Source: an uncultured bacterium (GTDB lineage Bacteria; Bacillota; Clostridia; Oscillospirales; Oscillospiraceae). From it: a stretch of 24,000 nucleotides of DNA. Position numbers and translations under genes: made by a program. Under the pieces are notes generated by a model, which ran no database searches, had not been told where the DNA came from, and worked only from the letters and a program-made list of their open reading frames with translations. Below are positions 1-24,000 of the stretch, in pieces (the stretch's first letter is position 1; every line of letters begins with the position of its first letter). The stretch covers positions 24,744 through 48,743 of the forward strand of contig CATKXO010000007.1 of assembly GCA_949840775.1 (NCBI GenBank). The letters are read 5' to 3'.

Positions 1-1
1 A

Positions 2-1111
2 TTCAACCACACCGGCTATGTGAGCCGCTACTTCAACGGCGACGGCTTTTACTCTGAGACGGGGGCCCTCCAGAGCCAGGATTCCCCCTACTACTCCTGG
101 TTCAGCTTTACCCAGTGGCCCCAGAAATACGACAGCTGGTGGGGCATCTACTCCCTGCCCGCCGTTAATGAGAACGACCCGGGCTACCGGGACTTCATCT
201 TCGGCAGCGAGGACAGCGTGGTCCGCCGGTGGCTGCGGGCGGGGGCGGACGGTTGGCGGCTGGACGTAGCCGACGAGCTGCCCGACGACTTTGTGGCGGG
301 CATCCATCAGGCCGCCCGGACGGAGAAGCCCAACGCCGTCATCATCGGCGAGGTGTGGGAGGACGGCTCCACCAAGATCGCCTACGGGGTGCGTCGGAAG
401 CACATCCTGGGGGGACACTGCGACGGGCTGATGAACTACCCCCTGCGCTCCGCCATCCTGTCCTTCTTCCAGGGGGGCGGAGGGGAGGCCTTTGTCAAGG
501 GGATGGAGACCATCCGGGAGAATTACCCCGCCTTCGCCTTCTACTCCGCCATGAACTCTCTGGACACCCACGACACCCCCCGCCTGCTTACCCTGCTGGG
601 GGCCGGGGGGGAGTACCGGGACCAGAGCAAGGAGTGGCGGGCCCAGTTCAGGCTGTCCCCCAAGCAGCGGGCCAAGGGCCGGGCCCTGCTGAAGGCCGCC
701 GCCCTGCTGATGTTCTGCTTCCCCGGCTCCCCCACGGTGTATTACGGGGACGAGGCGGGGATGGAGGGCTTTGAGGACCCCTTCAACCGCCAAACCTACC
801 CCTGGGGCCGGGAGGACCGGGAGCTGCTGGAGTGGTACCGGGCCCTGGGCCGCCTGCGCAGCCGGCATCCCGCCCTGCGCCGGGGGAGTATCCGGTATCT
901 CCAGGGCAAGGGGCCCCTGCTGGTCTTTCTCCGGGAGACCGGTGACGAGCGGCTGCTGTGCGCCTTTAACGCCGGGGAGGAAGAGCACGCTTTCCCCTTC
1001 GACGGCGGTAGGCTGTTCCCCCTGATGGGCCGGCCCCAGTTCTCCCAGATGGACGGGCTGTATACCGTCGCCCTGCCCCCCCGTTCGGGCGCGGTGTTCT
1101 CCATTAAATAA
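2..1111 (+). CDS. GH13 (alpha-amylase family) glycoside hydrolase, C-terminal ~370 aa; the 5' end lies outside the window
   Basis: The frame is open from base 2. FNHTG (GH13 region I) precedes the ORF-track GTG at 20. Also present: GWRLDVADEL (region II), IGEVWED (region III), LDTHDTPR (region IV). High-GC codon usage. Confidence 0.85.
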   Translation, partial: FNHTGYVSRYFNGDGFYSETGALQSQDSPYYSWFSFTQWPQKYDSWWGIYSLPAVNENDPGYRDFIFGSEDSVVRRWLRAGADGWRLDVADELPDDFVAGIHQAARTEKPNAVIIGEVWEDGSTKIAYGVRRKHILGGHCDGLMNYPLRSAILSFFQGGGGEAFVKGMETIRENYPAFAFYSAMNSLDTHDTPRLLTLLGAGGEYRDQSKEWRAQFRLSPKQRAKGRALLKAAALLMFCFPGSPTVYYGDEAGMEGFEDPFNRQTYPWGREDRELLEWYRALGRLRSRHPALRRGSIRYLQGKGPLLVFLRETGDERLLCAFNAGEEEHAFPFDGGRLFPLMGRPQFSQMDGLYTVALPPRSGAVFSIK

Positions 1112-1116
1112 ACACA

Positions 1117-1149
1117 ACAGCCCCGCCAGGCGCTTGCCGGCGGGGCTGT
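1117..1149. terminator. GC-rich hairpin between convergent GH13 and ATPase genes (probable terminator)
   Basis: acagccccgcc(a)ggc-gctt-gcc-ggcggggctgt forms a ~14-bp interrupted stem. Only a weak T-rich tail follows on the + strand (gctcttaacttgttt). Confidence 0.5.
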
Positions 1150-1168
1150 GCTCTTAACTTGTTTGGGC

Positions 1169-1190
1169 GGGCCGGCGAGGGCGCCGGCCC
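1169..1190. repeat. 9-bp GC hairpin with AGGG loop abutting the ATPase stop codon
   Basis: gggccggcg-aggg-cgccggccc. Stem length and AGGG/CCCT loop match the two hairpins at 23797-23860. No U-tract on either strand. Confidence 0.4.
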
Positions 1191-3836
1191 CTACAGGGCC
1201 GCCCGTTCCCGCTCCGGAGCAGGCTTTTTCCCCCTGCGGCCCGCGGCCTTGGCCCACTCGCAGATTGGGATGGGGGCTGCGGCCAGGGCCAGGACGGTAC
1301 ACCACTGGGGGATGTCCATGGGGACGACGGAAAACACCCCCTGGAGAGGCGGAACCAACAGTACGGACAGCTGCATGGCCAGTCCCGCCAGGAACGCCCG
1401 GTTCATGGCCGGATTGGAGAAAACCCCCTGGGAAAAGAGGGAGCGCTCCTCGCTGCGGACGTTGAACGCGTGGAACAGCTGGCACAGGGTAAGGGTAGCG
1501 AAAGCCATGGTGTTGGCTGCGGCCCCCTCCATCCCCGGAGCGGCCAGCCGGGTAAAGCCCAGAAAATAGGCCGCCAGGGTGAGCCCCCCCACCATCAGCC
1601 CCTGCCAGGCCAGACGGAGGGAAAACCTGCGGTCAAAGAGCCCGGCTGCGGCGTTCCGGGGGGCCTCCTCCATCACGCCCTCCTCCACCGGCTCCACTCC
1701 CAGGGCCAGGGCGGGGAGGGAGTCGGTGACCAGGTTGAGCCAAAGCAGCTGCACCGGCACCAGGGGCATCTGCCCGAAGTCCAGCAGCGTGGCCGCGAAG
1801 ATGGTGAAAATCTCCCCGATGTTGCAGGAGAGCAGGTAGTGGATGGCCTTGCGGATGTTGGAGTAGATCCCCCGGCCCTCCTCAATGGCGGAGACAATGG
1901 TGGAGAAGTTGTCGTCGGTGAGGACCATGTCCGCCGCCCCCTTGGCCACGTCGGTGCCCGTCCTGCCCATGGCGCAGCCGATGTCGGCGGCCTTCAGCGC
2001 CGGGGCGTCATTCACCCCGTCCCCCGTCATGGCCACCACCTGGCCCCGCTTCTGCCAGGCCTGGACGATGCGCATTTTGTGCTCCGGAGACACCCGGGCG
2101 AAGACGGCAAACCGGTGGATATCCTGCTCCAGCAGCTCCTGGGGCATGAAGTCCAGCTCCGCGCCCGTCACCGCCCAGTCTCCGGGATGGGCGATGTCCA
2201 GCTCCTTGGCGATGGCCACCGCTGTGGCCCGGTGATCGCCGGTAATCATCACCGGCCGCACCCCCGCCAGGTGGCACTTGGCCACCGCCGCCCGCACCTC
2301 GGGCCGGGGCGGGTCCATCAGGCCGAAAAGGCCCAGAAAGGTCAGGCCGCTCTCCACCGTCCGGGGCTCCGGGTCCTGGGGCAGGGAGCGAAGCTCCCGC
2401 CGGGCCACGGCGATCACCCGCAGGGCCTTGCCCGCCATCTCCTCGTTGGCGGCGGTGATTCTGGCCCGGTCCCCCTGGGACAGGGGACCCTGGGGGGTGC
2501 TGACACACCGGCCCAGCAGCACGTCGGGGGCCCCCTTTACAAAGGCGACCCAGCCCCCCGACCGGCCGGTATGTATGGTCGTCATCAGCTTGCGGGCAGA
2601 GTCGAAGGGGAGGTCGGCCACCCGCGGAAAATGCTCCAGCTCCCGGGCCTGGTCCACGCCGTCCCGGGCGGCGGCCACCACCAGCGCCCCCTCGGTGGGG
2701 TCGCCGGAGGCGGTGGGGGCCCCGGCCTTCCAGTTCAGCCGGGCGTCGGAGCAGAGGCAGCCCGCCACCATGGCGTCCCGCCGCCGGGCTCCGGGGGTGA
2801 GCCACAGCTGCTGCACCGTCATCCGGTTCTGGGTAAGGGTGCCCGTCTTGTCGGAGCAGATCACCCCGGCACAGCCCAGGGTCTCCACGGCGGGGAGCTT
2901 TTTCACAATGGCGTTTTTATCCGCCAGCCGCTGGACCCCCAGGGCCAGCACAATGGTGACAATGGCGGGCAGGCCCTCGGGGATGGCGGCCACCGCCAGG
3001 GAGACGGCGGTGAGGAACATGTCCAGAATGCCCTTCCCCTGAAACAGCCCCACCCCGAACATCACCGCGCACACCGACAGGCACAGAAAGGACAGGGACT
3101 TTGAAATCTCCCCCATCCGCTTTTGGAGCGGGGTCTCCCCCTCGCCGCTGGCCAGCAGCAGACCGGCAATCTGGCCCATTTGGGTGTCCATGCCGGTGGC
3201 CACCACCAGGGCCGTCCCCCGGCCGGCAGTAACCAGCGTTCCAGAAATCAGCATATTGACCCGGTCCCCCAGGGGAGTGTCCGCAGGGAGGGCCTCCGCC
3301 GCCTGCTTCTCCACCGGAACCGACTCCCCCGTCATGGCCGACTCGTCGGCCTGGAGGCGGCTGCACTCCATAATCCGGGCGTCGGCGGGGACCTGGTCCC
3401 CGGCCTCCAGGAGGATGACATCCCCAGGCACCAGGGCGGAGGCGGCCACCTTGTGGGGCAGGCCCTCCCGCAGCACATTGGCCTGGGGGGAGGACATCCG
3501 CCGCAGCTCCTCCAGGGCCTGCTGGGCGTGGTCCTCCTGGGTGATGGAAATGACGCCGTTGACTACCACGATGACCAGGATGATGACCCCGTCCAGCCAG
3601 TCCTCCCCGCCGCTGGCCAGCAGAGACAGGGCCGCCGCTGCCAGGAGCACCAGAATCATGGGGTCCTTCAGCTGGCCCAAAATCCGGATCAGCAGACTGG
3701 GAGGCTCCGGCTGGGCCAGCAGATTGGGGCCGTATTTCTCCAGGCGCTGGGCGGCCTCCCGCTCCGTCAGCCCCTGGGAGCGGCTGCCCAGCTCCTTCAT
3801 CACCTGGGCAAGCCGCCTGCTATGCCAGTCGCCCAT
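1191..3836 (-). CDS. P2-type cation-translocating ATPase (Ca2+-ATPase-like)
   Basis: Motifs: CSDKTGTLT (phospho-Asp site), AAIPEGLPAIVT (TM4 ion site), MITGDH, TGDGVNDAPALKAADIG. Start placed at ATG 3836 (MGDWHS..., GGGGGAG RBS about 6 nt upstream). The ORF-track ATG at 3884 has no RBS. Confidence 0.9.
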   Translation of the reverse strand: MGDWHSRRLAQVMKELGSRSQGLTEREAAQRLEKYGPNLLAQPEPPSLLIRILGQLKDPMILVLLAAAALSLLASGGEDWLDGVIILVIVVVNGVISITQEDHAQQALEELRRMSSPQANVLREGLPHKVAASALVPGDVILLEAGDQVPADARIMECSRLQADESAMTGESVPVEKQAAEALPADTPLGDRVNMLISGTLVTAGRGTALVVATGMDTQMGQIAGLLLASGEGETPLQKRMGEISKSLSFLCLSVCAVMFGVGLFQGKGILDMFLTAVSLAVAAIPEGLPAIVTIVLALGVQRLADKNAIVKKLPAVETLGCAGVICSDKTGTLTQNRMTVQQLWLTPGARRRDAMVAGCLCSDARLNWKAGAPTASGDPTEGALVVAAARDGVDQARELEHFPRVADLPFDSARKLMTTIHTGRSGGWVAFVKGAPDVLLGRCVSTPQGPLSQGDRARITAANEEMAGKALRVIAVARRELRSLPQDPEPRTVESGLTFLGLFGLMDPPRPEVRAAVAKCHLAGVRPVMITGDHRATAVAIAKELDIAHPGDWAVTGAELDFMPQELLEQDIHRFAVFARVSPEHKMRIVQAWQKRGQVVAMTGDGVNDAPALKAADIGCAMGRTGTDVAKGAADMVLTDDNFSTIVSAIEEGRGIYSNIRKAIHYLLSCNIGEIFTIFAATLLDFGQMPLVPVQLLWLNLVTDSLPALALGVEPVEEGVMEEAPRNAAAGLFDRRFSLRLAWQGLMVGGLTLAAYFLGFTRLAAPGMEGAAANTMAFATLTLCQLFHAFNVRSEERSLFSQGVFSNPAMNRAFLAGLAMQLSVLLVPPLQGVFSVVPMDIPQWCTVLALAAAPIPICEWAKAAGRRGKKPAPERERAAL

Positions 3837-3910
3837 CCCATCTCCCCCTTCCAATTTCTTCCAGTATAGCGGGTGCCTGTCCATTTTTCAGGGAAAATTT
3901 GTCGAGGGAT

Positions 3911-3945
3911 AAAAAATCTCCCGCCGGAATTATCCTTCCGGCGGG
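3911..3945 (-). terminator. Rho-independent terminator of the 152-aa ORF
   Basis: cccgccggaa-ttatcc-ttccggcggg forms a 10-bp stem, followed on the - strand by AGATTTTTT. The ORF stop codon lies in the loop. Confidence 0.65.
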
Positions 3946-4388
3946 CTGGTTTCGGCTATCGACGCTTGAACCCAATCATACTCCTGTTTTAAAAAACCGT
4001 TGTACCGCTCCATAAAGTCAAACACCATGTTAAGGTTTTTTTCCCCGCTCTCCGGGGAATTTCCCCTTATCGAACCCATAAAACCGCGAAATACATCTTG
4101 AATAAATGTGGTAAAGGTCAGCTCCCGGTAGATTTGACAGCATTTTCTGTTGCAAAATATTTTTCCCTCCCGGGTGAGCTCCCTCTCCGGATCGGTCATC
4201 TCCGAAGGCTCCAACAGTGAGCGGAGTTTATTGCTGAGCTCTTTGAACTCAATCAATTTGTCCAACAGCTCCCGCTGTAAAATCAAACATTCCATGTCGT
4301 CCCACATAATCTGCGCCTGAACATCCTTGCGCTGTTCGATTATTTTTTTTATCTTCTGCCAGCCCCGCTCCTTACTCTCTTTGTCCAT
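3930..4388 (-). CDS. Hypothetical protein (152 aa), divergent partner of an XRE regulator
   Basis: Long ORF of about 42-47% GC (hand count, lines 4021-4080 and 4241-4300) with its own promoter, RBS (GAGGGGGG) and terminator. I prefer ATG 4388 to 4394 on RBS spacing. No motif recognised. Confidence 0.6.
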   Translation of the reverse strand: MDKESKERGWQKIKKIIEQRKDVQAQIMWDDMECLILQRELLDKLIEFKELSNKLRSLLEPSEMTDPERELTREGKIFCNRKCCQIYRELTFTTFIQDVFRGFMGSIRGNSPESGEKNLNMVFDFMERYNGFLKQEYDWVQASIAETSPPEG

Positions 4389-4443
4389 AATCATCCCCCC
4401 TCAAATTTCTTCAATAGGAGATTATATCCCCTTAATAAAAAAG

Positions 4444-4473
4444 ATTATAACCCTCATACTTGATTTATGTCAA
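4444..4473 (-). promoter_or_regulatory. Sigma-70-type promoter for the 152-aa ORF
   Basis: TTGACA (4473-4468), 18-nt spacer, TATAAT (4449-4444). The inverted repeat cttga-N6-tcaag (4459-4474) overlaps the -35. The 11-mer gattataNccc is repeated at 4420-4430 and 4443-4453. Confidence 0.6.
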
Positions 4474-4487
4474 GAGGGGATGTTCTG

Positions 4488-4694
4488 ATGATTGTATTCG
4501 ATGGACTCTGGAAAATAGTAACCGAGCGTGGAATGAGCACATATGCTTTGAAAGAAAAAGCTGGGATTGACAACAAAACAATCCGTCGGCTTCGGGCAAA
4601 TGATAACGTAGAAACCAAAACCTTAAATAAACTTTGTAGTGCGTTATCCTGCAAACTAGAGGATATAGCGGAATTTATAGAAGATGAAACATAA
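4488..4694 (+). CDS. XRE-family helix-turn-helix transcriptional regulator (68 aa)
   Basis: MSTYALKEKAGIDNKTIRRLRANDNVETKTLNKLCSALSCKLEDIAEFI is a Cro/C1-type HTH. ATG 4488 has the RBS AGAGGGGA 7 nt upstream; the ORF-track start 4467 has none. Confidence 0.8.
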   Translation: MIVFDGLWKIVTERGMSTYALKEKAGIDNKTIRRLRANDNVETKTLNKLCSALSCKLEDIAEFIEDET

Positions 4695-4723
4695 TCCTCC
4701 AGAGTTGTCTGGAGGATTTTTCT
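4694..4723 (+). terminator. Rho-independent terminator after the XRE gene
   Basis: atcctccaga-gttg-tctggaggat forms a 10-bp stem followed by TTTTTCT. Confidence 0.75.
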
Positions 4724-4734
4724 GCGCTTTTATC

Positions 4735-4763
4735 TTGACTCTATAAAGAAATTCGGGTATAAT
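4735..4763 (+). promoter_or_regulatory. Sigma-70-type promoter of the toxin-antitoxin operon
   Basis: TTGACT (4735-4740), 17-nt spacer, TATAAT (4758-4763). RBS AAAGGAGG at 4774-4781 precedes ATG 4789. Confidence 0.7.
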
Positions 4764-4788
4764 TTATGTATCAAAAGGAGGTGCTGTT

Positions 4789-5055
4789 ATGCCCCACATT
4801 CGTTCCAGCGCGGACCTGCGCAACAATTACAACGAAATATCCACCTTCTGTCACGATCACATGGAACCGGTGTTCATCACCAAAAACGGCCGGGGGGACT
4901 TGGCTGTGATGAGTATAGAGACGTACGACGCGCTTTTAGAAACAACGGCGATCGATGCCGCAATTTTCCGCGCCGAACAGGAACTTGCCAATGGCGGCGA
5001 GCTGGTGAACGCTGAGGAGGTTCTGACATCCCTTCGGAGGAAGTACTTTGGATAA
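4789..5055 (+). CDS. Type II antitoxin, Phd/YefM family
   Basis: 88 aa. SSADLRNNYNEISTFCHDHMEPVFITKNGRGDLAVMSIETYDAL is the typical Phd/YefM N-terminal fold. The gene overlaps the downstream toxin gene by 8 nt. Confidence 0.8.
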   Translation: MPHIRSSADLRNNYNEISTFCHDHMEPVFITKNGRGDLAVMSIETYDALLETTAIDAAIFRAEQELANGGELVNAEEVLTSLRRKYFG

Positions 5056-5350
5056 TTACGCGGTAAAGTTATCTCCAGGGGCCGTCCGTGATCTGGAACA
5101 GATTTATGATTATATCGCAAAACACCTTCTGGAACCGGGCACAGCCGAACATATGGCAAACCGTCTGGAGCAAGGCATTCTCAGCCTGAAGCGGATGCCG
5201 GAGCGAAACCCCATCCGCCAGATGGGCATTTATGCCGGCCACAGCTATCGTCAATTGTTTGTTCAGAAGTATGTCATTGTATACCGGGTGTTCAGGGAGA
5301 AAAAAGAGGTCCATATTATGACAGTGCGCTACGCGCCCAGCCAATTTTAG
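5048..5350 (+). CDS. Type II toxin, RelE/ParE family
   Basis: 100 aa. AVRDLEQIYDYIA...PERNPIR...YRQLFVQKYVIVYRVFREKKEVHIMTVRY is the ParE/RelE pattern. Translationally coupled to the antitoxin gene. Confidence 0.8.
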   Translation: MDNYAVKLSPGAVRDLEQIYDYIAKHLLEPGTAEHMANRLEQGILSLKRMPERNPIRQMGIYAGHSYRQLFVQKYVIVYRVFREKKEVHIMTVRYAPSQF

Positions 5351-5355
5351 ATGTC

Positions 5356-5393
5356 AGCCCCGGAGCTTCCGCTCCGGGGCTTTTTTATTTTTT
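5356..5393. terminator. Bidirectional terminator between the ParE-like gene (+) and spoIIP (-)
   Basis: agccccggagc-ttcc-gctccggggct forms an 11-bp stem followed by TTTTTTATTTTTT on the + strand. The T-tract overlaps the spoIIP stop codon. Confidence 0.75.
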
Positions 5394-6554
5394 CATCTCC
5401 AGCAGCGTCCTGGCCACGTTGTCCGCCCAGAGGCGGCCGCCGGCGATGGCCTCTGACAGGGTGTTGCCGTGGCCCCCCACCTCCACCAGCACAGAGCCGG
5501 CGCACAGCTGCTGGTTGTACCGGCTCTTGCGCAGAACGGTGGGCCGGACCAGGCTGGTATACCCCTTCACCAGGTTCCGCTGCAGCTTCAGGGCGAAGGC
5601 CATATTGTCCTTCCACCGGGGGTGGGCCGCTCCTCCGGCGTCGGTGCCCAGCACCATCATCACCTGGGCCACCTTCTGCCCCGCCTCGGTGGACACCATC
5701 TTGTACACCTCTCCCCCGCTCCCCACCAGGGCGTCCCGGTGAACATCAAAAACCACTTTGATGGAGGGGTATTTCTCCAGCCACTGCTCCACCACCGCGT
5801 AGGACCGGTCGTATGCCCCGTTATAGGCGGGGTAGTCGCACAGGGTTGTGTCGTGGACCACCTGAAAGCCGTAGGCCCGGAAGACGGTGGCCATCTCCTC
5901 CCCCACCCGGACCACGTTGTGGGTGCAGTCAGTGGTGCGGTAGGGGTCGCTCTCCTCGTAGAGGTCCCCATCGGTCATGGAGTAGGCCTCGCTGCCGTGG
6001 GTGTGGACAATCAAGATCTGCGGCCCCTCACCCAGGGGGACATCCACCGTCCCCTCCTGAAGCAGGGAGGAGTCCAGCGTCAGCTCAGTGCGGTTGTAGA
6101 CATACACCCCGCCGTCCCGGAGGTACTGGCTGCCCTCCTTGCCCTGGCCGGTCATCTCCACAATGCCCTCCCCGTCAGGGGCGGGGCGCAGGTCGGGCTG
6201 CTCTATGTCCTCGCCGTCGGACAGTCCCGGCTCCTCCTGCCCGCCGGGGTCCGGGCTGTCCCGGCCGGCCCGCAGCTCCAGCACCGCCCCCTCTCCCAGC
6301 CTTAACAGCGGGGAGCCTTTCAGCAGCAGACGGCCCCAGCCGGTCAGACCCCTCTCCTCCCCGGGGAGCACCCCCAGCTGGGACTTCATCAGCGACACCG
6401 CCAGGGCGGGCTCCTCCCCCAGCTCCGCCAGCCGGCCCCCCACGCCGCTGAAGTCCGCCGTCAGGCTCACCCCCCAGGCCGCCGTCAGCACCAGGCCCAG
6501 CGCCACCCCCCGGCGCAGAGACCGCCCGATCCAGCCTGTCCCTCTGTCCCCCAT
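5385..6554 (-). CDS. spoIIP: Stage II sporulation protein P
   Basis: 389 aa with an N-terminal membrane anchor (GVALGLVLTAAWGV). ILIVHTHGSEAY, VVFDVHRD and LVEVGGHGN are characteristic of the SpoIIP amidase-like domain. Confidence 0.85.
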   Translation of the reverse strand: MGDRGTGWIGRSLRRGVALGLVLTAAWGVSLTADFSGVGGRLAELGEEPALAVSLMKSQLGVLPGEERGLTGWGRLLLKGSPLLRLGEGAVLELRAGRDSPDPGGQEEPGLSDGEDIEQPDLRPAPDGEGIVEMTGQGKEGSQYLRDGGVYVYNRTELTLDSSLLQEGTVDVPLGEGPQILIVHTHGSEAYSMTDGDLYEESDPYRTTDCTHNVVRVGEEMATVFRAYGFQVVHDTTLCDYPAYNGAYDRSYAVVEQWLEKYPSIKVVFDVHRDALVGSGGEVYKMVSTEAGQKVAQVMMVLGTDAGGAAHPRWKDNMAFALKLQRNLVKGYTSLVRPTVLRKSRYNQQLCAGSVLVEVGGHGNTLSEAIAGGRLWADNVARTLLEMKK

Positions 6555-6596
6555 AGTACCACTCCTTATCCTGCGTAAGAAATTCCTGTTGTACCT

Positions 6597-6623
6597 ACTC
6601 TATGACGGCCGGGGAACGGATAT
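6597..6623 (-). promoter_or_regulatory. Candidate sigma-E-type sporulation promoter of spoIIP
   Basis: On the - strand: ATA (6623-6621), 16-nt spacer, CATAGAGT (6604-6597). This fits the B. subtilis sigma-E pattern ATA-N16-18-CATACAnT and lies about 45 nt upstream of the ATG. Confidence 0.4.
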
Positions 6624-6641
6624 GACAGGCGGAAATCTTCC

Positions 6642-6670
6642 TTGTGTTTTCCAAAAAGTAATAGTATAAT
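6642..6670 (+). promoter_or_regulatory. Sigma-70-type promoter upstream of the miaB-like fragment
   Basis: TTGTGT (6642-6647), 17-nt spacer, TATAAT (6665-6670). RBS GGAGG at 6702-6706 precedes ATG 6713. Confidence 0.5.
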
Positions 6671-6712
6671 GTACTGGTTAAACGAGCACTGAAATGCACC
6701 CTGGAGGTTTTT

Positions 6713-6856
6713 ATGGAACGCACCGCTGTTATTTCCCCGGAGGACATCGCCCTTCAAATGGCCCACTGCCAGGCGGTAGCCCGGCTTACCGCCCAGTGGG
6801 AGGAAAAGCCCCTGGCCTTTGTAGACACCTACGGCTGCCCTAATGTACGAGATTAG
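6713..6856 (+). pseudogene. 5' fragment (47 codons) of a MiaB/RimO-type methylthiotransferase gene, truncated after the TYGC motif
   Basis: Translation: MERTAVISPEDIALQMAHCQAVARLTAQWEEKPLAFVDTYGC|PNVRD*. FVDTYGC is the start of the MTTase N-terminal domain, normally TYGCQ(M/Q)N. GC content drops abruptly after base ~6840. The ORF is below the ORF-track length cutoff. Confidence 0.4.
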
Positions 6857-6876
6857 CTGATTTTGAATAAGTCTTG

Positions 6877-6910
6877 AAACGCCTGGATTTTTTCCAGGCG
6901 TTTTCTTTTC
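6877..6910 (+). terminator. Rho-independent terminator just after the truncated fragment
   Basis: aaacgcctgga-ttttt-tccaggcgttt forms an 11-bp stem followed by TTTTCTTTTC. Confidence 0.7.
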
Positions 6911-7170
6911 ACCTACATAATTAACGGCATTGTTAAAGTTAATAAAAAATTTAAAAAAATTAACTAAAACACTTGACGATTACCGTTTGGTAAGTTAATC
7001 ATATAAGCATGGAACATGAAATAACCGAAAGGCAACTCTTGACGGCTTCTGCCTGCTTTCCGCATCTCCACAATTTCTGCTTCTATTAGTTTCATATTTG
7101 TCCGTTTTTACTGGGGCGGTTCACATTTGGTAGGCCGGTGCCGGGTTTCGTTTTGCGCAAGGTAAAACCG

Positions 7171-7200
7171 TTGGACAAACAGCTGTTCAGGAGGTATAAT
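7171..7200 (+). promoter_or_regulatory. Sigma-70-type promoter of the small RHH gene
   Basis: TTGGAC (7171-7176), 18-nt spacer, TATAAT (7195-7200). RBS AAAGGAG at 7206-7212. Confidence 0.55.
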
Positions 7201-7220
7201 GGCTCAAAGGAGTGATCGCG

Positions 7221-7379
7221 ATGCCGAAAATTGACGCCCAGCTGGGAATCCGGGTGACCAAAGACCTGAAAGCCCGCCTGACCGCCCAGGCCAGGAGCGA
7301 GATGAAAAGCGTCTCCACCCTGGTGGTCCAAGTGATGGAGGCATATCTGGAATCGGTAGGAAACGGAAAAAAGGAGTAA
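7221..7379 (+). CDS. Small ribbon-helix-helix (CopG/Arc-like) protein, 52 aa
   Basis: Translation: MPKIDAQLGIRVTKDLKARLTAQARSEMKSVSTLVVQVMEAYLESVGNGKKE. It shows the RHH pattern: a beta-strand (LGIRVT) followed by two helices. It has a good promoter and RBS and is followed by a hairpin. Not in the ORF track (under 60 aa). Confidence 0.5.
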   Translation: MPKIDAQLGIRVTKDLKARLTAQARSEMKSVSTLVVQVMEAYLESVGNGKKE

Positions 7380-7384
7380 AAGGA

Positions 7385-7414
7385 CCCGCCCGGCGCAGTT
7401 TTGCGCCGGGCGGG
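7385..7414. terminator. Terminator hairpin shared by ileS (-) and the RHH gene (+)
   Basis: cccgcccggcgca-gttt-tgcgccgggcggg forms a 13-bp stem. On the - strand it is followed by TCCTTTTAC. Confidence 0.7.
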
Positions 7415-7421
7415 GTTGCTA

Positions 7422-10190
7422 TTACTCGATTTCGATGGCGGGAACCACCTTCGCGCATCGGGGGCAGAGGGTGGGATGCTTGGCATCCTGACCCACGGTG
7501 GGCAGCACCTTCCAGCACCGCTCGCACTTCTGGCCCTGGGCGGGCTCCACATCGGCCCGGAAGAGGCCCTTGACCTCGGTCTCCACCTGGGAGACGATGA
7601 GCAGGTCGGCCAGCTCCTCCTGGTCCATCTCGGCCAGGAAGGCGCACTCCTCCCGGATATTGAGCGTGACCTTGGCCTCCAGGCTCTTGCCGATCTTCTT
7701 CTCGGCCCGGGCGGTCTCCAGCTCGCCGTTGACCATGCTGCGAACGTCAATAATGGCGTCCCACCGGTCCATGGCGGCCTGGTCCAGGGCATAGATGGCA
7801 AAAGGGCTGTTCATCTCATTGAGCAGCACGTTCCGTCCGTCGTCGCTGTCCCGGTGGGGCATGGCCAGCCAGATCTCGTCGCAGGTGAAGGCCAGGATGG
7901 GGGCGAAGAGCTTGGTCATGGTGTCCAGGATGAGCCACAGGGCGGTCTGGGCGGAGCGGCGCTTCAAACCATCCTTCTCCTCGCAGTACAGCCTATCCTT
8001 GATGATGTCCAGATAGAAGGAGGACAGCTCCACCACGCAGAAGTCGTTGATGGCGTGGGAGACTACGTGGAACTCATAGTTGTCATAGGCGGCGAAGCAC
8101 TTCTCAATGAGCCCGTTCAGCTTGGTAATGGCCCAGCGGTCCAGCTCCACCATGTCGCTGGGGGCCACCAGATTGTTGGGATCGAAGCCGTCCAGGTTGC
8201 CCAGGCAGTACCGGGCGGTGTTGCGGAATTTCAGATAGTTCTGGGACAGCTGCTTGAAGATGGCGTCGGAGCAGCGCACATCCACGTGGTAATCGGCGGA
8301 GCCCGCCCACAGGCGGATCAGGTCCGCGCCGTACTTCTTAAAGATGTCGGCGGGGTCCACGCCGTTGCCCAGGGACTTGTGCATGGCCTTGCCCTCGCCG
8401 TCCACGGTCCAGCCGTGGGTGACGCACTCCTTAAAGGGAGCCCCCTTGCCCAGGGCGCCCACGGCGGTGAGCAGGGAGGACTGGAACCAACCGCGGTACT
8501 GGTCCAGGCCCTCCATATAGACGGTGGCGGGCCAGAAGCCCTGGTCGTTCTGCATGGAGGCGAAGTGGGTGGAGCCGGAGTCGAACCAGCCGTCCAGGGT
8601 GTCCTCCTCCTTGGTGAAGCCGCTCTTGGAGCCGCAGTGGGGGCAGGCGAAGTCCTTGGGCAGGATGTCCGCCGCCTCGGTCTCATACCAGGCGTTGGAG
8701 CCCTTCTCCCCGAAGAGGGCGGACACAGCGGCGATGGTCTCGTCGGTGCAGATGGGCTTGCCGCAGTCCGAGCAGTAGAACACGGGGATAGGCAGGCCCC
8801 ACCGGCGCTGCCGGGAGATGCACCAGTCGGCCCGCTCCTGGATCATGGACTTCATCCGGTCGATGCCCCAGCCGGGCACCCAGCGCACCTCCTCGCAGGC
8901 GGCCACGGCGGCGTCCTTGAAGGACTCCACCGAGCAGAACCACTGGGGGGTGGCCCGGAAGATGATGGGCTTTTTGCACCGCCAGCAGTGGGGGTAGGAG
9001 TGGACGATGTCCTCGGAGGCGAACAGGGCCCCGCTGGCCTTCATGTCGGCCAGGATGACGGGGTTGCTCTCGTCGGTGCCCATGCCGGCGTACTTGCCGG
9101 CGTAGTCGGTGTGGCGGCCCCGGTCGTCCACGGGCACCACCATCTCGATCTTGTACCGCTTGCAGGTCTCGTAGTCGTCCGCGCCGAAGCCGGGGGCGGT
9201 GTGGACGCAGCCGGTGCCGCTGTCCATGGTGACGTACTCGGCGGTGCAAAGCTGGCTGGTCTTGTCCAGGAAGGGGTGCTGGGCCAGCATATACTCAAAG
9301 TCAGAACCGGTGAAGGTGGCGACGGTCTCATAATTCTCGATGCCGCCCACCTTCATCACCTTGTCCCGGAGGGCCTCGGCCAGGATATACATCTCACCGT
9401 TGTCCGCCTTCACCAGCACGTAGCTGTCCCGGGGGTGGAGGGCGATGGCCAGGTTGCCGGGCAGGGTCCAAATGGTGGTGGTCCAGATGAGGAAGTACAT
9501 CTTGGACACGTCGCCGTACTGCCCCAGCTTGCCCAGGTCGTCCTTCACCTGGAACTTCACGTAGACGGTGGTGACCGGGTCGTCCTGGTATTCGATCTCC
9601 GCCTCGGCCAGGGCGGTCTCGTCGTGGGGGCACCAGTACACCGGCTTCAGGCCCTTGTAGATATAGCCGTTCTTGTACATGGCCCCGAAAATCTTCACCT
9701 CCTCGGCCTCGAAGCCGGGGGACATGGTGAGGTAGGGGTTCTCCCAGTCGCCGATGACCCCCATCCGCTTAAAGCCGTCCCGCTGCACGTCCACATAGTG
9801 CTGGGCGAACTCGTGGCAGGCGGTGCGGAACTCGGGGACGGACATGGCCTTGCGGTTGAGCTTGTTCTGCTTGATGATGGCGCTCTCAATGGGCATGCCG
9901 TGGTTGTCCCAGCCGGGGATGTAGGGGGTGAGATAGCCCCGCATGGCGGCGGTGCGGGTCATAAAGTCCTTGATGGACTTGTTCAGGGCGTGGCCCATGT
10001 GGAGCGCGCCGTTGGAGAAGGGAGGGCCGTCGTGGAGGGAGTACAGGGGCTTGCCCTCGTTCTTTTTCAGCAGCTCGTGGTAGAGGTCCATGTCCTCCCA
10101 GCGCTTGAGCATGTCGGGCTCCCGGGCGGGCAGCCCCGCCCGCATGGGAAAGTCGGTTTTCGGCAGGTTAATCGTCTTGTTGTAGTCCAT
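7422..10190 (-). CDS. ileS: Isoleucine--tRNA ligase
   Basis: 922 aa. N-terminus MDYNKTINLPKTDFPMRAGLP. HMGHALN (HIGH motif), KMHKSLGN (KMSKS motif), and a C-terminal zinc finger CERCW...CPRC. Confidence 0.97.
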   Translation of the reverse strand: MDYNKTINLPKTDFPMRAGLPAREPDMLKRWEDMDLYHELLKKNEGKPLYSLHDGPPFSNGALHMGHALNKSIKDFMTRTAAMRGYLTPYIPGWDNHGMPIESAIIKQNKLNRKAMSVPEFRTACHEFAQHYVDVQRDGFKRMGVIGDWENPYLTMSPGFEAEEVKIFGAMYKNGYIYKGLKPVYWCPHDETALAEAEIEYQDDPVTTVYVKFQVKDDLGKLGQYGDVSKMYFLIWTTTIWTLPGNLAIALHPRDSYVLVKADNGEMYILAEALRDKVMKVGGIENYETVATFTGSDFEYMLAQHPFLDKTSQLCTAEYVTMDSGTGCVHTAPGFGADDYETCKRYKIEMVVPVDDRGRHTDYAGKYAGMGTDESNPVILADMKASGALFASEDIVHSYPHCWRCKKPIIFRATPQWFCSVESFKDAAVAACEEVRWVPGWGIDRMKSMIQERADWCISRQRRWGLPIPVFYCSDCGKPICTDETIAAVSALFGEKGSNAWYETEAADILPKDFACPHCGSKSGFTKEEDTLDGWFDSGSTHFASMQNDQGFWPATVYMEGLDQYRGWFQSSLLTAVGALGKGAPFKECVTHGWTVDGEGKAMHKSLGNGVDPADIFKKYGADLIRLWAGSADYHVDVRCSDAIFKQLSQNYLKFRNTARYCLGNLDGFDPNNLVAPSDMVELDRWAITKLNGLIEKCFAAYDNYEFHVVSHAINDFCVVELSSFYLDIIKDRLYCEEKDGLKRRSAQTALWLILDTMTKLFAPILAFTCDEIWLAMPHRDSDDGRNVLLNEMNSPFAIYALDQAAMDRWDAIIDVRSMVNGELETARAEKKIGKSLEAKVTLNIREECAFLAEMDQEELADLLIVSQVETEVKGLFRADVEPAQGQKCERCWKVLPTVGQDAKHPTLCPRCAKVVPAIEIE

Positions 10191-10692
10191 TTTTACAGTA
10201 CTCCTTCATTGTAATTTTATATAATGTTTTCATTTGTTCAAGAGATGGGTTAAAATGTCCAATAATAGGAATGTTTGTGATATGCTTACAATTTGGATAG
10301 GCAGAACAGCTTAAAAATGGTCCGTACCTTCCTTGCTTAAGAATCAAAGATGCTCCACATTCAGGACAGTTTTTTCCTAAATGAATATTTTCAGGTCTAT
10401 ACTCAGGTTTGGAGGATAACTTAACATATTCAAGGGAAGTATGACCGAAAAAACATATTCCGCCATCAGTATCAGCTTTCATAATTTTGCAATAGGCGTG
10501 ATTTATAAAAACTCGATAGTTTTTTAAATCATCAATGCCCAAATAGCAAAGATAATCAGAAATTAAAATGCCAAAAACAGTTGGAGAACGCCCTTTTGTA
10601 GATAAGTATTCTCCTGGAAATAACTCTTTAAGTTCTGCGCCAGTAACATAGCGTTCCTCATAGCCATTATAAACAGGACGCTTATCTTGCAT
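10168..10692 (-). CDS. Hypothetical 174-aa protein: unknown N-terminal domain plus a C-terminal topoisomerase-type C4 zinc ribbon
   Basis: ATG 10692 is preceded by the RBS AAGGAAGGGGG. CPECGASLILKQGRYGPFLSCSAYPNCKH is the CxxC...CxxC zf-C4_Topoisom pattern. About 32% GC (hand count, 10261-10320). The 3' end overlaps the ileS start by 23 nt. The ORF-track N-terminal extension to 10809 reads through the T-box terminator and is rejected. Confidence 0.6.
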   Translation of the reverse strand: MQDKRPVYNGYEERYVTGAELKELFPGEYLSTKGRSPTVFGILISDYLCYLGIDDLKNYRVFINHAYCKIMKADTDGGICFFGHTSLEYVKLSSKPEYRPENIHLGKNCPECGASLILKQGRYGPFLSCSAYPNCKHITNIPIIGHFNPSLEQMKTLYKITMKEYCKNGLQQDD

Positions 10693-10720
10693 AATAATAC
10701 CCCCTTCCTTTGACACATAA

Positions 10721-10958
10721 CAAAAACGCCCCCGTCCCATAAAGAGACAAAGGCGTAAACCTCTGCGGTACCACTCTTCTTGCCGGGGCATAAATCCTCG
10801 GCCGCTCAAAAGCTGCCCGGTAACGGGGGCGTCCGGAGGGGCCTACTGCGATTCAGCCCTCAGCTCCAAGGTGATCTTCGCCGCTCCCTCCCGTCCGCCT
10901 TTCACCAAACGGCGGCTCTCTTTGCGTCTTGGGGGCGGGTACTCGTCCTTTTCCGCGC
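10721..10958 (-). promoter_or_regulatory. T-box riboswitch leader with an Ile (AUC) specifier
   Basis: - strand elements: stem I base AAGG/CCUU; specifier loop ACGAGUA // CGAAG-AUC-A (AUC at 10875-10873); AGAGAG; distal loop GGUGAAA; second stem with AGUA; T-box AGAGUGGUACCGCAG. The antiterminator is AAGAG/CUCUU plus GCAGAGG/CCUUUGU with a UGGUACC bulge. The terminator is ACGCCUUUGUCUC-UUUAU-GGGACGGGGGCGU followed by UUUUU. Confidence 0.85.
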
Positions 10959-10978
10959 ATTTTGCATGTGTGTTTCGT

Positions 10979-11007
10979 ATTCTATCCGGTTTTTGCGGGG
11001 TTGTCAA
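10979..11007 (-). promoter_or_regulatory. Sigma-70-type promoter of the T-box/ileS unit
   Basis: TTGACA (11007-11002), 17-nt spacer, TAGAAT (10984-10979). The TAG of the -10 is the rluD stop codon. Confidence 0.65.
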
Positions 11008-11932
11008 GGGGTGTTTTTGCCAATGACCGCCCAATTTTCCGCAATATTTCCTCAAACCACTGGGGCAAAGGGCACTCCAGCTCCACCAGCTCCCCGGAGG
11101 CGGGGTGGACAAACCGCAGCCGCCGGGCGTGAAGGCACTGTCCCGCCAGGCCGGGGACGGGCTTTTTGCTGCCGTAGACGGTATCCCCCAGCAGGGGGTG
11201 GCCCAGGGAGGCCAGGTGGACCCGAATCTGGTGGGTGCGGCCTGTCTCCAGGCGGCACTCCACATGGGTGTACCCGGGGTACCGGGCCAGGACGGACCAG
11301 TGGGTCACCGCCTCCCGGCCGTTTTTACGGTCCACGGCCATCTTTTTCCGGTCCACCGGGTGCCGTCCGATGGGGGCGTTCACGGTGCCGCTGTCCTCTT
11401 TCAGGTTCCCCACCGCCACCGCCTCATAGGTCCGGGCCAGGGAGTGGTCCTGGAGCTGGGCGGCCAGGGCCAGGTGGGCCCGGTCGTTCTTGGCGGCGAT
11501 GATGAGCCCGGAGGTGTCCCGGTCGATGCGGTGGACGATGCCGGGGCGCAGCTCTCCGTTGATTCCAGACAGTGAACTTCCACAGTGATATAACAGGGCG
11601 TTGACCAAAGTTCCGTCCGGGTGGCCCGGCGCGGGGTGGACCACCAGCCCCACCGGCTTGTTGACCACAATCACGTCTTCGTCCTCATAGACCACGTCCA
11701 GGGGGATGTTCTGGGGGACCACGTCAATGGGCTCCGGATCGGGGAGGACCGCCTCCAGCACCTTACCGGGGACGGGCCGGTCGTTTTTCCGCACCGGCTT
11801 GCCCTCCAGTGTCACCGCTCCCCGCTCCAGCAGCTTCTGGGCTCCGGAGCGGGTCAGGCCGGGCACCAGCCGGGCCAGCAGGGCGTCGGCCCGCTCCCCC
11901 TCCCGGTCAGCCCTCAGCGTCAGCGCTGTCAT
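10982..11932 (-). CDS. rluD: RluA-family 23S rRNA pseudouridine synthase (RluD-like)
   Basis: 316 aa. N-terminal S4 domain (RADALLARLVPGLTRSGAQKLLERGAVTLEG), catalytic motif HRIDRDTSGLI, and GRTHQIRVHL. Confidence 0.9.
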   Translation of the reverse strand: MTALTLRADREGERADALLARLVPGLTRSGAQKLLERGAVTLEGKPVRKNDRPVPGKVLEAVLPDPEPIDVVPQNIPLDVVYEDEDVIVVNKPVGLVVHPAPGHPDGTLVNALLYHCGSSLSGINGELRPGIVHRIDRDTSGLIIAAKNDRAHLALAAQLQDHSLARTYEAVAVGNLKEDSGTVNAPIGRHPVDRKKMAVDRKNGREAVTHWSVLARYPGYTHVECRLETGRTHQIRVHLASLGHPLLGDTVYGSKKPVPGLAGQCLHARRLRFVHPASGELVELECPLPQWFEEILRKIGRSLAKTPLDNPAKTG

Positions 11933-12398
11933 GGCCGATCTCCTCGTGGGGCTCCAGCTTGTCCATCAGGAACAGGTAGTACAGCCCGGCGGCGATGCCC
12001 CCCACCACCACGCAGATGTCCGCCACGTTGAACACCGCGAAGCGCATAAACAGAACGTTAAACATGTCCACCACAAAGCCCCGAAGGGCCCGGTCGATGA
12101 GGTTGCCCACCGCCCCCGCCAGCAGCAGCGTGAGGGTGAGCTTGCCCAGGGGGTGCCGGAACAGGTTGAGCCACAGGGCCGCCGCCAGCGCCAGGGACAT
12201 GAGCAGCGACACCAGGGCCAGGGCCCAGGTGTGGTCCGAGAAGATGGAGAAGGCCGCCCCGGTGTTGGTCACATAGGTCAGGTCCAGGATGTAGGGGATA
12301 AAGGGGACGTGCTCCCCCAGGGGGATGTTGGTCATCACCAGATATTTGACGATCTGGTCCACGGCCACCAGGACCGCAGCGATGAGTGCGTAAATCAT
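11907..12398 (-). CDS. lspA: Lipoprotein signal peptidase (signal peptidase II)
   Basis: 163 aa with four hydrophobic segments. NTGAAFS and VVDMF...FNVAD are LspA signature boxes. Overlaps rluD by 26 nt. Confidence 0.9.
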   Translation of the reverse strand: MIYALIAAVLVAVDQIVKYLVMTNIPLGEHVPFIPYILDLTYVTNTGAAFSIFSDHTWALALVSLLMSLALAAALWLNLFRHPLGKLTLTLLLAGAVGNLIDRALRGFVVDMFNVLFMRFAVFNVADICVVVGGIAAGLYYLFLMDKLEPHEEIGHDSADAEG

Positions 12399-12572
12399 GG
12401 AAAATTTCCTCCATTAAAGGGCAGGGGCCGCATTTCTGCGGCCCCTTTCATAAGGTCAGCGCTTTGGCAGGCGTACCAGGCTCCTGCGTCTCTCGGGTTT
12501 CCCCTGTCCATGCCATCGGCGTGTGGTCGGTACGAAATCTACCACCTCAAAGCGCCAGCTTATCCTACTCTC

Positions 12573-12601
12573 AGTATAGCCGTATTATTCAGATTTGTAA
12601 A
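12573..12601 (-). promoter_or_regulatory. Candidate promoter driving a ~165-nt leader ahead of lspA
   Basis: TTTACA (12601-12596), 17-nt spacer, TATACT (12578-12573). The -35 lies in the last codons of the PBECR-like ORF. Confidence 0.5.
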
Positions 12602-12962
12602 GAATTTTTTTGTTGTGCAGCAGGCGGTTCCATTCCTTTTCCCGAATTTTCATAAAAGTAATCACAGAATTTTTATAGTTTGGATTATCTGACGGCGTGA
12701 CCAGGCGAAGGGCCAGCCGAAAATGCTCATTTTGCTCCGACACCTTTTTCAAAACGACTGCCGTATTGGGACGGGCATCGGCAATGATGTAATCGGGGTT
12801 CAATATAATTTCAGGAATGTAAGCGCAAAATTTCTCATAATCCTTTGGGTGATGTAATTTTATGTGTTCAATCCGTTCCTCTGTGATGATAACTTCTCTG
12901 GTCTGGATGTCCATTGAAACACATTGATAAATACCAAATTCCAAATCGCACAGTTTAATCAT
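12585..12962 (-). CDS. Hypothetical 125-aa protein, PBECR-like (Barnase/EndoU/ColicinE5-D/RelE-like nuclease fold) by motif recollection
   Basis: About 33% GC (hand count, 12781-12840). ITEERIEHIKLHHPKDYEKFCAYIPEIILNPDYII...FRLALRL resembles the H-I-K-x-K/H-HP-x-DY ... PDY pattern I associate with PBECR-family proteins of Firmicutes mobile elements; this is unverified. The RBS GAGGAA overlaps the stop codon of the upstream loader gene, with a 12-nt gap. Confidence 0.5.
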   Translation of the reverse strand: MIKLCDLEFGIYQCVSMDIQTREVIITEERIEHIKLHHPKDYEKFCAYIPEIILNPDYIIADARPNTAVVLKKVSEQNEHFRLALRLVTPSDNPNYKNSVITFMKIREKEWNRLLHNKKILYKSE

Positions 12963-12974
12963 AGGTCCGATTCC

Positions 12975-13979
12975 TCACAGCCGGTTTTTCCTCACCAGCC
13001 GGATATCCTCCCCGAAAAACTCCAGGAACTCGTACTCTCCCTTCAGGCGGGATACGATGGGGGGATCGTAACGTTGCTCCAGCTCCTCCAGGGACAGGTT
13101 GGTGGAAACAACGGTCTGCTTGTCCGCGACCAACCTGGCATTCACCAGTTCGTACAGGGAGGACTGGGTCAGACGGGTGGTCATCTCCCGGCCCAGGTCG
13201 TCCAGGATGAGCAGGTCGCAGCTGAGGTAGCGCCGGGTCTCGTCCCAGGCGTCCAGGCCGTCGGCGCTGTCCCGGTGGAACTTGCGGGCCTCGAACTGGT
13301 TAAAGATGTTCACTGCGGTGTCGTAGACCACAGAGAAGCCGTTTTCCGACACAGTGCGGGCGATGCAGGCAGAAAGGAAGGTCTTGCCCAGCCCCGGCGG
13401 CCCGGAGAGGAGCAGATTTTTGGTGGAGATGCGGCCGAATTTGTGGGCATAGTTCCAGCACACATTGCTGTTCATGACCATATGCTCCCGGGGCGATATC
13501 CCATGCCGGGGGTCGAAGGCCTGACTGTAGTAATCCGTGGAAAAGGTATCGAAGGACTGCTCCCCCAGGTCCAGCAGCTTGGAAAGTTCTTTGATCTGCT
13601 CCTGGGCGCACAGCTCTTTCAGGCAGCGGCACATGCTCGCCCCTTGCCAGCCGGTATCCCGGCACAGGGGACAGGCGGGCTTGTCGTCCAGGGCGTCCTC
13701 GGGCAGGCCCATGGCCCCCAGGAGGACGGCCCGCTCCCGCTGGAGGTTCTGGTTCTCCTCCCGGACCGCGCGGACGGCGGCCGCCGGGTCCTCTCCCTTG
13801 CGGAGGGCGGCGGCCACCAGGCCGGCCATGGTGCCCTGGATGCGGCGGTCCAGCTGCTCCAGCCTGGGCTGGCGGGCGTAGGCATCCTGACGCAGATGCT
13901 CGATCTGGTCCCGGCGGCGGCGGTTCTGGTCCTCCAGCCGCTGGGTGGCCCGGCGCAGTACGTTGGCGTCGTATGGCAT
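12975..13979 (-). CDS. Replicative helicase loader, DnaI/DnaC (IstB-like AAA+) family
   Basis: 334 aa. N-terminal Cys cluster CPLCRDTGW...CRC. Walker A GPPGLGKTF and Walker B LLILDDLG. Follows the DnaD-domain gene with a 1-nt gap. Confidence 0.8.
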   Translation of the reverse strand: MPYDANVLRRATQRLEDQNRRRRDQIEHLRQDAYARQPRLEQLDRRIQGTMAGLVAAALRKGEDPAAAVRAVREENQNLQRERAVLLGAMGLPEDALDDKPACPLCRDTGWQGASMCRCLKELCAQEQIKELSKLLDLGEQSFDTFSTDYYSQAFDPRHGISPREHMVMNSNVCWNYAHKFGRISTKNLLLSGPPGLGKTFLSACIARTVSENGFSVVYDTAVNIFNQFEARKFHRDSADGLDAWDETRRYLSCDLLILDDLGREMTTRLTQSSLYELVNARLVADKQTVVSTNLSLEELEQRYDPPIVSRLKGEYEFLEFFGEDIRLVRKNRL

Positions 13980-13980
13980 A

Positions 13981-14928
13981 TCAGTTTCCCTCCTGTTTCA
14001 TCTGTTCCATCAGGCGGCGGGTGCGCTCCACGTTTTCCCTGGCCCGGCGCTCCTGCTCGGCGGGGGGCGGAGCGGCCTGCTGCCCTCCCGCCCGGACAGG
14101 ACGGGGGTCCCGGTCTCCCGTCCGGACGGCGGCGGCAGTGTGCAGCCCCTTGTCGTGCCAGCGGCGGAGGATACCGTTCATATAGCCCCAGTCCATCGAC
14201 TGTTTTTTCAGCACCGTCCGCTCATAGGCCATGCGGATGGCCTCGTCCTCAAAGCCCATCCCGTCCCAGGCGGCGATGTAGTCCTTCTCCCGCTGGACCA
14301 GGGGCCGGGGAGAGATGTCCAGCAGACGGAGCACCTCCGCCTCCCGGCTCCGCAGGCGGGTGAGCATTTGGATGTGCTCCTCCGCCCGCTCCATGGTGTC
14401 AATCCCCCGGCGGGCCCAGACAAAACCCTCCTTCCGGATCTGAGACAAAAAGGGTTTTCGCCCCGGCCCGTACTTCCGGGCGGTCTCCTCGATGCACCAG
14501 CCTGTCAGCATCAGGACAACCTCGGCGGGGAGGGCCAGGTGGTCGTATAAGGTATAGAGGCTTTTCAGGTCGGCGGCGGACAGCCGCTTGCCCAGCCGCC
14601 GCTCCACCTCGCCCACTAGGGCGGGGAAGGTGGAGTGCTCCTCCTCCAGGGCCTGGGTGATGTCCTCGGTGGAATACTCCGGGGGAGGGGCCTCCTGAAC
14701 GGGGGGCTGGGCCGGGGCGGGCAGCTCACTGGGGGCCAGCCCCTGGGACCGCAGGCGGTCCAGGGCGCTTTGCAGGCGGGCCTCCGTCCACTTCAGACTG
14801 TCTGCCTCGCCGTGGCGCAGCAGTTGAAGGTAGAGCAGGGCGGCGTCGCCGCTGTCCAGCTTTAAAAGCCGGTCCGCCGCCTGGGCGGTAATGGCCAGCA
14901 CCTGGCCGGGAAGAAATACCTGGGACAC
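13981..14928 (-). CDS. DnaD-domain replication initiation/primosome protein (DnaB/DnaD-like of Firmicutes)
   Basis: 315 aa with a GTG start and RBS GAGGAGGGGG. The C-terminal segment IAAWDGMGFEDEAIRMAYERTVLKKQSMDWGYMNGILRRWHDKGLHT is a DnaD/DnaB_2-type repeat. Operon partner of the loader ATPase. Confidence 0.7.
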   Translation of the reverse strand: MSQVFLPGQVLAITAQAADRLLKLDSGDAALLYLQLLRHGEADSLKWTEARLQSALDRLRSQGLAPSELPAPAQPPVQEAPPPEYSTEDITQALEEEHSTFPALVGEVERRLGKRLSAADLKSLYTLYDHLALPAEVVLMLTGWCIEETARKYGPGRKPFLSQIRKEGFVWARRGIDTMERAEEHIQMLTRLRSREAEVLRLLDISPRPLVQREKDYIAAWDGMGFEDEAIRMAYERTVLKKQSMDWGYMNGILRRWHDKGLHTAAAVRTGDRDPRPVRAGGQQAAPPPAEQERRARENVERTRRLMEQMKQEGN

Positions 14929-15061
14929 GGGCGCCCCCTCCTCTCTTTAAAAAGCTTGCCCTCTATTCTACAACAAAATCTCTCCCGCGTCCACAATAAT
15001 TACTGGGAATTGAATCATTGCGCGGATTGGACACAAAAATTAAAAATAATAAAAATAATTT

Positions 15062-15092
15062 TATGTTCAAACCCGCCTGGCTGTGATATAAT
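15062..15092 (+). promoter_or_regulatory. Extended -10 promoter upstream of zapA
   Basis: TGATATAAT (15084-15092, form TGnTATAAT) lies in an AT-rich intergenic region about 60 nt before ATG 15153. The -35 is weak (TGTTCA, 15064-15069). Confidence 0.5.
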
Positions 15093-15152
15093 GAATCATA
15101 TCTATAAAAACTGGGAGCATGTGCCCAGAAAAGCAGCGGGGAGGAAGGAAAT

Positions 15153-15467
15153 ATGAGAAATAAAGTAGTAGTCACCATCGGCGGAAAGGACTACACCATG
15201 GTGGCGGCGGAGGACGAGGGCTATGTCCGCAAATGCGCCGCGCTGGTGGACAAGCATTTGGGCGAGATACTGACCGGAGGCAAGCTGTCTCAGGCGGACG
15301 CGGCGGTGCTGGCCGCCATGAACATCGCCGACCTGCTGTTTAAAGAGCAGGAGGCGGCGGAAAACCTGCGCCGCCAGGTGAAGGAGAACCTGGAGGAGGC
15401 CAACTCCCTGAAACTGGAGCTGTCCGAGGCCAAGCGGGAGATTTTCAAGCTGGGGACCAGAAAATAA
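15153..15467 (+). CDS. zapA: Cell division protein ZapA
   Basis: 104 aa. VVVTIGGKDYTMVAAEDEGYVRKCAALVDKHL followed by a C-terminal coiled coil is the typical ZapA layout. Confidence 0.8.
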   Translation: MRNKVVVTIGGKDYTMVAAEDEGYVRKCAALVDKHLGEILTGGKLSQADAAVLAAMNIADLLFKEQEAAENLRRQVKENLEEANSLKLELSEAKREIFKLGTRK

Positions 15468-15482
15468 CGGGAGGTCTTGCCC

Positions 15483-17570
15483 ATGATGGAGCTGCTTGCC
15501 CCCGCCGGGTCCATGGAGGCGGTGACCGCCGCCGTCCAGAACGGGGCCGGCGCCGTCTATTTTGGATATGGAGATTTCAACGCCCGCCGCGGAGCCCGGA
15601 ACTTCACCCGGGAAGAGGCCGCGGCGGCGGTTTCTTACTGCCATCTCCGGGGGTGCAGGGTGAACCTCACCCTGAACACCCTCCTCACCGACCGGGAGCT
15701 GCCCGCCGCCGCCGAGCTGGCCGCCCACGCCTGCGATATCGGGGTGGACGCGGTTATCGTCCAGGACCTGGGGGTGGTCCGGATGCTCCGCCAGTCGGTC
15801 CCCGACCTGCCCATCCACGGCTCCACCCAGATGACCGTCCACTCCCTGGACGGGGTGAAGCTGTGCGCCGACCTGGGGATGAGCCGGGTGGTGCTGGGCC
15901 GGGAGCTGAGCCGGGACCAGATCGCGTACATCTGCAAGGAGTCCCCCATCGAGATTGAGGTCTTCGGCCACGGGGCCCTGTGCATGTGCTGGTCGGGGCA
16001 GTGCTTTTTCTCCTCCGTCATCGGGGGCCGCAGCGGCAACCGGGGGATGTGCGCCCAGCCCTGCCGCCTGAACTACGGCTGGGGCAGCAAGGCCGGCGAG
16101 TACCCCCTCTCCCTGAAGGACCTGTCCCTGGCCGGGCACCTGAAAGAATTGCAGGACATGGGGGTGGCCTGCCTCAAGTTGGAGGGGAGGATGAAGCGGC
16201 CCGAGTACGTGGCCATCGTCACCGGCATCTACGCCAGAGCCCTGAAGGAGGGCCGTGAGCCCACCGCTGAGGAAGTTGATATTTTAAAGCAGGTCTTTTC
16301 CCGCCAGGGCTTTACCGATGGGTATTTTATGGACCGGAAGGGTCCGGACATGTTCGGCACCCGCCAGGAGGAGAAGGAGCCCCGGGAGCTCTACGCCCAG
16401 GCCCGGGCTACCTATGAGAATAACGCGGAGAACCGGAAGGAGCCGGTGCGGATGTACGCCCTCATCCAGGCTGGCCAGCCCGCCCAGGCGGCGGCGGAGG
16501 ACCGGGAGGGCCGGGTGGTCCGGGTGGAGGGTCAGGTACCCGAGGCGGCCCGGAACGTCCCCCTCACCCGGGACAAGGTGGAGCTCCAGCTCTCCCGCAC
16601 CGGGGGCACCCCCTTCCAGTGCGAAAAGGCCACCGCCAAAGTGGAGGAGGGCCTGGCCCTCCCCCTGTCCGCCCTCAACGATCTGCGGCGGCGGGTGCTG
16701 GAGGAGCTGGTGAAGGAGCGGCAGAAGCCCCCCCAGCGCCGCAAGGGCAAATACCAGCCCGGCGTCCGCTATGAGAATCAGGAGGAGCCCCCGGTGTTCA
16801 CCGTGTCCCTGCGGACCGCCTCCCAGCTTAGCGCCGAGCTGTTGAAGTTAAAGCCCGCCCTGATTTACCTCCCGGCGAACGAGGGCGCCGCCCATCCGGA
16901 GGCGGTGAAGCGGTGTATGCAGGCGGGGGTGCCTGTGGCCGCTTCCCTGCCCCGCATCTGCACCGACAGGGAGCTGCCCCAGCTGGAGCGGGACCTGATC
17001 GCCCTGGGGGAGCTGGGCGTGGAGGAGGCCCTGGCCGGCACCTGGGGAATGGTCCGCCGGGCCATGCAGCTAGGCTTTTCCGTCCGGGGGGACTACGGCC
17101 TGGGGGTGTACAACAGCCAGACCATGAAGGAGCTGAAACGGCTGGGCCTCGTCGGGGCCACCGTGTCCTTTGAGATGAAGTTCCCCCAAATTCGGGACCT
17201 GTCCAAAACAATCCCCGCCGAGTTTATCGCCTACGGCCGCCTGCCCCTGATGATTACCGAGAACTGCATCATTTACAACCACTGCGGCCGCCATACCTGC
17301 GGCAATGTGAACCTGCTCACCGACCGGAAGGGGGAGCGCTTCCCCGTGGTCAAGGCCTGGGGCTGCCGGAATGAGATTCTCAACTCCAAAAAGGTGTTCC
17401 TGGCGGACAAGCAGGCCGACTGGCAGCGCCTGGGCCTGTGGGGGGCCCGGCTGATGTTCACCACCGAAAACGCTTTGGAGTGCGCCCAGGTGCTGGAGCG
17501 GTACTTAAACAGGGGCAAGTACCAGCCCAACGACTTTACACGGGGGCTGTACTACCGGGATGTGGAGTAA
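15483..17570 (+). CDS. Peptidase U32 family protein (collagenase-like)
   Basis: MELLAPAGS...AVYFG...FNARR N-terminus and U32 signature EVFGHGALCMCWSGQC. ATG 15483 is preferred (GGGAGG 8 nt upstream) over the ORF-track TTG 15477. Confidence 0.85.
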   Translation: MMELLAPAGSMEAVTAAVQNGAGAVYFGYGDFNARRGARNFTREEAAAAVSYCHLRGCRVNLTLNTLLTDRELPAAAELAAHACDIGVDAVIVQDLGVVRMLRQSVPDLPIHGSTQMTVHSLDGVKLCADLGMSRVVLGRELSRDQIAYICKESPIEIEVFGHGALCMCWSGQCFFSSVIGGRSGNRGMCAQPCRLNYGWGSKAGEYPLSLKDLSLAGHLKELQDMGVACLKLEGRMKRPEYVAIVTGIYARALKEGREPTAEEVDILKQVFSRQGFTDGYFMDRKGPDMFGTRQEEKEPRELYAQARATYENNAENRKEPVRMYALIQAGQPAQAAAEDREGRVVRVEGQVPEAARNVPLTRDKVELQLSRTGGTPFQCEKATAKVEEGLALPLSALNDLRRRVLEELVKERQKPPQRRKGKYQPGVRYENQEEPPVFTVSLRTASQLSAELLKLKPALIYLPANEGAAHPEAVKRCMQAGVPVAASLPRICTDRELPQLERDLIALGELGVEEALAGTWGMVRRAMQLGFSVRGDYGLGVYNSQTMKELKRLGLVGATVSFEMKFPQIRDLSKTIPAEFIAYGRLPLMITENCIIYNHCGRHTCGNVNLLTDRKGERFPVVKAWGCRNEILNSKKVFLADKQADWQRLGLWGARLMFTTENALECAQVLERYLNRGKYQPNDFTRGLYYRDVE

Positions 17571-17581
17571 TATAAGGCCAT

Positions 17582-17717
17582 AAGGCCCCCTTCGCAAAGG
17601 GGGCTGTCAGCGAAGCTGACTGGGGGTTTTCTCCTCATGAAAACAGATGCGTTTTGATATGAGAAAACCCTCCATCATTTGCTCCGCAAATGCCACCTCC
17701 CTTTGCGAAGGGAGGCT
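17582..17717 (+). repeat. Copy A of a ~135-nt structured TIR repeat
   Basis: Left end aaggcccccttcgcaaagggggctgtcagcgaagctgactgggggttttctc. Right end gagaaaaccctcc...ccacctccctttgcgaagggaggct. Begins 11 nt after the U32 stop codon. Confidence 0.85.
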
Positions 17718-17742
17718 GTTCTGCGGGGAAAGGAGACGCTCC

Positions 17743-18867
17743 ATGCTCAGCCGCCAAAAACTCTTCTGGCTCAGCCGGGCGTACGGCCTGCCCGGCTCTG
17801 ACGCCCGCTTTCTCCGGGCCGTCCGGGACAACTGCGCCTATCATATAAAGCACTGCCCCGAATACCGGCTGATCTGCCGGGCGGAGGGCTTTTCTCCCGA
17901 CTGTCTGGAGACGATAGACGACCTGGCCAGGCTCCCCGTCCTGCCCACCCTGTTCTTCAAGCGGCACCACGTCTCCTCCATGCCGGAGTGGAGAATGGCC
18001 ATGAAGGTGACCTCCTCGGGCACCAGCGGCAGCTTCAGCCGGGTGGGGTTCGACTGGGGCTGCGTCTTCGCGGAGATTCCCATGGTGCTCCGGCTGGGCT
18101 TTTACCACAGGCTGGTCTCCCCTGTCCCCGCCCGCTATGTAATCCTGGGCTACAAGCCGGGAAAGCAGGACAAAATGGGGGTGGCCCGGACCATGTTCGG
18201 CGTGACCCACTTCGCCCCGCCGGTGGGCCGGTTTTACGCTTTGAAGTGGAAGGACGGGGCCTATGTCCCCGACCTGGACGGGGCGGTGAGAACCCTGTCC
18301 CGGTGGGGCCGGTTTCCCCTGCCGGTGCGCATTGTGGCCTTCCCCTCCTATCTGTGGTTTGGGATGGAGCGGATGGAGGAGCTGGGCCTGTCGGTATGCC
18401 TGCCCAGGGGCTCTAAAATCCTCCTGGCCGGGGGCTGGAAGCAGCACTACGCCCAGGAGGTGGACAAACCCCGCCTCTACGCCCTGGCCCGGAAGGTGCT
18501 GGGGGTGGAGGAGGAGCACATCCACGAGTTCTTCGGGGCGGTGGAACACCCCGTCTTCTTCAACACCTGCAAAAAACACCACTTTCACATCCCGGCCTAT
18601 GCCCGGGTCATCATCCGGGATGTGCGCACCTTAAAGCCCCTGCCCATGGGAGAGGTGGGGCTGGTGAATCTCATCACCCCCCTCATCAACGCCACCCCGG
18701 TGACCAGCGTCATGACCGACGATCTGGGCTGTCTCACCCCCGGAGAGGACTGCGGCTGCGGGCTGAGCTCCCCCTACCTCACCATCCTGGGCCGGGCGGG
18801 GCTGAACGACATCACCACCTGCGCGGCGGGGGCCGCGGAGCTACTGGGAAAGGGGGAGGCATTTTGA
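17743..18867 (+). CDS. LuxE-like acyl-protein synthetase (adenylate-forming enzyme)
   Basis: 374 aa from ATG 17743 (RBS AAAGGAG). The ORF-track start 17647 lies inside repeat copy A. The N-terminus FLRAVRDNCAYHIKHCPEYRLI...LPVLPTLFFKRH and the TSSGTSGSFSRVGFD adenylation motif resemble LuxE-family proteins (recollection, unverified). Confidence 0.6.
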   Translation: MLSRQKLFWLSRAYGLPGSDARFLRAVRDNCAYHIKHCPEYRLICRAEGFSPDCLETIDDLARLPVLPTLFFKRHHVSSMPEWRMAMKVTSSGTSGSFSRVGFDWGCVFAEIPMVLRLGFYHRLVSPVPARYVILGYKPGKQDKMGVARTMFGVTHFAPPVGRFYALKWKDGAYVPDLDGAVRTLSRWGRFPLPVRIVAFPSYLWFGMERMEELGLSVCLPRGSKILLAGGWKQHYAQEVDKPRLYALARKVLGVEEEHIHEFFGAVEHPVFFNTCKKHHFHIPAYARVIIRDVRTLKPLPMGEVGLVNLITPLINATPVTSVMTDDLGCLTPGEDCGCGLSSPYLTILGRAGLNDITTCAAGAAELLGKGEAF

Positions 18868-20126
18868 TTTTTGCCGGCGGAAAGATTCTCCCCGACTCAG
18901 AGCGGAGCGCCGTTCTGGGCCGCCTGGAGGAGGACATCTCCCAGACCCTCGGCGGCCCGCCCCTGGCGGCGGAGACCGTCCTGGACGCCCTGGAGACCCT
19001 GGCCGCGGAGCTGGACAGCGGCGCGCTGGACGGCCTCATCGCCCGATACGCCCCGCCGGGAGCCCGGGAGGAGCTGGACCGGGTCCGCCCCCAGATCAGC
19101 CGGAAAACCCTGGAGGACCGGCTGAGCCTAGAGCTGGGGGGCCTGGGCGGCCCCCGGCCCTTCGGCCGGGCGGAGGTCCGCCCCCTGGGGGTACTCCTCC
19201 ACATCGCGCCGGGGAATATGGCGGGCCTGCCCGCCTTCACCGCCGTGGAGGGCCTGCTCACCGGCAACCTCAACCTGGTCAAGCTGCCCCACGGGGATAA
19301 GGGCCTCACGTTGGCGGTGTTCCAAAAGCTGACGGAGCTGGAGCCCCGGCTGGCCCCCTGGCTATACGCCTTTGATGTCCCCTCCAGGGACACCGCGTCC
19401 CTGAAACGTCTGGCCGCTCTGGCCGGCGGTATCGTCACCTGGGGCGGGGACGGGGCGATTACGGCCATGCGGAAGCTGGCCCCGCCCGGCTGCAAGCTGA
19501 TCGAATGGGGCCACCGGCTCAGCTTTGCCTACCTGTCCGATTGGGCGGGGCTGGACCTGTCCCCCCTGGCCCGCCACATCCTCCGCACCGGCGGGCTGCT
19601 GTGCTCCTCCTGCCAGGTGATTTACCTTGATACGGAGTATCTGGCCGTCGGGGAAAAATTCTGCAAGGACTTTTTGCCCGTGTTGGAGCGGGCCGCCGCA
19701 TCCCGCTATCAGGCCCCCGGACAGGCGGCTCAGGGGGCCCTCTACACCCGGGAAGCGCTCCTGGAGCAGATTGTGGACCGGGCGGCCTCCGACGACCTGG
19801 TCTTTGCCGGCCGGTGCTGCTCCCTGGTGCTGCGGCGGGACATGGAGCTGGAGCTGTCCCACCTCCACGGCAATGTGCTGGTGAAGCGCCTGCCCCGCAA
19901 GGACCTCCTGCCCGTTCTGGGGCGGCAGCGGGGGCGGCTCCAGACGGCGGGCCTCCTCTGCCCCGAACGGTTGCGGGAGGAGCTGGCCGCCCTGCTGGCC
20001 CGGGCGGGTGTCAACCGGATCACCGCCCCCGGCCGCATGTCGGACGCGTTCCTCCAGGAGGCCCACGACGGGGAGTACCCCCTGCGCCGGTATGTGCGGG
20101 TTGTGGACGTGGAAAATAATTTTTGA
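18864..20126 (+). CDS. LuxC-like acyl-CoA reductase (aldehyde-forming)
   Basis: 420 aa. The TTG start overlaps the upstream TGA (TTGA), with the RBS GGGGGAGG upstream. LHIAPGNMAGLPAFTAVEGLLTGNLNLVKLP and the candidate catalytic GLLCSSCQVIY resemble the LuxC family (unverified). Confidence 0.6.
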   Translation: MIFAGGKILPDSERSAVLGRLEEDISQTLGGPPLAAETVLDALETLAAELDSGALDGLIARYAPPGAREELDRVRPQISRKTLEDRLSLELGGLGGPRPFGRAEVRPLGVLLHIAPGNMAGLPAFTAVEGLLTGNLNLVKLPHGDKGLTLAVFQKLTELEPRLAPWLYAFDVPSRDTASLKRLAALAGGIVTWGGDGAITAMRKLAPPGCKLIEWGHRLSFAYLSDWAGLDLSPLARHILRTGGLLCSSCQVIYLDTEYLAVGEKFCKDFLPVLERAAASRYQAPGQAAQGALYTREALLEQIVDRAASDDLVFAGRCCSLVLRRDMELELSHLHGNVLVKRLPRKDLLPVLGRQRGRLQTAGLLCPERLREELAALLARAGVNRITAPGRMSDAFLQEAHDGEYPLRRYVRVVDVENNF

Positions 20127-20138
20127 GGAGTTTACAAT

Positions 20139-20588
20139 ATGGACTTGAAAATCAAGGCAGTTTCCCCTAAAATCGGAAAGGAAATCCCCCTGCCCTTCTA
20201 CGCCACCCCCGGCTCGGCGGCCATGGACCTCCACGCCTGCCTGGACGAAGCGGTGACCATCCCTGCCGGCGGACGGCGGCCCATCCCCACCGGCATCGCC
20301 ATCGCCCTGCCCTCGGCGGACTATGTGGCCCTGGTCTACGCCCGCAGCGGGCTGGCTGTCAAGCTCGGCGTGGCCCCCGCCAACTGCGTGGGGGTGATCG
20401 ACAGCGATTACAGGGGTGAAATACTGGTGGGCCTTCAAAACTCCGGGGAATCGGATTTCACCGTCCGGCCCGGCGACCGCATCGCCCAGCTGATGATTAC
20501 CCCGGTGGTCCGGGCCAGCCTCCAGATGGTGGACGAGCTGGACGGCACCGCCCGGGGCGCGGGGGGATTCGGGTCCACGGGAACTTAA
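20139..20588 (+). CDS. dut: dUTP diphosphatase
   Basis: 149 aa with GSAAMDL, ARSGLA, GVIDSDYRGE and RGAGGFGSTG, the canonical trimeric dUTPase motifs. Confidence 0.93.
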   Translation: MDLKIKAVSPKIGKEIPLPFYATPGSAAMDLHACLDEAVTIPAGGRRPIPTGIAIALPSADYVALVYARSGLAVKLGVAPANCVGVIDSDYRGEILVGLQNSGESDFTVRPGDRIAQLMITPVVRASLQMVDELDGTARGAGGFGSTGT

Positions 20589-20720
20589 AAGGCCCCCTTC
20601 GCAAAGGGGGCTGTCAGCGGAGCTGACTGGGGGTTTTCTCAGCGAAAGCCGCTGGTGTGAAGATAGAAAACCCTCCGTCATCCGCTTCGTGGATGCCACC
20701 TCCCTTTGCGAAGGGAGGCT
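20589..20720 (+). repeat. Copy B of the ~135-nt structured TIR repeat
   Basis: Starts at the base immediately after the dut stop codon. The first 52 nt differ from copy A at one position. The central and penultimate hairpins differ in sequence but stay paired. Confidence 0.85.
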
Positions 20721-20739
20721 TTAGAGGAGGTACAACCAT

Positions 20740-21591
20740 ATGTTCGGTTTATTCAAGAGCAAGGGAGAAAAGCCCGAGGAGCAGGCGCGGAAACAGCCCT
20801 CTGAGACTCCCGTGAACAAGCAGTTCAAAGAGCTGGCCGCCCAGTTTCTGCCCGAGGAGCTGACCATCCTGGCCGTCACCGGGGCCAACGGCTTTGGCGG
20901 GGGCAAGACCAGGGGCGAAACGCTGTGGACGGCCAGCATCGGCCTCACCGCCTGGATGGAGGAGGACAGCCCCGACATCCACCGGGGGAAATTTGTCCTG
21001 TCCACCATCGCGGACGACAGGCTGCTGGGCGTTCTCCGCCAGCGGGCCCGGTCGGACTTCATCATCAAGTTCCGGGGCCGGGTGTCGGAAAACGGCCAGC
21101 GCCTGCTGCTGCTGGACCTGCCCGAGCCGGCCTTCGACCCCGACCTGAAGGCCATTCTGGAGGAAGAAAAAAAGCCGGTCACCTTCCAGGAGGAGGGGCT
21201 GGGCGCCTTTACCCTCAACCGCCAGGTGGACTGGTTTGAGACCACGGTGGACTGGCTTGGGACGGAGATTTCCCTGGTCTTCGACGCGGAGGAAGACCGG
21301 GCGGGCTGCATCCAAAACGCCAAAGCGGTGCTGGCTGCCGCCGGGGACTGGGACCGGCGGGTGCGGGAGTACGCCGCCGGTGAGCTGCTGTCTTCCGCCA
21401 ACGACTGGGCGGAGGATGAGGAGATCACCAGGGAGCAGTTTATGGAGCGGATGGAGCTGGAATCCATCGAGGTCCGGGCGGACGGCGGATTCGACTTCTG
21501 GTTTGGAGACGGCGACCTGTTCTACGGCCACTCCATCCACGTCTCCGGAGATATGGAAAACGGCCCGGACGACGCAGAGATGGAGGGTTAA
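20740..21591 (+). CDS. Hypothetical protein (283 aa), possibly DUF2262/DUF6985-like C-terminal domain
   Basis: High-GC ORF with RBS AGAGGAGG. The C-terminal W..DW...ITREQFMERMELESIEVRADGGFDFWFGDGDLFYGHSIHVSG resembles a DUF family I cannot name with certainty. Confidence 0.65.
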   Translation: MFGLFKSKGEKPEEQARKQPSETPVNKQFKELAAQFLPEELTILAVTGANGFGGGKTRGETLWTASIGLTAWMEEDSPDIHRGKFVLSTIADDRLLGVLRQRARSDFIIKFRGRVSENGQRLLLLDLPEPAFDPDLKAILEEEKKPVTFQEEGLGAFTLNRQVDWFETTVDWLGTEISLVFDAEEDRAGCIQNAKAVLAAAGDWDRRVREYAAGELLSSANDWAEDEEITREQFMERMELESIEVRADGGFDFWFGDGDLFYGHSIHVSGDMENGPDDAEMEG

Positions 21592-21836
21592 TCCCCCAGG
21601 GCCTCCAGCATCAGACCGGCGCCGGTGAGAAAACCGGAGCGGAAGTATTGATAATTTTGCAGCACATCCTCATCCGCTTTCAGGTCAAACAGATGGTTCA
21701 CAAAGTCGATACCGAATACTGCTTGAACCTTTTCCATTTCAGCGGATATTTGACTGCATAATTTCTGTTGCTTTTTACTCCGTTCCGGGGTAATATCGTA
21801 ATCGCCGCTGAATAATTGATACAGGATATCTTCCAT
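21588..21836 (-). CDS. Hypothetical small protein (82 aa), divergent partner of an XRE regulator
   Basis: RBS GGAGGG lies 6 nt before ATG 21836, with a consensus promoter upstream. About 37-45% GC (hand count). Its stop overlaps the stop of the convergent 283-aa gene (TTAA). Confidence 0.55.
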   Translation of the reverse strand: MEDILYQLFSGDYDITPERSKKQQKLCSQISAEMEKVQAVFGIDFVNHLFDLKADEDVLQNYQYFRSGFLTGAGLMLEALGD

Positions 21837-21852
21837 TTTATTCCCTCCGATC

Positions 21853-21901
21853 CCTCAGTAAAGCTGAGGTTTATTATACTCAGTTTTACTGAGCTTGTCA
21901 A
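21853..21901 (-). promoter_or_regulatory. Consensus promoter with two palindromic operator-like sites in the divergent XRE/82-aa intergenic region
   Basis: - strand: TTGACA (21901-21896), 17-nt spacer, TATAAT (21878-21873). The palindromes ctcag-tttta-ctgag (21879-21893, inside the spacer) and cctcag-taaag-ctgagg (21853-21869, downstream of the -10) match 14/15 as reverse complements. Their centres are 25 bp apart. Confidence 0.65.
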
Positions 21902-21912
21902 GGGGTGTTTCT

Positions 21913-22161
21913 ATGTTTTCTAAAGAACTCTTCGGACAACGTGTCCTGGAACAACGGAAAAAACATGGAGAGACCCAAAAGGAGCTGGCGCATGTTGTGG
22001 GTGTTGGAGATACACAGATCATCGGTATTGAGCATGGACGCAATACAACTACCGCCGAGCGCATCGCCCTGATCTGCGAGCACTACCATGTCTCCGCCGA
22101 CTATCTCCTGGGACTGACCGACGACCCGGAGCCGAAGTATCAAGCGGAGGCGGAAGGATAA
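21913..22161 (+). CDS. XRE-family helix-turn-helix transcriptional regulator (82 aa)
   Basis: LFGQRVLEQRKKHGETQKELAHVVGVGDTQIIGIEHGRNTTTAERIALICEHYHVSADYLLGLTDD is a Cro/C1 HTH. ATG 21913 (RBS AAGGGG) is preferred over the ORF-track TTG 21895. Confidence 0.8.
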   Translation: MFSKELFGQRVLEQRKKHGETQKELAHVVGVGDTQIIGIEHGRNTTTAERIALICEHYHVSADYLLGLTDDPEPKYQAEAEG

Positions 22162-22165
22162 GGAA

Positions 22166-22299
22166 AAGGCCCCCTTCGCAAAGGGGGCTGTCAGCGAAGC
22201 TGACTGGGGGTTTTCTCAACAAAAGCCGTTGCCGTGAAGAGAGAAAACCCTCCACCGCCGCCTTCGGCGGCGGTCCCCCTCCCTTTGCGAAGGGAGGCT
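22166..22299 (+). repeat. Copy C of the ~135-nt structured TIR repeat
   Basis: Starts 4 nt after the XRE stop codon. The first 52 nt are identical to copy A. The penultimate hairpin is accgccgcc-ttc-ggcggcggt. Confidence 0.85.
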
Positions 22300-22342
22300 T
22301 TTCCCTGCGGGGGACGAGAGAGCACGTTAACGAGGTGTTTCT

Positions 22343-22951
22343 ATGAAAATCATCCTGGCCTCCCAATCACCCCGGCGGCGGGAGCTGCTGGAGCGGATGG
22401 GGATTACGGATTTTAAAATCATCCCGGCCCGGGAGGAGGAGGTGGCCACCCGCACCCTCACCCCCGACCAGCTGGTGGAGGAGCTGTCCCGGCGCAAGTG
22501 CGCCGAGGTGGCGGCCGCCCATCCGGAGGCCTTGGTGATTGCCGCCGACACCATGGTGGCCATCAACAACCGGGTGCTGGGCAAGCCCCGCACCGAGGAG
22601 GACGCGGCCCGGATGCTGGCCGCCCTGTCAGGCCGGCTGCACGTTGTATACACCGGCGTGACGGTGTCCCAGGGGGGAAAGACGCTGACCCAGCACGAGA
22701 TGACCTCCGTCCGCTTCCGCACCCTGACCCAGGCGGATATCATCCGCTACATCGCCACTGGCGAGCCCATGGACAAGGCGGGGGCCTACGGCATCCAGGG
22801 CTACGGCTCGGTGCTGGTGGAGGGCATTTCGGGAGATTACTACAATGTGATGGGCCTGCCGGTGTGCCGGCTGGCCCGGATGCTGGCCCGGTTCGGGGTG
22901 GACCCCCTGGCCCTGGCCGTTGAGAAGACCCAGAAGGAGCAAGAGACGTGA
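22343..22951 (+). CDS. maf: Maf-like nucleoside triphosphate pyrophosphatase / septum formation protein
   Basis: MKIILASQSPRRRELLERMGI, ADTMV and DKAGAYGIQG are Maf family signatures. Confidence 0.9.
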   Translation: MKIILASQSPRRRELLERMGITDFKIIPAREEEVATRTLTPDQLVEELSRRKCAEVAAAHPEALVIAADTMVAINNRVLGKPRTEEDAARMLAALSGRLHVVYTGVTVSQGGKTLTQHEMTSVRFRTLTQADIIRYIATGEPMDKAGAYGIQGYGSVLVEGISGDYYNVMGLPVCRLARMLARFGVDPLALAVEKTQKEQET

Positions 22952-23790
22952 AGGATTTTTTCCGGCAAAACGGAATACTGCTGCTGGTCATCGCCTTTCT
23001 GCTGTCCGTCCTCATCGGAGTGCTCTCCTTTGTGATGGGCGGCCAGGCCGACCCCCTGTCCAACCTGGTCAACACCGTGGTTTCCCCGGTGCGCAGCGGC
23101 GTGTCCGCCGCCGCCGACTGGCTGGAGGGGGTATACGGCTACGTCTTCCGCTACGGCGACATGGAGCAGGAGCTCAGCGGCCTGCGCGCCCAGGTGCGGG
23201 AGCTGGAGGAGAAGGAGCGCCAGTGGGAGGAGGCCATCCGGGAGAACGAGCAGCTGCGCCAGCTGCTGGACCTTCAGGCCCGGCGGCGGGACTTTGTCTT
23301 TGAGGCGGCCAAGGTGACTGGCCGGTCCACCTTCAACTGGGAGTCCACCCTCACCCTGAGCAAGGGCTCCGACCACGGCATTGAGGCGGGGGACTGCGTC
23401 ATCACCGAGACGGGGGTGCTGGTGGGCATTGTCGCGGAGACGGGGATCAACTGGTCCACCGTGTCCACCGTCATCAACACCGGCACCGCAATCGGCGGCA
23501 TCATCACCCGCACCTACTCCGCCGGTGTGCTGGAGGGGGACTTTGCCCTGATGAACCAGGGCAGGCTGAAGCTGAACTACCTGCCCGAGGGGGCCCAGCT
23601 GGTGTCCGGGGATGAGGTGCTCACCTCCGGGCGGGGAGACATGTTCCCCTCCGGTCTGCCCGTGGGCCAGGTGGAGGGCGTGTTTACCGACCCCTCCGGC
23701 CAGACCCGCTACGCGGTGGTAAAACCCTCCGTCACCCTGGACACCCTGATCGAGGTGTTTGTAATCAAGGATTTTGAGATTGTGGAATAG
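22948..23790 (+). CDS. mreC: Rod shape-determining protein MreC
   Basis: The GTG start overlaps the maf stop (GTGA), with the RBS AAGGAG upstream. N-terminal TM segment, coiled coil (ELEEKERQWEEAIRENEQLRQLL), and a beta-rich C-terminal domain (GDEVLTSG...FPSGLPVGQV). Confidence 0.85.
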   Translation: MKDFFRQNGILLLVIAFLLSVLIGVLSFVMGGQADPLSNLVNTVVSPVRSGVSAAADWLEGVYGYVFRYGDMEQELSGLRAQVRELEEKERQWEEAIRENEQLRQLLDLQARRRDFVFEAAKVTGRSTFNWESTLTLSKGSDHGIEAGDCVITETGVLVGIVAETGINWSTVSTVINTGTAIGGIITRTYSAGVLEGDFALMNQGRLKLNYLPEGAQLVSGDEVLTSGRGDMFPSGLPVGQVEGVFTDPSGQTRYAVVKPSVTLDTLIEVFVIKDFEIVE

Positions 23791-23794
23791 TGAT

Positions 23795-23862
23795 TGTGGG
23801 GCCCGCCCCCCTGGGCGGGCCATAAATTGAGAAATGCCCCGCCCAGGGGGGCGGGGCCCACA
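23795..23862. repeat. Pair of inverted GC-rich hairpins (REP/BIME-like) between mreC and mreD
   Basis: ggcccgccc-ccct-gggcgggcc and gccccgccc-aggg-gggcggggc are separated by ataaattgagaaat. The two 27-nt arms are about 25/27 reverse-complementary. Neither is followed by a U-tract. Confidence 0.7.
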
Positions 23863-23888
23863 TAGGCAAAAGGAAAAGAGGACACCGA

Positions 23889-24000
23889 ATGACCCGCCGT
23901 GATTTCATCCACAAATGGCTTGTCTACGCCCTGGGCCTGCTGCCCGTCTGGGTGCTGGACGCCTATATCCTGCCCCGCTATCCCCTGTGGGGGGCGGTAA
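23889..24000 (+). CDS. mreD: Rod shape-determining protein MreD, N-terminal part (runs off the window)
   Basis: ATG 23889 follows the RBS AAAGGAAAAGAGG. The hydrophobic start MTRRDFIHKWLVYALGLLPVWVLDAYILPRYPLWG and the position directly after mreC support the call. Confidence 0.6.
   Translation, partial: MTRRDFIHKWLVYALGLLPVWVLDAYILPRYPLWGAV

Follow-up and report, generated by a model that had tools for sequence, protein, structure and literature searches.

T-box-controlled aminoacyl-tRNA synthetase operons, such as those headed by the ileS leaders of Firmicutes (RF00230), comprise a promoter, a leader with stem I, the T-box sequence and a competing terminator and antiterminator, and the synthetase gene. 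All of these elements, with AUC in stem I, recur in the window analysed here, the 24,000-nucleotide stretch at positions 24,744 to 48,743 of contig CATKXO010000007.1 (assembly GCA_949840775.1, a gut Oscillospiraceae bacterium), where the minus strand reads, in order, promoter, Ile (AUC) T-box whose terminator is intact, ORF174 (174 aa) and ileS. What sets the window, along with over half of its relatives that have a T-box, apart from canonical T-box ileS operons is at least one unrelated accessory gene lying between terminator and synthetase gene. No description of accessory genes at this position was found in the literature searched, which is not proof of novelty. The features of the locus are:

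10979..11007 (-), sigma-70-type promoter of the ileS leader, TTGACA-17-TAGAAT, 11/12 consensus positions matched
10740..10964 (-), T-box leader with Ile specifier AUC (GAAGAUCACC), Rfam RF00230
10719..10756 (-), T-box terminator hairpin (10756-10726) and U-run; 13 pairs, 7 of them G-C, then TTTTTGTT
10222..10717 (-), low-GC insert of ~490-500 bp (own Shine-Dalgarno sequence and ORF body), delimited by homology breaks versus relatives and by the GC profile
10168..10692 (-), ORF174 (174 aa), ATG at 10692, TAA at 10170-10168, own Shine-Dalgarno sequence GGAAGGGGG at 10708-10700
10417..10674 (-), N-terminal domain of ORF174, ~aa 7-92, beta-rich, delimited by family conservation
10267..10374 (-), topoisomerase-I-type C4 zinc ribbon of ORF174, aa 107-142, PF01396
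10214..10291 (-), two weak promoter-like sites within the 3' end of the insert, from a consensus scan only
10168..10225 (-), native AT-rich ileS ribosome-binding stretch and first 23 nt of ileS, from alignment with empty sites L026 and L034
7422..10190 (-), ileS (IleRS, 922 aa), ATG at 10190, Pfam tRNA-synt_1, Anticodon_1 and zf-FPG_IleRS

The leader scores 118.7 bits against RF00230 (gathering score 93) at 10964-10740 and covers the full model (1-219), and its specifier region reads AUC (Ile) followed by A, a purine, with ileS as the downstream gene. The conserved T-box sequence AGAGUGGUACCGC lies immediately 5' of the terminator hairpin, which appears in both the MFE and the centroid fold, so that the leader has an intrinsic terminator in competition with the T-box antiterminator. 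The promoter overlaps the 3' end of an upstream rluD-like gene (10982-11932) in which a profile search identified PseudoU_synth_2 and S4 domains. At the other end of the unit, the ileS Shine-Dalgarno sequence is GAAGGAG at 10207-10201, ORF174 and ileS overlap by 23 nt, and the encoded IleRS shares 70-95% identity with Oscillospiraceae IleRS. The initial annotation had described this layout (promoter, AUC-specific T-box, switch and U-run, gap, ribosome-binding site, ATG 10692 and 23-nt overlap), and all of its anatomical statements hold. Its placement of ORF174 inside the T-box/ileS regulatory unit also stands, as no terminator lies between ORF174 and ileS. This anatomy suggests that ORF174 is co-transcribed with ileS in a T-box-dependent manner: transcripts from the ileS promoter would extend into ORF174 only if uncharged tRNA-Ile blocks termination, and translation would start from its own Shine-Dalgarno sequence, with ribosomes stopping 20 nt inside ileS.

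A low-GC insert shared with a second lineage

Horizontal acquisition of ORF174 had been proposed on the basis of a hand count of ~32% GC versus ~63% for ileS. Over the full genes the values are 33.9% and 63.7% (flanks ~63%), and GC3 is 24% versus 93%. A tblastn search revealed no ORF174 homologue at 80 related ileS loci, and in every high-GC host the members of the ORF174 family have a lower GC fraction than their flanks (0.37 vs 0.59, 0.40 vs 0.60 and 0.38 vs 0.52). On the basis of the GC/GC3 gap (~30 points for GC), the absence from the related loci and the AT-rich family in high-GC hosts, we conclude that ORF174 is foreign, and the proposal is further borne out by 98.7% identity of the gene in a lineage whose flanks are only ~87% identical.

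Comparison of the locus with related genomes, suggested at the outset, uncovered empty sites (L026, L034 and L036) that lack the ORF and fix the boundaries of the insert: homology to relatives ends at the left junction (~10714-10718) and resumes at the right one (~10216-10228). The insert contains nothing but the ORF. With regard to the mechanism of insertion, neither repeats nor att sites nor a transposase were found: there were no flanking inverted or direct repeats beyond chance, and terminal inverted repeats, a target-site duplication and an attC site were likewise not detected, which sets the insert apart from insertion sequences, MITEs and integron cassettes. Nor is there a flank motif common to the homologues among 18 family loci. 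The ORF174 frame runs through the native ileS ribosome-binding stretch such that its last ~12 codons are host DNA, and most homologues terminate 20-30 residues earlier.

The same T-box-ORF-ileS junctions recur in assemblies made independently, three of Logan runs (L095-L097) and one from ENA ERZ779627 (L103), and are therefore not an assembly artefact. L103 represents a second species-level lineage, ~13% diverged in the flanks (86.8% identity to the window over rluD+lspA, 82.0% over the dnaI-like gene and 90.8% over the T-box), that carries the same ORF in the same junctions. Across ORF174 the two differ at only 7 of 526 nt (98.7% identity), and over the initial 284 nt of ileS their identity is 97.5%, compared to 90-94% for all other relatives. 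ORF174 thus appears to have been exchanged recently between these lineages. Six of its codons changed, four of them synonymously, and ACG replaces the ATG start codon in the sister lineage, from which the gene may be decaying and not in use.

Residence inside the T-box unit, the translational overlap with ileS and an ORF intact in two lineages with mostly synonymous codon changes could reflect domestication of ORF174 as a host factor for Ile starvation or IleRS function, for example as a co-expressed nucleic-acid-binding regulator. However, the gene is absent at 80/80 related ileS loci, its homologues are found in unrelated contexts and never with aaRS genes, its composition is extremely foreign with no amelioration, and the sister lineage has lost the start codon, and we regard such a role as highly improbable. 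Instead, ORF174 is rather likely a horizontally acquired orphan gene, drawn from a mobile pool of low-GC Firmicutes and captured in a cargo slot between the T-box terminator and the ileS ribosome-binding site. As such, it would be a passenger for the host, outside Ile homeostasis.

The ORF174 protein and its family

As the initial annotation had recognised, ORF174 ends in a topoisomerase-type C4 zinc ribbon: PF01396 (Zn_ribbon_Top1) matches with 54.4 bits (E = 1.1e-14, Pfam cut-off 32), and the ribbon also matches the TopA C-terminal region in sequence and Topo I zinc-ribbon structures. All four zinc ligands (CxxC ... CxxxxxC; Cys109, 112, 129 and 135) are present, each kept in at least 90% of the family. 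The N-terminal part, by that account unrecognisable, stayed so after profile and structure searches and matched no housekeeping family; specifically, its domain has no match in Pfam, PHROG, NCBIfam or PADLOC and no sequence relative in the PDB, and Foldseek returned nothing below E = 0.01, with TM at most 0.39. It is nonetheless confidently modelled (AF2 model of ORF174: pLDDT 89.4, pTM 0.83). The window protein has all ten invariant residues of this domain (Y8, G10, Y11, E13, G18, Y59, F62, C68, F81 and F82) and the family motifs PVYNGYxExY, YRIFxN, FC and FFGH, which are kept across ~30 homologue clusters. We conclude from the Pfam zinc ribbon, the confident model and these conserved motifs that ORF174 is a real protein. 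It would most likely bind nucleic acid via its Topo-I-type ribbon. Ribbons of this type are known as fusions to NERD and other nuclease-like or DNA-binding modules; ORF174 has one clear copy with four cysteines, but its N-terminal partner, in contrast to the known fusions, is neither NERD nor another recognisable module. N-domain-only versions (92-100 aa) also exist in the family.

One motif deviates. Where at least 90% of close homologues read His-His (GRHH motif), the window protein has R35 and S36 (KGRSP), as does the P0001 lineage. Loss of this near-invariant motif, the ACG codon in the sister lineage and a C-terminus that continues into host DNA, suggesting that the original stop was lost, are compatible with a decaying, functionless remnant, i.e. 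junk DNA tolerated in the spacer. Yet 174 codons have stayed open in AT-rich DNA in which stops arise easily, the zinc ligands and invariant family residues are retained and the AF2 model is confident, so that we see only a slim chance of this.

The family is small and unnamed. The search for homologue contexts, also suggested initially, revealed recombinase and restriction-modification neighbourhoods: members directly follow genes for tyrosine integrases (L101, L116/117) or serine recombinases (L107, L119), belong to a restriction-modification island (L011), or neighbour an Eco57I-like methylase (L110) or Macro and NERD-zinc-ribbon genes (L098), the latter encoding a NERD fusion to the same ribbon type. 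One IMG/VR contig carries a member (L102), and the family is absent from the 50,697 phage records and 72,556 plasmid records searched, so that "mobilome" here refers to islands and integrative elements known from metagenomes alone. Toxin genes were not found next to family members at these loci. From this genomic context, ORF174 probably belongs to the conflict or accessory repertoire of mobile elements (defence, anti-defence or immunity-like).

The same search also revealed a slot in front of another conserved gene, hslO. Within a single Oscillibacter species (Hsp33 99% identical), the MTase-hslO junction is occupied in some cases by a family member and in others by a DUF4274 gene; an 81%-identical relative has nothing there, and the cassette boundaries are exact. 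The hslO slot is an independent parallel to the ileS slot.

The spacer between T-box and ileS in related species

A passenger between a T-box and its synthetase gene had been taken to be abnormal, a view that does not hold for this clade. Among 55 relatives with a T-box, terminator and ileS ATG lie 33-106 nt apart in 25 and 221-2726 nt apart in the 30 that carry inserts, and in 6 further relatives cargo genes abut ileS. The cargo is co-oriented with ileS and encodes DUF6487, DUF1963, DUF4299, Imm-NTF2-like and Imm51 proteins, typically as a DUF6487 gene or as arrays of DUF1963, Imm51 and Imm-NTF2-like genes, mostly host-like in GC. The loci L016 and L018 have one promoter, a T-box terminator and no convincing terminator ahead of ileS. 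In empty sites (L026, L034, L036, L044 and others) the spacers have nothing in common beyond the U-run and the Shine-Dalgarno sequence. In related species, the T-box-ileS spot has thus taken up exchangeable accessory genes time and again.

Chromosomal hot spots for horizontal gene transfer hold variable accessory content between conserved core-gene anchors and are swapped by homologous recombination. The ileS slot resembles them in its variable content between two conserved anchors and differs in its scale of one to five genes and in its position inside a single regulated transcription unit. The basis of the slot would be a short, non-conserved spacer bounded by the highly conserved 3' half of the T-box and 5' end of ileS, which may serve as homology arms. 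Because these arms are conserved, co-oriented and terminator-free inserts could be exchanged among related species through homologous recombination, and inserts at this site would leave the riboswitch and the ileS ribosome-binding site undisturbed.

The unrelated cargo also bears on the homing-type origin raised in the initial annotation, in which a free-standing selfish gene cuts the empty allele or nearby conserved DNA and is copied during repair, co-converting ileS. ORF174 does resemble free-standing homing endonuclease genes and phage "morons" as a compositionally deviant, ORF-only insert, AT-rich throughout and tight between conserved sequences, with precise presence/absence polymorphism, identical junctions in two lineages ~13% diverged, a flank-similarity tract in the adjoining 284 nt of ileS as expected under co-conversion, and solitary insertions of the family beside conserved genes in two different hosts. 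However, no nuclease domain (LAGLIDADG, HNH, GIY-YIG, PD-(D/E)xK, EDxHD or Vsr-like) was recognised in ORF174, by family or by fold, despite the high-confidence model; the invaded spacer lacks conservation among species; the same slots accept unrelated cargo, which cannot all be homing genes; many family members are ordinary cargo next to integrases; the near-invariant His-His is missing from the window copy; and the similarity tract is explained equally well by ordinary homologous recombination. Homing is, in our estimation, very unlikely.

The arrays in the slots of relatives are reminiscent of the heterogeneous polyimmunity loci known from polymorphic toxin systems (Zhang et al. 2012, PMC3482391), whose defining features they fit: they are tandem, co-oriented and tightly spaced, differ among strains and close relatives, and contain Imm51 (89.5 bits) together with weak matches to Imm-NTF2 (18.6-21.6 bits, under the Pfam cut-off of 25). 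Recombinases often adjoin both polyimmunity loci (PMC3482391) and ORF174 family members, and the Oscillibacter slot alternates between a family member and a DUF4274 gene. ORF174 might accordingly be a new immunity- or defence-type cassette replacing the usual DUF6487, Imm51 or Imm-NTF2 genes, with the spacer acting as a polyimmunity-like locus expressed with ileS. By contrast, the window holds a single gene without a match to any Imm family or PADLOC model, its DNA-type zinc ribbon is atypical for immunity proteins, toxin genes were not seen beside any family member, DUF1963/YwqG is described merely as a putative protein-interaction domain (PMC4275035), and the ileS slot lies under a riboswitch before an essential gene rather than beside a recombinase. 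We deem the immunity assignment unlikely.

It is quite unlikely, in addition, that the T-box-ileS spacer of the Flintibacter/Pseudoflavonifractor/Lawsonibacter group is a slot dedicated to expressing exchangeable conflict genes under the control of tRNA-Ile charging, analogous to the hslO slot and with ORF174 as a new nucleic-acid-binding member of immunity-like arrays. If it were, lowered levels of charged tRNA-Ile (through IleRS inhibitors, tRNA-targeting toxins or starvation in competition) would switch on the synthetase together with protective cargo. The two weak promoter-like sites at the 3' end of the insert (TTGTAA-18-TATTAT and TTGAAC-16-TAAAAT, 9/12 matches each) could, if active, supply some T-box-independent transcription of ileS.

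The ORF174 insert between the Ile T-box and ileS

ORF174, a low-GC open reading frame, lies on the minus strand of the window between an Ile T-box leader and ileS. On recheck, all anatomical claims of the initial annotation (promoter, T-box, terminator, ORF, ileS overlap and GC contrast) were correct, and the locus comprises the following features.

10982-11932, minus strand: rluD-like pseudouridine synthase gene (PseudoU_synth_2 and S4 domains)
11007-10979, minus strand: promoter TTGACA-17-TAGAAT, near-consensus (11/12 matches)
10964-10740, minus strand: full-length T-box leader (Rfam RF00230, 118.7 bits versus a gathering score of 93)
10756-10726, minus strand: T-box terminator hairpin of 13 pairs, then UUUUUGUU
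10708-10700, minus strand: Shine-Dalgarno of ORF174, GGAAGGGGG
ATG 10692 to TAA 10170-10168, minus strand: ORF174, 174 codons
ATG 10190, minus strand: ileS, encoding a 922-aa IleRS with the expected Pfam domains

The specifier region of the T-box (GAAGAUCACC) presents the Ile codon AUC followed by A. The Shine-Dalgarno and ATG of ORF174 come approximately 26 nt past the terminator run UUUUUGUU, and the 3' end of the ORF overlaps the 5' end of ileS by 23 nt. ORF174 and ileS differ strongly in GC content, both overall (33.9% versus 63.7%) and at third codon positions (24% versus 93%). From its position, ORF174 would be transcribed only upon T-box readthrough and translated from its own Shine-Dalgarno, with its ribosomes running over the ileS start. 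No terminator-like site was found between ORF174 and ileS in the window, and two weak promoter-like sites within the 3' end of the insert could allow some T-box-independent transcription of ileS.

Alignment with empty sites of relatives showed that the sequence is native through the terminator U-run to ~10718 on the left side and native again from ~10216-10228 on the right side, an AT-rich stretch with the ileS Shine-Dalgarno GAAGGAG; the insert is therefore ~490-500 bp long. It contains only the Shine-Dalgarno and the ORF, the last ~12 codons of which are host DNA (most homologues stop 20-30 residues earlier), and neither terminal repeats nor target duplications were found at its ends.

The T-box-ileS spacer in relatives

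T-box leaders are usually seen as tightly coupled to the gene that they control, and the initial annotation had regarded a passenger between a T-box and its aminoacyl-tRNA synthetase gene as abnormal. This holds for T-boxes in general, but not for the clade at hand. The host IleRS is 92-95% identical to that of Flintibacter muris, 'Bacterium 1xD42-67' and mouse-gut metagenome-assembled genomes (Oscillospiraceae), and among relatives the spacer from the T-box terminator to the ileS ATG is hypervariable: at the 55 loci with a detectable T-box it is empty (33-106 nt) in 25, including L026 (47 nt), L036 and L044, and occupied (221-2726 nt) in 30. Six further close relatives, F. muris DSM 110149 among them, have cargo that abuts ileS, the T-box lying outside the 3-kb flank examined. 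By tblastn, homologues of ORF174 were detected at none of 80 related ileS loci. What is unusual in the window is the identity of the passenger, not its presence. In more distant Oscillospiraceae (IleRS mostly 72-84% identical; L042, L054, L066, L075, L077, L078, L081, L083-L087, L089 and L094), no T-box was present in the ileS upstream flank (3 kb; 1.3 kb for L054), so that T-box control of ileS does not extend to the whole family.

Cargo in this slot shares the orientation of ileS, the commonest being a 65-90-aa DUF6487 zinc-ribbon gene (MNCPxCG...CxxC) immediately 5' of ileS. Such a gene precedes ileS in ~22 of the 80 related loci, with IleRS 78-92% identical (for example L018 2747-2965, L031 2671-2904 and L035 2702-2905), and the pairing, being conserved, might be functional. 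The closest relatives carry co-oriented arrays of three to five genes directly upstream of ileS (L015 1-3000 from F. muris DSM 110149; L016, L017, L019, L020, L024, L027, L053 and L080), encoding DUF1963/YwqG or DUF4299 proteins, an unassigned 250-aa protein, Imm51 (89.5 bits) and DUF6487, as well as proteins whose similarity to Imm-NTF2 is below threshold. In flanks long enough to show it, the arrays lie between T-box and ileS; L016 and L018 have a single strong promoter, which precedes the T-box, and lack a convincing terminator between cargo and ileS. The arrays match the definition of heterogeneous polyimmunity loci given by Zhang et al. (PMC3482391) in their tandem, co-oriented arrangement, tight spacing and variation among close relatives, and look like a polyimmunity-type locus under a riboswitch. 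We rejected DUF1963 as an immunity gene and did not count it as such, because the paper defining the superfamily goes no further than to suggest a role in protein interaction or of a chaperone-like kind (PMC4275035). We consider it unlikely that ORF174, which occupies the same slot, is the counterpart of the usual cargo, a cassette of the immunity or defence type.

This gut Oscillospiraceae clade tolerates and exchanges one to five unrelated accessory genes between a riboswitch terminator and an essential synthetase gene. If the cargo is co-transcribed, accessory or conflict genes would be wired to tRNA-Ile charging, an unexpected coupling. To the reading of ORF174 as a domesticated starvation factor, set against its absence from all 80 related ileS loci, we give the least credence of all.

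Several occupied spacers (L018 2500-2745, L045 2510-2720 and L040 2417-3000) hold GC-rich, hairpin-forming, REP- or MITE-like non-coding DNA, e.g. CACGGCTTTGCCGTG...CCTCCTTTGCCAAAGGAGG, located between the T-box terminator and the cargo gene or in spacers without an ORF. L021 has a second T-box (1303-1506, minus strand; 106.8 bits) on the opposite strand, ~530 nt upstream of the ileS T-box.

Exchange of the insert between lineages

Identical T-box-ORF-ileS junctions occur in independent assemblies, three Logan runs (L095-L097) and an ENA assembly (L103), all from a species-level lineage other than that of the window.

Identity of flanking segments between the window and compared loci
rluD+lspA: L103, 86.8%; ORF-less L026, L018 and L045, 87.2-89.3%
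dnaI-like gene: L103, 82.0%; L026 and L018, 79-80%
T-box: L103, 90.8%; ORF-less L026, L018 and L045, 87.7-92.7%

ORF174 of the window and that of L103 agree at all but 7 of 526 positions (98.7% identity), and the first 284 nt of ileS are 97.5% identical between the two, versus 90.1-93.7% for the same 284 nt in all other relatives tested (L026, L018, L045, L053, L016 and L027). A flank identity of ~80% for this pair was discarded as distorted by a divergent PBECR2 module; the same segment gives 86.8%, and judged by sequence the similarity of ORF174 stands as anomalous against the flanks at that value too. On the basis that ORF174 and the 5' end of ileS are nearly identical within diverged flanks, exchange must therefore have taken place long after the lineages split. 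The alignments place one breakpoint near the T-box terminator and the other more than 284 nt into ileS.

We propose that two conserved anchors, the 3' half of the T-box and the 5' end of ileS, bound a non-conserved spacer that would tolerate co-oriented, terminator-free inserts, and that homologous recombination would move these inserts between species. The locus would then be a clean small-scale example of a conserved regulatory RNA and an essential-gene 5' end acting as homology arms, which let foreign cassettes hop between species ~13% diverged. A homing-type selfish gene is also compatible with the tract of flank similarity, which is not diagnostic, but no nuclease was found in ORF174, the target spacer is not conserved and the slot also accepts unrelated cargo, and we hold homing to be very improbable. 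The reading that we favor, with moderate confidence, is that of ORF174 as an orphan gene derived from the mobilome and captured in a slot permissive to recombination.

The changes in ORF174 of the other lineage comprise ATG to ACG, four synonymous substitutions and one Ile-to-Val replacement. Translation of ORF174 may be reduced in this ACG lineage; that ORF174 is a decaying remnant is quite unlikely. The ACG lies at ~433 in L095 and ~3998 in L103 (equivalent to window 10691), the Shine-Dalgarno has one change, and gene callers in this lineage chose a GTG eight codons upstream that has no Shine-Dalgarno.

The ORF174 family and a second slot

The topoisomerase-type C4 zinc ribbon assigned to the C-terminus by the initial annotation was borne out by a match of aa 107-142 to PF01396 (Zn_ribbon_Top1; 54.4 bits versus a cut-off of 32), and the NCBIfam matches of ORF174 are TopA C-terminal regions. 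Likewise, the N-terminus, which had been unrecognizable at first reading, found no relative in profile or structure searches. Pfam, PHROGs, NCBIfam and PADLOC returned the zinc ribbon only, leaving the first ~100 residues without any match; 25 family N-domains scanned singly gave scattered chance matches, and a profile of the N-domain (aa ~7-92) found no relative among PDB sequences. Run on the family alignment, AlphaFold2 predicted the whole protein with a pLDDT of 89.4 and a pTM of 0.83, and the N-domain alone with a pLDDT of 90.8. In the model, aa 12-92 form seven strands and two short helices, and the ribbon is followed by a C-terminal helix (aa 151-167). Foldseek searches with two AlphaFold2 models against PDB and BFVD recovered the Topo I ribbon and otherwise nothing below E = 0.01, and neither family profiles nor structure search detected a nuclease fold in the N-domain. 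Likeness of the N-domain to PTB/PH and beta-clamp folds was insignificant (E >= 0.01, TM <= 0.39) and not accepted as homology. From the alignment and the predicted model, the N-domain is a real, conserved domain without a placeable relative. Y8, G10, Y11, E13, G18, Y59, F62, C68, F81 and F82 are invariant in the family; in the window protein, R35 and S36 take the place of a His-His pair present in at least 90% of close homologues.

The family comprises ~30 related clusters at 90% identity (44-59% identity, 143-184 aa), all from metagenomes or metagenome-assembled genomes and none named. An exhaustive profile search of 1.84 billion representatives, dominated by multi-ribbon Topo-I-like proteins, added ~16 more divergent full-length relatives among the best 150, and tblastn of the N-domain against 50,697 phage and 72,556 plasmid records revealed no family member. 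In all hosts the gene is AT-rich; in those of high GC, its GC content is 14-28 points lower than that of the flanking DNA. Directly upstream of family members lie tyrosine integrases (at a distance of 13 nt in L101 and 11 nt in L116/117) or large serine recombinases (L107, L119); L011 has its member in a restriction-modification island containing Vsr, FokI-like, Mrr and Dcm genes, L110 after an Eco57I-like methylase and L120 after a SpaA/TED adhesin. No recurrent partner besides recombinases emerged among the neighbors, on which PHROGs was uninformative, and no conserved flanking, att-like or attC-like motif was found among family loci. The zinc ribbon and these genomic contexts suggest that the protein binds nucleic acid, as part of a conflict or of a mobile element.

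Members consisting of the N-domain only (92-100 aa, without the ribbon; L102, L119, L120, L123 and L125) all end in ...AK(D/E), and one such member sits on an IMG/VR viral contig. In L098 (5001-7274), the gene of a family member lies 9 nt ahead of one for a 349-aa Macro-domain protein, which in turn precedes a gene for a NERD plus Zn_ribbon_Top1 protein; together the three may form a small conflict-type operon.

In an Oscillibacter species, a methyltransferase gene and hslO are separated by a family member (143 aa; GC 37% versus 59%). Other strains of this species (Hsp33 99% identical) have a 119-aa DUF4274 gene at exactly this place, as does an 86%-identical relative, and in an 81%-identical relative the junction is empty (37 nt). 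The intervals compared at this junction are L001 4973-5444, L128 2124-2501 and L134 2463-2501. Upstream, the cassettes are bounded exactly by the stop codon of the preceding gene, and downstream by the Shine-Dalgarno of hslO. From its occupancy at ileS and hslO, the family thus repeatedly takes small slots immediately 5' of housekeeping genes, where it is an alternative to other small accessory genes.

None of the parts described here is of a new kind: T-boxes, Topo-I ribbons and horizontally acquired orphan genes in hot spots are all known. Our literature search turned up no account of DUF6487, nor of passengers within the T-box leaders of ileS, and both an exchangeable, often immunity-like cargo slot between T-box terminator and synthetase gene across a clade and a protein family with an unplaceable N-terminal domain appear undescribed in the literature searched. 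ORF174 defines a small family that joins a confidently predicted N-domain without structural relative to a Topo-I zinc ribbon. Recombinases and restriction systems are repeatedly found next to its genes, and it can reasonably be put forward as a candidate for a new role of the defence, anti-defence or immunity type.

The window has other low-GC features. A second low-GC module (12410-12974, minus strand; ~41% GC) lies between the dnaI-like gene and lspA and contains the following.

12585-12962, minus strand: PBECR2 nuclease ORF, 125 aa (PF18810, 52.7 bits)
12555-12459, minus strand: skipping-rope RNA directly after the PBECR2 ORF (RF02924, 42.4 bits)

L026 lacks this module, its flanks being directly joined, and L018 apparently lacks it too; the L103 lineage has a strongly diverged version. 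Downstream of ileS, a low-GC stretch (6860-7170; 38-42%) without counterpart in related loci and without an Rfam match holds only a 43-aa ORF (6964-7095, minus strand) and a hairpin followed by T's. It adjoins a 55-aa ORF (7212-7379, plus strand) that is ribbon-helix-helix-like as judged by sequence alone, and the region around the latter (7170-7380) is conserved in L027, L025 and L018.

Follow-up and report, generated by a model that had tools for sequence, protein, structure and literature searches.

A dispersed mosaic palindromic repeat of gut Oscillospiraceae, probably a mobile non-autonomous element

REP, BIME and REPIN sequences of Proteobacteria, associated with the RAYT (Y1 HUH) transposase, are GC-rich imperfect extragenic palindromes found mostly behind genes. 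Pneumococcal SPRITE/BOX repeats are modular, with AAAA/TTTT ends and enrichment at gene 3′ ends, and no duplication was found at them (PMC3049150). Correia/NEMIS, ERIC and Chunjie MITEs measure 100–200 bp and carry ~22-nt terminal inverted repeats, Correia duplicating TA and Chunjie having 9-bp direct repeats (PMC3184786, PMC10969869), while IS200/IS605-derived PATEs, asymmetric in that the left end is unlike the right, insert on the 3′ side of a fixed tetra- or pentanucleotide.

The window analysed here, 24,000 nt from an uncultured bacterium (GCA_949840775.1 CATKXO010000007.1:24744–48743), carries three copies (A–C) of a repeat with affinities to all of these systems. A sequence-only reading had described three ~135-nt copies on the + strand, beginning 11, 0 and 4 nt after the stops of the U32 peptidase gene, dut and an XRE gene; the copies, their coordinates and these distances are confirmed by the sequence. 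The five hairpins and inverted ends were found as described (checked on copy A), the first 52 nt, called nearly identical, differ by one base among the three copies, and H1 and H5, reported as reverse complements, are about 80–83% reverse-complementary. The features are as follows.

17573–17588, + strand: 8-mer ATAAGGCC duplicated in tandem at the 5′ edge of copy A (read from the sequence)
17582–17717, + strand: copy A, 11 nt past the U32 peptidase stop (17568–17570); covariance-model score 146.7 bits
17585–17604, + strand: H1 of copy A
17606–17620, + strand: H2 of copy A
17622–17633 paired with 17661–17673, + strand: long stem of copy A
17640–17655, + strand: inner hairpin of copy A
17676–17692, + strand: H4 of copy A
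17696–17715, + strand: H5 of copy A
17718–17742, + strand: additional inserted DNA following copy A, missing from the empty sites of relatives L121–L123
17720–17729, + strand: TCTGCGGGGA, a leftover of the optional outer hairpin, within this insert
17730–17735, + strand: new Shine-Dalgarno AAGGAG for LuxE (ATG at 17743)
20589–20720, + strand: copy B, 0 nt past the dut stop (20586–20588); covariance-model score 155.8 bits
20592–20611, + strand: H1 of copy B
20613–20627, + strand: H2 of copy B
20629–20640 paired with 20664–20676, + strand: long stem of copy B
20679–20695, + strand: H4 of copy B, with one G.T pair inside
20699–20718, + strand: H5 of copy B
22166–22299, + strand: copy C, 4 nt past the XRE (HTH_3) stop (22159–22161); covariance-model score 157 bits
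22169–22188, + strand: H1 of copy C
22190–22204, + strand: H2 of copy C
22206–22217 paired with 22241–22253, + strand: long stem of copy C
22254–22274, + strand: H4 of copy C
22278–22297, + strand: H5 of copy C
22300–22342, + strand: additional inserted DNA following copy C, missing in L121 and homologous to the L123 flank
22302–22315, + strand: outer hairpin module TCCCTGCGGGGGAC, 3′ of copy C
22332–22337, + strand: Shine-Dalgarno GAGGTG for Maf (ATG at 22343)

The window contains the 20-nt end motif nine times, where shuffled sequences give an expectation of 0.03, and on both strands the fold of every copy is much stronger than those of its own shuffles (z -7.0 to -8.7). No plausible ORF spans the copies, whose lengths differ by non-multiples of 3. 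Neighbouring genes, by Pfam, encode U32, LuxE, LuxC, dUTPase, DUF7021/DUF2262, DUF6809, HTH_3 and Maf proteins.

With a covariance model built from the three window copies as search query, 61 distinct full-length copies (80–157 bits) were collected from Flintibacter (F. muris), Colidextribacter (sp. OB.20) and Lawsonibacter-like genomes and from mouse and rabbit gut MAGs and metagenome contigs. Another 25 contigs from the sample that yielded the window (ERZ779633, similar coverage) also carry the element, and at least 28 copies are probably located in the window's own genome. The genes beside copies serve housekeeping functions, no gene family recurring among them, and the insertion context is loose, A-rich and stop-codon-adjacent only. 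No Rfam 15 family matched at gathering score at the elements, the best sub-threshold matches being plant microRNA models at 15–29 bits (chance), nor did Rfam comparison of the relatives give a match. The family is apparently undescribed, a new example of a familiar selfish bacterial repeat rather than a new regulatory RNA.

Full-length copies measure 107–145 bp (median 136 bp; a longer subfamily of ~180 bp exists) and are GC-rich (about 58–61%). Their modules follow a mirror-symmetric order, [A-run]-H1-H2-(G5T4CTC ... variable centre ... GAGA4C3TCC)-H4-H5-[T-run], in which each arm of about 55 nt consists of two different hairpins plus half of the long stem, the 5′ and 3′ arms being mirror images. 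Terminal inverted repeats span ~22–29 nt (80–83% complementary, 22 terminal pairs conserved), the ends reading (A)AAGG-CCCCC... and ...GGGAGG-CTTT, and GCGAAGC-type GNA triloops sit in the 5′ half of either strand. Some copies are flanked, on one side or on both, by an additional outer hairpin, CCCTGCGGGGGAC; the module CTGCGGGG(G)AC, as in the insert 3′ of copy A, flanks many family members, and the outer hairpin of the copy C flank recurs at other copies (e.g. L039, L044, L101, L126). In the minimum-free-energy fold H1 and H5 pair as a single long terminal helix. Family variation nevertheless favours the local H1 and H5 hairpins of the sequence-only reading, as these are about 98–100% Watson-Crick in the family alignment, with variation mostly in the 4-nt loops; the apparent conservation of H5 is inflated by recruitment of metagenome copies through exact H5 matches.

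The compensatory stem changes noticed between the window copies are real and hold in the 22, then 61, family members examined, in alignments fitted to the structure of the covariance model. Double changes affect 6/6 pairs of H2, 5/7 of H4 and 4/13 of the long stem; the observed covariation score was reached by none of 500 shuffles, and controls with slid partners gave much lower scores. The alleles of H2 are the reverse complements of those of H4, and the 61 copies present 49 H2/H4 combinations, a pattern in which hairpin modules and alleles are seen, in the alignment, to be exchanged between copies. The proposal that an identical 5′ part beside a covarying interior reflects selection on the fold holds as to the compensatory nature of the changes, but the pattern is mostly due to the reshuffling of a small pool of hairpin alleles that many other copies share, with in-situ compensatory evolution at the three window loci not its main cause.

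Three related species (L121, L122 and L123; 86–88% U32 identity) retain the gene order ZapA-U32-LuxE-LuxC-dut-DUF7021-...-Maf-MreC, L122 being without DUF6809 and XRE. Copy A is missing from all three, where the U32|LuxE junction is 4–11 nt, and copy B from L121 and L122, where the dut|DUF7021 junction is 12–13 nt; at this site L123 has a 27-nt solo hairpin. At the copy C site XRE and Maf overlap (GTGA) in L121, whereas L123 carries a 184-nt element of the long subfamily in the opposite orientation. Empty sites are found for A, B and C in L121, A and B in L122 and A in L123, and gain or loss at each site was assigned by parsimony over these three relatives only. Because the relatives keep the gene order without the copies, with genes abutting or overlapping, the aligned junctions identify the copies as inserted DNA rather than borders of cassettes. 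The DNA inserted at A, like that at C, brings a new ribosome-binding site, so that the downstream gene would stay translatable.

All ten same-species contigs compared keep the window's three copies, with no fresh within-species transposition event among them. In strain L112, of the same species, copy A is decaying: it has three ATAAGGCC units, half of H2 is deleted and the H5 loop is mutated. Solo hairpins look like collapsed copies, and copies are able either to collapse into a single terminator-like hairpin or to decay.

The repeats are best read, with a probability of roughly 0.8, as a dispersed, non-coding, non-autonomous mosaic palindromic repeat of gut Oscillospiraceae of the MITE/REPIN/BOX kind. 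This bears out the earlier description of a structured, MITE-like family with terminal inverted repeats, and among the roles then offered a mobile non-autonomous element fits best, given the empty orthologous sites in three relatives. Copies sit right behind stop codons in either orientation: with gene neighbours from a crude GC3-based ORF picker, 43 of 53 have a stop no more than 25 nt away, sense and antisense copies are equally common between co-directional genes (14 each), and convergent sites exceed divergent ones by 14 to 3. No 2–10-nt target-site duplication was found at 22 copies with boundary offsets of -8 to +8 (the only repeats found lie inside the element), nor in the comparison of empty and filled sites. 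The 150 ORFs neighbouring copies include no recurrent transposase, the neighbour census (8-kb blocks around copies) no RAYT gene, and the blocks around copies neither a pair of arms with a gene-sized gap between them nor a parent insertion sequence with matching ends. The absence of duplication, hairpin-shaped ends and GCGAAGC-type GNA triloops suggest single-stranded-DNA mobilisation, in which a trans-acting enzyme of REP/RAYT or IS200/IS605 type would probably recognise the hairpins as folded single-stranded DNA. The hairpins would then be kept by selection on mobilisation, which needs them, at the level of the element and not of the host. A copy transcribed along with the genes of this operon must fold into a multi-hairpin RNA, which may dampen read-through or shield the 3′ end lying upstream, such transcript effects being secondary.

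Look-alike families occur outside the Oscillospiraceae. In Geomonas and other Geobacteraceae a family of high copy number shares the terminal hairpin stem, CCCCCCTT-NGCN-AAGGGGGG, and the G-run/AT long stem, with variable cargo of up to about 790 nt, and sphingomonad plasmids carry an element with a 36-nt string, CCTCCACCACCGCCTTCGGCGGCGGTCCCCCTCCC, identical to that of Oscillospiraceae copies. These families raise the rather doubtful prospect that the Oscillospiraceae element is a branch of a cross-phylum superfamily of hairpin modules mobilised by an unrecognised single-stranded-DNA transposition system; if so, the GCGAAGC-type mini-hairpins would be DNA-level recognition signals.

Among the alternatives, a mobile bidirectional intrinsic terminator, for which the pneumococcal SPRITE is a precedent (PMC3049150), would have an A-run, a GC-rich hairpin and a T-run at both ends to stop transcription in either direction. 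The consensus ends (AAAAGG-hairpin ... hairpin-GGCTTT(T)) are of this form, solo forms such as AAAAGGCCCCCTCCCTTTGCGAAGGGAGGCTTTT resemble ordinary terminators, and sites between genes, with neighbours called by a crude GC3-based ORF picker, are convergent in 14 cases and divergent in 3 (binomial p=0.013). In a simple terminator scan copy C alone passes on the + strand, through its H5, and on the - strand copies B and C are picked through their H1. The earlier statement that no copy is followed by a U-tract applies to copy A, which ends CTGTTCTG without a T run, but the family consensus ends in a short one, GGAGGCTTT(T), i.e. 3–4 U, and copy C is followed by TTTT. Canonical terminators of the same genomes, however, have 5–6 T, of the 45 classified copies 28 have co-directional genes on either side, and several are directly downstream of a canonical terminator. 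The window copies themselves are embedded in a closely spaced operon and precede maf, mreC, mreD and genes for a PBP2-like transpeptidase and a MinD/ParA-like ATPase, all of which must still be expressed. A terminator is hence considered unlikely.

Slightly less likely still is a structured RNA selected by the host, acting as a 3′-UTR or intercistronic stabiliser or RNase processing site, REP/BIME- or ERIC-like at the RNA level. Strong hairpin conservation and tight stop-codon adjacency would also fit such a role: folds are very stable, genuine compensation preserves the pairing of H2, H4 and some of the long stem, and GC -> GT -> AT transitions occur in single copies. The adjacency noted in the window is family-wide, a stop codon lying within 25 nt in 43 of 53 copies (median 8 nt) on the same ORF calls. 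Copies A–C are all sense to the operon, but the shared strand of copies and genes is no family rule: between co-directional genes 14 copies are sense and 14 antisense, which disfavours an orientation-specific RNA function. Close relatives with the same operon are without elements at the orthologous junctions, the L112 strain has lost half of H2 from copy A, copies behind canonical terminators would not be co-transcribed with the gene, and Rfam gives no match.

Recombination sites bounding mobile gene cassettes, attC-like, would account for structured, imperfect palindromes in one orientation right behind stop codons, delimiting the luxE/luxC/dut and DUF7021/DUF6809/XRE blocks, but this is very improbable, since all of these genes occur in unchanged order in L121 and L123, where elements A and B are lacking (the two blocks are bracketed by coincidence), copies at other loci stand singly, in either orientation, beside unrelated housekeeping genes, and direct reading of the copies found no GTTRRRY/RYYYAAC core.

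As a mobile palindromic repeat, the element shares with REP/BIME/REPIN sequences its GC-rich imperfect palindromes mostly behind genes, the two inverted units able to form local hairpins or one long hairpin (REPIN), the mosaic or clustered arrangement, the absence of target-site duplication and co-transcription in operons. It differs in having no conserved GTAG tetranucleotide at the palindrome, arms of about 55 nt rather than a single ~20–35-nt unit, a Firmicute host and tens of copies seen so far, not hundreds. GTAGGGGCGG does occur in these genomes, in another repeat family. BOX and SPRITE are similar in their Firmicute hosts and predicted strong RNA folds, BOX also in its modular build, and SPRITE in its AAAA/TTTT-type ends, lack of detectable target-site duplication, proximity to gene 3′ ends and convergent enrichment; neither has sequence similarity to the element, both are AT-rich, and the five-hairpin mirror symmetry and short T run set it apart. 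Size, terminal inverted repeats, dispersed intergenic copies, filled and empty sites, operons not destroyed and stable RNA folds recall classical MITEs, in contrast to which the element makes no target-site duplication, is not AT-rich, ends in hairpins and has no parent insertion sequence with matching ends near its copies. Subterminal hairpins, no target-site duplication and plausible recognition of single-stranded DNA hairpins are shared with PATEs, whose asymmetry and fixed insertion context contrast with the mirror symmetry and loose context of the Oscillospiraceae element.

Copies A, B and C of the repeat, all on the + strand, lie where the sequence-only reading had placed them, at the distances from preceding stop codons that it had given:

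17582-17717, + strand: copy A, 136 nt, 11 nt after a stop codon
20589-20720, + strand: copy B, 132 nt, 0 nt after a stop codon
22166-22299, + strand: copy C, 134 nt, 4 nt after a stop codon

The 20-nt end motif occurs nine times in the window (0.03 expected), and on both strands the fold of every copy beats that of its own shuffles by 7-8.7 standard deviations. Pfam confirmed the flanking genes (U32 peptidase, LuxE-like, LuxC-like, dUTPase, DUF7021/DUF2262, DUF6809 on the - strand, an HTH_3 protein, Maf and MreC). A protein-coding reading is excluded, as the three lengths and variable centres fit no frame; ORFs across the copies are spurious overlapping ones only. Rfam searches of the window and relatives, at gathering and permissive thresholds, gave no family, only chance matches to microRNA models.

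All 10/10 same-species contigs carry the three copies, and no within-species transposition event was found among them. Three related species (L121, L122 and L123; 86-88% U32 identity) have the gene order of the window, except that L122 is without DUF6809 and XRE, and the elements are missing at orthologous junctions.

Junction lengths at the three sites in the window and in related species
Site A, U32/LuxE: window 172 nt; L121 4 nt; L122 5 nt; L123 11 nt
Site B, dut/DUF7021: window 151 nt; L121 13 nt; L122 12 nt; L123 27-nt solo hairpin
Site C, XRE/Maf: window 181 nt; L121 overlap (GTGA); L122 XRE absent; L123 184-nt element

The L123 element at site C belongs to a long subfamily and lies in the opposite orientation, with flanks as in the window. 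As junction lengths differ in an otherwise conserved operon, the elements are gains or losses within it, gain versus loss being judged from these three relatives. Since relatives keep the gene order without elements, the bracketing of two gene blocks described earlier is meaningless and a cassette or attC reading is rejected. The insertions at sites A and C continue past H5: an outer CTGCGGGG(G)AC module follows, with a purine-rich tail that is the predicted present Shine-Dalgarno sequence of LuxE and Maf; at empty sites both genes are translationally coupled to the gene upstream. L121 also has a 110-nt spacer (13218-13327) separating LuxE from LuxC, two genes that overlap in the window; it is not of this repeat family.

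Searching one genome per species with a degenerate 20-nt end pattern gave matches in Flintibacter muris, Colidextribacter sp. OB.20, several Oscillospiraceae MAGs from mouse and rabbit gut and many Geomonas loci. With a covariance model of the three window copies, full-length relatives were recovered in Oscillospiraceae loci at 80-128 bits, and an exact 24-nt 3'-end pattern added 47 metagenome loci. Of these, 25/47 are contigs of sample ERZ779633 (coverage 7.5-12.4x), which match the contig bearing the window's operon in sample and coverage, so that the window's own genome probably carries at least 28 copies. The aligned set comprises 61 distinct full-length copies (107-145 nt, median 136), and, judging by U32 homologues, the host is close to Lawsonibacter, Pseudoflavonifractor and Colidextribacter. 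Scanning viral contigs with the 5' arm gave no match, and BLAST against phages and plasmids gave partial arm matches only (Vescimonas, sphingomonads, two gut phage contigs). Several metagenome contigs (L118, L120, L127, L139, L148, L167, L169) terminate within a copy; the family thus fragments short-read assemblies of these genomes.

Gene neighbours of 63 copies were assigned with a crude GC3-based gene caller. The common strand of genes and element in the window is not a family rule (14 sense versus 14 antisense between co-directional genes), while stop-codon adjacency extends family-wide: the element ends ≤25 nt from a stop in 43/53 copies facing a gene's 3' end (median 8 nt), frequently at TAA-AAAGGCC or GGCTTT-TTA junctions. 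Convergent sites outnumber divergent ones (14 vs 3; binomial p=0.013). No target-site duplication was found across all offsets. Surveyed with Pfam, 150 neighbouring ORFs proved to be housekeeping genes, with no recurrent transposase; neither a mobilising enzyme nor an autonomous parent (sought as arm pairs with a long gap and by Pfam) was found in this survey or in the small blocks around matches.

Most solo arms turned out to be a contig end, a copy truncated at its 5' side or a lone hairpin; the lone hairpins, for example AAAAGGCCCCCTCCCTTTGCGAAGGGAGGCTTTT, look like collapsed copies. In L112, another strain of the window's species, copy A has a third ATAAGGCC unit, half of H2 deleted and a mutated H5 loop; this is decay, with no obvious constraint. 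Two further arrangements were observed:

L010 5791-5973, L069 1350-1486, L104 ~2100-2175, L158 ~7070-7100: repeat module CCGAYTCCCCCTRTCAGGGGGARATGGCCGAAGGCCA.AGGGGG, nested in H1 of some copies and abutting others
L081 ~700-860, L082 ~6950-7130, L069 1350-1560: in rabbit-gut MAGs, 3' half, ~35-40-nt spacer and 5' half in succession (tandem or permuted)

The nesting indicates that one small repeat can insert into another, a behaviour also reported for pneumococcal repeats, and the half-elements resemble BIME clusters.

The family consensus is (A)AAAGG-H1-H2-TGGGGGTTTTCTC-centre-GAGAAAACCCTCC-H4-H5-CTTT(T). H2 alleles are the reverse complement of H4 alleles (e.g. GGCATTTGCGAAGCAAATGAC vs GTCATTTGCTTCGCAAATGCC), making the element a long imperfect palindrome of hairpin modules. 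Whichever the strand, the 5'-half hairpin has a C-GNA-G triloop (GCGAAGC type), a DNA mini-hairpin motif of exceptional stability. At the thermodynamic optimum H1 pairs with H5; double changes are absent from this helix, and every copy would have to contain two G.T pairs to form it. As local hairpins, H1 and H5 have 477/488 and 486/488 Watson-Crick pairs, respectively (an exact H5 match was the criterion for recruiting metagenome copies), H1 varying mostly in its 4-nt loop, and in divergent subfamilies both stems are changed compensatorily with non-complementary loops. The variation data therefore favour the five-hairpin picture, with local H1 and H5, of the sequence-only reading.

The compensatory stem changes are real: in alignments fitted to the covariance model, double changes occur at 6/6 H2, 5/7 H4 and 4/13 long-stem pairs, a level equalled by 0/500 shuffles and far above slid-partner controls. 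That they reflect selection on the fold held in part. Fine-scale compensatory paths exist, from CATCCGC/GCGGATG via CATCCGC/GTGGATG (copy B) to CATCCAC/GTGGATG (L073), and from CATTTGC/GCAAATG to CATTTAC/GTAAATG, so hairpin integrity is really maintained. However, the ~22 H2 and ~29 H4 variants reduce to a few major alleles, and the 61 copies display 49 different combinations of them. The window copies share the rarer H2 allele (TGTCAGC..GCTGAC), with three different, widespread H4 alleles and two centre types, and their differences are thus mainly module reassortment. Strand asymmetry of G.T versus A.C mismatches, meant to probe RNA-level selection, gave too few informative cells. The family offers a clean example of strong RNA-style covariation in selfish DNA and a warning for covariation-based non-coding RNA discovery.

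Other features of the window include:

10740-10964, - strand: T-box leader (RF00230, 118.7 bits), upstream of a 922-aa ORF
7422-10190, - strand: this ORF, an isoleucyl-tRNA synthetase according to Pfam matches on its L113 orthologue
12459-12555 and 12585-12962, - strand: skipping-rope RNA (Rfam RF02924, 42.4 bits) and nuclease-like gene
21588-22161: DUF6809 (-) and HTH_3/XRE (+) pair, low GC3
21901-21873, - strand: predicted DUF6809 promoter, sigma-70 consensus 12/12 (TTGACA-17-TATAAT)
23795-23862: second palindromic repeat in the mreC/mreD gap, a REPIN-like inverted doublet GTGGGGCCCGCCCCCCTGGGCGGGCC ... GCCCCGCCCAGGGGGGCGGGGCCCAC

Directly upstream of the skipping-rope RNA is a gene for a 125-aa protein with a PBECR2/PBECR3 domain, and the two are flanked by lspA on one side and a DnaC/IstB-like gene on the other; as the lspA/IstB-like gap is only 16 nt in L122, RNA and nuclease-like gene look like one inserted module. 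The DUF6809/XRE pair, missing from L122, is a small accessory module inside the operon. The mreD/PBP2-like and PBP2-like/MinD-like gaps are occupied by units (T)GTAGGGGCGG...CCGCCCCTAC(A) that are related to the second repeat and have a REP-style GTAG, as doublets in locus L111 and singlets in L112; these units are absent from L122 (gaps of 12-25 nt).

Two look-alike families were identified elsewhere. In Geomonas and other Geobacteraceae, a high-copy family, ACGT-CCCCCCTTTGCGAAGGGGGG-ACA-GGGGGGATTTGC ... GCAAATCCCCCC-CGT-CCCCCCTTCGCAAAGGGGGG, shares its terminal hairpin stem sequence and its logic with the window element but has swapped loops and is without H2 and H4; its long stem is G6ATTTGC, its outer ends are of the ACGT type and its centre is variable (~30 to ~790 nt), with no Rfam match. 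On plasmids of sphingomonads and Methylobacterium, a ~100-nt intergenic element present at several places per plasmid shares 36 identical nucleotides (CCTCCACCACCGCCTTCGGCGGCGGTCCCCCTCCC) and a similar hairpin grammar with Oscillospiraceae copies, and aligns end to end with the covariance model (22.5 bits).

L016 2605-2774 and L065 2728-3600: examples of the Geobacteraceae family, among the Geomonas, Citrifermentans and Geomesophilobacter loci L001-L110; the ~790-nt L065 centre contains a small ORF and another repeat
L125 1709-1784 and 2454-2555: plasmid element, Sphingobium indicum pSRL2

Chunjie, a known Geobacter MITE, was rejected as the identity of the Geomonas look-alikes, being AT-rich with 9-bp direct repeats (PMC3184786). 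The resemblance of both families to the window element may reflect common descent or convergence; common descent would point to an uncharacterised mobilisation system of broad host range.

The element is best read as a selfish, non-autonomous palindromic repeat, in line with one of the roles first proposed for it. This identity rests on orthologous sites that are empty in relatives, scattering of copies among unrelated housekeeping genes, orientation parity, copy decay and collapse, modular reshuffling and the lack of a curated RNA family. Hairpins would persist since mobilisation requires them, an HUH-type enzyme most likely acting on the folded single strand of DNA. Putative RNA-level consequences are likely by-products: the short T run may terminate part of the transcripts, the 3' end may be protected, and translational coupling may be lost, with the imported Shine-Dalgarno sequence making up for this loss. 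The insertion hosts are essential operons, here U32-luxEC-dut-maf-mreCD with PBP2-like and MinD/ParA-like genes, in which elements inevitably affect translational coupling and may attenuate transcripts or make them more stable.

A literature search for MITE, REP or REPIN elements in Clostridia or Oscillospiraceae found none, and a well-defined interspersed repeat family, with no prior description in Rfam or the searched literature, is added to these abundant gut commensals; its copies might serve as strain-typing markers (cf. REP-PCR, BOX-PCR). The element is not a classical MITE, since target-site duplication, a defining trait, was tested and not found, and without GTAG it is not a strict REP. 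It is closest to REPINs and BIMEs in architecture, and to pneumococcal SPRITE and BOX (PMC3049150) in distribution and end structure.
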